This document shows, piece by piece, positions 1-64,000 of a stretch of DNA of 64,000 bases (position 1 is the stretch's first letter; every line of letters begins with the position of its first letter). A model generated the notes under the pieces. The model was not told the origin of the DNA, did not search any database, and saw only the letters and a program-made list of their open reading frames with translations. The stretch is from Bacillaceae bacterium. Lineage in GTDB: Bacteria > Bacillota > Bacilli > Bacillales > Cytobacillaceae. A program made the translations under genes and the position numbers. Where the stretch lies: contig JBEQAB010000016.1 in assembly GCA_041640555.1 (NCBI GenBank), positions 1,224 to 65,223 on the forward strand. The letters run 5' to 3'.

Positions 1-486
1 ACATTCGATTTGATTTAGGACTGGCTTAACTTCACATTCGTTAAGAAGTCTTTCTAAATGTTCAATTTCAAAGTTGCATACACCAATGGCTTTTACTTTG
101 CCTTCATGATATAGCTGTTCCATCGCCTTAAACGTCTCTACATATGTATCGTACTCTGGTGTTGGCCAGTGAATTAAGTATAAATCAATATAATCAAGAC
201 CTAGTTTCTTTAGACTTAAATCAAAAGCTTGTATGGTGCTTTCGTAACCTTGGTCAGTATTCCAAACTTTCGTTGTAATGAATAATTCTTCGCGAGGTAC
301 GTTGGATTCTTTAATCGCTTTTCCGACACCCTCTTCGTTTCCATAGATCATTGCTGTATCGATGGAACGGTAACCTGCTTCAATCGCCGCAGTTACAGCC
401 GCTGTAGCCTCATCATCTTTTACTTGCCAGACACCGAAACCTAGCTGTGGCATTTTTAATCCGTTGTTCAACGTTACAAAGTTCAT
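1..486 (-). CDS. aldo/keto reductase (YvgN/YtbE-like), 3' end outside window
   Basis: Absent from ORF track (no stop in window). My minus-strand translation from ATG 486 reads [45 protein letters not shown]...; AAAGGAGA about 6 nt upstream. Confidence 0.8.
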
Positions 487-650
487 ATTCATTCTCCTTT
501 TTCGAAAGATTTACTTGATAACCTTGGAAGAAATTGTTTTTCATTGTTAATTTTAATAAAGATCGTCTTAAATGAAAAGTTAAACGCTTCCGGATAATAG
601 TTTTATCTTACCTTACCTTTTTATCCACTTTATTCGAACGCTCACAAATA

Positions 651-678
651 GAAAAAACTGTAGACAGCCATCTACAGT
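651..678 (-). terminator. rho-independent terminator after nhaC
   Basis: ACTGTAGA-TGGCTG-TCTACAGT hairpin followed by T-run on minus strand. Confidence 0.7.
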
Positions 679-686
679 TTTCTTCA

Positions 687-2120
687 TTATAACAATACGC
701 TTACTTCATTATCTTCTGTAACCTGCTCTTCCATTCTATTGTCTTTCGGAAGCTTCTCGATTGTAAATCCTGTATACGCGTATATAATCGCTACAATGGG
801 ACTGATAAAACAAAGCAATGCATAGGGTGCATATTGAAAAGTAGATACTCCAAGAGTGGCGGTCATAAATGCACCACATGTATTCCAAGGAACAAGCGGA
901 GAGGTCATTGTCCCCGCATCTTCTAGCGTTCGAGATAAGTTCTTTGGATGGAGTTCACGCTTACGGTAGGCGGTTAAGTACATTCTTCCAGGTAGTAGAA
1001 TCGATAAGTACTGATCACAAGCGACGATGTTAGCTGTAACACAGGTTGCTACCGTTGTTGTGATTAAACTGCCTGTTGATTTGGCCATTTTTAACAGGCT
1101 TGTCACAATCGTATTCATGATTCCACTCGTTTCTAAAATCCCCCCAAAGCTCATCGCAATCATAACGAGAGATACGGTGTACATCATCGCTTCCGTTCCA
1201 CCATTGTTAAGCAAGTTATCTAATACTTCATTTCCAGTCTCCATTTCAAAGCCATAAACCATAATGGACAAAACACTGCCAATTGTTTCACCCTGAACTA
1301 TGATGGCAACCATCCCACCTAGAATCGACCCTATGACAAGACCGGGGATTGCCGGTGTTTTCAAAGCAATGATCCCAAGAACTATAACTGGAATAAGAAG
1401 TAACCACGGACTGATAATGAAAATATCCGCTAATTCTTGTTGAAGTGTAGCAATATCACTCACTCCAGATCCTTTTCCTTTGAATGTAAGGCCTATAAAA
1501 AAGTAAATGATAACTGACAGTACCAGTGCAGGTATCGTTGTATAAAGCATATGGCGAATATGATCAAATAGTTGAACACCTGTGATTCCAGGCGCCATAT
1601 TCGTTGTTTCGGACAGAGGAGAGATTTTATCTCCAAAGTAGCATCCAGAAATGACAGCACCAGCCACCATAGCGGGATTAATTCCTAATCCAATTCCCAC
1701 TCCCATAATGGCAATCCCTATTGTACCAGCCGCTGTCCATGCATTCCCCGAAGCAATCGCAACCACGCTACAAATGATGGCAGCAGCAGGGAGAAAATAG
1801 GTGGGAGATAAAATATCTAATCCATAATAAATCATAGTCGGAACAATTCCGCCAGCTAGCCATGTTCCGATTATCGTTCCAATAATCATTAAAATAAGTA
1901 ACGCTTGTAGTGCAAGAGAGACAGCTTTGATAACACCTTGTTCAAGCTCTCGCCAAGTATATCCTAAATAAATAGATACGAGTGATGCCACAGTGGCGCT
2001 GAGCAAGAGTGGAATATGAGGATCTGCCTCAAACATGAAAATGCCTGTAAATAAAAATACAATCATGGCTCCGATCGGGATCAAAGCAACTGCTAGTGTA
2101 GGCTGTTTCTTTTCTTTCAT
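687..2120 (-). CDS. nhaC: NhaC-family Na+/H+ antiporter-type transporter
   Basis: ORF 687..2126, polytopic membrane protein with NhaC-like sequence. GAGGG RBS abuts the first ATG, so ATG at 2120 (MKEKKQ) is preferred. Confidence 0.8.
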   Translation of the reverse strand: MKEKKQPTLAVALIPIGAMIVFLFTGIFMFEADPHIPLLLSATVASLVSIYLGYTWRELEQGVIKAVSLALQALLILMIIGTIIGTWLAGGIVPTMIYYGLDILSPTYFLPAAAIICSVVAIASGNAWTAAGTIGIAIMGVGIGLGINPAMVAGAVISGCYFGDKISPLSETTNMAPGITGVQLFDHIRHMLYTTIPALVLSVIIYFFIGLTFKGKGSGVSDIATLQQELADIFIISPWLLLIPVIVLGIIALKTPAIPGLVIGSILGGMVAIIVQGETIGSVLSIMVYGFEMETGNEVLDNLLNNGGTEAMMYTVSLVMIAMSFGGILETSGIMNTIVTSLLKMAKSTGSLITTTVATCVTANIVACDQYLSILLPGRMYLTAYRKRELHPKNLSRTLEDAGTMTSPLVPWNTCGAFMTATLGVSTFQYAPYALLCFISPIVAIIYAYTGFTIEKLPKDNRMEEQVTEDNEVSVLL

Positions 2121-2163
2121 TATCATCCCTCTTTCAATAAAAAATAGTTTCCTATTTTCTTAT

Positions 2164-2179
2164 TGCAAATTTCGTGCCA
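2164..2179 (-). promoter_or_regulatory. sigma-54 (-24/-12) promoter of nhaC
   Basis: Minus strand reads TGGCACGAAATTTGCA, a perfect TGGCAC-N5-TTGCA, ending about 40 nt upstream of the start codon. Confidence 0.85.
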
Positions 2180-2241
2180 GATTTAATATTCTTAATTTTC
2201 TGTAATCCTACCACTTTTTCCTGCCTGATAAGAAACCAGTT

Positions 2242-2268
2242 CTGCATAATCCATTCAATTTTGCATAA
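2242..2268 (-). promoter_or_regulatory. candidate enhancer (UAS) for the sigma-54 activator
   Basis: Minus strand TTATGCAAAATT-gaatgga-TTATGCAG, 60-90 bp upstream of the -24/-12 element. Same architecture at 8163-8200 and 12470-12496. Confidence 0.6.
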
Positions 2269-2322
2269 TGTACATATCAGCATGAAAAAACCTGGTCCCA
2301 ATAGGATCCAGGTTTTTTCATG

Positions 2323-3786
2323 CTATATATTTAGTCCAATCGAAATATATTTTACTTCCAGAAATTCTTCTAGTCCGTGATGGCCCCCTTCTCGACCTAA
2401 ACCACTTTCTTTATAACCTCCAAATGGTGCTTGTGCCGTTGATGGAAGTCCATCATTTAAGCCGATAATTCCGTATTCAAGTTCTTCACTTATTCGGAAA
2501 GCGCGACTTAAATTTTCAGTGAACACATAAGCAGCTAAGCCGTAAACGGTATTATTGGCTCTTTCTATCACTTCCTCTTCTGTTTGAAAAGTAGCAATCG
2601 CGGCTAGTGGTCCAAAGATTTCTTCTTCCACACACATCATTTGATCATTCACATTTGTAAGGATCGTCGGTGGAAAGAAAAATCCTTCTTTCCCCTCATA
2701 CTTATCTCCTTGATACACAATCTTTCCGCCTTTATGAATCGCATCGTCAAGAATATCCTTTACTTTATTTACCGCTGGTTGGTCAATAAGCGGCCCTATA
2801 TCAATTCCTTCTTCCATACCGTTCCCGATTTTGAGCTTGCTTAGTTCCTTTTTAAAAAGCTCCACAAACGGCTCAAGGATTCTTTCTTGGACGTAAATAC
2901 GATTCGTACAAATACATGTTTGGCCGGCATTACGAAACTTCGAGGCTAGTAGTCCTTTGGCTGCTTTTTCTAGATCTGCATCGTCCATGACGATAAAAGG
3001 TGCATTTCCGCCTAATTCTAGCGAAATCTTCTTCACCGTATCAGCAGCACCTCTCATAAGTACCTTCCCAACTTCAGTGGAACCCGTAAAGGTAAGCTTA
3101 CGAACGCGCGGATCCTTTAACCAAGCATCGCCAATTTCTTTTGATTTTCCAGTTACCACGTTAAACACACCAGCTGGAATGCCTGCTTTTTCTGCTAATT
3201 CTGCTAGTTTCAGAGCAGTTAGAGGCGTTTGCTGAGCTGGTTTCACCACCACCGTACAGCCAGCAGCAAGAGCAGGGGCTACCTTTCTCGTGATCATGGC
3301 CGCTGGAAAATTCCATGGAGTAATGGCTGCAACAACCCCAACCGGTTCTTTTCTAATCAAAATCCGTTTATTTGGATGTGCGGCCGGAATCGTTTCTCCA
3401 TAGATTCTCTTTCCTTCTTCCGCATACCAAGAGAGAAAACTATTGGCATAATTCACTTCACCTATTGCCTCATTTACAGGCTTTCCTTGCTCCATCGTCA
3501 TCACTGTGCCAATTTCGACTTTATGCTCATCAATGAGATGGAACCATTTCATGAGTAGCTGACTGCGTTCTTCTGCCGTTTTTTTGGACCAAGTTTTAAA
3601 CGCTAGATGGGCGGCATCTACAGCAGCCTTTGCTTCCAACGTTCCTCCGTTCGGAATCATCCCGATCACTTCATTGGTTGCGGGGTTCATAACATTGATG
3701 AATGTCTCGCACTCATCCCCGATCCATTGGCCATTAATATACATTTTGTATAACTGCTTTTTTTGAAAAGTGATATTCGAACTCAT
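2323..3786 (-). CDS. gabD: NAD(P)-dependent succinate-semialdehyde dehydrogenase
   Basis: 487-aa ALDH-family ORF directly downstream of gabT; GAGAGGG RBS. Confidence 0.85.
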   Translation of the reverse strand: MSSNITFQKKQLYKMYINGQWIGDECETFINVMNPATNEVIGMIPNGGTLEAKAAVDAAHLAFKTWSKKTAEERSQLLMKWFHLIDEHKVEIGTVMTMEQGKPVNEAIGEVNYANSFLSWYAEEGKRIYGETIPAAHPNKRILIRKEPVGVVAAITPWNFPAAMITRKVAPALAAGCTVVVKPAQQTPLTALKLAELAEKAGIPAGVFNVVTGKSKEIGDAWLKDPRVRKLTFTGSTEVGKVLMRGAADTVKKISLELGGNAPFIVMDDADLEKAAKGLLASKFRNAGQTCICTNRIYVQERILEPFVELFKKELSKLKIGNGMEEGIDIGPLIDQPAVNKVKDILDDAIHKGGKIVYQGDKYEGKEGFFFPPTILTNVNDQMMCVEEEIFGPLAAIATFQTEEEVIERANNTVYGLAAYVFTENLSRAFRISEELEYGIIGLNDGLPSTAQAPFGGYKESGLGREGGHHGLEEFLEVKYISIGLNI

Positions 3787-3801
3787 CTGCTAACCCTCTC
3801 T

Positions 3802-5151
3802 TTATATATATTGGGGAGATAAAACAGCTTCTAAAGATTCTTCTAAGATCAATAATCCTTCATGAAGTTGATCATCTGAGATCGTTAAAGGCATTAATAG
3901 TCTAATCACATTGCCAAAAATCCCTGCGCTGAGTAACAGCAATCCTCTATTGGTAGCCTCTCGAATAATGCTACCAACCAGTTCTTTGTCTGGCTGTTTA
4001 GAAGTCTTTTCTTTTACAATTTCAAACGCACACATCGCTCCTAACCCACGAATGCCATCGACTTGTTCAAATCGATCGGACCATTGTTGAAACTTGTTCA
4101 TTACTGTTCTACCAATCCGTTCCGCTCTTGCATTCAATTGTTCTTCTTCTATGATATCTAGGACAGCAAGAGCAGCTTGACACCCTAACGGACTCCCCGC
4201 ATACGTTCCACCAATTTCTCCTGGCTGGCTTACATTCATAATCTCTTCACGGCCAATCACTCCGCTAATGGGAACACCAGCTGCCATAGACTTCGAGATT
4301 GTGAGAAGATCTGGCTCTACGCCAAAATGTTCAATGGCAAAGTAACGGCCGGTTCGCCCAAAGCCGGTTTGAATTTCATCTGCAATAAATAATATTCCGT
4401 GTTCTTTACAAATAGTATAAACACGCTGCACAAATTCCCGATTGGGAACGATAAAGCCTCCTTCTCCTTGCACTGGCTCCATGACTACTGCTGCAATCGT
4501 TTCTGGAGCGACTTCTGCAAGAAGGAATTGTTCAAACTGTTGGATCATATATTCAGTATACTGTTTTTCATCCATTCCATTTGGCTTCCGATATTCATAT
4601 GGATAAGGAGCTTTATATACCTCAGGTGCAAATGGTCCAAATCCATATTTATAAGGCTTCACTTTACTTGTCATCGTCATCGTCATTAACGTTCGTCCAT
4701 GAAACCCTCTCCTAAACGACACAATTCCTTGTCTTTTCGTATACTTTCGAGCAATCTTCACAGCATTTTCAACTGCTTCTGCCCCACTGTTAAAAAAAGC
4801 CGCTTGTTTGGGAAAACTGCCTGGGGCAAGCTTGGTTAACTTTTCCGCCAACTCGATATATGATTCATACATCATGACATTAAATCCGGTGTGAACAAAG
4901 TGATCCGCTTGATCCTTTATAGCCTGAACAACCTTCGGGTGGGAATGACCAACATTGATCGTTCCAATAGCACCAGCAAAGTCGATAAAAATATTGCCAT
5001 CCATATCCTCAACCAATGCTCCTTCTGCCTTATGAACAAATGCTGCACAGTTATTGCTAATACCTTGTGGAACAACTCTTATCCTTCTATCTAATAATTC
5101 CTTTGATCGTGGCCCTGGGATGGATGTTTTGATTTGAACAAATTGTTTCAT
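3802..5151 (-). CDS. gabT: 4-aminobutyrate--2-oxoglutarate aminotransferase
   Basis: 449-aa class-III aminotransferase with GabT-like N-terminus (SIPGPRS..., GAIGTINVGHSHPKV); AAGGAAGGTG RBS. Confidence 0.85.
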   Translation of the reverse strand: MKQFVQIKTSIPGPRSKELLDRRIRVVPQGISNNCAAFVHKAEGALVEDMDGNIFIDFAGAIGTINVGHSHPKVVQAIKDQADHFVHTGFNVMMYESYIELAEKLTKLAPGSFPKQAAFFNSGAEAVENAVKIARKYTKRQGIVSFRRGFHGRTLMTMTMTSKVKPYKYGFGPFAPEVYKAPYPYEYRKPNGMDEKQYTEYMIQQFEQFLLAEVAPETIAAVVMEPVQGEGGFIVPNREFVQRVYTICKEHGILFIADEIQTGFGRTGRYFAIEHFGVEPDLLTISKSMAAGVPISGVIGREEIMNVSQPGEIGGTYAGSPLGCQAALAVLDIIEEEQLNARAERIGRTVMNKFQQWSDRFEQVDGIRGLGAMCAFEIVKEKTSKQPDKELVGSIIREATNRGLLLLSAGIFGNVIRLLMPLTISDDQLHEGLLILEESLEAVLSPQYI

Positions 5152-5173
5152 GGATCGGACACCTTCCTTATTG

Positions 5174-5199
5174 GAAAAAGGAGGCTCCCCTCCTTTTTC
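5174..5199 (-). promoter_or_regulatory. intercistronic 11-bp stem-loop between patA and gabT
   Basis: GAAAAAGGAGG-ctcc-CCTCCTTTTTC perfect inverted repeat in the 62-bp gap; no free T-run after the stem. Confidence 0.5.
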
Positions 5200-5213
5200 A
5201 CATCTAAAATTTT

Positions 5214-8077
<2,864 letters not shown>

Positions 8078-8106
8078 GTTAATCAATCCTCCTTTTTTAT
8101 AAGTAA

Positions 8107-8122
8107 TGCAAGAACCGTGCCA
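8107..8122 (-). promoter_or_regulatory. sigma-54 (-24/-12) promoter of the ALDH-patA-gabT-gabD operon
   Basis: Minus strand TGGCACGGTTCTTGCA, perfect TGGCAC-N5-TTGCA, ending 30 nt upstream of ATG 8077. Confidence 0.85.
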
Positions 8123-8162
8123 ACACTTATCTCTCTGTTTGCAAGGAACGAATAAAAAATAG

Positions 8163-8200
8163 TTATGCAATTTTGCATAACCCTAGCTAATTTTGCATAA
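8163..8200 (-). promoter_or_regulatory. candidate enhancer (UAS) with palindrome
   Basis: TTATGCAA-tt-TTGCATAA inverted repeat (8163-8180) plus a second AATTTTGCATAA copy (8189-8200). Confidence 0.6.
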
Positions 8201-8212
8201 CTTCTTCTACAT

Positions 8213-8242
8213 AAAAAAATGGCACAGACATTTGTCTGCACC
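8213..8242 (-). terminator. terminator after the activator gene
   Basis: GGTGCAGACA-aa-TGTCTGTGCC hairpin then T7 on minus strand. Confidence 0.7.
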
Positions 8243-8249
8243 ACTCTAT

Positions 8250-10379
8250 TTAAAAGAAAACTTCTCCATACTTGACCTGTCTATCATTCATAATTTTTTG
8301 ATACTTTCTACTAACAGATGACTGACTGATACCGAGAGCTTTTGCTGCTTTTGTCGTGGTTTTATATTGTTTCATCGCTAGCAGGACTAATTGCTCTTCA
8401 ATATAGTCTTGCGCTTCCTGAAGAGGCATGACATTCGTGAATACTGGTTTCTCTTTATTAAAATTACTAGTAAAGGATAAAAACTGATTCACAAAATCTG
8501 CATCTAGAGCTGGATGATCTGCCGACACCGCTAAGCGTTCAATCATATTTTGCAGCTCCCGAATATTTCCTGGCCATGAGTATACTTCAAGTAAATTCAA
8601 AGCATCTGGTGTAAAATGATAGTTTTTATTGTATTTTTCATTCAGTCTTTGAAGAAAATGATACGCTAGCAGTGGTATATCTTTTGTACGTTCGCGTAAA
8701 GGCGGGACATGAATAGGAATGACATTCAAACGATAATATAAATCCTCACGAAAGGTTCCTTCTTGAACCATTTTTTCTAGCTTTTTGTTTGTTGCTGCAA
8801 CAATTTGTACATTGATCGGTATCGGAGTAGTACTTCCAATTGGAACGACTTCTTGTTCCTGTAGAACACGTAACAATTTGACTTGGAGGCTTACGGGCAT
8901 TTCGCCAATTTCATCTAAAAATAAAATTCCTTGGTCAGCTTTTTGAAAGTAACCCTCTTTCCCATTTTTATCAGCACCAGTAAACGACCCTTTGCTGTAC
9001 CCAAACAACTCGCTTTCTAATAGATTCTCAGGAATTGCCCCACAATTAAGTTTTAGAAACGGTTGGTTTGCGCGGCTTCCACTTTGATGAATGGCTTGCG
9101 CAATCAATTCCTTTCCTACACCTGATTCTCCCGTAATGAGAACCGTAGAGGAAAAATGAGAAATCTTCGTCACATGTTCCATAATTTGTTCCATATTGGG
9201 ACTACAGTAAATGAGTCGGTTAAAGAAGCGATCTTTATTTTTAATCCTTTCAAGCTCCTGCTTATATTGGTCCGATTGCTTCTTCACTTCACGTAATTCA
9301 GATTTTAACTTTGTTGTTTCTGTAATATCCCTTGAAGCAATAATGATACGATCAATATTGCCATTTTCATCAAATATCGGGTTACCTACCGCTAAAATTC
9401 GCTTATTTCTCTTTGTTTCCTGAACGATTGATACCTTTTTCTTTTGTTCCAATACTAACCGGGTAACAGACGGTGTGAATAGACCTTCCCCTTCAAGCTC
9501 CAGAAGATTCTTCCCCGTCAACTCTTTTAGCTCCACTCCCCAAAAATCGGAAAGAAACGTCTCACTATATCGAAGCAGCTCCCCTTTATGGTTTACTACT
9601 AAAATTTCGTCATAAATCGTTGATAGAATGGCATTTAGATCTTTATTTAAATTTTTGATATGTTCAATTTCCATGGCCATATCTTCAACCATCGGCAAAT
9701 CTTGAACGATAATAATAATTCCTTCTACTTCATTATGAAAATCGAAAATTGGACTATAATCCACTAGAACACCCATGGTATCAGTGATCTGAATTTGATT
9801 TAATATCGTTTGACCTGCTGCAAACACTTGGTGAATATGCTCCCCGTGGAAAATGGAGTCAGCTGGTTTTCCGGAAACATCCTCTGAAGTTAGTTTCGTC
9901 ATCCGCAGGCCTGACTCATTAAAGTTTATTATCTTCTTTTCTCGATCAACAACGAATATTCCCATTGGAATAGAGGTTAAAATTACCTTTAGTAAATCGA
10001 CACTTCCATGCGGCTCTTGCTTGAATAATAGTGCAAGAACATCCTCCCGTTTGACATAACCTGATGGCTTCCCTTGATCATCAATCACAAGGGCAAACGG
10101 TTCGCCGATAATTTGAAAAAGAACAGGAACAGAAATCGTGTTATTTAACTTGGACACGTTGGTCATGGGAACTGCTTTTGCTTGAAAAATATTTGATAGA
10201 CTGCTAGTTTCGTTAAGTGGAATATCTTTCATTTGAATATAGGAGATGATCTCCTCATCCTTTTTAAGAAAAAGAATGGGCTCATTATGCTGTTTAAGAC
10301 ATGTTACCCATTGTTCTTCATCGTCATTTAAATCAATGGAGATAATGGGTCTTATCTTATCTTTTTCTAAAGTTAACAA
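8250..10379 (-). CDS. sigma-54-dependent transcriptional activator (bEBP) with PAS sensor region
   Basis: 709 aa. Walker A GESGVGKE, GSFTGA (GAFTGA variant), Walker B LFLDEIG, C-terminal HTH (AAKALGISQSSVSRKY). About 390-aa N-terminal sensor region with two PAS-like segments. TTG start with AGGAGG RBS. Confidence 0.85.
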   Translation of the reverse strand: MLTLEKDKIRPIISIDLNDDEEQWVTCLKQHNEPILFLKKDEEIISYIQMKDIPLNETSSLSNIFQAKAVPMTNVSKLNNTISVPVLFQIIGEPFALVIDDQGKPSGYVKREDVLALLFKQEPHGSVDLLKVILTSIPMGIFVVDREKKIINFNESGLRMTKLTSEDVSGKPADSIFHGEHIHQVFAAGQTILNQIQITDTMGVLVDYSPIFDFHNEVEGIIIIVQDLPMVEDMAMEIEHIKNLNKDLNAILSTIYDEILVVNHKGELLRYSETFLSDFWGVELKELTGKNLLELEGEGLFTPSVTRLVLEQKKKVSIVQETKRNKRILAVGNPIFDENGNIDRIIIASRDITETTKLKSELREVKKQSDQYKQELERIKNKDRFFNRLIYCSPNMEQIMEHVTKISHFSSTVLITGESGVGKELIAQAIHQSGSRANQPFLKLNCGAIPENLLESELFGYSKGSFTGADKNGKEGYFQKADQGILFLDEIGEMPVSLQVKLLRVLQEQEVVPIGSTTPIPINVQIVAATNKKLEKMVQEGTFREDLYYRLNVIPIHVPPLRERTKDIPLLAYHFLQRLNEKYNKNYHFTPDALNLLEVYSWPGNIRELQNMIERLAVSADHPALDADFVNQFLSFTSNFNKEKPVFTNVMPLQEAQDYIEEQLVLLAMKQYKTTTKAAKALGISQSSVSRKYQKIMNDRQVKYGEVFF

Positions 10380-10454
10380 ACGTCCCCCTCCTTCTATTCT
10401 TTTCTTTCAATTATATACTGTAAAAATATTATTTTTCAAATTTTCAAACAAGTG

Positions 10455-10482
10455 GAAAAAGGGAGATGGACTAGCCATCTCC
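10455..10482 (-). terminator. terminator of the glutamate dehydrogenase operon
   Basis: GGAGATGG-ctag-tCCATCTCC hairpin followed by T-run on minus strand. Confidence 0.7.
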
Positions 10483-10489
10483 GCACACA

Positions 10490-10738
10490 TTAGTCACTAC
10501 CTGTTGGAATTAAATCATCTTTAATAAAGGCAAGGACCATACCAGGTATAATAGAGTCACCTGCTTTTACTTCTATTGAAATGATTTCTCCACTAAGACC
10601 CACGCTCACTGTTTCCAGATGTCCATTTTCCGTTCGGATTGTAAATAATTTTTCCCATTCATAAATTCTTGAATGAACCTCAATCGCAACCTCCTCTACC
10701 TTTCCACTAACAGAACTCACAACAAATTCGTGATTCAT
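10490..10738 (-). CDS. small biotin/lipoyl-attachment-like domain protein
   Basis: 82 aa from ATG 10738 (AGGAG RBS). C-terminal GEIISIEVKAGDSIIPGMVLAFIKDD resembles the hybrid-barrel motif of biotinyl/lipoyl domains. Confidence 0.55.
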   Translation of the reverse strand: MNHEFVVSSVSGKVEEVAIEVHSRIYEWEKLFTIRTENGHLETVSVGLSGEIISIEVKAGDSIIPGMVLAFIKDDLIPTGSD

Positions 10739-10754
10739 GTCTCTCACTCCTAGA

Positions 10755-11042
10755 TTAATATTGATCAGACACACTTTTATGGTTAAGCACCATCTTAAAA
10801 AACGCCTTGCAATCCTCGATATCTACATCTACGATTGCTAATCGGTCAGCCCAATGCTCTTCATTGTCAATATCCTCTTGGCACATTAACGCCCACTTCC
10901 CCGCTTGCATAGAAACGACCATTGCTTTATCAAAAAACTGATGTGAATAAACAATCGTAAAATCATAGCGGTGCGATCCAATCGATAAGCAATAATAATG
11001 GATGGGTTGCGTTTCTCTTTCTTCTAATAACACCTCAACCAT
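10755..11042 (-). CDS. hypothetical protein
   Basis: 95 aa from ATG 11042 (GAGAGGGG RBS overlapping the GDH stop); no recognisable motif. Confidence 0.5.
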   Translation of the reverse strand: MVEVLLEERETQPIHYYCLSIGSHRYDFTIVYSHQFFDKAMVVSMQAGKWALMCQEDIDNEEHWADRLAIVDVDIEDCKAFFKMVLNHKSVSDQY

Positions 11043-11057
11043 TCCAGCCAACCCCTC

Positions 11058-12356
11058 TCATATTTTGATCCAGCCACGAAGCTGTGACGTTTCTGCTAAA
11101 GCCTGAATCCCCACGATATAAGCAGCTACTTTTAAGTTTGTACGATACTTTTTACTCACATGGAGGATTTGATCAAAGCTGGTTTCCATTATTTCTTTTA
11201 GTTTTTCATCGACCTCTCGCTCCGACCAATAATATCCTTGATTGTTTTGACACCATTCAAAATAAGAGACAATCACTCCTCCTGAATTTGCTAATATGTC
11301 TGGTACCAAAAGGATCTCCTTTTCCTCAAGTATGTTTATCGCTTGCTTGGTGGTCGGTCCATTCGCTGCTTCAAGTACAATTTGACATTTTATCTTTTCA
11401 GCATTACGTATCGTAATCTGACCACCTAGGGCTGCCGGAACAAGGACGTCACACTCTTTTTCTAGTAATTCTTGATTCGAAATCGTGTTCTTAAATAGAG
11501 TCGTTACTACTCCAAAGGAATCCCGACTATCCATTAAATACGGGATATCTAAGCCCTTTTCATCATAGATTCCACCTAGCACATCAGAGATGCCGACGAT
11601 CTTCGCTCCTAACTCATACAAGTACAATGCCAAATGACTTCCTACATTTCCAAAGCCTTGAATGATAATTTTTAAATCTTTTATGGGAAGCTTCTTTACT
11701 TCTAACACCTTTTGAAGTGTATATAGTAATCCCTTTGATGTAGCCGTTTCACGTCCTTTAGAGCCCCCTAGAGCAACAGGCTTTCCGGTTATAAATCCTG
11801 GATTATCAAACTCACGAATGAAGTTGTATTCATCAAGCATCCAAGCCATAATCTGTGAATTCGTATATACATCGGGCGCTGGAATATCCTTCGTTGGTCC
11901 TACGATTTGGCTAATCGCTCTCACATAGCCTCGGCTTAACCGTTCCAGCTCTTCTAAGCTCATTGTTCGAGGATCACACACAATTCCCCCTTTTGCCCCT
12001 CCATAAGGAAGACCTGTAATTCCACATTTCATGCTCATCCAACCAGCTAAGGCTTTCACCTCTTCTGGTGTAACGTCTGTATGAAATCGAATGCCACCTT
12101 TAGTTGGACCTGTCGCATCATTATGCTGAGCACGAAAACCCCGAAAAATCTTGGTCGTGTGATCATCCATGCGAACAGGGATTTTCACCTCGAGAAAACG
12201 CAATGGTTCTTTTAAAAGCTCAAACACTTCTTTAGGATAGTTTAGAATATCCATCGCTTCTTTTAAGATCGAATGAAATTCTATCAAGGGATTATCTTGA
12301 ATTCCTTCCTTTCTTTCGACCATTTGATTTTTCGACTCCACGATTGAGTCAGCCAT
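11058..12356 (-). CDS. glutamate dehydrogenase (RocG/GudB family)
   Basis: 432 aa Glu/Leu/Phe/Val dehydrogenase; KGGIRFH and GGAKGG motifs; GFGNVG Rossmann motif. Confidence 0.9.
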   Translation of the reverse strand: MADSIVESKNQMVERKEGIQDNPLIEFHSILKEAMDILNYPKEVFELLKEPLRFLEVKIPVRMDDHTTKIFRGFRAQHNDATGPTKGGIRFHTDVTPEEVKALAGWMSMKCGITGLPYGGAKGGIVCDPRTMSLEELERLSRGYVRAISQIVGPTKDIPAPDVYTNSQIMAWMLDEYNFIREFDNPGFITGKPVALGGSKGRETATSKGLLYTLQKVLEVKKLPIKDLKIIIQGFGNVGSHLALYLYELGAKIVGISDVLGGIYDEKGLDIPYLMDSRDSFGVVTTLFKNTISNQELLEKECDVLVPAALGGQITIRNAEKIKCQIVLEAANGPTTKQAINILEEKEILLVPDILANSGGVIVSYFEWCQNNQGYYWSEREVDEKLKEIMETSFDQILHVSKKYRTNLKVAAYIVGIQALAETSQLRGWIKI

Positions 12357-12392
12357 AATAACACCTCATTTTTCGAATTTACATTTGAGAGA

Positions 12393-12408
12393 TGCAAGAG
12401 CTGTGCCA
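12393..12408 (-). promoter_or_regulatory. sigma-54 (-24/-12) promoter of the glutamate dehydrogenase operon
   Basis: Minus strand TGGCACAGCTCTTGCA, perfect TGGCAC-N5-TTGCA, ending 37 nt upstream of ATG 12356. Confidence 0.85.
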
Positions 12409-12469
12409 AGTCAGGAAGTGGCGAAAAGAAGGCTTTATCCTTTATCCATTCCAATTCACTTCTACTGCC

Positions 12470-12496
12470 ATGCATAAACTATTCAATTTTGCATAA
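12470..12496 (-). promoter_or_regulatory. candidate enhancer (UAS)
   Basis: Minus strand TTATGCAAAATT-gaatagt-TTATGCAT, 60-90 bp upstream of the promoter. Confidence 0.6.
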
Positions 12497-12539
12497 TTAA
12501 AACCACAACAAAAAAATCCCCTTTAACATGACCTTTTAC

Positions 12540-13055
12540 CTAGTCACCAATAGGGGATTCGAAAATGTTTTCTCTATATTTTATTTGTTCGTAAAAGATA
12601 ACTGACAATGTTTGTATGACTAAAAATATAGGAAATGATAAGGCTATATGATACCCTTTTTGTAGAGTGATGATTCCTAACTGGGTAAAAAGCCAATGAG
12701 CACTCACTCCGACGGTCGCCCACGCAAGCACATAAAAAATAACCTTCTCCTTATTTATTTTTAACCTATGATAAAAGTAAAAAAAGAAATACCCAAAAGG
12801 ACTAAATAAAAGGAAATATAACACATCCATCACTTCATAAGAATTCGAATCGTTAAGCATATAAAAATCGAGAAGTCCCCCACCTATCGTAAACTCAATT
12901 GCTATCCCAACTGAAAAACCCCAAACCAAACTCAAAAGTGTGATATGTGGTTTGAATATTTTTTTCCTTAACACAAGAAATAAGACAATATAGACAAGAG
13001 TAAGTAATATCAAAAGGTAAACTTCATTGGTATCAAATTGCTTCCACATTCTCAT
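12540..13055 (-). CDS. hypothetical integral membrane protein
   Basis: 171 aa, several hydrophobic spans; ATGA overlap with upstream gene; GAGGAGG RBS. Confidence 0.6.
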   Translation of the reverse strand: MRMWKQFDTNEVYLLILLTLVYIVLFLVLRKKIFKPHITLLSLVWGFSVGIAIEFTIGGGLLDFYMLNDSNSYEVMDVLYFLLFSPFGYFFFYFYHRLKINKEKVIFYVLAWATVGVSAHWLFTQLGIITLQKGYHIALSFPIFLVIQTLSVIFYEQIKYRENIFESPIGD

Positions 13056-13525
13056 GACATCGTTACCTCCTCTTTTTTAAGTTTCCTAACCATTTGTAAG
13101 GAGAAGTAAGCTATCAAATGAAGAGAAAGAAAATATAAAACGTCGTACAACGTATTCCAATTATTTATCTTTGTAATATTAAGAAAGTTACCTATCATCT
13201 TTAATACAAGAAGAATAACCGTTGATAGACCTACGTATATATAAGCCTTTGCATTCACATTGGCTGATTTAACAGCATTTAATGTAATAACAATGATCAA
13301 AGGGATACCCATACTCCGATTGATTAAAAAGGCTGTATAATCCAATGGTTTTCTTGATAATTCAAGAAACTTAAACTCTTCAAATATGATCCAAGACCAG
13401 TTCACGCTTACGATTAAAATAATTAAAAATACAAATATATTCTCAACAAAAGAAAGTGATTTTTTCATTACTGTAAACAATACAATTACAAGCCACGATA
13501 CAAAGAAAAAAAAGACGAATCCCAA
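13052..13525 (-). CDS. hypothetical integral membrane protein
   Basis: 157 aa, multi-TM; TTG start 6 nt after AGGAGGA. Confidence 0.6.
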   Translation of the reverse strand: MGFVFFFFVSWLVIVLFTVMKKSLSFVENIFVFLIILIVSVNWSWIIFEEFKFLELSRKPLDYTAFLINRSMGIPLIIVITLNAVKSANVNAKAYIYVGLSTVILLVLKMIGNFLNITKINNWNTLYDVLYFLSLHLIAYFSLQMVRKLKKEEVTMS

Positions 13526-13700
13526 AATTAATCCTCCTAAAAAGTTTGTGTTTATTTTTCATCAAAATACAGTGATATATGCATTTCTGCATAAAAATGA
13601 AATTTCTCCCACCACTTTATAATTATTATAAATAACCGATATAAATGATACACCATGTCTCTTTTTACAGAGATAGAACTTCACAACAAAGGAGAACCCC

Positions 13701-15755
13701 ATGTTTACCGTACCAAATTCCATCTTCATTCTGGAAAGTGAGTATAACTTTTCACTTGTCATATTATCAATAATTATTGCCTGTAGTGCCTCTTACACAG
13801 CACTTTCTTTGAATGAAAGAATCCAACAAAATAGCTTCTTTCATCGTTTTATTTGGATTGGATTAGCTTCCGTAGCCATGGGCTTTGGCATTTGGTCCAT
13901 GCATTTTATTGGGATGGGCGCAATTAATCTCCCTTTTGATATGCAGTACGACCCTTTTGTAACACTCCTTTCGATTTGCCCTGCCTTAATAGCATCGCTC
14001 TTAGCCTTTTATATAGCGAATCGTCAGAAAAAGAGCATCTTTGCCTTTATTATTTCTGGCGTCATTATGGGATTGGGCATATCAACGATGCATTATATGG
14101 GCATGGCCGCAATGAAAATGGAGGTTCATCATGCCTATAAGCCTGTCATTTTTACTGGATCCATTTTGATAGCAATGACTGTTTCCTTCGTTGCCCTTTA
14201 CATTTTCTCTTCATTGCAACGTCTAATGGACCGTAGATTGATCAAAATCGTGACAAGCTTAATCATGGGCTTAGCGATTTCTAGTATGCACTATACCGGG
14301 ATGGCTTCTGTTGTTTTTTATGTAGATGTTGACACTGTGATTCCTTCAAATCACTCTCATGAAAATCATACATGGATTCTAGTACTTGCGGTTACCATTG
14401 GAACTTCCGTTTTGCTCATTTTATCTAGTTTATCAGGAGCATTGGATCGATACGTTGATTACCGAATGAACTTTTTTGATTCATTAACGAAGCTTCCGAA
14501 CCGACGTCAGTTTGAAAGGACCATTCATCAACTCTTACATGCTAATACAGTAGCTGTTCTTCATATTCATGATCTAGAAAAATGGAATATTGGATATGGA
14601 TACAAATTTGGAGATAGAATTCTTACTGAAGTAAGTCAGTTACTATCGCAGTTAAATTCCACTTCTTTAGAGGTGTATAGAGTAGAAGGAAACCGCTTTG
14701 CTTTCATTTGTAAGGAAGAATCAAATGAAAGACTCAAATTAACATTAGAGAGAGTTTCCTCTATTTTAAAAGTTCCCTTACAATTCGATGACCATACTGT
14801 TCTTGTTAATACCGTCTGTGCTATAGCTGTTAAGGAAAACAATGAAACCGCAAGCCAGCTTTATGCTAATACGGTTGCAGTCCTGCATCACCCCTCAATC
14901 GAGTATAATAATCAAATCATTGAGTATGATCCGAAGATCCATACGTATAACTTTGAACAGCGCCTCTTGTCTGATATTGATTTGGCTATGGAGAAAGATC
15001 ATTTGTATATCGTGTATCAACCAAAAATTAATGCTTCTTCCCAGGAAATCTCCGGTGTCGAAGCACTCATTCGATGGAATCACCCGGTTCATGGGTTTCT
15101 ATCACCCGGTCTGTTTATTCCAGCATTAGAGAAAAGTGGAAAAATGTTTGATGTGACTGATTGGGTCATTGATAAAGTATGTCAGCAGCTCAATCAGTGG
15201 AATAAAGACGGTCATCCCGTATTACACGTAGCCATTAATATTCCTGGCACCTATATCACATCAGCAAGGCTGTTAAAAACTCTTAATCATTGTGTGGAAA
15301 AGTATCATATATTGGCTAAAAATCTCGAACTAGAAATCACTGAAACAAGCGTTGTAAGCGATATCGAAAACGCGATACGGGCAGTAGGAGACATACGAAA
15401 ACAAGGGTTTTCTGTAGCTCTTGATGACTTTGGTACAGGGGTTTCCTCATTGTCGTATTTAAAAAGATTACCCATTTCCACGTTAAAAATTGATAAATCC
15501 TTTGTAGACGGTGTACCAGAGTCTAAAAAAGAGTCGGCGATTATTACCGCTATCGTCTCTCTCTGTCATTCATTGGACATTGAAACCGTCGTTGAAGGGG
15601 TAGAAAATGTGAAACAGTTCAACTATTTAACCTCCCTGCCAAAGAGCCCAACCATTCAGGGCTTCTATTTTGCAAAACCAATGAAACAAGAGGAACTGAT
15701 CTCTTGGATGAACCAGTTCCATTTGCAATGTGATGAAGTTACACCTTCTTTATAA
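13701..15755 (+). CDS. MHYT sensor - degenerate GGDEF - EAL protein (c-di-GMP phosphodiesterase type)
   Basis: 684 aa. Three MHYT-type motifs (MHFIGM, MHYMGM, MHYTGM) in TM helices. GGDEF site replaced by EGNRF. EAL-domain motifs EALIRW, ELEITE, DDFGTG, KIDKSF, EGVE. Confidence 0.85.
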   Translation: MFTVPNSIFILESEYNFSLVILSIIIACSASYTALSLNERIQQNSFFHRFIWIGLASVAMGFGIWSMHFIGMGAINLPFDMQYDPFVTLLSICPALIASLLAFYIANRQKKSIFAFIISGVIMGLGISTMHYMGMAAMKMEVHHAYKPVIFTGSILIAMTVSFVALYIFSSLQRLMDRRLIKIVTSLIMGLAISSMHYTGMASVVFYVDVDTVIPSNHSHENHTWILVLAVTIGTSVLLILSSLSGALDRYVDYRMNFFDSLTKLPNRRQFERTIHQLLHANTVAVLHIHDLEKWNIGYGYKFGDRILTEVSQLLSQLNSTSLEVYRVEGNRFAFICKEESNERLKLTLERVSSILKVPLQFDDHTVLVNTVCAIAVKENNETASQLYANTVAVLHHPSIEYNNQIIEYDPKIHTYNFEQRLLSDIDLAMEKDHLYIVYQPKINASSQEISGVEALIRWNHPVHGFLSPGLFIPALEKSGKMFDVTDWVIDKVCQQLNQWNKDGHPVLHVAINIPGTYITSARLLKTLNHCVEKYHILAKNLELEITETSVVSDIENAIRAVGDIRKQGFSVALDDFGTGVSSLSYLKRLPISTLKIDKSFVDGVPESKKESAIITAIVSLCHSLDIETVVEGVENVKQFNYLTSLPKSPTIQGFYFAKPMKQEELISWMNQFHLQCDEVTPSL

Positions 15756-15765
15756 TCTTCTTAAA

Positions 15766-15798
15766 AGGTACCGTGTACGTTGATGCGGTACTTTTTTT
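15766..15798 (+). terminator. rho-independent terminator
   Basis: AGGTACCG...CGGTACTT hairpin followed by T7. Confidence 0.65.
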
Positions 15799-15922
15799 GT
15801 TGTCTGCTGTGAGATTATAATTGTTCACGTAATTGAAAAAAAATCTGCATCGACCTTCCCTCTTTCTTTTGTAATATAAAAAAGTGAGGATAATCTTGGA
15901 GCAGAAAGGAAGGGTGGTTCAA

Positions 15923-16099
15923 ATGAATTATGATGAAATCAAACACGACATCGCTTTAAAAATTGAGGGACTACAAAGAAAACTAGAGGACCCAGATTTA
16001 ACACCCTCCGAATCAGAAATGATTCAGAATATGATTGATAACTACCAGTATATTTCAGAACTTGCGGAAATGAATTATTATCATAGAGGAGTGCTATAG
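15923..16099 (+). CDS. hypothetical small protein
   Basis: 58 aa from ATG 15923 (GGAAGGGTGG RBS), followed by a strong terminator. Confidence 0.5.
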   Translation: MNYDEIKHDIALKIEGLQRKLEDPDLTPSESEMIQNMIDNYQYISELAEMNYYHRGVL

Positions 16100-16108
16100 T
16101 ACTTTGTT

Positions 16109-16141
16109 ACAAGGACTCGCTTATCAAGTCCTTGTTTTTTT
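16109..16141 (+). terminator. rho-independent terminator
   Basis: ACAAGGACT-cgcttatca-AGTCCTTGT then T7. Confidence 0.8.
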
Positions 16142-16224
16142 AGTAGCAGTAAAAGCAGTTTCCACATATTTCTTACATAGTAGGGGCATTTTATTACCTA
16201 TTAATAGTGTAAGGAGAACTCAAA

Positions 16225-16731
16225 GTGAACGAAAAATTATTCAAGTTAATTAATCATTACTCAGGTCGTTTTTTTTCCTTAGATTTTTTAATGATATTTG
16301 TATCAAATAAAACTCGGTATGTCTTTGTCTTTATGTTAATTTTTATGTGGTTTAAAAATGGTCCTCACAGAAAAGCAGTCTATAACGCGGGGCTATCTGC
16401 TGGGATTATGTTATTTCTCCATACTTTGATTAAGCTGTTTTATTTCAAACCAAGACCTTTTGTGAAAAGACGAGTTGGAATTCTTATTCCTTCAAAAAGG
16501 GATTCCACCTTTCCAAGTAAACATACATTACTTGTCTTTGCTATTTCGACTTCTATTTATCTTTATAACCGTGTAATAGGTTCCGTGTTATGGGTATTAG
16601 CTTTATTAACTGGAGTCTCTCGTATTTGGGTAGGACACCATTATCCGTATGATATTATAGGGAGCGCAGTTATTGCGACCATGACCAGTATGATTTTAGA
16701 TAAGAACACAAGGGGAAATTTTGCACGTTAA
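16225..16731 (+). CDS. PAP2-family phosphatase (BcrC-like undecaprenyl-diphosphatase)
   Basis: 168 aa membrane protein with PAP2 motifs (KPRPF, PSKHT, SRIWVGHHYPYD); GTG start 7 nt after AAGGAGA. Confidence 0.75.
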   Translation: MNEKLFKLINHYSGRFFSLDFLMIFVSNKTRYVFVFMLIFMWFKNGPHRKAVYNAGLSAGIMLFLHTLIKLFYFKPRPFVKRRVGILIPSKRDSTFPSKHTLLVFAISTSIYLYNRVIGSVLWVLALLTGVSRIWVGHHYPYDIIGSAVIATMTSMILDKNTRGNFAR

Positions 16732-16753
16732 ATAGAAGCTCTAGAAAAACCTT

Positions 16754-16786
16754 AAAGAATACCCATCAAGAAGATGGATATTCTTT
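16754..16786. terminator. bidirectional terminator between convergent genes
   Basis: AAAGAATAcCCATC-aagaa-GATGGaTATTCTTT. Confidence 0.6.
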
Positions 16787-16798
16787 AATTAATGCTTT

Positions 16799-17083
16799 TT
16801 AATTGGTTTTTTCAGGGCCTTTATTTGGGACTAATTCCTCTGCAATTTCAGCTAACCCAGCCAAATTCCCCATTTTACTCATTTTCCCTATATCAATATT
16901 ATTCATTATGTTATTAACAGGAGATTGTGCCTTTTTATTTCTTCTTAACCGAATAGCAGCTGCACTAACTCCTAAACTTAATAATGAACCCCATATCCAG
17001 CCCTTACCATTCCTTTTCTTCCCGAACAATGCCATTAAAGGGTTTCTTTTTAATTGAAAAAATGACATAATCCACTTATTCAT
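16799..17083 (-). CDS. hypothetical protein with one TM segment
   Basis: 94 aa from ATG 17083 (GGTGGGGG RBS); ORF-track start 17155 lacks an RBS. Confidence 0.5.
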   Translation of the reverse strand: MNKWIMSFFQLKRNPLMALFGKKRNGKGWIWGSLLSLGVSAAAIRLRRNKKAQSPVNNIMNNIDIGKMSKMGNLAGLAEIAEELVPNKGPEKTN

Positions 17084-17334
17084 TTTACCCCCACCTTCTT
17101 TTGATTTATAAAGCTTCGTTTTCAATATTAGAATTCTCCTAATAAACATAAGCATCCTGATAAAAATTTGGGTTCTATTGTATAAAACTTCCTAAAAAAA
17201 CACCGGAGAGAAGAATCCGATTCTGATGTGGAACCTTATAAAAAAATTCCTTAACTATTAAATGGATTACATTCCAGTTTTGGCCTCTTCACCTAAGGAG
17301 GGTTCAAACATATAATCATAATGAGGTGCTTCCT

Positions 17335-17688
17335 ATGTGTGTTTCTAATCATGCATTTGAATTACAGGCGTATAAACTGAGTGAACAAATAATGAAGCAT
17401 ACCATTTATCAACCTGTGAAAGTTGTATATTTTGGGGATAAAGAGGCAGATGCAAACCAAATTAGTGCAACCGAGCTAATCACAAAAATTATTTTGCAGG
17501 ACAACGAAGGGCAGGTTTACGAGATTGAACCGAGCGAAAATGGGATAAGGTTTGTCAAGGGCGAGATCACCTATCAGGAGTATTTAAGGCGAGGAAAGAA
17601 GGATATTAGGAATCTAATTACTTACTCTTCCGTTTCCATTGGCTTCCTATTTATTATGAGCTGGGCATTGGTTGGATATTTTCTTTAA
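17335..17688 (+). CDS. hypothetical protein, C-terminal TM anchor
   Basis: 117 aa from ATG 17335 (GAGGTG RBS 6 nt upstream). Confidence 0.5.
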   Translation: MCVSNHAFELQAYKLSEQIMKHTIYQPVKVVYFGDKEADANQISATELITKIILQDNEGQVYEIEPSENGIRFVKGEITYQEYLRRGKKDIRNLITYSSVSIGFLFIMSWALVGYFL

Positions 17689-17695
17689 AAACCAT

Positions 17696-17727
17696 AAAAA
17701 AAACATGACAGAGCTGTCATGTTTTTT
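17696..17727. terminator. bidirectional terminator
   Basis: AAAAAACATGACAG-ag-CTGTCATGTTTTTT. Confidence 0.8.
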
Positions 17728-17736
17728 GCAGTATGC

Positions 17737-18651
17737 TTAATGCTCTTCTTCAGCAGCCATTGCATCAGCCTTCGTTTTATGAATGGTTCCAAAAGGATGC
17801 TGTGGAGGAGCATAGATCGAGTAGAGTTTAAGTGGTGTATTCCCCGTATTAATAACATTATGCCATGTTGCTGCTGGGATCATAATAGCAAAATCATCAG
17901 CAACTTTTCTCTCATAGTCTAACTTATCCTTCTGGGCCCCCATTCGAACAAGCCCTTCACCTTCTTCAACCCTTAGAAACTGATCAAGATGAGGATGTAT
18001 TTCTAAGCCAATGTCCTCTCCCACATTAATGCTCATTAAAGTTACCTGTAAATGAGTTCCTGTCCATAAAGCTGTACGGAAGGTATCGTTTTGCTTGGTG
18101 GCTTCATTAATATCCACAACAAAAGGTTTTCCTCCATAATCCGTTACACGAGGGGAGAGTTCTTCACTTAAAAACCTGAGACTCTCAGCATTCTCTTGTT
18201 CTCCCGTTAATGCCCATAAAAATACATTTTGTATCATTGGATGTTGAATAAGCGAAAACCCTTTTTGATATTCTTCATATCCCTCTATTTCAGCTTCATA
18301 CGCCTTTTGTAGCCCATCTCTGTAGCCATCAAACGAGATTTGTTCGAGTTCGTATACTGGGACAGTCCCAGTAAGTTGAATATAAAGATAATTTAACTGA
18401 GTTAGCTGAGCTTTTTTTCTTTCTAATGCATACAAAATATCATTCTGATGTCTTTCATTTGGAGCTACATGAACTAACTGTCTGTATAGCTCAATGGCTT
18501 CTGCTTCCCTTTTTATTCCGTTAAGCAGGACATCAAATACAGGTTGAACATTCTCCTCATGAGTTCTATTCATATAATTGGAAGAATAAGTCGAAGAATT
18601 TGCCCAATACGGATATGAATATGGATTTGAAACATAATACATGTTGGTCAT
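17737..18651 (-). CDS. cupin-domain protein with helical N-terminal domain and Tyr-rich N-terminus (spore-coat-like)
   Basis: 304 aa. N-terminus MTNMYYVSNPYSYPYWANSSTYSSNYM. C-terminal cupin-like barrel (GLEIHPHLDQFLRVEEGEG...WHNVINTG). Confidence 0.6.
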   Translation of the reverse strand: MTNMYYVSNPYSYPYWANSSTYSSNYMNRTHEENVQPVFDVLLNGIKREAEAIELYRQLVHVAPNERHQNDILYALERKKAQLTQLNYLYIQLTGTVPVYELEQISFDGYRDGLQKAYEAEIEGYEEYQKGFSLIQHPMIQNVFLWALTGEQENAESLRFLSEELSPRVTDYGGKPFVVDINEATKQNDTFRTALWTGTHLQVTLMSINVGEDIGLEIHPHLDQFLRVEEGEGLVRMGAQKDKLDYERKVADDFAIMIPAATWHNVINTGNTPLKLYSIYAPPQHPFGTIHKTKADAMAAEEEH

Positions 18652-18817
18652 TCCCTCCAGAATTTTTATAAACCATCATATGCCTCTGGGTAAAAAAAGT
18701 ACTTTGAATTACAGAATTAATATCATTGACACAATCACTAAATACTTGAACTAAAGCAATCTATGTTATATTCAAGATATAGTTTTTAGAGATACGGTAC
18801 ACGGAGGAGGATTGAAT

Positions 18818-19645
18818 ATGAAATTTATTGTAGAGAAAGAATGGGTTCTTAAGAATCTGAATCAAAGCGATGTAAGAGTGATCGATTGCCGCTTTGCACT
18901 TGCAAACCCTGAATTAGGAAAGCTAGAATACGATCAAAATCATATTCCAGGAGCCATTTATTTTGACTTAGAAAAGGACCTTTCAGGACAAGTGGGTATT
19001 CATGGTGGAAGACACCCTCTTCCCGACATAAACCAATTAAAAGAGAAACTTGAAATGGCAGGTATTGATCAGGATACAATCATTGTCGCCTATGATAACG
19101 GAGAAGGAGCCTATGCAGCTAGGTTTTGGTGGATGTTATCTTACCTTGGACATAAAAAAGTATATGTACTTGATGGAGGGTATAAAAATTGGACAAAAGC
19201 CAATTACCCAACTACAGCTGATGTACCTGTTTTTGAAAAGTCAAATTTCCATGTCGACCTACAGCCTGGTTTATTGGCAGACGTAAAAGAGGTACAAGAA
19301 GTGGTATCTGGTAAGAATACAAACACCGTATTAATTGACTCCCGTGAGAACAAAAGATACTTGGGAATAGAAGAGCCCATTGATAAGAAGAAAGGCCATA
19401 TTCCAGGCGCTATTAATAAGCCTTGGATGGAAGGACTTCATGAGGGGTATTACCATTCAACAGAAAATCAAAAAGAGAGATTTTCAGATATAGAGCCTGA
19501 TAAGGAACTGATCGTTTATTGTGGGTCGGGAGTAACTGCCGTTCCGAACTTCCTAGCATTAAAAGAAGCCGGCTTTGAACATGTTAAATTGTATCTAGGA
19601 AGCTTTAGCGACTGGATTTCATATGAAGACAATGAAATAAATTGA
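18818..19645 (+). CDS. thiosulfate/3-mercaptopyruvate sulfurtransferase (tandem rhodanese domains)
   Basis: Two rhodanese domains, active-site loop YCGSGVTA. ATG 18818 lies 7 nt after GGAGGAGG. Confidence 0.8.
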   Translation: MKFIVEKEWVLKNLNQSDVRVIDCRFALANPELGKLEYDQNHIPGAIYFDLEKDLSGQVGIHGGRHPLPDINQLKEKLEMAGIDQDTIIVAYDNGEGAYAARFWWMLSYLGHKKVYVLDGGYKNWTKANYPTTADVPVFEKSNFHVDLQPGLLADVKEVQEVVSGKNTNTVLIDSRENKRYLGIEEPIDKKKGHIPGAINKPWMEGLHEGYYHSTENQKERFSDIEPDKELIVYCGSGVTAVPNFLALKEAGFEHVKLYLGSFSDWISYEDNEIN

Positions 19646-19680
19646 ATGTGAAAAGTCTATAAAATAGTGTGAATCTCCCA

Positions 19681-20475
19681 TGGATTTGGACACTCAAAGG
19701 CATTTTCTACTCATGTCTTGTCTGAATACTCTCTGGATTTCGGACTTCCAAAGGCAATTTCCTTCAAGTCTTGTCCGAATACCCCATGGATTCGGACACT
19801 CAAAGGCAATTTCTACTCATGTCTTGTCCGAATACCCTCTGGATTTGGACTTCCAAAGGCAATTTCCTTCAAGTCTTGTCCGAATACCCTCTGGATTCGG
19901 ACTTCCAAAGGGAATTTCCTTCAAGTCTTGTCCGAATACCCTCTGGATTCGGACTTCAAAGGTAATTTCTACTCATGTCTTGTCCGAATACCCTCTGGAT
20001 TCGGACTTCCAAAGGCAATTTCCTTCAAGTCTTGTCCGAATACCCCATGGATTCGGACACTCAAAGGCAATTTCCTTCATGTCTTGTCCGAATACCCTCT
20101 GGATTCGGACTTCCAAAGGGAATTTCCTTCAAGTCTTGTCCGAATACCCTCTGGATTCGGACTCCAAAGGCAATTTCTACTCATGTCTTGTCCGAATACC
20201 CTCTCGATTCGGACTTCCAAAGGCAATTTCCTTCAAGTCTTGTCCGAATACCCCATGGATTCGGACACTCAAAGGCAATTCCTACTCATGTCTTGTCCGA
20301 ATACCCTCTGGATTCGGACTTCCAAAGGCAATTTCCTTCATGTCTTGTCCAAATACCCCATGGATTCGGACACTCAAAGGCAATTCCTACTCATGTCTTG
20401 TCCGAATACCCCATGGATTCGGACACTCAAAGGCAATTTCTACTCTTGTCCAGTCTGAATACCCTTGGATTTCAC
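19681..20475 (+). repeat. array of ~15 tandem 52/53-bp repeats
   Basis: Unit starts at 19681, 19734, 19787, 19840, 19892 and onward. Consensus TGGATTCGGACTTCCAAAGGCAATTTCCTTCAAGTCTTGTCCGAATACCCTC with internal ATTCGGAC/GTCCGAAT inverted repeat. Two interleaved variants. Confidence 0.95.
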
Positions 20476-20498
20476 TAGTTAGCTTGCTTTATACTATT

Positions 20499-20807
20499 TT
20501 ATTCACTTTTTTGTTGTGCTAATTGAAGGGCTGTATCTGATGCGGTAAAATCAACCGTTAATTGTTCGCTCAAGTTATGAGGATGATAAAAACCTCTTGA
20601 AACCATATAGTTTGTAATATTTTCATGAGTTTGGATTGCAGACCGCAAATGTTCTCTTAAAACAGACCGTAATTCAGGAGTAGCAGCCTCCGTAATAGCC
20701 ACTGTATAATTTCTCACCCCCGCTTTGGCAGAAATCAAGAAATCTGTCGCTATCACCTGATCCGTTAATCCACCCATACCCACCATATTTTGAATCAAAT
20801 CGTTCAT
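20499..20807 (-). CDS. CotF-family spore coat protein (B. subtilis YraD-like)
   Basis: 102 aa. DFLISAKAGVRNYTVAITEAATPELR is a typical coat-F motif; ATGA overlap with upstream gene. Confidence 0.75.
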   Translation of the reverse strand: MNDLIQNMVGMGGLTDQVIATDFLISAKAGVRNYTVAITEAATPELRSVLREHLRSAIQTHENITNYMVSRGFYHPHNLSEQLTVDFTASDTALQLAQQKSE

Positions 20808-21010
20808 TTCTGTTCCTCCCTATTGTTTAAAAATTGCTGTAACTCTTTAACCTGTTGCTGACCTGCAATCATATCATTTGTCAGAATTGCTTTTAAATCC
20901 TCATCTTGAGCTAACGCACTCATGGTCGTTGATTTCGTTAAACTGATGCTTTTAAAAGTCAGGAGCTCATGAACATCCACCGTCTCATGTAACCCTAAGT
21001 ATTTAACCAT
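20804..21010 (-). CDS. small spore-coat-associated protein (YraE-like)
   Basis: 68 aa from ATG 21010 (AAGGAG RBS); LHETVDVHELLTFK motif shared with the paralog at 21151. Confidence 0.65.
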   Translation of the reverse strand: MVKYLGLHETVDVHELLTFKSISLTKSTTMSALAQDEDLKAILTNDMIAGQQQVKELQQFLNNREEQK

Positions 21011-21150
21011 CCTTTTCACTCCTTTTCATTCATATTGGCACTTTTATATTTTCAAACAGATACCTACTATTCATTCGTAATATTTATCAGAAGGAGCATA
21101 AAAGAAATTAAAATATGGAGAAAATAAGGATTAGAAACGGAGGTGTTTGT

Positions 21151-21360
21151 ATGAACAACGAGAGTTTAGCCATACATGAAACATTAGAAACTCACGAAAT
21201 TATTAACTTTAAAACGGTTAGCTTATTAAGATCAAAATTAATGATGGGTATTTGTTTTAATAATGAGTTAAAGCAATTAATGGCCAAGAATGTGGAGCAA
21301 TCCATTCAGGATATCAATGAATTAATTCCTTTCTATAAACAAAGTGACATACTTCATTAA
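21151..21360 (+). CDS. small spore-coat-associated protein (YraG-like)
   Basis: 69 aa from ATG 21151 (GGAGGTG RBS); IHETLETHEIINFK motif. Confidence 0.65.
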   Translation: MNNESLAIHETLETHEIINFKTVSLLRSKLMMGICFNNELKQLMAKNVEQSIQDINELIPFYKQSDILH

Positions 21361-21375
21361 ACTGGAGGTGAAAAG

Positions 21376-21735
21376 ATGCAAGATTATTTAGACCCAAGAA
21401 ACGCTGAGGGTATGCCGAATTTAGCCGACTCAACCTTCGCGATGGATTTTTTATTATCCGTTAAAAATGGTATTCGAAATTATGGATTCGCGATTACAGA
21501 AACCGCAAGTCCTGAACTAAGAAGAGTATTAACAAAACAACTTGAGGCAGCCATTGATTTGCACGGAGAGATTTCTGAATTAATGATCAAAAATAAGTGG
21601 CTCCATCCTCATGACTTCAAAGAGCAATACAAGGTCGATATGAAAGGCGCAGAAACCGCTGTTCAAATTGGACAAATGGAGCTTTTCCCATTAGATACAG
21701 ACAGAGGCGGCATGTTTGCCACACCTAATCAATAG
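21376..21735 (+). CDS. CotF-family spore coat protein (YraF-like)
   Basis: 119 aa; DFLLSVKNGIRNYGFAITETASPELR motif; GGAGGTG RBS. Confidence 0.75.
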   Translation: MQDYLDPRNAEGMPNLADSTFAMDFLLSVKNGIRNYGFAITETASPELRRVLTKQLEAAIDLHGEISELMIKNKWLHPHDFKEQYKVDMKGAETAVQIGQMELFPLDTDRGGMFATPNQ

Positions 21736-21752
21736 AAAGAGGGACTGTTTAA

Positions 21753-22889
21753 ATGAAGGCTGTAACATATCAAGGAATAAAGAATGTGGAAGTTAGAGAA
21801 GTAAAAGATCCTACCATTAAAAATTCTGATGATATCATTGTAAAAATTACTTCCTCAGCTATTTGTGGGTCAGATCTGCATCTAATTCACGGAATGATTC
21901 CTAACATGCCTACCGATTATGTCATTGGACATGAACCGATGGGGATAGTAGAAGAAACTGGACCCGGTGTAAGGAACTTAAAGAAAGGCGATCGGGTAAT
22001 TATTCCCTTTAATGTGAGCTGTGGTACTTGTTGGTATTGTAATCATGATCTCACAAGCCAATGTGATAATTCTAATCCTCATGGAGACATGGGTGGATTT
22101 TTTGGGTACTCCGAAACCACGGGTGGCTATGCTGGTGGACAAGCCGAATATATGAGGGTACCTTATGGAAATTTCACTCCTTTTAAAATCCCTGAGGATT
22201 GTGAAGTTGAAGATGAAAAACTAGTTCTCCTAGCTGATGCAGCTTCAACTGCTTATTGGTCTGTTGATCACGCGGGTGTAAAAGAAGGAGATACCGTCAT
22301 TATCCTTGGCTGTGGACCTGTTGGCTTACTGGCTCAGAAATTCGCATGGTATAAAGGGGCTAAAAGAGTCATTGCAGTTGATTATATAGACTACCGTCTA
22401 CAGCATGCCAAACGTACAAACAAAGTAGAAATCGTCAATTTTGAGCAGCATGAAAACACGGGTGAATACTTAAAAGAAATTACAAAAGGTGGAGCCGATG
22501 TGGTCATCGATGCTGTAGGGATGGATGGAAAGTGGACACCAATGGAGTTTCTTGCAAGTGGACTTAAGCTTCAGGGCGGAGCGATGGGCGCACTTGTAAT
22601 GGCCACTCAAGCAGTCCGGAAAGCCGGAACGATACAAATAACAGGTGTATATGGCGGCCGCTATAATGGATTCCCACTTGGAGATATCATGAACCGAAAT
22701 ATTGATATCAAAACTGGCCAGGCACCAGTTATTCCATATATGCCATTCTTATACGACCTATTTTCAAAAGGAACAGTTGATCCTAGTGATATCGTTACAC
22801 ATGTCATTCCACTAGACCAAGCAAAGCATGGGTATGAAGTTTTTGATACAAAAACGGAAGATTGTATAAAAGTAATATTAAAGCCGTAA
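21753..22889 (+). CDS. zinc-dependent alcohol/formaldehyde dehydrogenase (AdhB-like)
   Basis: 378 aa MDR-family. GHEPMG catalytic zinc motif, Cys cluster CGTCWYC..C for the structural zinc, GCGPVG NAD motif. Same position as adhB in the B. subtilis yraG-yraF-adhB operon. Confidence 0.8.
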   Translation: MKAVTYQGIKNVEVREVKDPTIKNSDDIIVKITSSAICGSDLHLIHGMIPNMPTDYVIGHEPMGIVEETGPGVRNLKKGDRVIIPFNVSCGTCWYCNHDLTSQCDNSNPHGDMGGFFGYSETTGGYAGGQAEYMRVPYGNFTPFKIPEDCEVEDEKLVLLADAASTAYWSVDHAGVKEGDTVIILGCGPVGLLAQKFAWYKGAKRVIAVDYIDYRLQHAKRTNKVEIVNFEQHENTGEYLKEITKGGADVVIDAVGMDGKWTPMEFLASGLKLQGGAMGALVMATQAVRKAGTIQITGVYGGRYNGFPLGDIMNRNIDIKTGQAPVIPYMPFLYDLFSKGTVDPSDIVTHVIPLDQAKHGYEVFDTKTEDCIKVILKP

Positions 22890-22898
22890 AAGCAATTG

Positions 22899-22925
22899 CC
22901 CAGTTCAGTTTATACTGGGTTTTTC
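22899..22925 (+). terminator. rho-independent terminator
   Basis: CCCAGT-tcagtttat-ACTGGG then T5. Confidence 0.65.
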
Positions 22926-22933
22926 TCTTTCAG

Positions 22934-22967
22934 AAAAATGGACGTTAACCCCTCTGGATTAACGTCC
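22934..22967 (-). terminator. terminator of the sugar ABC operon
   Basis: GGACGTTAA-tccagagggg-TTAACGTCC then T-run on minus strand. Confidence 0.75.
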
Positions 22968-22974
22968 TAGTTTA

Positions 22975-23799
22975 TTATTTTCCACCTGTAAATGAGATCC
23001 CTTTAATAAAGTAACGGTTAAAGAAAGCATATAACAATAATACAGGTAGGGTAAATACCATGGATGCTGCCATGATATAGTTCCAATAGCTAACAAATTG
23101 TCCTTTAAAGGTATTCAAGCCTAGTGGTAGGGTAAACATTTCAATATCAGTAATAACGATCAGAGGTCTCATAAAATCGTTCCAAAACCCCATAAAAATA
23201 AAGATGGATTGAGCAGCTAGTGCTGGCTTTGCCAGTGGCAATACCACTCTAAAAAATGTCCCGAACTTACTTAAGCCATCTATTTCGGCTGCTTCTTCCA
23301 ACTCCTTTGGAAAGTTAATAAAGAACTGTCTCATCATAAAAATATAGGTTGCATTGATCATGCCAGGTACAATCATTCCTTGGTAAGAATTTAACCAGCC
23401 TAATTCTTTTAAGATTAAATAGTTTGGAATCATCGTTACTTGAGCAGGTATCATTAGTACCCCTAGAATAATGATGAACAATGCTTTTTTACCTGGAAAT
23501 GCTAGACGAGCTAGTGCGTATCCAGCCATGGAGTTGAATATGAGGTTTAAAAAAGTCCCTACTCCAGCAATAAATAAGCTATTAAACATCCATCTTGGAA
23601 AATGCTCTTGTTCAATAAAAATTTGTTTATAGTTTTCTAAAGTAAAATTTTTCGGGATAAAAGACATCGATCCAGAAACGATCTCTTGTAGCGTTTTAAA
23701 CGATGAAGATAATGCCCACAAAAAAGGAACTAGAGTTGTTATTGCATAAAGACCTAAAATCATATATAAAATGGTCTTTCCAACCTTATTTTTCTTCAT
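22975..23799 (-). CDS. carbohydrate ABC transporter permease
   Basis: 274 aa, MalG/BPD-type permease with EAA-loop (EEAAEIDGLSKFGTFFRVVLP). Confidence 0.85.
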   Translation of the reverse strand: MKKNKVGKTILYMILGLYAITTLVPFLWALSSSFKTLQEIVSGSMSFIPKNFTLENYKQIFIEQEHFPRWMFNSLFIAGVGTFLNLIFNSMAGYALARLAFPGKKALFIIILGVLMIPAQVTMIPNYLILKELGWLNSYQGMIVPGMINATYIFMMRQFFINFPKELEEAAEIDGLSKFGTFFRVVLPLAKPALAAQSIFIFMGFWNDFMRPLIVITDIEMFTLPLGLNTFKGQFVSYWNYIMAASMVFTLPVLLLYAFFNRYFIKGISFTGGK

Positions 23800-23816
23800 A
23801 ACCCTGCCTCCCTTTC

Positions 23817-24716
23817 TTAGTATAGTGATTCTTCTTTTGAAAATTTACGTTGTAGCAAAGTTGCTACTAAAATAACAAATGCCAACAGGAATGCTAATGC
23901 TGCTGCGTACCCCATCGTTCCAAGCGTCTTGAAGGCGTATTGGTATACAAGAAGTACCACGGTTAAAGTTGAATTGTCCGGTCCACCAGAGCCGGCGGAA
24001 AAGATATACGATTGATCGAATAATTGAAACGTTCCGATGATACCCATAATGACTACGAAAGAAGTTACAGGTCTCAAATTTGGAACGGTAATATTCCAAA
24101 ACCTTTGGAACACATTGGCTCCATCTAGTTTGGCTGCTTCATATAACGATTCAGGAATATCCTGAAGGGCTGCTAAGTATATCACCATAAAAAATGGAGC
24201 AGTAGACCATATATTCATGAACATAATTGCATTCAATGCAATAGACGGATCTCCTAAAAAATTATAGGTAGGAAGACCAATGAAATCCAAGATATTATTG
24301 ATTAAACCATCTTTGTTATACATCCACATAAAGATTAAAGTAAGTACAGCAGATGATGTTAGGGTAGGTAAAAAGTAGACAATTCGAAAGAAAGTTTGAC
24401 CTTTTAATCCTGCATTTAATGTTGCTGCTAATACTAGCGCTAATATTGTCTGGCAGGGAACAACAATGACAACGTACTTAAATGTGTTCCAAAGTGCAAT
24501 TTTTGCTCTTGTATCCTCCAGGATTCTAGTAAAATTATCAAATGCAACAAAATCAAACGTGGCATTTCCTAATAATTGAACCTTATGAAATGATAGAAAA
24601 ATAGTATAAAAGATTGGTCCGATAATAAAAAGTCCTAACACAATTAAAGCAGGAAACATAAAGGTATAACCCTGTCCTGTTTCGCGGAGAGCTTTTCTGG
24701 AAAACATCTTGTTCAT
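23817..24716 (-). CDS. carbohydrate ABC transporter permease
   Basis: MalF-type permease (EAAKLDGANVFQRFWNITVP); start moved to ATG 24716 (AAGGAGTGGAG RBS). Confidence 0.85.
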   Translation of the reverse strand: MNKMFSRKALRETGQGYTFMFPALIVLGLFIIGPIFYTIFLSFHKVQLLGNATFDFVAFDNFTRILEDTRAKIALWNTFKYVVIVVPCQTILALVLAATLNAGLKGQTFFRIVYFLPTLTSSAVLTLIFMWMYNKDGLINNILDFIGLPTYNFLGDPSIALNAIMFMNIWSTAPFFMVIYLAALQDIPESLYEAAKLDGANVFQRFWNITVPNLRPVTSFVVIMGIIGTFQLFDQSYIFSAGSGGPDNSTLTVVLLVYQYAFKTLGTMGYAAALAFLLAFVILVATLLQRKFSKEESLY

Positions 24717-24868
24717 TCCCACTCCACTCCTTTTCTTCTTCTTAAAATGAATGTTCTGGCTGTCAGAACTCGTTCCACCTATGTTTTTGCACATAAACAG
24801 AACGAATTCTACAGACTTATAAATGTAGAGGAAGGAAGACTCTCCTTCCTCTATGAAACTTGTTTTAC

Positions 24869-26134
24869 TTACTTAGCATCAATTTCACTATTTGCTTGTT
24901 TTTCTGCTTCTTTCAATGCATCAGCAAGATCAGCCTGACCTAGGAACGCACTTAAGAACTGATTATTGAAGTTGTTCATAATAATTGGCAAGTTCGTACC
25001 TTTTGACCAAACAGTAGCATAAGAAGCACCAGCAACTAGAGCTGTACGAAGTTCATCCTTATCATAGCCTAGCTCAGCTGCCACAGACTTACGTGTTGGA
25101 AGAGCATATCCTTTACTCGTCCATGTCTTCATCCCTTCCTTACCAGTTAGGTAAGAAATAAGCTTCCAAGCAGCCTCTTTTTTCTCAGATTGAGCATTCA
25201 TAACGTAAGCAACTGAGTACGCCATCGTCGATTTCTTACCATCCACCGCTGGAAGCTCAGCTGTTCCATACTCTACATCAGGGAAAGTATCTGCAAGGAA
25301 AGGAATGGCCCAGTTCCCCTCAATAACCATAGCTGCTTTTTCCTGTCCGAAGATTTCTCCTCCCCAGTTTACTCCCACTTCTTTTGGCTCCACAGCTGTT
25401 TTATCCACGTTATGCATTTCAATAATTGGCTGAAGGGCTTCAACAACATCAGAGGAAGCAAAGTTTGCTTTGTTATCCTTTACCACTTCTCCCCCTTGGG
25501 ACTCTGCTAACCAATACATACGAGCTAATTCAGGTGCAACGCCGAATCCATATACACCGTCTTTAGTTAACTTCTTAGCAGCTTCACGGAATTCTTCCAT
25601 CGTTTTAGGAACTTCCACACCTGCATCTGCTAGCATCTTTTTGTTATAAAATAAGGCCAGAGTAGAGTAATCTTTTGGGAAACCATACGTCTTCCCGTCA
25701 ACAACGAATGCTTCTGCTAATGGTTTCTCAAAATCTTCTACATCAAAATCTTCTGTGATAAACTCATCAAGTGGTTGAATGACACCTGTTTCAATAAGGG
25801 CCGGCGCTTCAAAGGCATCTAAATAGAACACATCCGCTGCCTCTCCACCCACCAAACGTGTTTTCATCACATCCATGTACTGTTCTGAAATCACTTCGTA
25901 CTTCACATCAATATCTGGATGTTTCTTTTCAAAATCATCAAGAGTCTGCTTTAATAATTTTTCCTCCGTTGGATTTCCACCCCAACCAGCAAGGCTAACC
26001 TCTATTTTTTCTCCATCTTCTGTAGATCCTTTTCCTTCGTTACTAGAAGCATCATCACTACTACATCCAGATAACACTCCTGCCAGTAATAAAGAAGTAA
26101 CACCAAGTGCTGAGAGCCATTTTTTTGATTTCAT
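24869..26134 (-). CDS. sugar ABC transporter substrate-binding lipoprotein
   Basis: Family-1 SBP with lipobox LAGVLSGC; start ATG 26134 (AAAGGAG RBS). Confidence 0.85.
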   Translation of the reverse strand: MKSKKWLSALGVTSLLLAGVLSGCSSDDASSNEGKGSTEDGEKIEVSLAGWGGNPTEEKLLKQTLDDFEKKHPDIDVKYEVISEQYMDVMKTRLVGGEAADVFYLDAFEAPALIETGVIQPLDEFITEDFDVEDFEKPLAEAFVVDGKTYGFPKDYSTLALFYNKKMLADAGVEVPKTMEEFREAAKKLTKDGVYGFGVAPELARMYWLAESQGGEVVKDNKANFASSDVVEALQPIIEMHNVDKTAVEPKEVGVNWGGEIFGQEKAAMVIEGNWAIPFLADTFPDVEYGTAELPAVDGKKSTMAYSVAYVMNAQSEKKEAAWKLISYLTGKEGMKTWTSKGYALPTRKSVAAELGYDKDELRTALVAGASYATVWSKGTNLPIIMNNFNNQFLSAFLGQADLADALKEAEKQANSEIDAK

Positions 26135-26211
26135 TTTAAAATCTCCTTTCAATCTGGGTTATATTAATAAAAAGGGATCCCTTGATGGGACAAATAAATA
26201 AAAATCAATGA

Positions 26212-28311
26212 CTATTTACAGACAGCTAGATAGCCTGATGAATTTTCTAAAATAGTAATCTCGTATTCTTCGTCTTGTTTCCTGGTAACCTGTAGAGATA
26301 GAATTCCTCCACCTACACGTATATTTTTCGCCGTTAAAATATTCATCCCGTTTAATAGTTTAGGAGAAATAGTTATCTCCTTTTTAATGCCATCAGGAAA
26401 CAAACCTAATAGCGTTTGTACAAATACAAGTGGTGTACCTGCTGCCCATGCTTGTGGTGAGCAAGCCACTGGGTATTTCACTGGTTTTCCTAATGAGTCA
26501 GAATAACCACAGAACAGCTCTGGCAGGCGTTCATATTCAAAGTAGTTGGATGCTGAAATTAAACCATCGATTACCTTATTAGCTTGTTCTTGATAACCTG
26601 TTTTACTCATACCAAGGAGAATCATGCTATTATCATGTGGCCACACACTTCCATCATGATAGCTAATTGGGTTATACCCTGCTTCCCCCTCACCCATTGT
26701 ACGGATTCCATATCCTGAAAACATCTTCTCGGAAACGAGTGTATCTACAACTGCTTTTGATCGATCTTCATCCATCATCCCCGCTTGTAACACATGTCCA
26801 GGGTTGGAAGTAATCGTACCCACCTGCTTTTTATTCTCATCTAGAGCAATAGCGTAGAAACCTACATCTTCCATCCAAAACTCTTGATCAAACTTTATTT
26901 TTAGCTGGTGCGCCTGTTCTCGAAGAGTGGCAGCAACATCAACTTTACCGGTAGATTCATAAAGATTTGCGATTCCCATCTTTGCTTGGTAAACATAGCC
27001 CTGTACTTCAGCAAGAGCAATGGGCGTCTTTGCATACTCTCCATCCCGGTGGACGATGGAGTCCCCAGAATCTTTCCAACCTTGATTCGCAATTCCCTTA
27101 CTTGATTCTTGATGATATTCCACGAATAGATCACCATCTCGGTCTCCATACTGATCAATCCAATTTAAAGCGTTTTCAATCACTTCCTGCATTTCCTCTA
27201 CAAACTTAAAATCACCTGTCCAGTTCACATATTCCGTTAATAGAATAAGGAATAATGGTGTCGCATCAATGGTCCCGTAATATGGAGTAAATGGAATTTG
27301 GTTGGTGTTGGCTAATTCCCCAAATCGGATTTCATGCATGATTTTTCCTGGCTGCTCATCTCTCCAAGGGTCTACTTTGGTACCTTGATATTGTGCCAGA
27401 GTCCGAAGTGTTCCTTTCGCTATCTCAGGGTTAAAAGAAAGCATTTGTAGGGCAGCAATTAAACTATCACGCCCAAACGGAACACCGAACCAAGGAAGAC
27501 CTGCAACCGGAAATAAGCCGTACCCTAAATCTGTAAGCAAAACCCGAAGATCACCGATACCACGATCAATTAACTTTTGAAGGGGAACGTAATCTGTCTC
27601 TACTTTAGTCGTAGCCTCTTCCCACTTACTATAGGAATCTTTTAACTGTAGCAAGGCGTCTTCTTTTGTAAGAAGTGGTTCATTAGACGGTGACCCCACT
27701 TCTGGAAGAATGATTAACTGTAACGTTTCCTCTTGTTCATGCTCAAGGTTAAAGTGAAAGGTTACACGTCCCGCTTGATCAACTTCCTTTGCTGTTTTGT
27801 CCCAGGTAACCTTTGTGTGCCGTTCAATATCATCTGCACCAATATAAGAAAAAGTCATTGAATGATCTTCCACTTTCTGACCAATCCTCTTTCCCACCTT
27901 ACCTGATTGAAAGCCTCTCACAATAAACATGTCTTTGAAATCGACATCAAGTTCGACTGATAAATCGAAATCAATAGATTTAGGAAAATAATTTTTCAAA
28001 CGAATCGTCTCATAAAGAACACCTTTAGAAATGAAGCGAGTTCTTTCAATTTCTACAGATTCTCGCCACAGGATGAGTTCCCCATCTTTTTCTATATGTG
28101 GGTTGGTTAACAAGATTTTGGCCAAATAATTATCTGCAGCCCCTGATGCTAGAAGGATGGGTTCTTCTCCATTAATAAGTAACTTTAGCTTACTAAGAAA
28201 TCGAGTGTCCTTCGTATACAGTCCTAACCCATACATGTGATCGACTGGAATATCCCCTTTTTCATCTGTCAGTAAAAATAAATCGTCCTCTTTAATCACT
28301 CGGTAATCCAT
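26212..28311 (-). CDS. amylo-alpha-1,6-glucosidase / glycogen-debranching-enzyme-like (GDE_C family) glycoside hydrolase
   Basis: 699 aa from ATG 28311 (AAGGAGG RBS). N-terminal GDE_N-like region and a C-terminal (alpha/alpha)6-type domain (GVPFGRDS, GKIMHE, GWKDSGDS, HDGSVWPHDN). No signal peptide. Confidence 0.7.
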   Translation of the reverse strand: MDYRVIKEDDLFLLTDEKGDIPVDHMYGLGLYTKDTRFLSKLKLLINGEEPILLASGAADNYLAKILLTNPHIEKDGELILWRESVEIERTRFISKGVLYETIRLKNYFPKSIDFDLSVELDVDFKDMFIVRGFQSGKVGKRIGQKVEDHSMTFSYIGADDIERHTKVTWDKTAKEVDQAGRVTFHFNLEHEQEETLQLIILPEVGSPSNEPLLTKEDALLQLKDSYSKWEEATTKVETDYVPLQKLIDRGIGDLRVLLTDLGYGLFPVAGLPWFGVPFGRDSLIAALQMLSFNPEIAKGTLRTLAQYQGTKVDPWRDEQPGKIMHEIRFGELANTNQIPFTPYYGTIDATPLFLILLTEYVNWTGDFKFVEEMQEVIENALNWIDQYGDRDGDLFVEYHQESSKGIANQGWKDSGDSIVHRDGEYAKTPIALAEVQGYVYQAKMGIANLYESTGKVDVAATLREQAHQLKIKFDQEFWMEDVGFYAIALDENKKQVGTITSNPGHVLQAGMMDEDRSKAVVDTLVSEKMFSGYGIRTMGEGEAGYNPISYHDGSVWPHDNSMILLGMSKTGYQEQANKVIDGLISASNYFEYERLPELFCGYSDSLGKPVKYPVACSPQAWAAGTPLVFVQTLLGLFPDGIKKEITISPKLLNGMNILTAKNIRVGGGILSLQVTRKQDEEYEITILENSSGYLAVCK

Positions 28312-28340
28312 GGTGACCTCCTTATGATGTTCATCATTTT

Positions 28341-28355
28341 CCAAAACGTTTCGGA
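28341..28355. promoter_or_regulatory. LacI-type operator (half-degenerate copy)
   Basis: CCAAAACGTTTCGGA, 30 bp upstream of ATG 28311. Confidence 0.6.
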
Positions 28356-28375
28356 TTTTGCACAAAAATATTTTA

Positions 28376-28391
28376 TCCGAAACGTTTCGGA
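28376..28391. promoter_or_regulatory. LacI-type operator, perfect 16-bp palindrome
   Basis: TCCGAAACGTTTCGGA; immediately followed on the minus strand by a TAAAAT -10-like hexamer. Confidence 0.7.
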
Positions 28392-28410
28392 TTTAAATTA
28401 ATAAAATTAC

Positions 28411-28424
28411 TTAAACGTTTCGGA
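28411..28424. promoter_or_regulatory. LacI-type operator (third copy)
   Basis: TTAAACGTTTCGGA. Confidence 0.55.
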
Positions 28425-28446
28425 TAATCAGTACAAAAAACTCCTC

Positions 28447-29466
28447 CTAGAAGCTTTTTGATGTGGTTGACCCTCTTACAATAAGTTTCGTTCCTAGCGT
28501 GATGACCTGTGGGTCTGTTTTTCCATCAAGCATACTAATTAATAGCTGCCCTGCTTGAAAGCCTAACTGATAAAAATTTTGAGAAATCGTAGTTAAAGGT
28601 GGGGTAGCATAAGAAGCTAATAGGATATCATCGTATCCTATTATTGAAACATCCTCTGGAACTCGCAATCCCAATTCTTTCGCAGACGTAATGACACCTA
28701 ATGCCATTAAATCACTTGCACAAAAAATAGCACTAATATCTGGATATTTCGTTAGAAGTTCCTTCGCAGCAAGTGAAGCCGAATGTTCTTCAAACTTCCC
28801 ATTATAAATCCACTCTTGGTTCACTGGGATATTAGATTCCTCTAATGCCATTTTATAGCCTTCTAAGCGTTTTTTGCTAACAAAAGCTTTACTGTGCCCA
28901 TTAACCATAGCAATGTTTCGATGTCCAAGCTCGATCAGATGCTCAACAGCCTTTTTGGCTCCTGCCACATTATCAGTTGTGACATAACCAACATTATCGG
29001 AGTGAACAGGGATATCGATCAACACACATGGAATATCACTTTCAACAACTTCCAACAGATATGGATCATCTGTTTTAATTCCTTGAATAATGACTCCATC
29101 TACCCTTCTTTCTCTACAAAGTTGAGTGTATGTCTTTTCACGTTGCTTGGAAGAATTCGTGTTAAAAACTACTAAATCATAGTCACTTTCTGACGCAGAC
29201 GAGTTGATTCCTGATAGGATAGAAAAAATAATCTGATCCTTTTCGCTTTCCCGATTCAAACCGGATACTAATAAACCAATTGTTTTGGAGACATTCATTA
29301 CAAGTCCCCTAGCGAGAGTATTAGGACTGTAATTTAGCTCCTTTGCTAGAGTCATAATTTTTTTCCTTGTCTTCTCACTAACATCTGAATAACCATTTAA
29401 TGCTCTGGAAACTGTAGTGACAGATACCCCAGCTGCTTTTGCTATATCTTTAATCGTTGTAGTCAT
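28447..29466 (-). CDS. LacI-family transcriptional repressor
   Basis: 339 aa from ATG 29466. N-terminal HTH MTTTIKDIAKAAGVSVTTVSRALNG, then a periplasmic-binding-protein-like effector domain. Confidence 0.9.
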   Translation of the reverse strand: MTTTIKDIAKAAGVSVTTVSRALNGYSDVSEKTRKKIMTLAKELNYSPNTLARGLVMNVSKTIGLLVSGLNRESEKDQIIFSILSGINSSASESDYDLVVFNTNSSKQREKTYTQLCRERRVDGVIIQGIKTDDPYLLEVVESDIPCVLIDIPVHSDNVGYVTTDNVAGAKKAVEHLIELGHRNIAMVNGHSKAFVSKKRLEGYKMALEESNIPVNQEWIYNGKFEEHSASLAAKELLTKYPDISAIFCASDLMALGVITSAKELGLRVPEDVSIIGYDDILLASYATPPLTTISQNFYQLGFQAGQLLISMLDGKTDPQVITLGTKLIVRGSTTSKSF

Positions 29467-29473
29467 ACAATCC

Positions 29474-29489
29474 TCCAAAACGTTTCGGA
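29474..29489. promoter_or_regulatory. LacI-type operator upstream of the repressor gene (autoregulation)
   Basis: TCCAAAACGTTTCGGA, 8 bp upstream of the lacI-like start codon. Confidence 0.6.
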
Positions 29490-29558
29490 AATATCTGTAC
29501 ATGTAGAATACTAAATTACGCAACCGTTTTCAATCTTTTTTTATAAATTCTTTTAACC

Positions 29559-29593
29559 AAAAACCGACCTTTTTTCATAAAAAAGGTCGGTTT
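29559..29593 (-). terminator. terminator after the large GH32 gene
   Basis: AAACCGACCTTTTTT-atg-AAAAAAGGTCGGTTT palindrome. Confidence 0.8.
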
Positions 29594-29603
29594 CATTCAT
29601 TTA

Positions 29604-32600
29604 TTACTTAAAGCCAGCTGAACTGACCCACTGCTGAGCCTCTTCTTCAGGGCTCCAATCATTGAGAATCAAACGTCCGTCTTTCGATATTTCAAGTGCC
29701 TTTCCGTTATGAACAGAAGTAATTCTCAATGTTCCGTTATCATTTTTTGAAAGGATCCAACGCTGATTATTATAGCCGAGATAATGATATAGCTGTATTT
29801 TATTTTGACCGGTATCATAATCAAGTGCTTTGCCACCCTCGGTTCGGATCGAGTACGAATCATGCTCATCACCAGTTGGAACCAACGTCCAATTGGTAGC
29901 ATTATCTGAGTCGGATACAGTCACTGGCTCTCCATTTTGAGACGAAGCTGTATATATGGCTTGATTTGTTGCTTTATTTGTAAAGCTTGTTTTCATTAAA
30001 TTTGCCTCTGTCATTTGGCTAACTTTCACATTCTGATAAGAGGCTTGACCTCCAAATACATTGACGCCAAAATGTCCTTCTGCAAAGGTGCCATCCTTTT
30101 TATCTATGATTTTTTGTCCATCTACTGTGATCAGAATGCGAGGGCCTTTTGCTTCAATTTTTACCTTATACGTTTTTCCTGGTTGTATAAAGGCAGGTAC
30201 TCTCCCTATGACCATCCGATCTTCAAAGCGACCATCTATTTTGTAAAACAAACGAAAAGCTTTCATATTCGGATCAAGATTGAAGTAGTATCCGCTTCTT
30301 CCGTCTTGACTAGCCCTGAACAAAATGGACCCCGCTCCACCTGATTCACCTAGCATCATATCAGCTTCATACATAAAGTCTCCAGCCGATTCACTAGCGA
30401 CATAATTGGCATCACTTGTATACGTTCCACGAATACCATTTTCTGTGACGGTCCATTTGGAAGCAGAGATATCTGACTTCCATCCTGAAAGATTCGTATA
30501 AAACTCCCCTTCAAATACCCTCACAACAACACTTTCAGAAGTTTTCCCATTTGGGGTAAAGGCGGTAATAACCGCTTCTCCTTTCCGACCGGCTTTAAGT
30601 ACTGCCTTGGAGTTAACTGAGGAGGCAATCTTTACTATATTCGGGTTGCTAGATTTCCATTTAATGGGCTGCGTACCTTTTCCTTTTCCAGTCTCCATGG
30701 ATGCGAATAAAGTAAGTTCATCACCCTTGCTCATCTCTCTTTGTTTTGTATCCATGACAATTTTTTCAGTCTCGGTATTGCCTTCCGTCCAAGTGTTCGC
30801 TAGAGAATGGACTTTTAAGGAATGTACATTCACTTCTCCACCCTTCGTGTAAAAGCTCATGCTACGACTGGATGGATCTGGGAAAATAACATCAGAAAAA
30901 ACTACTTTTCCGTCATTTGCAAATACTTCAATGGATGAATCATCTACAAAAATATTCAGTTTGATACGCTCATTTTCTGGCTTTAATGGTGCTTCATGTA
31001 AAGTAGAAAAAGAGCTAGAGAAATCCGTCTCTCCTGATTCTGCACGATTAACAAATATTTGATTTTCCGTTGTTTTGTATCCTACAACGGTTTTTTCCTC
31101 CACACCTTCGCGAACTTGAAAACCAAATTCGGTTGTGGGGCTATTAGATGAGATTTCTATTTCCGCCTCAATCTCAAATGCTCCGGAAGAGAGTCCTTTT
31201 AGCAGGTTCGTAGCATTGGTTGGATGGATAACTTTGTTCTGCGAATCAAAGATAGTGTTTCGAATGGACTGCAGTTCCTTAATTGGAGCTTGTGCGAGTC
31301 TGATTCCTTCCTCCGTTTTCACCAATCTGACTTCCCTTGGTATCGACAACTCACCCTTCCAACCGGTCGTTGGAAAAGCAAATGGATAATCCCAGTTTGT
31401 CATCCACGCCATCATCACCCGTCGATTATCTGGCATATCGGCAAAGGACATGGATGCGTAAAACTCTTTCCCGTAATCTGTTTTGAGTACTTTTCCTGCC
31501 GCATGGTCATTGACAAATTTTCCATCAGCCGTTAACTGCCCGATAAAATACTCTGCATCAGAGCCTTGCGTCTTCGGATTTGCTCCAGAGCTGATCATGA
31601 GAACCCACTTTTTCTCTTCTGTACCGTCTACCTGAAGCTCAAACAGATCAGGACATTCCCACACGCCCCCACGAACATAATCTCCATATCCGAAATTATC
31701 CGTAAGTGTCCAATCTATTAAATTGGTGGACGTAAAGAAGCGAATATGATCTCCTCCTGATACAACCATCACCCACCGATTATTGGCCTCATCACGTACC
31801 ACCTTCGGATCACGGAAGTCCCAGCCACCTGGGTCGTCCCCATTCTTACCTGGATTTTCAATCACAATCGGGTGTTCCGTTGAATATTTCCAAGTTCGTC
31901 CCTGATCCGTGCTATATGCTAGACCAATTCGTTGGTTGCCATTCCATCCATCCGGATTAAACGAAGTGTAATAAGCAATTAGCCCTTTACCACCCGTATG
32001 AGTGAAAAGACCGGAAGCATTATTCATATCCGCAATAGCTGAACCTGACCAAACATGACCGTGATCATTCCACGGTAGTGCAATAGGAAGTCGTTTCCAA
32101 TTCACCAAATCTGTACTTACTGCATGAGCCCAAGTCCCTCCATCTTGGTGAAATAAATGATATTCACCTTCGTAATAGACAAGCCCATTCGGGTCACTAA
32201 CCGAGCCACGAGCTGGAGTATAATGATAATCTGGTCGATATTTTTCTTTATAATAGCTTGTAGTTGGAACCACATACACATCTTGGAAGGCAGCTGACCC
32301 AGAGGTTACCGTGAATCCTAGCAATCCAGTTGAATAGGTTGTATCTGAAATTGTCACAGCCGCCTCAGAATATCCATCCACATACAGCTCGATTTGATCA
32401 CCGTTTGCAATAACCTCTAGATGATGTTTGCTCCCTTCTTGGGAAGGAAACGCCATTTCAGAGGTTTTCAGAATCGTACCATCCATCTTCTTCAATTGTA
32501 CTTTAACTGTGTTTCCTGCCTTAATTAGTACAGCCTCATATCCCTCTGTTCCTTGTTCATTTGTTCGAAAGGCGAGTGCTGCTTCTGATTGTTGCTCATC

Positions 32601-33386
32601 AAAAGAAATATTCCCTTCAAGAACAAAGTCACTTTCACTCGTATCAAAGACATTTTTTGCTTTTACATCATCCACAGCTATTCCTTTTAAGCCATGAATG
32701 GATGGTTCCCAAATCCCGTCCTTAACTAGAGAAGAACCTAGATTAGTAGAAAGCTCACTCACCTTTACATTTTGAAACAATGCGGAACCATTCCAGACGT
32801 TCAGTCCAAGAAACCCCTTCTCATAGATGGCATTGTTCACATCCATAACGGGCTCATATTTATTACCCCAATAGACTTTGATATTGTCTTCTACCACCTT
32901 CACCTTCAGATGATAGATTCCCCCCTCTTGCAGTGTGACTGGATATTCTTCTTTTAATCTTGTTTCGTCACGCGCATCCCGGAGTCGAATCATTCCCGCA
33001 TTCGGCACAATTTGGAGCATATAGGAGTCCCAACCATCTTCATTTGAACGAAAGACTAATGTCGCGTCTGCGTTCGTATCTATAACTTGTATATCTGCTT
33101 CATAAATAAAATCTTGAGAAGTAACACTTGAGATAGCCATTACATTCTCATTGGGTTCTGAGGTCAGCAACAATCCCTGTTGTGTGTCTTCTAATGACCC
33201 TTTTCCTTTCACTTGCCAGCCTGTTAGATTCGTATTGGCTTGTAATCCACTTTCTAAAATGGTTGCACCCTCCTTCGATTCGGTTGCCCATCCTGTCGTA
33301 GGGTGAATAGTAAAAGTTCCTACTGAGGAAGCAAGTAGTACAGCTACAAAAAATACAGAAGCCTTTTTTATGAATGTTGGTTTCAT
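29604..33386 (-). CDS. secreted multidomain GH32 fructan hydrolase (levanase/inulinase type) with lectin modules
   Basis: 1260 aa from ATG 33386 with a signal peptide. N-terminal LamG/DUF1080-like modules. GH32 core (SDPNG, FRDPKV, WECPD). Big_2-like Ig domain, a further DUF1080-like module, and a C-terminal ricin-type trefoil (QRW, QQW). Confidence 0.8.
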   Translation of the reverse strand: MKPTFIKKASVFFVAVLLASSVGTFTIHPTTGWATESKEGATILESGLQANTNLTGWQVKGKGSLEDTQQGLLLTSEPNENVMAISSVTSQDFIYEADIQVIDTNADATLVFRSNEDGWDSYMLQIVPNAGMIRLRDARDETRLKEEYPVTLQEGGIYHLKVKVVEDNIKVYWGNKYEPVMDVNNAIYEKGFLGLNVWNGSALFQNVKVSELSTNLGSSLVKDGIWEPSIHGLKGIAVDDVKAKNVFDTSESDFVLEGNISFDEQQSEAALAFRTNEQGTEGYEAVLIKAGNTVKVQLKKMDGTILKTSEMAFPSQEGSKHHLEVIANGDQIELYVDGYSEAAVTISDTTYSTGLLGFTVTSGSAAFQDVYVVPTTSYYKEKYRPDYHYTPARGSVSDPNGLVYYEGEYHLFHQDGGTWAHAVSTDLVNWKRLPIALPWNDHGHVWSGSAIADMNNASGLFTHTGGKGLIAYYTSFNPDGWNGNQRIGLAYSTDQGRTWKYSTEHPIVIENPGKNGDDPGGWDFRDPKVVRDEANNRWVMVVSGGDHIRFFTSTNLIDWTLTDNFGYGDYVRGGVWECPDLFELQVDGTEEKKWVLMISSGANPKTQGSDAEYFIGQLTADGKFVNDHAAGKVLKTDYGKEFYASMSFADMPDNRRVMMAWMTNWDYPFAFPTTGWKGELSIPREVRLVKTEEGIRLAQAPIKELQSIRNTIFDSQNKVIHPTNATNLLKGLSSGAFEIEAEIEISSNSPTTEFGFQVREGVEEKTVVGYKTTENQIFVNRAESGETDFSSSFSTLHEAPLKPENERIKLNIFVDDSSIEVFANDGKVVFSDVIFPDPSSRSMSFYTKGGEVNVHSLKVHSLANTWTEGNTETEKIVMDTKQREMSKGDELTLFASMETGKGKGTQPIKWKSSNPNIVKIASSVNSKAVLKAGRKGEAVITAFTPNGKTSESVVVRVFEGEFYTNLSGWKSDISASKWTVTENGIRGTYTSDANYVASESAGDFMYEADMMLGESGGAGSILFRASQDGRSGYYFNLDPNMKAFRLFYKIDGRFEDRMVIGRVPAFIQPGKTYKVKIEAKGPRILITVDGQKIIDKKDGTFAEGHFGVNVFGGQASYQNVKVSQMTEANLMKTSFTNKATNQAIYTASSQNGEPVTVSDSDNATNWTLVPTGDEHDSYSIRTEGGKALDYDTGQNKIQLYHYLGYNNQRWILSKNDNGTLRITSVHNGKALEISKDGRLILNDWSPEEEAQQWVSSAGFK

Positions 33387-33399
33387 CCTTTCCCCTCTC

Positions 33400-34395
33400 T
33401 TACAAATAAATGAATTTTTTCCGGTTCTCACCCATCAAACCTTTTACTTCGTCCTTGGTTGGCAAGGCTGATATAGCTCCGACCTTGGTACAAACCAATG
33501 CACCCACCATGTTGCTGAAAGAAATTACTTTTTTAAATTGCTCAAAGTCTTCTAAAACCTGTTTAGGATCCTCAAAACTAGACAACTGATAGAGAGTGGC
33601 TCCTACAAAAGCATCTCCCGCTCCTGTTGAATCAATGGAAGTGACTTTTATGCTAGGAACCAACTCACACTTTTGTCCATTGGAGATCAGGGTTCCTTCT
33701 GCCCCTAAGGTGACCGCCAAAACTTTCGCTCCCATTTGATGCAAAGCTGCAATTCCTTCCTTTACATCATCGATCCCTGAGAGAATTATTAATTCTTCCT
33801 CACTCACTTTTACAAAGTCAGCAATATCCATTCCTTGCCTTGAGCATTCTTTGAAATGATCCACTCTACCTTTCCATAGAGATGACCTATAGTTTGGATC
33901 GAACGAGAGTAATTTTCCTCTTTCCTTTGCGTCTTTCATCAAGTTGATATACGTAGATCGAAATGGTTCATTTAACAGGGCAGTTGCCGAACCGAAGTGA
34001 AGAATTCGATTCTTCATGATACTCTCTTTATCCAATTCGTCCTCTGTTACAAACGCATCTGCACCTCGGTTGAAAATAAAGTCTCTTTCGCCATCTGCCT
34101 TTAAGGATACAAACGCCTGTGTCGTTGGATGAGCTTGATCGAATAATAGTAAGGAGGTATCTATATGAACATTCTCTAACGTTTGCTTTAAAAAATACCC
34201 AAATGGATCACTTCCTACCTTGCCAGAAAACTGAGCTTTTCCCCCTAACTTTACGATCGCTGCACAAACATTGGCCGGTGCTCCACCTGCCTGTTTTTCG
34301 AAATGTTTTCCGTCTATTAAGTTCACGTCCACATCTGTACAGAAAAAATCAATCAATAATTCCCCAATACAAAACACCGATGAATTGGTTGTCAT
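33400..34395 (-). CDS. PfkB-family fructokinase
   Basis: 331 aa; GGAPANV and GAGDAFVGA motifs; sits between two GH32 genes. Confidence 0.8.
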
Positions 34396-34441
34396 TCATC
34401 ATCAACCTACCTTTTCAACATTCTCTAATTTTCGATTTCCA

Positions 34442-35923
34442 TCATTTCTCCCAAATGGAGGAAAGCTCAGTAAGTTCTACTGAAGAGATTTTGGTGATTC
34501 CTCCCTTTGAAAAGATGACCATCTTGTTATATGGTTGATTCGGATAGACTAGACTTGTGCAAACAGCCTTTCCATCATTGGCAAATACCTCGACGGAAGA
34601 TGTATCTAGCCAAATTTGTAAGTGTAGTTGGTTGTTCTCTGTTTTTACGATTGCCTCCTGTATCGCAGCAAATGAGTCAGAGAAATGGTTGATTCCTGCA
34701 TTCACCCGGTCAACCGTCAGCTTTTCGACTACCATATCATACTGAATGATGACTTTTTCCTGAATCGAATTTTCAAAGATCACTCCAAACGAAGTAGAAT
34801 CTCTTTTTTCAAAGGAGATATTCACTTCCATTAAGCTACTAAGCAGATCACAATGAAATGAGTTGTTCGGTTCAAGTAATACTTCCTCAATAACTTCACT
34901 CTCATTTCGTAACACTTGAATCTCTGACACAACCTTCTGGACCACACGAACTCCCTCCTCAGTAGTGGTGAGGAAAAGTTCTCTAGGCAATGTCATCGCA
35001 CTACGCCACCCCTCGGTTGGGAGTAAGTTTGCATACCGCCAATTGCTCATCCAGCCGATATAAATTCTTCTACCATCATCCTCAGGTACATCCGACCAGC
35101 TTACCCCAGCGTAGTTATCTCTGCCAAAATCTAGCCAAAGAGTCTTACCATCACTATGTTCATTCACGAATGTCTTTCCATCAAATTGTCCAATGAAATA
35201 TTGTGTTCGGGATCCTTCTGGAAAGGCTGGATGATCGCCAATGCTAACAAGCATCACCCATCGCTTATTGCTTTCGTCACCGTCTACAGGTAGTTCGAAT
35301 AAATCTGGGCATTCCCACACTCCATCATGTGAACCTGCTTGATGGCCAAATTCACTAGCAAACTCCCACTCTATTAAATTAGAAGAAGTATAAAGGGTAA
35401 CTGTTTGACCAGTTGCTAAAATCATCACCCATTTGTTGGACTCCGTGTGCCAAAATACCTTTGGATCTCGGTAATCAGTAATCTCCTCGTCTGAAAGCAC
35501 GGGATTTCCTTCGTGTTTTATCCATGTTCGTCCGTTATCTTTGCTGTATGCCAAACTTTGGCGTTGTCTTGGTCTCTCAGAATCCGGATACGAATCATGG
35601 CTCGTATATATAGCTACTAATCCTGCTTTTCCATCAAAGAAGCCCGTCGTATCATTCCAATCGACCACTGCACTTCCAGAAAAAATCGTGCCATGCTCAT
35701 CCGGATGCAACGCAATCGGAAGCTGCTCCCAATGAACCAAATCTTTACTCACTGCATGACCCCAGTGCATCGGTCCCCATGTAGTACCAAATGGATGATG
35801 TTGATAGAACAAATGGTATTCTCCTTCAAAGAACACCATTCCATTTGGGTCATTCATCCACTTCTCTTCAGGGGAATAATGATATTGAGGTCTGTGCTTT
35901 TCTTTATATCGTGTTTTAATCAT
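34442..35923 (-). CDS. cytoplasmic GH32 beta-fructofuranosidase (sucrase / exo-fructanase type)
   Basis: 493 aa from ATG 35923 (AAGGAGAGG RBS); WMNDPNG, YRDPKV, WECPD motifs; no signal peptide. Confidence 0.85.
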   Translation of the reverse strand: MIKTRYKEKHRPQYHYSPEEKWMNDPNGMVFFEGEYHLFYQHHPFGTTWGPMHWGHAVSKDLVHWEQLPIALHPDEHGTIFSGSAVVDWNDTTGFFDGKAGLVAIYTSHDSYPDSERPRQRQSLAYSKDNGRTWIKHEGNPVLSDEEITDYRDPKVFWHTESNKWVMILATGQTVTLYTSSNLIEWEFASEFGHQAGSHDGVWECPDLFELPVDGDESNKRWVMLVSIGDHPAFPEGSRTQYFIGQFDGKTFVNEHSDGKTLWLDFGRDNYAGVSWSDVPEDDGRRIYIGWMSNWRYANLLPTEGWRSAMTLPRELFLTTTEEGVRVVQKVVSEIQVLRNESEVIEEVLLEPNNSFHCDLLSSLMEVNISFEKRDSTSFGVIFENSIQEKVIIQYDMVVEKLTVDRVNAGINHFSDSFAAIQEAIVKTENNQLHLQIWLDTSSVEVFANDGKAVCTSLVYPNQPYNKMVIFSKGGITKISSVELTELSSIWEK

Positions 35924-36002
35924 GCTTTTTCCTCTCCTTTTTTTATAAAATATAAGTAGAAGAAGGCTGTAAAAGGTTACAGCCTCGCTCCTATTCAGCA
36001 CA

Positions 36003-37607
36003 TTACTGATTTCTGTCATAACCTGCTTGCTTAATTTCTAGCCAATCTTGTAAACCTAAGCGGTCAAGCTCTTTTAAGTAGCTATCCCATTCTTTTTCCA
36101 CTTTTCCGTTTTGAATCCACTCTGCCCGTTTTCTCATGACGAAAGCGAACAGATCCGTTTCAATTGCCGATAGACGATCCAGGTCTTCGATTGAGAAGAA
36201 CACTCTTGGATAAATATTTTCTGCTTTCATATGTGGAACCATAACGTCCTTCAACAAACCTAATCTCCATGCAGCATCATCTGGCTTTGTTGTTACCGTA
36301 CCGTAGTACTCATCAAGGATTGCTAACGGTCCGCCGATATTTGTCTTTTGTCTTAACTCTACTGGTGCCGTACCTTCTAAAGGTAAATGCTTCAGCATAT
36401 TCGCTGCTTCGTCGTACTCAAAGATGTTCTGTTGCTTATCATCTCCGTATGTTCCCCAGTTATTTTGTACAGACTGAATCGGATCATAAAGCTCATCAAT
36501 CCACTTGGCTGTTAATTCAAGATTTTTATTGGCACTCGTAATCACCATTCTTCCACGGTCAAAGCCCATACCATTTGTTCTTGCCACATTCACTTGTCCA
36601 TCTGGACCAGCAAGTGGTTTCATCACATCGTATTTTTCGTTCATACCTGTGATATTTGCCTTATCCCATGTGAAGTAAAGACCGTAGCGATTGTCTTTTC
36701 CTTTGGCGATGTACGTATTCCAATCTTGTTCAAATGCTTCAATATCAATTAACCCTTCTGCGTATAATTCATTTAAGAATTTGATTCCTTCCTTATATCC
36801 CTCATCGGAAGCAGTGAAGGTCACTTCGCCCTCGTTTGTTACAACCGTGTGATCCCAGTTCTCACCAAGGCCGAAAGATCCAAACAAGAAAGCTAAGTCT
36901 TCCCCACCTGGCTTATTAATAAATGACATCGGAATTTCATCCGCTTTACCATTTCCATTTGGGTCCTGTGTTTTAAAAGCAATTAATACTTCTTTTAACT
37001 CTTCTGTTGTAGTTGGCATTTCTAGGCCTAATTTGTTTAGCCATTCCACGTTAATCCATGGGAGGTCATCTACAGAGTGAATGCTTTCTTTTCCAGAACC
37101 AAGCTCTTCAATCCATGGGAAAGAGTAAATATGACCATCTGGTGCCGTCATCATTGCTTTATACTCAGGTGCAGCCTCAAGGACCTTTTGCAAATTCGGC
37201 ATATACTTCTCAATTAAGTCTTCAACCGGTACAATGGCACCGTCTTTTGCAAGTTTTAAAAGGTCATAGTCTCCATATCCTGCGTCAATGATGGCATCTG
37301 GTAAATCTCCACTCGCCATTGCCAGATTTCTTTTTTCAACAAACACATCGGACGTGTAGTTTTTCCACTTAATATTCACACCTGTTTCTTCTTCTAGGCG
37401 TTGATAAATTACTTTTTCATTTGGATCCTTTGGAGCAAGCGGTGAGCTTTGGGTCATAAAGCTAAGTGTGACCTTCTCTTCAAGTGGGAAGCTCACATCC
37501 TCTAAGTTATATTCTTTTGATGCGGTTTCACTGCCTTTATTGCTACATCCAGAAGCGATTAATAAGGTAGCTAAGGTAGCAGTAGCAATCTTTTTCCCTT
37601 TTTTCAT
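36003..37607 (-). CDS. large extracellular solute-binding lipoprotein (LplA/YtcQ-like)
   Basis: 534 aa, lipobox LLIASGC, AGGAGG RBS; adjacent to LplB/LplC-type permeases. Confidence 0.8.
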   Translation of the reverse strand: MKKGKKIATATLATLLIASGCSNKGSETASKEYNLEDVSFPLEEKVTLSFMTQSSPLAPKDPNEKVIYQRLEEETGVNIKWKNYTSDVFVEKRNLAMASGDLPDAIIDAGYGDYDLLKLAKDGAIVPVEDLIEKYMPNLQKVLEAAPEYKAMMTAPDGHIYSFPWIEELGSGKESIHSVDDLPWINVEWLNKLGLEMPTTTEELKEVLIAFKTQDPNGNGKADEIPMSFINKPGGEDLAFLFGSFGLGENWDHTVVTNEGEVTFTASDEGYKEGIKFLNELYAEGLIDIEAFEQDWNTYIAKGKDNRYGLYFTWDKANITGMNEKYDVMKPLAGPDGQVNVARTNGMGFDRGRMVITSANKNLELTAKWIDELYDPIQSVQNNWGTYGDDKQQNIFEYDEAANMLKHLPLEGTAPVELRQKTNIGGPLAILDEYYGTVTTKPDDAAWRLGLLKDVMVPHMKAENIYPRVFFSIEDLDRLSAIETDLFAFVMRKRAEWIQNGKVEKEWDSYLKELDRLGLQDWLEIKQAGYDRNQ

Positions 37608-37668
37608 AAAATTGACCTCCTAAGAATTTTTGTAAGCATTTTCATTAATCTTTATAGTTAGTGGCTCA

Positions 37669-38550
37669 TTATTTCAATGAACCGACCATAACACCTTTTT
37701 CAAAGTACTTTTGGAAAAATGGATACATCACAATAAGCGGTAGACTCGATATGACAATAGATGAGTATTTAATCATTTCTGATAGCTTTTTCAGTTCAGC
37801 CATCGCCAACTGATCGCTAATCATCCCAGGATCTGTTGAGTTTTGGATCAATATGGAACGTAATACGAGCTGCAATGGATGAAGATTGGGGTCATCCAAG
37901 TAAATCATCGCATCAAAGTATGAATTCCACTGGCCAACGAATGCGTACATGGCTAAAACAAAAATAATCGGTTTGGATAGTGGCAGTACAATTTTAAAGA
38001 AGATAAGAAAATCAGAAGCCCCATCTACCTTTGCTGCTTCATGCAACTCGTATGGGATTCCCTTGAAATACGTTCTTGCAAGGATGATATTCCACACATT
38101 GATGGCACCTGGGAGAATGATCGCCCAAATCGTATTTAACATCCCTAAGTCTTTTACAAGCAGGTAGGTTGGTATCAATCCACCGCTAAAAAACATCGTG
38201 ATGATAAACATCGTCATAAAGAAGTTTTTTCCGACAAACCCGTTAACGGAAAGTGGATAGGCTGCGAACAGTGATACAACAACGGTAACAACCGCAAAGC
38301 CAACCGAATACAGAACCGAATTAATAAAGCCTTTTAGCATGGCATCATTTCCAAGGATGAGCTTATAGCCTTTCAAACTCCAATCCGAGAGATTAAACGA
38401 GATTCCTTTATTTAATAGAACAGTTGGATCCATAAATGAGGCTAATACCACATACACTAAAGGAACCAATACGACTAACACTGCTAGAAAGAGAAAGATA
38501 TTATTTAAGGTTAATATCATCCGGTCCATCCGCGTATACTTGATATTCAT
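37669..38550 (-). CDS. carbohydrate ABC permease (LplC-like)
   Basis: Start ATG 38550 (AAAGGAG RBS); EAA loop HEAAKVDGASDFLIFFKIVLP. Confidence 0.85.
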   Translation of the reverse strand: MNIKYTRMDRMILTLNNIFLFLAVLVVLVPLVYVVLASFMDPTVLLNKGISFNLSDWSLKGYKLILGNDAMLKGFINSVLYSVGFAVVTVVVSLFAAYPLSVNGFVGKNFFMTMFIITMFFSGGLIPTYLLVKDLGMLNTIWAIILPGAINVWNIILARTYFKGIPYELHEAAKVDGASDFLIFFKIVLPLSKPIIFVLAMYAFVGQWNSYFDAMIYLDDPNLHPLQLVLRSILIQNSTDPGMISDQLAMAELKKLSEMIKYSSIVISSLPLIVMYPFFQKYFEKGVMVGSLK

Positions 38551-38569
38551 TGGTCTAACTCCTTTCTGA

Positions 38570-39556
38570 TTAATATAATCCTTCACCTTCATTCAGTTTC
38601 TTTACGATATAGTTCACGACAACTAGAAGGATAACGTTAATGATTGAGTTAAATAACCCAACTGCTGCTGAGTAAGCATAATCGCCTGCTTGTAAACCCA
38701 CTTTGTAAACATAGGTTGGAAGAATTTCAGAAGTTGGTAGGTTCATCGATGTTTGCATCAAATACGCTTTTTCAAATCCAATCGCCATAATTCCCCCTGC
38801 ACCTAAGATGAACGTTACAGCCATCAATGGTTTTAAGGTTGGCAAATCGATATGAATCATTCTTTGTATAATATTGGCTCCATCCAGAGTAGCAGCATTA
38901 TGCAATTCAGGATCCACATTCGCTAGAGCCGCTACATAAATAATGGATGACCAGCCGGCTGCTTGCCAGATTCCAGATAAGATATAGATACTTCTAAAAT
39001 AATCCGGGTCAGACAAGAACCCAATCGGCTCCCCCGTCAGCATCGTGACCACCTGATTGATAGGACCTGTTGGTGATAAAAAGATAAAAAGCATCCCCAC
39101 AATAACAACGACAGAGATAAAATTAGGTGCGTACAGGACAAGCTGAACATTCTTTTTAATAGCCGCTCGTCGTACTTGATTCAACATCAGTGCAAGGATG
39201 ATGGGTATCGGGAACCCAAGAAGTAGCCCGTAAAAACTAAGTTTCAGTGTGCTCATAAAAATCGTTCCAAAGTTTGGTGAGGACAAAAACTTTGTAAAGT
39301 TTTCAAATCCAACCCATTCGCTACCCAGTATTCCTTTGATCGTACTAAAATCTTTAAAAGCAATGATCGCACCGTACATAGGAATATATTTAAAAATGAT
39401 CGTGAGAATAATAGCGGGCGCAATTAACAAATAGAGAAAGTAGTTTTCTCGGATATAACGAAATTTCTTGCTTAGTTTGACCCCTCTTTTCTCCGACTGA
39501 ATCTGGATTACAGCATCTTTGCCTGCTTCCGCTTTTATTAATTCCTGCATTTTCAT
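38570..39556 (-). CDS. carbohydrate ABC permease (LplB-like)
   Basis: 328 aa; EAA loop HNAATLDGANIIQRMIHIDLP. Confidence 0.85.
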   Translation of the reverse strand: MKMQELIKAEAGKDAVIQIQSEKRGVKLSKKFRYIRENYFLYLLIAPAIILTIIFKYIPMYGAIIAFKDFSTIKGILGSEWVGFENFTKFLSSPNFGTIFMSTLKLSFYGLLLGFPIPIILALMLNQVRRAAIKKNVQLVLYAPNFISVVVIVGMLFIFLSPTGPINQVVTMLTGEPIGFLSDPDYFRSIYILSGIWQAAGWSSIIYVAALANVDPELHNAATLDGANIIQRMIHIDLPTLKPLMAVTFILGAGGIMAIGFEKAYLMQTSMNLPTSEILPTYVYKVGLQAGDYAYSAAVGLFNSIINVILLVVVNYIVKKLNEGEGLY

Positions 39557-39726
39557 AACCTCCCATCTAGTTTTCTACTAAAGACCTAAGAAAGTAAGGG
39601 GTTACATTTTCTGTTTATGATGACATTCACCAAGCCCTAGTTTTCTTTCTTGGTTTAACTATAACAGGAGGAGGAAAGACGATATTTTGAGTTCTTCGGA
39701 ATTCCATGTTTAAAATTTTCGGCACA

Positions 39727-39741
39727 TGGAATCGTTTTCAA
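39727..39741 (-). promoter_or_regulatory. candidate CcpA cre site
   Basis: Minus strand TTGAAAACGATTCCA fits WTGNAANCGNWNNCW at every defined position; about 170 bp upstream of the LplB-like start. Confidence 0.4.
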
Positions 39742-39744
39742 AGA

Positions 39745-39779
39745 TAAAAAAAATCCCCTAGCTTATATAGCTAGAGGAT
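39745..39779 (-). terminator. terminator after the sensor-associated SBP gene
   Basis: CCTCTAGCT-atataa-GCTAGGGG then T8 on minus strand. Confidence 0.8.
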
Positions 39780-39786
39780 CCATCTG

Positions 39787-41112
39787 TTATGGTTTCTGAA
39801 ATTCCTGTATCCCTGCATTAATCTTTTCGACAGCCTCTTTGGCGGAGGTATGAACATCCTTCCCTCCGATACCGATGTCTTCAAATAAAACCCGGATAGC
39901 ATTGCTTACAACGGGATAGGCTGGAGTGACTGGACGATTTTGTGAGTGCCTAAGCGTTTGCTCGATAAAAATATTTAATGGATACTGATTCAGTTCCGGA
40001 ATATCTTTTACTACAGAGTATCTGGCCGGTAGATCACTTGTAATCGTGACATATTTCTTCATTCCCTCATATCCAGTTACGTACTTAATAAACTTCCATG
40101 CTTCGTTTGGATATTTGGACTGCGACGAGATTCCAAGTGCCCACCCTCCATTAGGAGACACCTGATACGTACCCTTCGGTAATGGCGCAACTCCAAAATC
40201 CTCCCCAAGAGTAAAATCTGCATTTCTTTCAAAGTCCTTAAGTGTCCATGAACCTAATACACTCATCGCGAGCTTTCCTTTTATAAAGTCATCTGTTCCC
40301 ATTTCTACTGACGCGACCGCTTGCTTGTGGTAAAGATCTTGGTATAATTGCAGAGCCTCAAAGGCCTTCTCTGAATCCAAATATCCACTTGCTGTTGTTG
40401 CATCAGGACTCAACACATCGGCTCCAAACTGCCACAAGAAAGGCATTTTAAAGTAGGCAGGTGCTTCGCCTTCTCCAAATCCTTGGCCAGGATCAATGCC
40501 CATGATCCCTTTTTCCGGATTAGTTACCTTTTTGGCAATCTCAATCACTTCGTCCCAAGTTAATGGTTCATCCGGATTGGGTGATGGGAAAGAAACCCCT
40601 GCTTCTTTTAGAACATGCTTATTATAAAAGAGAGCAATGCTCGATTCAGCAATAGGGGCTAAATAGATTTGGTCATTATAGCTTAACCCTCTTAAAGTGG
40701 ACGTTGGGAAGTCCTCAATATTTCCCTCACTTTTCATGTACGTATCAATAGATAAGAGTGATCCTGCATTAGCATAAAGGGCAAGTGTTGGGCTATCTAT
40801 TGCCATTATATCGGGAGGAGTTCCTGTTGCAATTTCTGTCCGGAGTCTCACTTCATAGTCGCTGTAAGGAATGGTCTTCATCTGAATATTGATATCCGGA
40901 TTCGCCTTTTCAAAGGAAGAAACTAATTCTTCATAAGCTTTATTTTCTGCATCATTTCCTCTGTTTCTCCAAAACGTTAGCAAGGTCTTTTGCACAGCCT
41001 TTGGTTGTGCCTCTTTCTCTTCTTTTCCATCCGGTTGAAGGAGGAAAAAAATAATGACCAACAGGGCAAGAAAAATAACGAAAGATAGAAGGTAAGCCAT
41101 TCGTTTATCCAT
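39787..41112 (-). CDS. family-1 solute-binding protein with uncleaved N-terminal TM anchor (sensor-associated)
   Basis: 441 aa. N-terminus MAYLLSFVIFLALLVIIFFLL has no lipobox Cys. Co-oriented directly behind the YesM/YesN-like pair. Confidence 0.75.
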   Translation of the reverse strand: MDKRMAYLLSFVIFLALLVIIFFLLQPDGKEEKEAQPKAVQKTLLTFWRNRGNDAENKAYEELVSSFEKANPDINIQMKTIPYSDYEVRLRTEIATGTPPDIMAIDSPTLALYANAGSLLSIDTYMKSEGNIEDFPTSTLRGLSYNDQIYLAPIAESSIALFYNKHVLKEAGVSFPSPNPDEPLTWDEVIEIAKKVTNPEKGIMGIDPGQGFGEGEAPAYFKMPFLWQFGADVLSPDATTASGYLDSEKAFEALQLYQDLYHKQAVASVEMGTDDFIKGKLAMSVLGSWTLKDFERNADFTLGEDFGVAPLPKGTYQVSPNGGWALGISSQSKYPNEAWKFIKYVTGYEGMKKYVTITSDLPARYSVVKDIPELNQYPLNIFIEQTLRHSQNRPVTPAYPVVSNAIRVLFEDIGIGGKDVHTSAKEAVEKINAGIQEFQKP

Positions 41113-41116
41113 CTGT

Positions 41117-42721
41117 TCATATCCTTCCTATTTTTTCTTCGAATGACTGACGAAAATCTACAGGTGTTTGCTGAAAATGCTTTTTAAAAACTGTACTAAA
41201 GTAACCAGAGTTCGAATAACCAACCAAATTGGCCACATCAATGATTTTAAGCTGCTTGTCCTTCAAAAATTCCTTTGCTTTTTCCATTCTTACATTTAGA
41301 AGATAGTCGCTAAAATTTTGTCCCACTTGATGTTTAAAGGTTTCTGACAAATGAGCGCTATTAATATGAAACATTTCCGATAAAAAGGTAAGAGAGATTT
41401 CATTGGCATAATGCTGATCCAAGTACTGACGAACACCCTCAATAATCAATTTTCCATTCGAAAATCGAGCCGTTCTTACTTTTTCAATAATCAGTTGGCC
41501 TAACTCTGTTAGCTGTTCAATCACTTTAGCGAAAGAATTCAATTCCCAAATACTTTGCTGACACCCCCACATCATGCTCTGAACGTCGCTTGTTTCCATA
41601 TCATATTTACGGGCAGCTGATCCTAATAAAAATAGTACCCGGTTCGAGAGGAAGGAAAAGGCCATGATGGACTGAGCTTCGTTTTTTCCTAAAAGAGTCT
41701 CTAGATTTGCCTTAAATAATCCTAAGTTGGCCGTTTCTACCGCATTCATCAATTTTCTTTCCATATCTGACGAAAATTCAAAATCGTCTTCCTGTAAATG
41801 AGACGCATCCATAATCTGAGAACGAGGACCTAATTGGCTCTTGCTCCAAGCAAGTAAACTAGAAATATACCCATTTTTCAGGTTAGCTACTCCCTTTACC
41901 ACACTGCCCAAGCCAATCACGGTCTCTAAATGAAGTAGATTTTGTACATTTTTCTGAATATCTCGGACCAGGCTTGGAAGCATAACCTGTTCCTTGTCTA
42001 TAACCATTAAAAAATGAATCATATTCGCGTAACTAGGGTCATAAAACGGATACAATCCCTTCTCACCTCGTGCGATTTCTTTGCACATCATTTGAAAAGG
42101 GAGCCATAATTCTTTTAACCGATGTGCTTGCTCGTTTTTATCCCTGATTTCAACTGTTATAAAACGAAATTCTCTACTATCACTTGCCATGTCTTCTAAA
42201 TGAAGTTGGCGAAGTCTTTCTTTAACCATTGATGCCTTCGTCCACTCTTCCTTTACTAGGTAAAGCAAATATTGTTCTTGTACTTCTTGGAGGTGGCTCA
42301 TGGCGAGATGTCTCATTTGGGCAGCTTCTGCCTGCTTTTTCTTCTCTTCTTCTGTTTCTTTGCGGATTTTTCTTAAAGCTTCTTCTAGTTCATCGGGAGC
42401 AACAGGTTTTAATAAATAATCCTTTACTCCCTTTTGCATGGAACCTCTGACGTATTCAAAATCAGAGTATCCTGACAGCACAATCACTTTCACCTGTGGA
42501 AATTCTTCAAAGCAGCATTTTGCGAATTCAAGACCATCCATAATTGGCATTCTCATATCAGTGATGACAACGTCTGTCTTCATCGTTCGCAACCATTCTA
42601 AGGCTTCTTTTCCATTAGATGCTTCTCCAATGATTTCAAATCCCTCTTCTTCCCAATCAATCTTCATCCGAAGCCCCATTCGCACTTGCTTTTCGTCATC
42701 TGTGATGAGTACCTTCAGCAT
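41117..42721 (-). CDS. response regulator with AraC-type HTH output (YesN-like)
   Basis: 534 aa. REC domain (VLITDDE, VVITDMRMP, KP) and a C-terminal AraC HTH. Confidence 0.85.
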   Translation of the reverse strand: MLKVLITDDEKQVRMGLRMKIDWEEEGFEIIGEASNGKEALEWLRTMKTDVVITDMRMPIMDGLEFAKCCFEEFPQVKVIVLSGYSDFEYVRGSMQKGVKDYLLKPVAPDELEEALRKIRKETEEEKKKQAEAAQMRHLAMSHLQEVQEQYLLYLVKEEWTKASMVKERLRQLHLEDMASDSREFRFITVEIRDKNEQAHRLKELWLPFQMMCKEIARGEKGLYPFYDPSYANMIHFLMVIDKEQVMLPSLVRDIQKNVQNLLHLETVIGLGSVVKGVANLKNGYISSLLAWSKSQLGPRSQIMDASHLQEDDFEFSSDMERKLMNAVETANLGLFKANLETLLGKNEAQSIMAFSFLSNRVLFLLGSAARKYDMETSDVQSMMWGCQQSIWELNSFAKVIEQLTELGQLIIEKVRTARFSNGKLIIEGVRQYLDQHYANEISLTFLSEMFHINSAHLSETFKHQVGQNFSDYLLNVRMEKAKEFLKDKQLKIIDVANLVGYSNSGYFSTVFKKHFQQTPVDFRQSFEEKIGRI

Positions 42722-44493
42722 CTCGGGTCACCTCCACTATCCTTAATACACAGCTGGATTTTTGTCCCTATCCCCTTGGTAGAATCAATTTGATAAGAAA
42801 AGTTCTCCCCGTAGTAAAGCTTTAATCGACCGAGGACATTTCTGAGACCAATACTCGTCCCCTTACTTTGGAGAACACTTGTTGATTCTTTTGTATCTTC
42901 CTGATGAAGAAGATCAACTAATAAATCATCCGACATTCCCACACCTTTATCTTCCACTATCAATAGTAATTGGTCATCAAGCATTTTTGTTTGGATAAAG
43001 ATATCAGCATAACTTTTCTCACTAAAGCTATATTTCACTGCATTTTCCACTAGTGGCTGGAGGATAAATTTAATCATGGGATGGTGCTTGGCAAAGCTAT
43101 CTTCCTCAATCGTAATAGAAATGGTGTCCATATATCTCATCTTTAAAATATTGGTATAACTGCGAATATAGCTCATTTCTTCCCCTAAAGTGACCTCGTC
43201 ATTATGAGTATTTAGAGAATACCTCATCATTCGTCCTAAATAAACGCTAACATTCATCACTTCTCTATTTTTCCCTTGAGCTGCCAAACCACCGATGATT
43301 TCAAGCGTATTATTCATAAAATGAGGGTTAATCTGTAACAACAAGGCTTTGTATTCTGCATCTTTCCTCCGAATATTTGCCTCATATTCGGTCTCAATTC
43401 TAGTTTTAAGTTGATCGACTGTATGTCCAAATACATTTACTAGATAACCAACTTCATTGTTTTGAGATTTAATCGTTGGCATAAACCGCTTAGCACCGGC
43501 AAAATCTCCTCTTTCGATAAACCCCATTGCTTTTGCTAACTTCCCTAAGGGACTGACAATATTGGATGAAAGCATGTACGAGGCCAAAATAGTAAGTAGG
43601 AAAACAAATCCAGAGATCGTAAGCATGCGATGGCGCAGATCGTTCGCCTTTGAAAATAAGTCTGACTTCGTTACTTCACTAAGTAAAATCCAACCACCAA
43701 CAGATAATTTTTGATAAAACACGAAGTATGTTTCATTGTTCAACTTTACTTCTATTAATCCATTATTTTCTTTACTATTTTTGATTTTTGTTAAGCTAGT
43801 CGAAAGCACCCGTTTCGGTGTAGAAATCTCCCCTGTTAATACATTCTCTCCTCTTCTATTTAACAAATAGGCATGTCCATTTTGTCCAATCTTGTTTTTA
43901 TTTAAAGCCGTCTCAAGCAATTCAGTTGGAAAATTCACCTTAATGATGCCATAGGACGCAAGTGTATTCATATCTATCAATGGTGATATATAACTATTAA
44001 TCTTCCCTGGAGTGGGTTGATAGGGATCCGTATGGGATGCGACAAACGAGGTTCCATCCCTCATATATTCCTTATACCAGTTTTCCTGCTTTAAAAGGGG
44101 GTTGTTTCCCCATGCTCCCGTACCATCATTGAGCATCACCCCGATGGACATTCCATTAGAGTTATTAACCGTCATCGAAGCAAGAAGACTCTTCATTTGA
44201 TTCCTGATTAGTAATCTTTGATTTTTGGTCACATCCGATGAAACATTATCTGTCTTCATCCACTGCAAAGTCGTTGGATTAACGAGAGTTTGTTTTCCTA
44301 AATCCTCCGCCTGAGTCGTAATCGATTGGATATACAACGAATATTGATCCATCATCTCCACGGTTAAATCCTGAGTCTGCTCTTCAATGACAGAAGAAAA
44401 CCAACTTGGAACTAAGAAGGAGAAGACGACAAATGGAATGGTTAACAAACAGGTAAAAACCAAAAATAAACGATTACGTAATGAAAAGAACAT
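42715..44493 (-). CDS. sensor histidine kinase (YesM-like, LytS/His_kinase type)
   Basis: Two TM segments flanking an extracellular domain, HAMP, NPHFMNNTLE H-box, HATPase. Start moved to ATG 44493 (AGGAGGTGG RBS). Confidence 0.85.
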   Translation of the reverse strand: MFFSLRNRLFLVFTCLLTIPFVVFSFLVPSWFSSVIEEQTQDLTVEMMDQYSLYIQSITTQAEDLGKQTLVNPTTLQWMKTDNVSSDVTKNQRLLIRNQMKSLLASMTVNNSNGMSIGVMLNDGTGAWGNNPLLKQENWYKEYMRDGTSFVASHTDPYQPTPGKINSYISPLIDMNTLASYGIIKVNFPTELLETALNKNKIGQNGHAYLLNRRGENVLTGEISTPKRVLSTSLTKIKNSKENNGLIEVKLNNETYFVFYQKLSVGGWILLSEVTKSDLFSKANDLRHRMLTISGFVFLLTILASYMLSSNIVSPLGKLAKAMGFIERGDFAGAKRFMPTIKSQNNEVGYLVNVFGHTVDQLKTRIETEYEANIRRKDAEYKALLLQINPHFMNNTLEIIGGLAAQGKNREVMNVSVYLGRMMRYSLNTHNDEVTLGEEMSYIRSYTNILKMRYMDTISITIEEDSFAKHHPMIKFILQPLVENAVKYSFSEKSYADIFIQTKMLDDQLLLIVEDKGVGMSDDLLVDLLHQEDTKESTSVLQSKGTSIGLRNVLGRLKLYYGENFSYQIDSTKGIGTKIQLCIKDSGGDPRC

Positions 44494-44723
44494 TTCCCAC
44501 CTCCTCATGCAAGAAAACCCTTACAGATAGTTCTTATACCCAATTTAGCATATCGCGGTATTTTGGAACATAGGAACTTAAAAAGAAAAAAGACTTCCTT
44601 GACATACTAAGGGATTCCATTCTGAGGCTTTTCTTAAAATACATCGTATTGGCATCGTTATTGGTAGATAAAAAAATAAAACTCGCCATAGTGAATGAAG
44701 TGGCGAGTTTCAGCAAAGTAAAC

Positions 44724-44911
44724 TAAGCGGAGTTTTTCCGGTTAGATTTAGAATAGAGCCCGTTTCTGGGTAAATAAGGGGAGATTTTCCGTTTATGGAA
44801 GCAAAATCAGCCCATTTTCACATTTTCTGAGTCAATAGACGGAATTTCTCCGTCTATTGAAGTCATTTTTAGCCGTATTCGCTAATTAAGCGGAATTCTT
44901 CCGTCTATTTA
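44724..44911 (+). repeat. four degenerate ~52-60-bp direct repeats around a GCGGAAnTTnTTCCGTCTATT core
   Basis: Cores at 44724-44750, 44775-44800, 44835-44860 and 44887-44911, each followed by an AGCCCRTTT-like sub-motif. Confidence 0.7.
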
Positions 44912-44985
44912 TCCCTCGGTTGCGTAACCTGATTCCCCAACAGATAAGGGCGAACCCTTGTCATCCTAGATGCGGGAATCTTATA

Positions 44986-45447
44986 TTAATGATGGTGATC
45001 ATGGCCTTCCTCTTTTTCTGGAAGATCTTTTTGTAAGTATTCTAACTCACTCTTCGAAAGCTCTCCAACAACGATTTGGACCTGTGGCATGATGATTGCG
45101 TCACCCTTACTTGCATGAATCTTTATATAATAAAGCCCGTCACGGTCAAACGTTTTGTTTATTCCATAAGTTCCTTCTTCAAGTACACTCGGTTGTTCAG
45201 CCGTAGCATGGATGACGTCAGCGTGTTTCCACATTTCAAATTCCACGGAATCTACTTCATCTACTTTTTTTCCATCTTGAGTAAGAATGACCTTGATTGG
45301 CACTGGTTCCTCACTCGTTATCGTTTCAGGTAGAATAACTTCTGCATGAAGGGGTTGTTCTTGCAAATATAACTCAGCAGCATCCTCTTTAAGAGAACAT
45401 CCACCAAGTAACAAACCAAAAATTGTGATTAAAAATACCTTTTTCAT
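44986..45447 (-). CDS. YtkA/FixH-like lipoprotein with His-rich C-terminus
   Basis: 153 aa from ATG 45447; lipobox LLLGGC; C-terminal EEGHDHHH. Confidence 0.6.
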   Translation of the reverse strand: MKKVFLITIFGLLLGGCSLKEDAAELYLQEQPLHAEVILPETITSEEPVPIKVILTQDGKKVDEVDSVEFEMWKHADVIHATAEQPSVLEEGTYGINKTFDRDGLYYIKIHASKGDAIIMPQVQIVVGELSKSELEYLQKDLPEKEEGHDHHH

Positions 45448-45466
45448 CGTTCCATCCCCCTTGTTG

Positions 45467-46834
45467 CTACGCATGTAAAAACCTCTTCAAGAATGGGATT
45501 CTTTTAATCAATAACACATCCATCAGAAAAATGACAATCAGGGACAAACCAACCAAAGGAAACAGAATACCCAAACCTATTAAAACGACTAAAAATAGCT
45601 TCATATTTTTGATACTAGTCGATTTTGGTGCGCCCATACTCTTACTCGGCTTCCGCTTCAGCCATAAATAAAATCCACTAACGGCAACAAGGATGATTCC
45701 TAAGCAAATAAGAAGACTTGCCAACTGATTGATTAACCCAAATTGTGTTCCTTTATGCAAGGTTATCCCTAGGGCAACAACTTGTCCAATAAAACCATAA
45801 TGTTCAAATCGATAGTCAGTTAACACCGCACCTGAATATTGATCAATATGCATCGTGATCTCGTCTTCAGCTTTTGGCGGGAAAGCGGATAAAGTGTACA
45901 CTCCCGTTGGTTCTTTTGGAAGAAATACTGTATAACTAGGGTGTACGCCTTCACGGTTCGCAATCTGAACCACATCATCGATCGACACTGGGATAAAACC
46001 TTGTACTTCTGAAACTGGGACATCTAATGTTTCAGCTGCCCATGGAACCTCCGCAATATCTTTTGTAACGGTCGAGACTGGTGCATTTCCTACCCAAACG
46101 GAAGGGGGATATCCTGCCCCCGAGTTCGTAGCAATCGTTTGAAATTGAGTTCCCCAAAACCCTGACCACGGTAACCCAGTCATGACCAAAAATAACATTC
46201 CTGCGGTTATCCAAAAAGCAGGAACAACATGTAGGTCCCTAGCTAAAATACTTCTTCCTTTATTCCATCTCATATAGAGGACACCTGACATATTCGGCTT
46301 CTTTCTAGGAAGCCATAAATAAAGGCCTGTAACCATCAACACGATGGTCCAGCATGCAGCTAATTCTACTATTCTATCTCCAATGGTTCCCATCATTAAT
46401 TCGCCGTGAAATTCCTCTATTTTATCCATGATGCGATCTTCACTATTTAATTCACCTATGGATTTTCCCGTATACGGATCAACAAAGACGGTTACTGATT
46501 GATCATTTACTGTGAGACCTACCTCGCTCGAACGTGTAGCATTTTCTCCCGGCCGATACTTAGATATCACTGCGTCAGGATATAGCCTTTTTACTTCTTC
46601 TATTTGTTGCGATGCCGGAATTTTTTCACCCTGTGGCGTAACCTCGAATAAATCTTGATATATCACCTGTTCGATCTGTGGCTTAAATAAATAGATAGAA
46701 CCCGTTACAGCAAGAATGATTAAGAAAGGCGCAACAATAATCCCAGCATAAAAATGCCATCTCCACACTGCCCGGTAAAGAGATGATTTTTGTTGGACGT
46801 CTGATTTCGTTGTTGTGTTAATAACCGTTTCCAC
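45467..46834 (-). CDS. PepSY-associated TM-helix protein (PiuB-like)
   Basis: 455 aa. N-terminal YRAVWRWHFYAGI is typical of PepSY_TM proteins; GTG start 7 nt after AAGGAGA. Confidence 0.75.
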   Translation of the reverse strand: METVINTTTKSDVQQKSSLYRAVWRWHFYAGIIVAPFLIILAVTGSIYLFKPQIEQVIYQDLFEVTPQGEKIPASQQIEEVKRLYPDAVISKYRPGENATRSSEVGLTVNDQSVTVFVDPYTGKSIGELNSEDRIMDKIEEFHGELMMGTIGDRIVELAACWTIVLMVTGLYLWLPRKKPNMSGVLYMRWNKGRSILARDLHVVPAFWITAGMLFLVMTGLPWSGFWGTQFQTIATNSGAGYPPSVWVGNAPVSTVTKDIAEVPWAAETLDVPVSEVQGFIPVSIDDVVQIANREGVHPSYTVFLPKEPTGVYTLSAFPPKAEDEITMHIDQYSGAVLTDYRFEHYGFIGQVVALGITLHKGTQFGLINQLASLLICLGIILVAVSGFYLWLKRKPSKSMGAPKSTSIKNMKLFLVVLIGLGILFPLVGLSLIVIFLMDVLLIKRIPFLKRFLHA

Positions 46835-46918
46835 TTATATATCTCCTTCTTAAATAATGTCATTTTCATTACCGTAACCAAGTTTACCGTTCAATTGTGA
46901 TATAAGTATGAAGTTTAT

Positions 46919-46951
46919 AAAAAAAGGATAGAATCTACACAGATTCCATCC
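46919..46951 (-). terminator. rho-independent terminator
   Basis: GGATGGAATCT-gtgt-AGATTCTATCC then T7 on minus strand. Confidence 0.8.
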
Positions 46952-46960
46952 CTTTTACTT

Positions 46961-47740
46961 CTATAAAAGCCCCACCATTTTCAGTCCGTGAAGAATACCA
47001 TCTTCTTCAACTGATTTGGTAACGAACCTAGCTACTTCTTTTACTTGTTCCTCTCCATTTCCCATAGCTACGCTGTTTTTCACTGTGGAGAGCATTTCCA
47101 AATCATTAAGTCCATCACCAAAAGCATATTGACTTTCAGCTGGAAATCCAAGAGCATCTACGATTTTTTGGATCCCTCTTGCTTTTGATCCACCCTTTGG
47201 CACGATGTCTAAGGAAACAGGATGCCATCGGACAAAATCAAACGCATCATATTGCTCCGCGTATTGCTTTTCCTCCCCTTCAGTACAGAAAAGTAGGGTT
47301 TGATACAAGTCACGACCTTTGTAATAGTGAGGATCATGTGTAGGAAATCGATCAATTTTTAACGTATCAATGCTCTGTTTAATATAGTCATGCTCTGGTA
47401 CGTTGGCTCTCATATCTTCATGGTCCATAAACACAACGGGATGATCATTCTCAAGAGCAGCAGCAGTTAATTTTTCGAGTGACTCAATATGTAATGGATT
47501 TGTATGTAAGACATTACCATTTAATACAACATACTGACCGTTATAGCTTACATATGTATGAATGTCCAACTCTTGTCTCAAATCTTCAAACATAAAAGGA
47601 GCTCTTCCTGTAGCAATCGCTACCTCATGGCCCAGCTCTTTCAATGAGAAAATCGCTTTTTTTGTTGAAGCAGGTAACTCTTTGTTATGGGTAAGTAAGG
47701 TTCCGTCGATATCAAAAAAAATCACACTACGATTTGTCAT
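46961..47740 (-). CDS. Cof-type HAD-IIB phosphatase
   Basis: 259 aa; FFDIDGTL motif I, GDGLND motif. Confidence 0.85.
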   Translation of the reverse strand: MTNRSVIFFDIDGTLLTHNKELPASTKKAIFSLKELGHEVAIATGRAPFMFEDLRQELDIHTYVSYNGQYVVLNGNVLHTNPLHIESLEKLTAAALENDHPVVFMDHEDMRANVPEHDYIKQSIDTLKIDRFPTHDPHYYKGRDLYQTLLFCTEGEEKQYAEQYDAFDFVRWHPVSLDIVPKGGSKARGIQKIVDALGFPAESQYAFGDGLNDLEMLSTVKNSVAMGNGEEQVKEVARFVTKSVEEDGILHGLKMVGLL

Positions 47741-47892
47741 TAACTCTCCAACTTTCCATGTAGATTATTGTTTTATTTTATCAGTTTGTTATGTTTTTAC
47801 AACCACAGCCTATTGGTGGGTTCTTCTAATTTCTTGTTATTTTTAGCACATTGTTTTACACTGATTCCATTCCAATTGATGGAGGTTTATTC

Positions 47893-49032
47893 TTGAATCT
47901 TATACTTAACCAGTTAAAAAAATGGACTTACAAACAAAAAGTGATGTACCTATTATTAGCTCTTTGTTTTGTATCTTCCGTAGTTTTTGTGAATAACAAT
48001 TACTCATTCTATGAACGCCCGATAGCGAAGGTCATAGAGACCAAACTAGAAGATACCACCAAAGTAACGGACATGCATAATAATGAAGATCAACTATTCA
48101 CACAACAAATAGTAGCTGAATTAAAAAATGGAGAGAAAAAAGGGGAGCTAATCCAATTAACCAATCAATATTCCGCTTCAGGAGCTTATGACCAAGAATA
48201 TCAGGTTGGAAATGAACTGTTTGTTTGGGTGGATAAAAATACCAATGAAGATGAGGAATTAACGGGAAGCATCAAAAACGTAAAACGCGATAAATTCGTG
48301 CTGATCGTAGCATGGATTTTTATCTTTACTTTGCTTATTGTTGGAAAAAAGCAAGGGCTGTTTTCCATTGTCAGCTTAGCAGTCAATGCCATTATCCTCT
48401 CATATGCTTTAGATATGTATATAAAAACATCAGCCATCAGCTTGTTAGTCGCTTGCTGTATCAGTGCGATTTTATTTACTGCCATCTCTTTGTTACTCGT
48501 TAATGGTTTTAATGAAAAAACCTATGCAGCAGTCATAGCCACCCTTGTAACAACCTTTATTTCTTTATTGATAGCATATCTAGTCCTGTGGCTAACTTCT
48601 GAAGAAGGCCTTCGTTACGAAGAAATGCAGTTTCTTACTCGTCCTCCTCAAACGGTATTTATGGCGGGAATATTAGTTGGCTCTCTAGGTGCTGTAATGG
48701 ATGTAGCCATTACAATGTCTTCTTCTATCTTTGGGTTGTACGAAAAAAACAACCATATATCAATAAAAGCACTTAAAGCTTCTGGAATGGAAATCGGTAA
48801 AGACGTGATGGGAACAATGACCAATATATTGTTCTTCGCGTATATAAGTGGATCTATCCCGATGCTCATCTTGTATATGAAAAATGGTTCTCCACTAGGA
48901 TACACCCTTTCCATGAATCTTTCCCTGGAATTAGCTAGGGCCCTAGCTGGTGGAATCGGAATTGTATTGGCGATTCCGATTGGTCTATATATTTCTATCT
49001 TTTTTGTAAATCGAAAGAGGGCAAAATCATGA
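47893..49032 (+). CDS. YibE/F-family membrane protein
   Basis: In-frame TTG 47893, 7 nt after GGAGG. One N-terminal TM, an extracytoplasmic domain, then a multi-TM region. Confidence 0.65.
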   Translation: MNLILNQLKKWTYKQKVMYLLLALCFVSSVVFVNNNYSFYERPIAKVIETKLEDTTKVTDMHNNEDQLFTQQIVAELKNGEKKGELIQLTNQYSASGAYDQEYQVGNELFVWVDKNTNEDEELTGSIKNVKRDKFVLIVAWIFIFTLLIVGKKQGLFSIVSLAVNAIILSYALDMYIKTSAISLLVACCISAILFTAISLLLVNGFNEKTYAAVIATLVTTFISLLIAYLVLWLTSEEGLRYEEMQFLTRPPQTVFMAGILVGSLGAVMDVAITMSSSIFGLYEKNNHISIKALKASGMEIGKDVMGTMTNILFFAYISGSIPMLILYMKNGSPLGYTLSMNLSLELARALAGGIGIVLAIPIGLYISIFFVNRKRAKS

Positions 49033-49796
49033 ATGCATTATTCTGTCTAGCAGTGATTTTATTTATTCTAATGGTAGTGATAGGTGGAAAAAAAGGAGCA
49101 AAGTCTTTTATTGCCTTATTTTTAAACTTTGCTGTCCTCCTTTTGACCATCCTTATCATGACAGATCCAAGTGCAAACCCAATTATTCTAACCTTAATTG
49201 CCTGTGCAATCATTAGTTGTATTAATCTCTTTTTTATCAATGAAGTAAACAATAAAACCATCACTGCCTTTGTTTCTACGATCATCACCTTGGCTATTTT
49301 GCTATTTTTCATTATGGTTGTCACAGAGAAATCAATGATTCAAGGATTTGGAGAAGAAGAAACAGAAGAACTTAGCATGTTCTCTTTATATTTAGGAGTC
49401 GACTTTGTAAAGATTGGGGCCGCCATGATTATTATGAGTACGATAGGAGCCATTATTGATGTGGCCATTTCCATTGCTTCTCCTATGCGCGAGCTCTACA
49501 ATCATCATCAGGAGGTTAGTCGGAAGGAATTATTTTCATTTGGAATCAGCATTGGTAGAGATATACTCGGAACCAATACAAATACATTATTTTTTGCCTT
49601 CTTTGGCGGGTACTTAGCTATGCTCATTTGGTTTAAAGACCTATCTTACTCCCTAGGAGACATTGTCAATTCAAAAATATTCAGTTCAGAGATGATCAAC
49701 ATCCTTTGTGCTGGAATAGGCGTAGCCTTGATTATTCCGATTACCTCATGGATCACTGCATATTATTTAGATAAAACAAGAGAAAAATCTCATTAA
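49029..49796 (+). CDS. YibE/F-family membrane protein
   Basis: 255 aa multi-TM paralog, ATGA overlap with the preceding gene. Confidence 0.65.
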   Translation: MNALFCLAVILFILMVVIGGKKGAKSFIALFLNFAVLLLTILIMTDPSANPIILTLIACAIISCINLFFINEVNNKTITAFVSTIITLAILLFFIMVVTEKSMIQGFGEEETEELSMFSLYLGVDFVKIGAAMIIMSTIGAIIDVAISIASPMRELYNHHQEVSRKELFSFGISIGRDILGTNTNTLFFAFFGGYLAMLIWFKDLSYSLGDIVNSKIFSSEMINILCAGIGVALIIPITSWITAYYLDKTREKSH

Positions 49797-49846
49797 AAAG
49801 TGGGCTTCGTGTACATAGGTACACCAAAAGCCCTTCTTTTTTTACA

Positions 49847-51580
49847 TTATTGAAAAGAACGCCAAAAGTCTCCAGTCTCATTGATCACACTCTTTAGGTC
49901 TTGATAAGAGATTTTAAACTCTGGGAATCCTAGAGCATAGGCTGCGATTTCATAGGGTTGAAAATAGATGATTAGTGCCTCTTGTGTAACATAAAAAGGC
50001 TGGTTTTCTACTATTCCTTTATAATCTTCTTCGTTAATATAGGAATCCTCTTGTTGTTGGATTTGCTTCCTTATGATTTCACTTAGTACGTTTACATAAT
50101 TACTGTCATGCTTAAATAAATCCTTTAATGTATAAATTCGGCCCGTATTTAGATCAATGGGAATATTCATTTTTGATGGCATACCATGGGCTGCACCAAA
50201 GGGATACTCGTACCCTGTCAATTCCAAGACGAGTAAATGTTTCTTATAAAATTGGACATTAAAATCGCCAGAATAACTATAGTATAACGGCTCGTTTTCA
50301 GGTAATTTCTTCACTCTTGATGTTACTCTTAACACTTGGTTTACTTTGGACTGTGCTTCTTTATCCGTCATACCAACAATTTGTGGATAATAGACTAAAA
50401 AATCTTTAGAGGGTCTATACTTTCCTTCATGAATATAAAGCGAGCCATTTAAGGGAAGAATGGAGTTTTGTGCCCAAATGAGATGGCCATTTCGATTAAA
50501 ATATGAATATCGTTCATCAACAAAGGCTTGAATCAATTGGTCTTTCAAACTAAGTGTTCCTACTCCATGAATTACAGGGAGATTCCAAGCTCGTCTTCCG
50601 TTTATATTGATAAAATAAGAGACTATTCCTTTTGTAGCGCTACTATATTGTCGTTCAAATTCATTCATACTGTCATAAATAAAATCCGTCAAGAATACAC
50701 CCGTAATCGTATTCGCAAGTGCGAAAATCGTGCCAGCCTGAGGATACTCCGGGTCAATCGCTTTGGCTACAGAAGCCCTCTCTTCCCCTAGTAGTTGAAT
50801 ATCATGGTATTTGGGTTCAATAATATAAACTCCTGTTTTATCAATAAGCCCATATTGATTTTTATAATCCTCTGAGACATTAACAATCGCTCTTCCACTC
50901 TCAAAGGGACCAGCATACGAAAAGCGTGGAGGGATGATGACCTTCCCTGCTTCATTTATATACCCAGCTTTATCTTGAGCTTTTTTCCTAAAGGAAATCA
51001 AGCCTTCACTTAACGGACCCATTTGTTCATAAGAATAGGTAGTAAGGATCTCACCTTCCAGCCCAATAATTGCAGATGTACCGTCCTTCATTCCTACTAC
51101 TGCTTTACCTTCATGATAATCATGTGCGTAGGTATATTGAGGAGGAATGATTATGTTCCCACTAGAATCTAGATAGCCATAAAGAAATTCCGTTCTATTT
51201 ACAAATTCCTGAATAACAGCTCGTTGTTCCTGAAAATCACCAATATACGAAAACGGATAGGGCTTGTCATTGAGAATTTCTCCTTTCTCATTAATCACGC
51301 TATATCCCTTTTCATCCTCAAATACAAATGCACGACCTTCAGAAAAGGGATAAATGGAATGATAAATGGGACGAACGACAAACTTGCCCTTTTGGTCGAT
51401 TATACCTGCACGACCGTTTAGCCATACGATTGCCAGCCCGTTCGGTTGGAATTCATTTACTTCCTCATATTGAGGAGGGATAACAAATTGTCCTATATTA
51501 TTGATATATCCCCATTGAATCCCCTCTATGGTTCTAATCGAAGCTGGAAATAACTCATACACGACACGGTGATTTTCCAT
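49847..51580 (-). CDS. WG-repeat protein with DUF3298/RsiV-like C-terminal domain
   Basis: 577 aa from ATG 51580. Repeated WGYIN/GYIN...G..VI.P.Y units, with a C-terminal region resembling PdaC/RsiV-type domains. Confidence 0.6.
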   Translation of the reverse strand: MENHRVVYELFPASIRTIEGIQWGYINNIGQFVIPPQYEEVNEFQPNGLAIVWLNGRAGIIDQKGKFVVRPIYHSIYPFSEGRAFVFEDEKGYSVINEKGEILNDKPYPFSYIGDFQEQRAVIQEFVNRTEFLYGYLDSSGNIIIPPQYTYAHDYHEGKAVVGMKDGTSAIIGLEGEILTTYSYEQMGPLSEGLISFRKKAQDKAGYINEAGKVIIPPRFSYAGPFESGRAIVNVSEDYKNQYGLIDKTGVYIIEPKYHDIQLLGEERASVAKAIDPEYPQAGTIFALANTITGVFLTDFIYDSMNEFERQYSSATKGIVSYFININGRRAWNLPVIHGVGTLSLKDQLIQAFVDERYSYFNRNGHLIWAQNSILPLNGSLYIHEGKYRPSKDFLVYYPQIVGMTDKEAQSKVNQVLRVTSRVKKLPENEPLYYSYSGDFNVQFYKKHLLVLELTGYEYPFGAAHGMPSKMNIPIDLNTGRIYTLKDLFKHDSNYVNVLSEIIRKQIQQQEDSYINEEDYKGIVENQPFYVTQEALIIYFQPYEIAAYALGFPEFKISYQDLKSVINETGDFWRSFQ

Positions 51581-51802
51581 GTATCTCTCACTCCATATGA
51601 ACATTTTTCAATAGCATATGGGGCGTTTCTATAATTGCTCTTATCTAAGGATGAAAAAATTCTGATTGGCTGTTAAAAAGGAAAACTTTTTATTTAGATT
51701 TTTACATTAAGCATTTACCCTACAAAGTATTACACCTAACAACCCTCACGTGCATAACATGCCTAGAGATTTATGTTTAAAATACAGAGGTGAGAAAAAT
51801 TT

Positions 51803-52450
51803 ATGGTTTCATATATGGATTATACATCTCCAACCACTCAATTCACTTTTGATGTTAATACAAGTCCCTTATTCATTAAAGATAACAAAAACTATATTAA
51901 TGTTTTAGGTATTAAACAGTTGAATACACTTGAAAATGTGTCTCTCTTAGATATTTTCCTTAGCACGAATAATATAGTAGAACCGCATTATCACCAAAAT
52001 GCAGCCGAACTTGTATACTGTATATCTGGTTCTGCTACAGTATCGATACTAAATCCTTTTACAAAACAAATCCTAAATTACACTATTACACCTGGACAAG
52101 TGGCAAATGTTCCACAAGGATGGTGGCATTATGAAATAGCATTAGTTGATAACACCCATCTTTTGGCTATTTTTAATGCGCCTACTCCAGAAGTTATTTT
52201 AGGTTCTGATATATTGAAATTTACTCCTGCAAAAATCATGGCTCATACCTATTGTCTTAATGAAAATCAATGGAAACAAACCGTTTCATCTGTTAAACCA
52301 TCAACATATATAGGTCCATACCAGGATTGTAATAGATCAACGGATCATAGACCTTATCAACATATCAATCAACCGCATGAACCATCCCGATATATTCGGC
52401 AATATCCACAGCCACTATATGGTCACCATTATCAGCAATATTGGGGCTAA
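51803..52450 (+). CDS. cupin-domain protein with His/Tyr/Pro/Gln-rich tail (spore-coat-like)
   Basis: 215 aa. Cupin motif EPHYHQNAAELVYCISG...GWWHY; tail HRPYQHINQPHEPSRYIRQYPQPLYGHHYQQYWG. Confidence 0.6.
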   Translation: MVSYMDYTSPTTQFTFDVNTSPLFIKDNKNYINVLGIKQLNTLENVSLLDIFLSTNNIVEPHYHQNAAELVYCISGSATVSILNPFTKQILNYTITPGQVANVPQGWWHYEIALVDNTHLLAIFNAPTPEVILGSDILKFTPAKIMAHTYCLNENQWKQTVSSVKPSTYIGPYQDCNRSTDHRPYQHINQPHEPSRYIRQYPQPLYGHHYQQYWG

Positions 52451-52694
52451 CAGATGTATATAGAAGCAATTATAGACAAGGGAAACGAAGTTTTTTCATT
52501 TTAAAAATAAGGCTCTTTTCTTAAACTTTATTGCTTTTTCGAACATAATTTTATTGATTATGCTAAGTTTCAGCAGATATATCATAAATTTAATAAGAAA
52601 AGAGCTTGCAAACTATATTCTAAAGCGCAAAATAGCTATTTCTACGTTAAAATCAGCTTTAAGATTTTAACAACAATCTTTACGAAAATAGCTA

Positions 52695-52730
52695 AAAATA
52701 AAAATAGACCTATTCACATCGAATAGGCCT
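52695..52730 (-). terminator. terminator of the S-box-controlled ABC operon
   Basis: AGGCCTATTC-gatgt-GAATAGGTCT then a T-rich run on minus strand. Confidence 0.8.
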
Positions 52731-52738
52731 CCCACTAT

Positions 52739-53740
52739 TTACTTCTGTTTATAATATGTGATGGCCAACGCAAATGCTAAAACCGTTCCCTTTACGATGT
52801 CCATTGCGTAATAGGGAACAGACATCATGACGAGTCCGTTTGCTAAAATCCCGATCAACACCGCACCAACGAAGGTTCCGAATGCATTGGGCTTACCGGC
52901 ACCTAAAACGGAAAATCCGATAAATGCAGCTGCTACAGAATCCATTAGGTAAGGTGCACCTGAGTTGATTTCAGATGTCATTACCCGTGAAGCTAAAACA
53001 ATTCCGCCAATTGCGGCAAAGAGTGCAGAAAGCAGGTAGGCAGCCACTTTGTATTTATTAACCGGAATACCTGATAGTCTTGCTGCTTCCTTATTTCCCC
53101 CGATCACATACATGTATCTTCCATGTTTCGTATACGTTAAAAAGATATGAACCACAACAACGACAACAACCATGATGACAATAATCCATGGCACCTGGCC
53201 GATTTTCGAAAAAAACGGACTAATTAGGCCTTCTGCCATCGTTCCATCAGGCAACACCATGTTTTGTGAAACAGTTGCTCCCTTTGTATAGGTCAATGCC
53301 GTTCCTTGAATAATGAACATGGTTGCAAGGGTCATTAACATATCAGGAATCCGCATTTTTACAATCATAATAGAATTCAATATCCCTACAATTAATGCTG
53401 CGGCAATTGCCGAAATAATGGCTACAAAGGTATTTTGCGAAAACCAAACGAACATAGAAATCACGATTGCATTAGATAAGGAGGCCACCGATCCAACGGA
53501 AAGATCAAAGCCATCAACCGTTAAACTGATAGTAATCCCGATTGCAATGATAGTTACAATTGAAATGGAACGCAGGATATTTATAATATTATTTCCCTGT
53601 ATAAATGCAGGATTGGCCAGTGAAAATATGATCACGAGTGCAATGATCGTAATAATTGTTCCATATTTATAAAAAAATTGGAATAGATCAAATGACGTTT
53701 TTGCCGGGGTCTGTTTCTTTGCTGTTATGTTTGCCTCCAT
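52739..53740 (-). CDS. ribose-type (RbsC-like) ABC transporter permease
   Basis: 333 aa from ATG 53740; BPD_transp_2-type multi-TM protein. Confidence 0.8.
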   Translation of the reverse strand: MEANITAKKQTPAKTSFDLFQFFYKYGTIITIIALVIIFSLANPAFIQGNNIINILRSISIVTIIAIGITISLTVDGFDLSVGSVASLSNAIVISMFVWFSQNTFVAIISAIAAALIVGILNSIMIVKMRIPDMLMTLATMFIIQGTALTYTKGATVSQNMVLPDGTMAEGLISPFFSKIGQVPWIIVIMVVVVVVVHIFLTYTKHGRYMYVIGGNKEAARLSGIPVNKYKVAAYLLSALFAAIGGIVLASRVMTSEINSGAPYLMDSVAAAFIGFSVLGAGKPNAFGTFVGAVLIGILANGLVMMSVPYYAMDIVKGTVLAFALAITYYKQK

Positions 53741-53741
53741 C

Positions 53742-55244
53742 TTACCTGCCCCCTGTTGAATAGAATAATAGTTCTTCCTCATTAGTTGATTTTGTTTCTA
53801 GTTCCTTAACTGACTTTCCATCATAAAGGACATAGACTCGATTCGTAATTCCCATGATCTCTGATAGTTCAGATGATGCATAAATAATAGCCTTTCCTCG
53901 ACTTGCCAGCTCGACAATAAGATTAAAAATGTCCTTTTTTGCTCCAACGTCTACACCTTTGGTCGGCTCATCAAAAATATAGACATCAGCATCGGCTACG
54001 AGCCACTTGCCAATGGCAATCTTTTGTTGATTACCACCAGAAAGATTTTGAACTTTTGTTTCTTCAGAAGGTGTCTTTATTCCAAGACGATTGATCATTG
54101 CCTTTGCAACTAACTTTTCTTTTTTCCTATCCAAGAAACTAAAATCTTTTGAAAAATGCCTTAAATTCACAACAGTTAAATTTGATTCCACCGACGCATT
54201 TACAAGAATCCCTTCTTTTCGGCGCTCTTCAGGGACCAAGGCCAGTCCATTCTTAACCGCTTCATACGGATTTTTAACATTAACTCTTTTTCCGTTAACC
54301 TTGACTTCTCCTGCCACTAATTTGCCTTCAGCCCCGAACAAAGCTTTACAGAACTCGGTCTTACCGGCACCTACAAGTCCGGCAATTCCCACAATCTCCC
54401 CAGCCTTGACGTTCATGCTAAAATCTTTAATCTTATCTCTATCTGTAAGTCCTTTTACCTCAAGGAATGTGTCCCCTATGGTCATGAATTTATCAGGAAA
54501 CTGTTCCCCGAGTTTTTGACCAAGCATATGCTCCACTACTTTGTTTTGGTTGGTATCCGAAATCCTCTGTCTCTCGACTACTTCCCCATTTCTCATAATC
54601 GTAATATCATCACAAATCTCAAAGATCTCTGGAAGTCGATGTGAGATGAAAATAACTCCAACATCACGGTTCTTTAATTCTTGTACGATACGAAATAACT
54701 CATTTGTCTCCGTATGACTAAGAGGGGCTGTCGGCTCATCTAAGATGAGAAATCTACATTCTTTTGACACTGCTCTGGCGATTAAGACCATTTGTTTTTC
54801 TGCCAATGTTAATTCACTTACTAGTTTTTTAGTTGGAAGAGACAAGTTCATTTCCGATAGGATGGTGGCTGCTTTCACATGCAGGCTTTTCCAATTGACC
54901 CATTGCTTCTTTCCCATGTTATGGACCGTGTCCATTAGCATGATATTTTCAGCAACCGTTAAATAGGGGATTAGAGCTGTATCCACTTCCTGATATACAA
55001 TTTGAATTCCTGAATCCATGGCACTCTTAGGAGTACGAATGGTCAAAGTTTGTCCATTCATTGAGATTTCACCAGTATAGTGATCATATGCCCCTGAAAG
55101 AACCTTCATCAGTGTTGACTTTCCAGCACCATTGGCTCCAATTAAGGCATGAGTTTTCCCGCTTTCAACCGAAAAATCCACCCTATTTAATGCTTTTACA
55201 CCCGGAAATTCAATTGAGACATTCTTCATCTCTAAAGTGGTCAT
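53742..55244 (-). CDS. sugar ABC transporter ATP-binding protein, duplicated ATPase (RbsA-like)
   Basis: 500 aa. Walker A GANGAGKST, LSGGNQQK signature, two NBD halves. Confidence 0.85.
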   Translation of the reverse strand: MTTLEMKNVSIEFPGVKALNRVDFSVESGKTHALIGANGAGKSTLMKVLSGAYDHYTGEISMNGQTLTIRTPKSAMDSGIQIVYQEVDTALIPYLTVAENIMLMDTVHNMGKKQWVNWKSLHVKAATILSEMNLSLPTKKLVSELTLAEKQMVLIARAVSKECRFLILDEPTAPLSHTETNELFRIVQELKNRDVGVIFISHRLPEIFEICDDITIMRNGEVVERQRISDTNQNKVVEHMLGQKLGEQFPDKFMTIGDTFLEVKGLTDRDKIKDFSMNVKAGEIVGIAGLVGAGKTEFCKALFGAEGKLVAGEVKVNGKRVNVKNPYEAVKNGLALVPEERRKEGILVNASVESNLTVVNLRHFSKDFSFLDRKKEKLVAKAMINRLGIKTPSEETKVQNLSGGNQQKIAIGKWLVADADVYIFDEPTKGVDVGAKKDIFNLIVELASRGKAIIYASSELSEIMGITNRVYVLYDGKSVKELETKSTNEEELLFYSTGGR

Positions 55245-55314
55245 GATGTCACCGTCCTTTCAAAGAAACACTCTCTTTATCTAGTGAAAAAGAGAGTGTC
55301 TATCATTAAGTCCC

Positions 55315-56427
55315 TTACTTCTTATAGTGTTCCCTTAGCGTCTTCATCCAGTCTTCTTCAAATTCTGTTGATTGGCCCCAACCTTCAATGATTTCAGTTA
55401 AATTGACCATATTAACAGGATCTTTTGACTTTTGAAGGTCTTCTTGAGAGATTAATGAAGCTTCCAAATCATACGTTTGTGGTGTTTCCTCGCCTGCTAA
55501 TTTCTTTGCTAGTATTCTCATATTTACTGAACCAATCAACTTAGGATCAACAGCTGCCGTATATCTCCAAGCGCTGCCATCTCTTTGGATTTCCTGCAAA
55601 TCAGCATTTGAAACATCGATTCCGTATATTTTCACTTCTTCTCTGCCAGCTTCTTTTAACGCACGAGCCGCACCGATAGCAAAAGCATCCCAAGTGGCAA
55701 AAATCGCATCAAGTTCACCCTTAGGGTATTTATTCAACATTGCAGCAACCGCATTTTGGGTTTGAACACTAGTATCAGCTGCTGCTACCCCAAAGCGCTC
55801 CACTTCTTTAATTCCAGGATTATTCGCTAATACCTCTTCATACACTTTATTTCTTCTAACCATTGGCGGGAATCCGTCCACCCATAGGTATGCGATATTG
55901 GCTTCCCCTTTTGTTTCCTTTACTAGTTGCTTCAATGATAGAGTAGCTAACGCTTCATCATCTTGAGAAACAAGTGTTACACCGTTTACATTCGTTAAAT
56001 TTGCATTCGAGTCAAATGCGACAACGCTTTTTCCTGCATCAACAATTTTCTTTATGTCATTAACGGTAGCATCATCATCACCGTGAGAAATAATAAATCC
56101 ATCATAATCTTGATTTAAAGCTTGATTAATCGCATCATGAAATTTCGCTGTATCTCCATTTGCCGTAAATAGATCCACTTGGAATCCTAATGCTTCACCT
56201 TCTTGCTTTGCACCTGCTAAAAATTGGGCTGTGTGATCGTCCCCACCAATTTTACGAATAACTTTGATTTTTGGTTGGTCTCCATTTGCAAAGCGCTCAG
56301 GTACACCTTCAATCGGTGTGTTCGATCCTGTTGCTTCCTTTGTTTCTCCCCCTGTTGCACAGCCTGTAAGCAAAAGTGTTGCAGCGATCGCTGATACAAA
56401 TGCACTTCTTAAAAAGTTTCTCTTCAT
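55315..56427 (-). CDS. sugar-binding lipoprotein (RbsB/LacI-fold periplasmic binding protein)
   Basis: 370 aa, lipobox LLLTGC, Peripla_BP-type sequence. Confidence 0.8.
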   Translation of the reverse strand: MKRNFLRSAFVSAIAATLLLTGCATGGETKEATGSNTPIEGVPERFANGDQPKIKVIRKIGGDDHTAQFLAGAKQEGEALGFQVDLFTANGDTAKFHDAINQALNQDYDGFIISHGDDDATVNDIKKIVDAGKSVVAFDSNANLTNVNGVTLVSQDDEALATLSLKQLVKETKGEANIAYLWVDGFPPMVRRNKVYEEVLANNPGIKEVERFGVAAADTSVQTQNAVAAMLNKYPKGELDAIFATWDAFAIGAARALKEAGREEVKIYGIDVSNADLQEIQRDGSAWRYTAAVDPKLIGSVNMRILAKKLAGEETPQTYDLEASLISQEDLQKSKDPVNMVNLTEIIEGWGQSTEFEEDWMKTLREHYKK

Positions 56428-56494
56428 GATTTTTTCTCCCCTTTTTGTTTTTTATGTCTTCTTACCAACGTTGCTCTTAGGAGAGTTTTTAAAA

Positions 56495-56660
56495 TATAAA
56501 AAACCTCTCCAGAAAAGAGAGGTTTCATCACAAAAGAAGGACTACTCCTCTCTTATCTCTCAAAACAAAATCTTGTTTTGCAGGATTTAGCACCAATTCC
56601 ATTTTGGAACGGTTGCTGGGCGTCATAGGGCCAGTCCCTCTGCCACTCTTGATAAGAGAA
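56495..56660 (-). promoter_or_regulatory. SAM-I (S-box) riboswitch with terminator
   Basis: Minus strand CTCTTATCAAGAGTGGCAGAGGGACTGGCCCTATGACGCCCAGCAACC...GGTGCTAAATCCTGCAAAAC...GAGAGATAAGAG. It is followed by the AAACCTCTC-ttttctg-GAGAGGTTT hairpin and T6. Confidence 0.9.
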
Positions 56661-57004
56661 CGTATTTTATTCATTTACTTTAATAAAGTATAAAACTTAA
56701 TTTAATATTCTATTAACAAATTGTCAATAGTATTTTCTAAATATTTTAAATAGAGTTATTATAAAAAACTAAACTAGTTATAACTTCTACCCATGTATTA
56801 AGTTCATCTAAAGTTTCATACTTTACTATAATAAAGAATCTCACCGCCTACGACGAATGGGTGAACTTTAGCTAATTGAAGGTTTTAATTAACACAAACG
56901 TAATTAGGTGAATTCGTTATTATGTGATACACTTTATTTACCATTTGATTTACTTGCTTACATTGTGCCCTGCTCATTCAGTGAGTGGGGATCCTTGTAT
57001 TTAA

Positions 57005-57034
57005 AAGAAAAAACAGACTCTAAAAAGAGCCTGC
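57005..57034 (-). terminator. terminator after csp
   Basis: CAGGCTCT-ttttt-AGAGTCTG then T6 on minus strand. Confidence 0.7.
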
Positions 57035-57051
57035 TTGGTTTGTTTTTATTT

Positions 57052-57252
57052 TTAAGCTTTACGTACGTTAGCTGCTTGAGCTCCACGTTGACCTTGCTCA
57101 ACGTCAAAAGTAACTGCTTGACCTTCATCTAAAGATTTAAAACCTTCGCCTTGGATAGCTGAGAAATGAACGAATACGTCTTCTCCGGCTTCACGCTCGA
57201 TAAATCCGAAACCTTTTTCTGCGTTAAACCATTTTACTTTACCTTGTTCCAT
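57052..57252 (-). CDS. cold-shock protein (CspA family)
   Basis: 66 aa [19 protein letters not shown]...VFVHFSAI (RNP1/RNP2 motifs); AGGAGG RBS; the ORF-track N-extension is unsupported. Confidence 0.95.
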
Positions 57253-57493
57253 TTTGTTTCCTCCTGCTGTGTGCTTTGCACACAATGTATTACTATCCTT
57301 GGACTCAGTGATCATCAAGACGAAAAGTTAATCTTATACTATCCTTTACACCGAACAAAAATAATTCTACTAAAGTTTAACATTTTTTATAAGAATTTGC
57401 AAGAAGACTTATATCAATGCCCCCTTTAGTTTAACAGCTCATCGCCTTTTATTAAGTCCTTATTAAGTTAAACTTCTTTTTTCAGTAAACTTC

Positions 57494-57529
57494 AAAAAAA
57501 GAGTGTCAATCCTTCTTGGATCAACACCC
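57494..57529 (-). terminator. rho-independent terminator (strand-specific, G:U pairs)
   Basis: GGGTGTTGATCC-aagaa-GGATTGACACTC then T7 on minus strand. Confidence 0.7.
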
Positions 57530-57545
57530 CGATTCGAAGCTATTT

Positions 57546-58253
57546 TTAACATCTTACATATTTACGTTTGAAACCAAGTTTCCCTCTATCCAATTCTTTT
57601 TCAATACTTTCGTAAGCGTTTAGGAAACTGCTTTTTTTATTGTCTCGTTTGACTTCTACGATTCCTATTTCCTTTGAGACCTCGACTGCCTTTTCATGTT
57701 GCGGCAAATAGGAAATGGCCACGGTGTATACGAAATTATTCATTGCAGATTTTGTTCGTTCCGGCGAATCATGAATCGAATGTTTCACCATATCAAGCAT
57801 ATTGGAAATCTTGCTTTCGGAAAACTCCGTGTCTTTGCGATTCCCTAAAAGCCAGCAGTAACAACTCCATCCGGCGGACATTCTCAATTCGTCACCACTT
57901 GCAATCCATTTATCAGCAACGTCTTGTGCAATATTCGACTCTGATAAAGTGACTGCCACAACATAATCGGACAGCATATAAAAATATGCTCCATCAATCC
58001 AACGATCATAATCTGCTTCAGTCATAGCTTTAGGGTCAGCAATAATGCCTGCAAAATACATGGCATCGTAATTACCGGTGGCATAAAGCTCATCAGCTAA
58101 ATCTTGGTTGATTTTTATTTTCTTTGCAATTGGTTTCATAGCCCCTGTTGCCACGCCAAAAAGTGGCTCGTGCGCACCATTGGATATGTACATTTTTTTC
58201 ATTCGTTCCTTGCCTAGGGCTTCAAGCTCTTGCATCACTGTTTCACTATCCAT
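57546..58253 (-). CDS. DNA alkylation repair protein (HEAT-like repeat, AlkD/AlkC superfamily)
   Basis: 235 aa; sequence pattern typical of the DNA_alkylation family. Confidence 0.65.
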   Translation of the reverse strand: MDSETVMQELEALGKERMKKMYISNGAHEPLFGVATGAMKPIAKKIKINQDLADELYATGNYDAMYFAGIIADPKAMTEADYDRWIDGAYFYMLSDYVVAVTLSESNIAQDVADKWIASGDELRMSAGWSCYCWLLGNRKDTEFSESKISNMLDMVKHSIHDSPERTKSAMNNFVYTVAISYLPQHEKAVEVSKEIGIVEVKRDNKKSSFLNAYESIEKELDRGKLGFKRKYVRC

Positions 58254-58290
58254 AGCTTTGAACTTCCTTCCTTACTTATATCATTATTTA

Positions 58291-58944
58291 TTATCGAATG
58301 TTCTTGTGCGAGCCATCACAGGAGGGCATTTTTTTAGAAAGTCCACAAGTGCAATCCTTTAATCCCTTTCCACTGAGAATTCTCTCCATACAATTTTCAA
58401 CTCTTGACACTCGAGTTTTGGATTGTTTAGGCTGAGAAAAATAAAGAATATATGCCCTTTGCCGTCCCGGCGTCAATGCTTCAAAAGCAGCTTTTAAGTC
58501 TGGTGATTCATCGAATTTTTCTTGAAGTTCTTCTGGAATAATGAATTCTGTATCCTTTTTTAAAGTTACTTCTAAACCGGCTTTTTCAACTTCAATGGCT
58601 TCAAGAATGTATTCTTTCAAAATAGGTTCTAGGTCAAGTATTTCTTGAAGATGAGTGAACCGAATCTGGCGTGCCGCCTGTACATTCTCGGTTTGTTGGA
58701 CAAGAATCCCATGGGGATCCTTTAATAAGGCACCTTTGTGAAACAGAAGTGCACAATATTCTTTAAATCCATGTATTAATACGACATTTTTCTTCTCAAA
58801 CGTGTAACAAGGATGCATCCATTTATACTCTTCGGTCAGATCACAGTCAAGAACAATATGTCTCAACCTCTCAGATTCTTCCCTCCATTTTTTAGCTTTA
58901 CTTAAATAATCATCAACCTTAGGATTCAGACCACCAACTGCCAT
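58291..58944 (-). CDS. DUF1801/YdeI-family protein fused to a C-terminal CDGSH iron-sulfur motif
   Basis: 217 aa from ATG 58944. The last 20 aa, CTCGLSKKMPSCDGSHKN, match C-X-C-X2-S-X3-P-X-CDGSH exactly. Confidence 0.7.
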   Translation of the reverse strand: MAVGGLNPKVDDYLSKAKKWREESERLRHIVLDCDLTEEYKWMHPCYTFEKKNVVLIHGFKEYCALLFHKGALLKDPHGILVQQTENVQAARQIRFTHLQEILDLEPILKEYILEAIEVEKAGLEVTLKKDTEFIIPEELQEKFDESPDLKAAFEALTPGRQRAYILYFSQPKQSKTRVSRVENCMERILSGKGLKDCTCGLSKKMPSCDGSHKNIR

Positions 58945-58973
58945 GTTGTTCCCTCCCAATAATAAAAATTACT

Positions 58974-59372
58974 TCACGAAGGAAGATTTAGTTGCCATGA
59001 CACACCAAATCGATCATTTAGCCAACCAAACTTTTGACTAAAACCATAGTCACCGATTGGCATAAGTGCTTGTCCGCCCTCGATTAGTTTCTGATAAACG
59101 TTGTTAATTTCTTCTTCAGTCTCACATGTAACAAAAATTGAGAAGGATGGAGTAAATGTAAACTGATGCTTTAAATTACTATCTATACACATAAATTCTT
59201 GCCCTTTTAAAGAAAAAGTGGCCTGCATTACCGTTCCTTCATCTCCAGATTCATTCGCTCCATAACGAACAATACTTGTAATTTCTGAATCCTCAATAAT
59301 AGATATGTAATAATTCATTGCTTCTTCTGCTTTGCCATCTTGAAACATTAAGAATGGTGTAACTTTTCCCAT
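58974..59372 (-). CDS. VOC-superfamily protein (PhnB / 3-demethylubiquinone-9 methyltransferase-like fold)
   Basis: 132 aa from ATG 59372; VTPFLMF...GKAEEAMNYY...DRFGVSWQL pattern. Confidence 0.7.
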   Translation of the reverse strand: MGKVTPFLMFQDGKAEEAMNYYISIIEDSEITSIVRYGANESGDEGTVMQATFSLKGQEFMCIDSNLKHQFTFTPSFSIFVTCETEEEINNVYQKLIEGGQALMPIGDYGFSQKFGWLNDRFGVSWQLNLPS

Positions 59373-59509
59373 TACGATCAACTCCTTAAGTTAGTAGCGC
59401 TACTTTATCTATTTATTACATTCCTATAATTACAATATAAAAAAAGAGAGGAAATTTCACTAGTGTGAGTGATTTATTTTTCTATCTCTTCCAAATCAGT
59501 ATGAACGGC

Positions 59510-59541
59510 AAAAAAAAGGATGATACCCGAAAGATATCATC
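59510..59541 (-). terminator. rho-independent terminator
   Basis: GATGATA-tctttcggg-TATCATC then CT8 on minus strand. Confidence 0.65.
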
Positions 59542-59561
59542 ACATGGTATTCACTACAATA

Positions 59562-60815
59562 TTATTCTTGAAAGGTTTGAGTGACTTTCACTTGGGTCCC
59601 AGGATAATAGTGTCCAATAATTTCTTTGTAGGTTTTCCCCTCTTCTGCCATTTCATTTGCCCCCCATTGACTCATACCAACACCATGACCATGGCCTTTG
59701 CCACTTACTTTATAAGAAGTTGGATTGATTTCAAACGAACTTATTAAATAACTTCTAAAATGCCCCCCACCAATCATTGGACGTATTTTTTTTAATTCAA
59801 CATGATCCAATGAGACTCTTTCGAATAAAATAGTGCCATCAATCAACCTTCTCATAAATTCAATTTGGATTGAGCCTATCATCGATCTATGTGACTCATT
59901 TTTAACTTTATCGATTTCAAAAAAAGGAATACTTAAAATTTTTATGTCACCATCATATCCACTTCGATTAAGCCATTTTTTAATAGAGTCGGTAATTTTA
60001 CGATCGTTCTCTTTTAACTCGTTCCATTCCTTCGATTGAATTTCATCCAAATCTATTTGTGTTTTTTGTAATGAAAAATCCCAGGGTTGAATAGGATCAA
60101 ACGGATCTGGTTTGATTGGAAAATAGGGGCTTGGATTGCCACCCCATACATTTTTATTACTCTCTGTAATCCCACCATTACTTGCGGAATAAAAAGCGCT
60201 TATGGGCTTATTTTGAAAGGTAATGATTTCTCCTTTAGTATCAATTACAGCCCTCTTTGTATTACTAAATTCATTGTATCCTCCGTAAACTTGATATTGG
60301 ATGGTGTCGTCAAGTTCGGGAGTCTTATGGGTAATTGTATACGTACGAGCAGCTAATGTTTGTGCTTTTAAAGCCTCTATATTCCATTCAGGAAACACTT
60401 CAAATGGAACAACACCCTTTAAGTAATCCTCTAATAGTATCTGATTAACAGGTCTAATGTGTTTTCCTTCTAGATCGAACTCTACCGCTCCCATATACGG
60501 TCTTCCATCAATGTATATTAGATGCTCTTCATCGTAGGTATCAGGAAATAAAACGAACGGGCTACCAATTTCCGTTTTTGCCTTACCGCAACCAAGAAAC
60601 ATTTTGCCACCTTTAAACGAAAGTGTATATTCCTCCCCTTCATTTAACACCAATGCTGGATCTAACGTTGAATAATTACCTTTTATGTAAAATGGTATTT
60701 TAGAGGTATCTCCAATATAATTTCGTAATCTCACAGAGATCATCTCTTCCGCTTGCACTTCACTTGTGAAAGCGAGTAAAACGAATATGAAAATCGATAA
60801 GATTAAAGTTTTCAT
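59562..60815 (-). CDS. SpoIID/LytB-domain protein
   Basis: LEDYLKGVVP.E...EALKAQTLAARTY and GHGHGVGMSQWGA motifs. ATG 60815 gives a signal peptide MKTLILSIFIFVLLAFTSEVQA, but its RBS is weak. Confidence 0.75.
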   Translation of the reverse strand: MKTLILSIFIFVLLAFTSEVQAEEMISVRLRNYIGDTSKIPFYIKGNYSTLDPALVLNEGEEYTLSFKGGKMFLGCGKAKTEIGSPFVLFPDTYDEEHLIYIDGRPYMGAVEFDLEGKHIRPVNQILLEDYLKGVVPFEVFPEWNIEALKAQTLAARTYTITHKTPELDDTIQYQVYGGYNEFSNTKRAVIDTKGEIITFQNKPISAFYSASNGGITESNKNVWGGNPSPYFPIKPDPFDPIQPWDFSLQKTQIDLDEIQSKEWNELKENDRKITDSIKKWLNRSGYDGDIKILSIPFFEIDKVKNESHRSMIGSIQIEFMRRLIDGTILFERVSLDHVELKKIRPMIGGGHFRSYLISSFEINPTSYKVSGKGHGHGVGMSQWGANEMAEEGKTYKEIIGHYYPGTQVKVTQTFQE

Positions 60816-60870
60816 AACCCTATTATTTATTATGGGTTTACTGATTATTCCTGAAGCTTTATTCCAACTC

Positions 60871-61260
60871 TTATAATTCTGTTTGATTAACGTTAAGTTC
60901 AATCAAATTACCATCTGGGTCAGCACAGAAAATTTGTGCGAATCCACTTTTTCCGTAGGGTTTTTCAAGAATTTCCACTTCATTTTGTTTTAACCATGTA
61001 AGCGCATCATAATAGTTCTCTACTCTCAGAGCAAAGTGACCTTCTCTGCTGGATAAGCTTTTATCCTGACGAATCGTCTGTGAAGAAGGATCAACGATCA
61101 AGTGGAGTTGCTGTCCCTCTATTTCATACCAGGCACCTGAAAAATCAAAATCTGGACGTGGTATTTCATTTAAACATAATACATTCCCATAGAAATCTTT
61201 TGCTCTTTCCAAATCTGTAACTGTAAGACTTACATGATGGAGACTTTTATATTTAATCAA
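60871..61260 (-). CDS. VOC-family (glyoxalase/bleomycin-resistance/dioxygenase) protein
   Basis: About 129 aa; LHHVSLTVTDLERAKDFY motif. Start ambiguous: TTG 61260, 8 nt after AGGAG, or GTG 61269. Confidence 0.7.
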   Translation of the reverse strand: MIKYKSLHHVSLTVTDLERAKDFYGNVLCLNEIPRPDFDFSGAWYEIEGQQLHLIVDPSSQTIRQDKSLSSREGHFALRVENYYDALTWLKQNEVEILEKPYGKSGFAQIFCADPDGNLIELNVNQTEL

Positions 61261-61392
61261 AATGTACACTCCTTTCTATTCTTCTCTTATTTGTATCTTA
61301 CTCAAAAAACCTCCTATGTGGAAGTGGCCTCCCACCCTCTACTCTTTAAGTTTAACTGAAAAGCCCAAGGGTTAACATTTTCTTAAAAGATA

Positions 61393-61442
61393 AAAAAACA
61401 TAACAAAAAAACGCCTGATAGCGTTTTTTTGTTATGTTTTTA
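61393..61442. terminator. long perfect hairpin terminating the tRNA operon
   Basis: AAAAAACATAACAAAAAAACGC-ctgata-GCGTTTTTTTGTTATGTTTTTT. Confidence 0.85.
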
Positions 61443-61449
61443 TTTTTTA

Positions 61450-61523
61450 CGCGCCTTAGAGGATTCGAACCTCTGACCGTACGCTTAGAAGGCGTATGCT
61501 CTATCCAGCTGAGCTAAAGGCGC
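61450..61523 (-). tRNA. tRNA-Arg(TCT)
   Basis: Cloverleaf read by hand: GCGCCTT acceptor, anticodon loop CTTCTAA, GGTTCGAATCC T-arm; CCA not encoded. Confidence 0.9.
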
Positions 61524-61533
61524 ATCTATATAG

Positions 61534-61624
61534 TGGCGGAGAAGGAGGGATTTGAACCCTCGCGCCGGTTACCCGACCTACACCCTTAGCAGGGGCGCCT
61601 CTTCAGCCTCTTGAGTACTTCCCC
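61534..61624 (-). tRNA. tRNA-Ser(GCT)
   Basis: Anticodon loop CTGCTAA, long variable arm, encoded CCA. Confidence 0.9.
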
Positions 61625-61637
61625 ATAGACATAAAAA

Positions 61638-61712
61638 TGGCTCCGCAGGTAGGACTCGAACCTACGACCGATCGGTTAACAGCCGATTGCTCTACCACTG
61701 AGCTACTGCGGA
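61638..61712 (-). tRNA. tRNA-Asn(GTT)
   Basis: TCCGCAG acceptor, loop CTGTTAA, CCA encoded. Confidence 0.9.
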
Positions 61713-61745
61713 ACATTGAAGAATTATTTTAATAGGGTAAAAACA

Positions 61746-61822
<77 letters not shown>

Positions 61823-61827
61823 CTATT

Positions 61828-61901
61828 TGGAGCGGGTGATGAGAATCGAACTCACGACATCAGCTTGGAAGGCTGAGGTTTTACCATTAAACTACACCCG
61901 C
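61828..61901 (-). tRNA. tRNA-Gly(TCC)
   Basis: GCGGGTG acceptor, loop CTTCCAA, CCA encoded. Confidence 0.9.
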
Positions 61902-61912
61902 AAATATAAAAT

Positions 61913-61986
<74 letters not shown>

Positions 61987-61990
61987 ATAA

Positions 61991-62062
61991 CTGGGCTAGC
62001 TGGATTCGAACCAACGCATGACGGAGTCAAAGTCCGTTGCCTTACCGCTTGGCTATAGCCCA
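61991..62062 (-). tRNA. tRNA-Gln(TTG)
   Basis: TGGGCTA acceptor, loop CTTTGAC; CCA not encoded. Confidence 0.9.
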
Positions 62063-62081
62063 ATGAAAAAATTATAAATAA

Positions 62082-62158
62082 TGGGGCGACTGATGGGAAT
62101 CGAACCCACGAATGTCGGAACCACAATCCGATGCGTTAACCACTTCGCCACAACCGCC
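62082..62158 (-). tRNA. tRNA-His(GTG)
   Basis: Extra G-1, loop ATTGTGG, CCA encoded. Confidence 0.9.
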
Positions 62159-62162
62159 ATAA

Positions 62163-62246
62163 TGGTGGAGGGGGACGGATTCGAACCGCCGAACCCAAGG
62201 GAGCGGATTTACAGTCCGCCGCGTTTAGCCACTTCGCTACCCCTCC
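62163..62246 (-). tRNA. tRNA-Tyr(GTA)
   Basis: GGAGGGG acceptor, loop CTGTAAA, long variable arm, CCA encoded. Confidence 0.9.
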
Positions 62247-62276
62247 ATATAGAAATTATATGAACATTAAAATGAA

Positions 62277-62352
62277 TGGTGGCTCAGGACGGATTCGAAC
62301 CGCCGACACAAGGATTTTCAGTCCTTTGCTCTACCGACTGAGCTACTGAGCC
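62277..62352 (-). tRNA. tRNA-Phe(GAA)
   Basis: GGCTCAG acceptor, loop CTGAAAA, CCA encoded. Confidence 0.9.
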
Positions 62353-62449
62353 ATATTTATTATAGTACCCTAGATACAGTTTTGCTTCGTCCTTCGTCCC
62401 GATTTTCAAATCGGTACGCTGGGTGCAATTTCTGTGAAGCTTATTCATC

Positions 62450-62476
62450 GTGCTCTACCGACTGAGCTACTGAGCC
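62450..62476 (-). pseudogene. tRNA-Phe 5' fragment (acceptor + D-arm), copy 1
   Basis: GGCTCAGTAGCTCAGTCGGTAGAGCAC is identical to nt 1-26 of the intact gene, then diverges into GATGAATAAGCTT. Confidence 0.85.
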
Positions 62477-62573
62477 ACAAATATTATTATACCCTAGATA
62501 CAATTTTGCTTCCTCCTTCGTCCCGATTTTTCAAATCGATACGCTGGATGCAATTCTAAGAAGCTTATTCATC

Positions 62574-62600
62574 GTGCTCTACCAACTGATCTACTGATAC
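62574..62600 (-). pseudogene. tRNA-Phe 5' fragment, copy 2 (degenerate)
   Basis: GTATCAGTAGATCAGTTGGTAGAGCAC, about 5 substitutions relative to copy 1. Confidence 0.8.
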
Positions 62601-62608
62601 ACATAAAA

Positions 62609-62684
62609 TGGCGGTCCCGACCGGGATCGAACCGGCGATCTCCTGCGTGACAGGCAGGCATGTTAACCGCTACACCACGGGACC
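62609..62684 (-). tRNA. tRNA-Asp(GTC)
   Basis: GGTCCCG acceptor, loop CTGTCAC, CCA encoded. Confidence 0.9.
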
Positions 62685-62717
62685 AAAAATTTTTCAATTT
62701 TATTTGAAAAATTTAGA

Positions 62718-62791
<74 letters not shown>

Positions 62792-62829
62792 ACGATATTA
62801 TAAGAAAAAGCTATATTGCATTTAAAAAA

Positions 62830-62922
62830 TGGAGGAGGTAGAGGGATTCGAACCCCCGCGCGGTTTGACCCGCCTGTCGGTTTTCAAGACCGATCCCTTC
62901 AGCCGGACTTGGGTATACCTCC
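62830..62922 (-). tRNA. tRNA-Ser(TGA)
   Basis: GGAGGTA acceptor, loop CTTGAAA, long variable arm, CCA encoded. Confidence 0.9.
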
Positions 62923-62929
62923 GTATCTT

Positions 62930-63006
62930 TGGTAGCGGCGGAGGGGATCGAACCCCCGACCTCACGGGTATGAACCGTACGCTCTAGCCAGCTGAGCTAC
63001 ACCGCC
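62930..63006 (-). tRNA. elongator tRNA-Met(CAT)
   Basis: GGCGGTG acceptor, loop TTCATAC; resembles the B. subtilis elongator Met rather than the Ile2 lysidine tRNA; CCA encoded. Confidence 0.8.
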
Positions 63007-63094
63007 AAAAATAATTCATTAAATTTGTAAAACACATGTTCTTGAATTTAATGAAGATTTTTTCACTACACTACGTTCCGTGAAAAAATCTAAG

Positions 63095-63167
63095 TGGAGC
63101 CTAGCGGGATCGAACCGCTGACCTCCTGCGTGCAAGGCAGGCGCTCTCCCAGCTGAGCTAAGGCCCC
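63095..63167 (-). tRNA. tRNA-Ala(TGC)
   Basis: G3:U70 pair, loop CTTGCAC; CCA not encoded. Confidence 0.9.
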
Positions 63168-63181
63168 ATAATAAAGTTAGA

Positions 63182-63258
63182 TGGTCGGGAAGACAGGATT
63201 CGAACCTGCGACCCCTTGGTCCCAAACCAAGTGCTCTACCAAGCTGAGCTACTCCCCG
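63182..63258 (-). tRNA. tRNA-Pro(TGG)
   Basis: CGGGGAG acceptor, loop TTTGGGA, CCA encoded. Confidence 0.9.
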
Positions 63259-63271
63259 ATTAAAGCTAATA

Positions 63272-63348
<77 letters not shown>

Positions 63349-63459
63349 ATTATTTTTCACTTTGATGTCAAAGTGATAAGGATAGCTATTTTGCTTCGCA
63401 AAAGCTTTGGATATTTTACTTCGTATAAAATGGAACCTATTTTGCTTTGCAAAAAGCTT

Positions 63460-63548
63460 TGGTGCCGAGGACCGGAATCGAACCGGTACGGTAGTCACCT
63501 ACCGCAGGATTTTAAGTCCTGTGCGTCTGCCAGTTCCGCCACCCCGGC
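63460..63548 (-). tRNA. tRNA-Leu(TAA)
   Basis: GCCGGGG acceptor, loop CTTAAAA, long variable arm, CCA encoded. Confidence 0.9.
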
Positions 63549-63560
63549 AAAAGAAGTTCT

Positions 63561-63635
63561 TGGAGCGGAAGACGGGATTCGAACCCGCGACCCCAACCTT
63601 GGCAAGGTTGTATTCTACCACTGAACTACTTCCGC
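63561..63635 (-). tRNA. tRNA-Gly(GCC)
   Basis: GCGGAAG acceptor, loop TTGCCAA, CCA encoded. Confidence 0.9.
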
Positions 63636-63668
63636 AAATGAAAAATTGTTTTCCTAGAGAAAAAACTT

Positions 63669-63753
63669 TGGTGCGGGTGAAGGGAGTCGAACCCCCACGC
63701 CTTGCGGCGCTAGATCCTAAGTCTAGTGCGTCTGCCAATTCCGCCACACCCGC
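63669..63753 (-). tRNA. tRNA-Leu(TAG)
   Basis: GCGGGTG acceptor, loop CTTAGGA, long variable arm, CCA encoded. Confidence 0.9.
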
Positions 63754-63789
63754 AAAAATAATAAGTTATTTTGCTAAAGCAAAAAACTT

Positions 63790-63865
63790 TGGTGAGCCAT
63801 GAAGGACTCGAACCTTCGACCCTCTGATTAAAAGTCAGATGCTCTACCGACTGAGCTAATGGCTC
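63790..63865 (-). tRNA. tRNA-Lys(TTT)
   Basis: GAGCCAT acceptor, loop CTTTTAA, CCA encoded. Confidence 0.9.
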
Positions 63866-63874
63866 GGTATAAAG

Positions 63875-63950
<76 letters not shown>

Positions 63951-64000
63951 TTATTAGGAAGACCATTTTTCACTTTCGTGACATTAAGGATGAATATTTT

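Follow-up and report, generated by a model that had tools for sequence, protein, structure and literature searches.

A 52-bp tandem array between convergent genes points to an apparently undescribed family of non-coding palindromic repeats in Bacillales

The window analyzed here, i.e., a 64-kb stretch of DNA from a Bacillaceae bacterium, carries a tandem array with cupin, rhodanese, CotF and ADH genes as its neighbours. This array (791 bp) takes up 93% of the space that separates the rhodanese gene from the convergent CotF-domain gene and is built from ~15 head-to-tail units of 52 or 53 bp (Table 1). Tandem Repeats Finder described it with a period of 52, 15.1 copies, 85% matches, 3% indels and a score of 1051, and additionally reported a higher-order period of 156 bp. 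The pattern ATTCGGAC-N24-32-GTCCGAAT had 10 exact occurrences vs. none in 100 shuffles, while the 17-mer GTCTTGTCCGAATACCC was found 15 times at ≤3 mismatches, exclusively within the array. The array between convergent genes that had been proposed from the letters of the DNA only (further referred to as the sequence-only reading) is thus real, and its unit starts, its 52/53-bp unit lengths and its two interleaved variants with chimeras were all recovered in the unit list. Units at the edges were more diverged than those in the interior, and no further copy of the array was found elsewhere in the window by pattern search or nhmmer.

Table 1. Features at the array locus (positions within the window)
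Feature	Position	Strand	Basis or remark
Rhodanese-domain sulfurtransferase gene	18812..19645	+	Stop codon 36 bp before the array
Left-half remnant of the head hairpin (ATAAAATAGTGTGA)	19659..19672	+	Alignment with R. beringensis; the array starts inside the hairpin
Spurious 280-codon ORF	19680..20522	+	Crosses the array; present in public protein collections; DUF7034 match artefactual
Tandem array, ~15 units of 52/53 bp	19681..20471	+	Tandem Repeats Finder, pattern searches, unit list, family consensus
First unit, degenerate (GGATTTGGAC ... GTCTGAATACTC)	19681..19733	+	Sequence and unit list
Last full unit, degenerate (CTTGTCCAGTCTGAATACCC), then partial arm TGGATTTC	20414..20471	+	3′ (tail) end of the array
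CotF-domain spore coat gene	20499..20807	−	Convergent with the rhodanese gene; stop codon 27 bp from the array end

Each unit in the window consists of a 25-bp interrupted palindrome (GTCCGAAT-ACCCNNNGG-ATTCGGAC) and a linker of 27 or 28 nt, the latter in two variants (TTCCAAAGGCAATTTCCTTCAAGTCTT and ACTCAAAGGCAATTTCTACTCATGTCTT). The sequence-only reading had placed an 8-bp inverted repeat around the 27–28-nt segment, but pairing the arms across the unit junction, over a loop of 9–11 nt, gives the better description. Since the palindrome that is conserved among arrays (see below) is T-GTCCGAA-N11-TTCGGAC-A, the hairpin spans that junction (in the window it reads GTCCGAAT-N9-ATTCGGAC and leaves one A unpaired), and the segment of 27 nt is a linker specific to each locus. 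The unit is best described as this palindrome plus a 27-nt linker, repeating every 52 bp, and the window units fit this definition (27 ± 1-nt linker, direct tandem orientation). An inner AAGG-CAATTT-CCTT mini-palindrome, earlier attributed to every unit, turned out to be restricted to one variant and was not conserved in other arrays. The reported linkage between the dinucleotide before TGG (TC or CA) and that after GGAC (TT or AC) was recovered at 14 of 15 directly read junctions, the exception reading GGACTC because of a 1-nt deletion. Of the two causes offered for this linkage, block-wise duplication is consistent with the 156-bp period. The linkage itself simply follows from the unit phase: the palindrome is passed on together with the bases next to it, and chimeric units have their breakpoints midway along the linker.

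Scans with the exact palindrome core revealed arrays in Robertmurraya beringensis (3 contigs), Robertmurraya sp. P23, ‘Bacillus’ coreaensis, ‘B.’ salacetis, Ammoniphilus resinae and an uncultured Bacillaceae bacterium, as well as in 12 low-GC metagenome contigs. Four high-GC metagenome matches (L023, L027, L032 and L033) were rejected as single terminator-like hairpins. A search with the array ORF as query in 1.84 billion representative proteins yielded 170 matches, with Texcoconibacillus, Ammoniphilus and Neobacillus among the named sources. In total, public data hold at least 120 distinct arrays; they stem from five or more genera and, in addition, from two species that are still classified in Bacillus. 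As to whether the repeat is confined to one locus or dispersed, it is thus dispersed over multiple loci, yet seen only as arrays: apart from these, nhmmer detected no single unit in the window or in ~0.3 Mb of sampled low-GC flanking DNA. Neither plasmids (72,556) nor phages (50,697) gave a blastn match, and a scan of viral contigs returned only isolated palindromes at chance expectation; a phage or plasmid origin was rejected on this basis. Literature searches on the motif, on 52-bp repeats and on Bacillaceae repeats retrieved nothing relevant, and the false-CRISPR supplement of PMC5294841 contained similar words only in Ser-Asp coding repeats. The arrays apparently constitute an undescribed family of non-coding tandem repeats in many Bacillales genomes.

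The geometry of this family is strict. Among 164 units from 22 arrays, all but two exceptions measured 51–53 bp, and back-translation (validated against the real DNA of array L042, 52 bp × 22.3) resolved 146 of 150 array ORFs into a periodic unit, with a period of 52 in 143. In 120 of these arrays, each reconstructed independently, the loop measured 11 nt without exception and the linker 27 nt in 119, despite loop and linker sequences being unrelated between loci. Within arrays, loops and linkers were homogenised and higher-order repeats were seen, a pattern of concerted evolution. Arrays read directly in DNA have up to 23 copies, and the longest family ORF (P0132, 614 aa) probably corresponds to ~35 or more.

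The 280-codon ORF crossing the window array is open because the units are almost free of stop triplets on the + strand, and it has been predicted as a protein by a gene caller. It qualifies the sequence-only conclusion that the array does not code: the argument that 1-nt indels rotate the frame stands, but an open frame nevertheless runs through. Still, a coding repeat protein was rejected, as the 52/53-bp units rotate the frame and other arrays lack a consistent or long ORF. The window translation matches DUF7034 above the Pfam curated cut-off, whereas the other arrays do not; DUF7034 was therefore also rejected as a family built on these repeats, its single match arising from summed weak matches. 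More generally, 63 array ORFs matched 34 unrelated Pfam families (with one member each in the 25 families listed), each translation hitting a different family as is typical of a repeat artefact. Array translations of up to ~600 residues are found as ‘hypothetical proteins’ in confirmed family members, where spurious Pfam matches accrue, and one fused array ORF has been annotated as chorismate mutase.

A real repeat protein, a degenerate or orphan CRISPR and a type III toxin-antitoxin (ToxI-like) array are all suggested by superficial traits, i.e., the open frame with its above-threshold Pfam match and the repeat-spacer look of 25 + 27 bp. The resemblance to CRISPR extends to a ~25-bp palindromic repeat with a fixed ~27-bp segment, a leader-like head (see below) and degenerate units at the other end. 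However, all 27/28-nt segments in the window are variants of two closely related sequences, and in the family such ‘spacers’ are alike within an array, homologous between species and inherited rather than acquired, while it is the loop of the ‘repeat’ that differs between arrays. Neither cas nor toxN nor any other defence gene is present in the vicinity (PADLOC flagged no defence protein among nine neighbouring ORFs), the only Rfam CRISPR-DR match fell outside the units (E = 6.7), and the downstream gene is the convergent CotF-domain gene instead of a co-oriented toxN. Together with the frame-shifting indels, these observations refute this group of readings, CRISPR having already been argued against in the sequence-only reading, and leave them a vanishingly small probability. 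The earlier statement that the unit could be assigned to no known RNA family also held, as an Rfam covariance search gave nothing over the window array, nor over 17 other arrays and their heads; a tRNA-like element was likewise rejected.

Variation is unevenly distributed over the unit. In whole-array alignments, deviation from an array's own consensus was 0.9–1.6% at non-CpG arm positions as against 13% for loops and 10% for linkers, making the arms ~10 times less variable, arm CpG excepted. In the protein-derived set, arm invariance is partly an ascertainment effect, since those matches were obtained via translated arms. This contrast argues against a neutral minisatellite, in which the array would be locally amplified junk tolerated at a convergent intergenic site, and so do the recurrence of these arms, at exactly 11/27 spacing, in >100 arrays otherwise unrelated in sequence and the retention of arrays at orthologous loci whose flanks are only 79–93% identical. 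What fits neutrality is the instability of the locus: the 15 copies in the window compare with 6 and 6.3 in two close relatives, and another relative has an empty site with a plain terminator, next to the higher-order repeat structure and the short-read assemblies that break inside the array. One further relative has an inverted degenerate array at this locus. Comparison of these orthologous loci shows that arrays can gain or lose units, invert or be absent. The test set by the sequence-only reading therefore came out half in favour of neutrality (hypervariability and absence among relatives) and half against it, and the strong constraint on arms and spacing means that the array is not a purely neutral minisatellite despite its hypervariability; this reading is largely refuted and now very improbable.

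One subfamily carries a terminator-like ‘head’ hairpin at one array end. This hairpin is intact at the orthologous locus of R. beringensis (AAAATAGTGTGAGAATTGTCTCACGCTATTTT TCTTTT) and is retained in the window as a left-half remnant. It also occurs at non-orthologous loci, only beside arrays and nowhere else in the ~0.45 Mb scanned (window plus fetched loci); in the head region, neither inspection by eye nor the scan gave a convincing promoter of the sigma-A or sporulation type. In line with the earlier claim that neither flanking gene has a classical terminator, a terminator scan of the window found no terminator-like site between either flanking stop codon and the array, and the rhodanese gene's own terminator appears to have been lost. 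Across the family, arrays lie mainly between convergent genes, without a consistent orientation relative to flanking transcription. In a manual tally, genes read into the tail side at 11 of 15 independent loci and into the head side at 8 of 12, a difference that is not significant. No gene was common to the flanks of different array loci.

The array could act at the level of RNA, as a string of hairpins separated by 27-nt single-stranded linkers that might serve as 3′-UTR stabiliser, exonuclease barrier, protein sponge or precursor of 52-nt small RNAs; in the latter, cut version, many copies of one locus-specific 27-nt sequence would be released. The palindrome can form a 7–9-bp hairpin in single-stranded DNA or RNA, and single units reach −14.7 to −17.1 kcal/mol and, whichever strand is folded, are more stable than shuffled sequences (z −2.2 to −3.8). 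Minimum free energy folds of perfect repeats were dominated by artefactual long-range pairing. At most loci the arrays directly follow stop codons, neither convergent window gene has another terminator, the strands differ in composition (one being C/T-rich), and the fixed repeat-plus-spacer geometry resembles that of processed arrays such as pre-crRNA. Moreover, Staphylococcus 3′-UTR STAR repeats are reported as expressed and functionally relevant (PMC5294841; bioRxiv 10.1101/2023.05.16.541063). Conversely, no Rfam match was obtained, array orientation relative to neighbouring genes is mixed, and in the head-bearing subfamily a terminator separates the upstream gene from the array. Covariation of the 8th pair, though partial, would suit an RNA stem, but no compensatory covariation was seen beyond it, the pairs outside the arms not covarying; an outward extension of the stem that seemed apparent by eye (AGG...CCT, AAAA...TTTT) was unsupported by a shuffle test on 119 arrays. 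CpG transitions affected either arm and showed neither strand nor wobble (G-U) preference, and folding energies and G-U-compatible arm variants gave mixed results as to which strand would be preferred as RNA. A role of the linker as guide against phages or local genes was dismissed, since searches of the window and of phages gave no complementary site, and comparison of flanks and a scan of neighbouring ORFs found no nuclease gene associated with the arrays. We consider a function as RNA decidedly unlikely.

Some of the same observations would instead suit double-stranded DNA, with the arrays serving as binding sites for a dimeric sequence-specific protein by analogy with the plasmid centromere sopC. 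The 52-bp period (~5 helical turns) would then put the sites on one face of the helix and permit cooperative coating or bending. The arm sequence itself, beyond mere complementarity, is conserved with hardly any covariation, both spacings are fixed while the sequence in between is free, the centre of the linker is A/T-rich, and both the strand-indifferent CpG transitions and the inconsistent orientation agree with binding to the duplex. Against it stand the occurrence of several arrays on one chromosome, at 3′ intergenic sites unrelated to each other, the hypervariable copy number with entire loss in close relatives, the strand asymmetry in composition, and arm centre-to-centre distances of 18 and 34 bp, which are non-integral helical turns; nor was a candidate binding protein found among nearby genes. 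On balance, this DNA-binding role seems unlikely.

The explanation we favour is that the window array is one locus of a Bacillales-wide family of non-coding, interspersed intergenic repeats comparable in kind to REP/BIME and STAR. Its strict geometry and the sequence-specific constraint on the arms imply a factor acting in trans, most likely a protein capable of binding or cleaving the palindrome or hairpin, which would both maintain the arms and seed new loci. Locally, arrays would grow and shrink by replication slippage and unequal recombination, which would also account for the 156-bp higher-order period. In the window, the array has apparently taken over the place of the rhodanese terminator, so that both convergent transcripts would have to enter a string of ~15 hairpins. 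This string probably acts as a 3′-end barrier, as a side effect and not as the reason for the family's existence. What speaks against the explanation is that the flanks of different loci have no gene in common and that the sampled ~0.3 Mb of low-GC DNA contained no solo unit, classical REP families being mostly dispersed as singletons or pairs. Taken as a whole and including the trans-acting factor, we hold the chances of this explanation to be evenly balanced.

The fixed spacings of 11 and 27 nt would be left unexplained by a merely selfish hairpin and fit better with an ordered array structure. A bolder interpretation is thus that the arrays are not tolerated selfish repeats but an ordered functional class of chromosomal element in spore-forming Bacillales, with a geometry as strict as that of CRISPR and built for a conserved factor, either as protein-coated DNA phased every five helical turns or as a multi-copy precursor cut to 52-nt small RNAs that each carry the locus-specific 27-mer. 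We regard this as rather unlikely.

Provided that its distribution is as broad as the searches indicate, the family would represent the Bacillales counterpart of STAR and REP. Its invariant arms and exact 11/27 spacing offer a handle for fishing out the partner protein or nuclease; to our knowledge, such a handle has been missing for STAR and many REP-like elements for 25 years. In practice, the arrays generate annotation errors, from ‘hypothetical proteins’ to spurious Pfam matches such as DUF7034, and break short-read assemblies, and they provide ready-made VNTR markers. At the window locus, having apparently replaced a terminator between convergent genes, the array probably shapes the 3′ ends of both.

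Several known systems share part of these properties. The sopC centromere of plasmid F consists of 12 tandem repeats of 43 bp, each containing an inverted repeat to which the dimeric protein SopB binds, and its unit length approximates a whole number of helical turns; it is, however, a uniform, plasmid-borne single locus beside its partition genes, whereas the present arrays are chromosomal and multi-locus, with locus-specific linkers and no adjoining partner gene. MIRU-VNTRs of Mycobacterium and boxB of the pneumococcal BOX element are intergenic tandem units of 45–53 bp with strain-variable copy number at several loci. Their sequences are unrelated to those of the 52-bp arrays, MIRUs lie inside operons with short overlapping ORFs, BOX elements have boxA and boxC ends, and both lack a strictly spaced palindrome with a free linker. 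The REP sequences of enterobacteria and pseudomonads are extragenic imperfect palindromes of ~25–35 bp that are enriched at 3′ gene ends and, in BIMEs, have fixed linker lengths; they are known to affect mRNA 3′ ends, and their sequence-specific conservation implies a trans-acting enzyme. Their cognate RAYT, an HUH tyrosine transposase, is encoded in the same genome and flanked by REPs. The palindrome described here is likewise imperfect, extragenic and capable of forming a hairpin. However, REPs reach hundreds of copies, most of them single or in inverted pairs, and alternate in orientation within BIMEs, while here only direct tandem arrays were found at few loci per genome (nhmmer retrieved no solo unit in the window and low-GC loci), and no GTAG head as in REP was seen at the 52-bp arrays.

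Together with REP/BIME, the Staphylococcus STAR (Staphylococcus aureus repeat) element is the closest known analogue. STAR combines a conserved short motif with locus-specific spacers in ~50-nt tandem units that expand and contract (PMC3532100), and the present family similarly has a short motif, recurring locus-specific spacers, an intergenic multi-locus distribution and a variable repeat number. In both, the elements are interspersed between genes, spacers are near-identical within a locus and distinct between loci, and loci remain stable within a lineage and vary from species to species (Cramton 2000; Purves et al. 2012, PMC3532100); both can also be mistaken for CRISPR and mis-annotated (PMC5294841). 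In STAR, the motif is a GC-rich direct repeat of 14 bp, T(G/A/T)TGTTG(G/T)GGCCC(C/A), with 0 matches in the window at ≤1 mismatch, as opposed to the 25-bp interrupted palindrome of the 52-bp arrays. The latter further differ from STAR in that both spacings are fixed (11 and 27 nt), that one subfamily bears a terminator-like head, and that the hosts are spore-forming Bacillales.

Tandem Repeats Finder delimited the array at 19681–20471 (period 52, 15.1 copies, 85% matches, 3% indels) and also reported a 156-bp higher-order period, while splitting of the array yielded units of 52 or 53 bp in two interleaved variants and chimeras of both, as the sequence-only reading of some 15 head-to-tail units had it. 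The linkage described there between the dinucleotide 5′ of TGG and that 3′ of GGAC held at 14 of the 15 junctions, the exceptional 15th being GGACTC, the result of a 1-nt deletion. The inverted repeat ATTCGGAC...GTCCGAAT occurred exactly 10 times versus 0 in shuffles, and all 15 occurrences of a unit-derived 17-mer lay within the array. With a G+C content of 45% (vs. 39% for the window), the array occupies 791 of the 853 bp between its flanking genes, and a scan found no terminator-like site between it and either flanking stop codon, which bears out the remark that the array is the only candidate terminator. Two divergent gene pairs, each encoding a small protein and a CotF-domain protein, lie at 20499–21735 and look like a duplicated two-gene spore-coat module.

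Annotated features of the window, in window coordinates
Feature	Position	Strand	Remark
Rhodanese gene	18812-19645	+	5′ neighbour of the array
CotF-domain gene	20499-20807	-	other neighbour of the array
Small-protein gene	20804-21019	-	paired with CotF-domain gene 20499-20807
Gene pair (small protein and CotF-domain protein)	21115-21360 with 21376-21735	+	
SAM riboswitch (S-box leader)	56550-56658	-	96.6 bits
Cluster of 22 tRNA genes	61449-63950	-	
124-bp x 2.2 repeat	62327-62597		between tRNA-Phe and tRNA-Asp

Since the + strand of the array is almost free of stop triplets, a 280-codon ORF (19680–20522) runs through it, appears in public collections as a predicted protein and matches Pfam DUF7034 with 49 bits. 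This match is nevertheless an artefact, as the translations of nine other arrays lacked it, and a scan of 63 array ORFs against Pfam matched 34 unrelated families with inflated E-values (a single member in each of the 25 families listed). Strong but spurious matches of array translations (DUF7034, RACo_linker at 7e-28, MRP-L51 at 2e-25) arise through the summing of numerous weak matches to the repeats. Two Texcoconibacillus array translations (MBB5173530.1 and MBB5172808.1) have been deposited as proteins, one of them named 'chorismate mutase'. A coding repeat was rejected, as before, because the 52/53-bp mix rotates the reading frame and other arrays lack a long ORF. Likewise, the array's 27-nt segments scarcely differ from one another and its neighbours carry no defence-system domains; therefore, it is neither a CRISPR array, as already argued from the sequence, nor a ToxI-type antitoxin array. 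ARAGORN found no tRNA-like gene within the array, and neither the array (at gathering score or at E up to 10) nor 17 related arrays matched Rfam, in line with the first failure to assign the unit to an RNA family.

The translated array ORF first led to one relative, a 53-bp x 12.4 array on a metagenome contig, and the part conserved between both was GTCCGAATACCC-NNN-GGATTCGGAC. This conserved palindrome straddles the unit junction as originally set. When 185,579 species genomes were searched for exact matches to this core, arrays emerged in Robertmurraya beringensis (three contigs), Robertmurraya sp. P23, 'Bacillus' coreaensis, 'B.' salacetis (23 copies), Ammoniphilus resinae and an uncultured Bacillaceae bacterium, and metagenomes contained a further 12, all on low-GC contigs; four high-GC metagenome matches were chance single hairpins. 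No arrays were found in the viral contigs, plasmids and phages searched. A unit HMM detected no solo units outside arrays in the window or the low-GC loci, so that the element takes the form of arrays, of which a genome has several, each distinct in linker sequence. The array ORF also gave 170 matches among 1.84 billion protein representatives (E up to 1e-3). Short-read copy numbers, possibly including the 15 of the window, are provisional, as many assemblies break off within arrays; contig ends fall inside arrays in the related loci L034, L040, L008, L018, L019, L025 and L003.

Because translation through a 52-bp repeat cycles through the three frames, unit DNA could be rebuilt from the overlapping frames of the matched proteins; this procedure reproduced the window unit and, exactly, the real DNA of one match, L042, in which 22.3 copies of 52 bp lie in an hprK-lgt intergenic region. 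A periodic unit fitted at least 80% in 146 of 150 proteins (period 52 in 143, 53 in 3), and among the 120 reconstructed units with GTCCGAA...TTCGGAC the loop measured 11 nt in all and the linker 27 nt in 119, their sequences being otherwise unrelated. Among 164 units of 22 arrays, unit length was 51 (n=41), 52 (n=95) or 53 nt (n=26), with 2 exceptions. The protein search finds only arrays with similar arms, so that arm invariance there is not independent evidence; loop and linker lengths, however, were not fixed by that search, and DNA scans fixed loop length but left linker length free, so the length constraints stand.

When 18 whole arrays were aligned, each against its own consensus, non-CpG positions deviated in only 0.9% (5′ arm) and 1.6% (3′ arm) of cases, versus 13% in the loop and 10% in the linker, while arm CpG positions deviated in 8–10%; constraint on the arms thus operates at the level of single units. 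This constraint acts on sequence, beyond pairing alone. The 8th pair covaries (62% Watson-Crick vs. 40% expected, z = 6.3), but pairs farther out do not. The CpG in mid-arm is the only variable arm position (8–12% of units; window examples at 19715–19731, 19840–19850 and 20342–20358), with all four transitions seen without wobble bias, which could be due to methylation and deamination of the cytosine or to weaker constraint at this step. Three further features are weakly conserved: T precedes the 5′ arm in 93%, A follows the 3′ arm in 71%, and the centre of the linker is A/T-rich.

Two loci orthologous to that of the window (cupin, rhodanese, array, CotF; 90–96% amino-acid identity), in R. beringensis (L002) and on a metagenome contig (L031), carry 6 and 6.3 copies versus 15. 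On the choice earlier left between a single and a dispersed locus, the unit is multi-locus and was seen only as arrays, and its orthologous copy number varies. In a more distant relative (L035) the array is degenerate and runs the opposite way, another relative (L039) has an empty site, where an ordinary terminator sits in a gap of 47 bp, and in R. korlensis a different gene adjoins and no array is present. At a second locus, beside a PhzF gene, arrays of 6.7–12.4 units are kept in four taxa with 79–93% identical flanks, while linkers diverge in concert. Terminal units of several arrays share one 'ancestral' linker type regardless of the interior linker, and higher-order periods, from 103 to 209 bp, are frequent. 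All of this bears the marks of slippage and unequal exchange at a long-lived locus, and arrays probably grow and shrink through slippage and unequal recombination.

In a subfamily of Robertmurraya and B. coreaensis, a terminator-like hairpin, AAAATAGCGTGAG-N6-7-CTCACGCTATTTT TCTTTT, stands ahead of one array end and is followed by AAACAAAGGAATAT and some 30–90 bp more. This head module is common to non-orthologous loci and an inverted copy, and is found nowhere else in the ~0.45 Mb scanned; array and head have thus been moved or copied as a block. The window retains just the left half of this hairpin (19659–19672) and the array starts within it, so the rhodanese terminator was lost there. In the orthologue L031, a new rhodanese terminator, AAAAAGCCTTTCCAAAGGCTTTTT (L031:1060–1240, reverse strand), appears to derive from a mutated array linker, TTCCAAAGGCAATTT.

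By our hand tally of ORF orientations, convergent flanks occur at about 7 of the 12 independent loci for which both sides are known; roughly a quarter of intergenic regions would be expected to be convergent. The arrays prefer 3′ intergenic sites, and in the window the hairpins are probably the sole 3′-end barrier for two convergent genes. A trans-acting factor probably reads the palindrome arms sequence-specifically. The element may act as double-stranded DNA, single-stranded DNA or RNA: arm sequence conservation, together with mixed orientation and a period of 5 turns, tilts the balance somewhat towards DNA, and strand asymmetry and placement right behind stop codons tilt it towards RNA. That the arrays are ordered structures with a function, be it as DNA bound by protein or as RNA arrays that are processed, seems rather unlikely to us; if true, they would merit much greater attention.

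Other tandem repeats were also noted. A second, different 52-bp array (5.7 copies) lies at 13310–13604 of the metagenome contig L030, which also carries an array of the main family, its unit comprising a 25-bp hairpin, GTCCTTCAT-CGATGCA-ATGAAGAAC, and a 27-nt linker; the 25 + 27 geometry is alike but the arm sequence differs, and it may be a divergent sister family. Three ORFs of 1027–1188 residues (P0128, P0130 and P0153) back-translate to 52/53-bp repeats without GTCCGAA arms, so other sequence families, too, have arrays of this period that exceed 3 kb; for their example CAGGAC-AGTGGCA-GTC[C/T]TG, hand back-translation and periodic-unit reconstruction disagree. L042 holds further intergenic tandem repeats of 68–70-bp and 136–144-bp units (3340–3867, 11235–11446, 13123–13298 and 15191–15486), and 'B.' coreaensis a 20-bp x 13.6 intergenic array (L005:7376–7646).

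Taken together, the window array is real and non-coding and belongs to an apparently undescribed family of Bacillales repeats of the STAR/REP kind; its strict 25 + 27 bp geometry and sequence-constrained arms make it notable; our literature search found no description of 52-bp palindrome-core arrays. MIRU, BOX, sopC and CRISPR each have some features in common with these arrays, and REP/BIME elements resemble them in the palindromic hairpin and the 3′ position but differ in copy-number pattern. The nearest analogue on record is STAR of Staphylococcus, a short conserved motif in tandem units of ~50 nt that expand and contract, with spacers near-identical per locus and distinct across loci, and whose function and spreading mechanism are unknown (PMC3532100); STAR-like elements and tandem repeats have been grouped as 'false CRISPRs' (PMC5294841). 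The STAR signature is absent from the window and the conserved element here is instead a palindrome, so the family is not a member of STAR itself.
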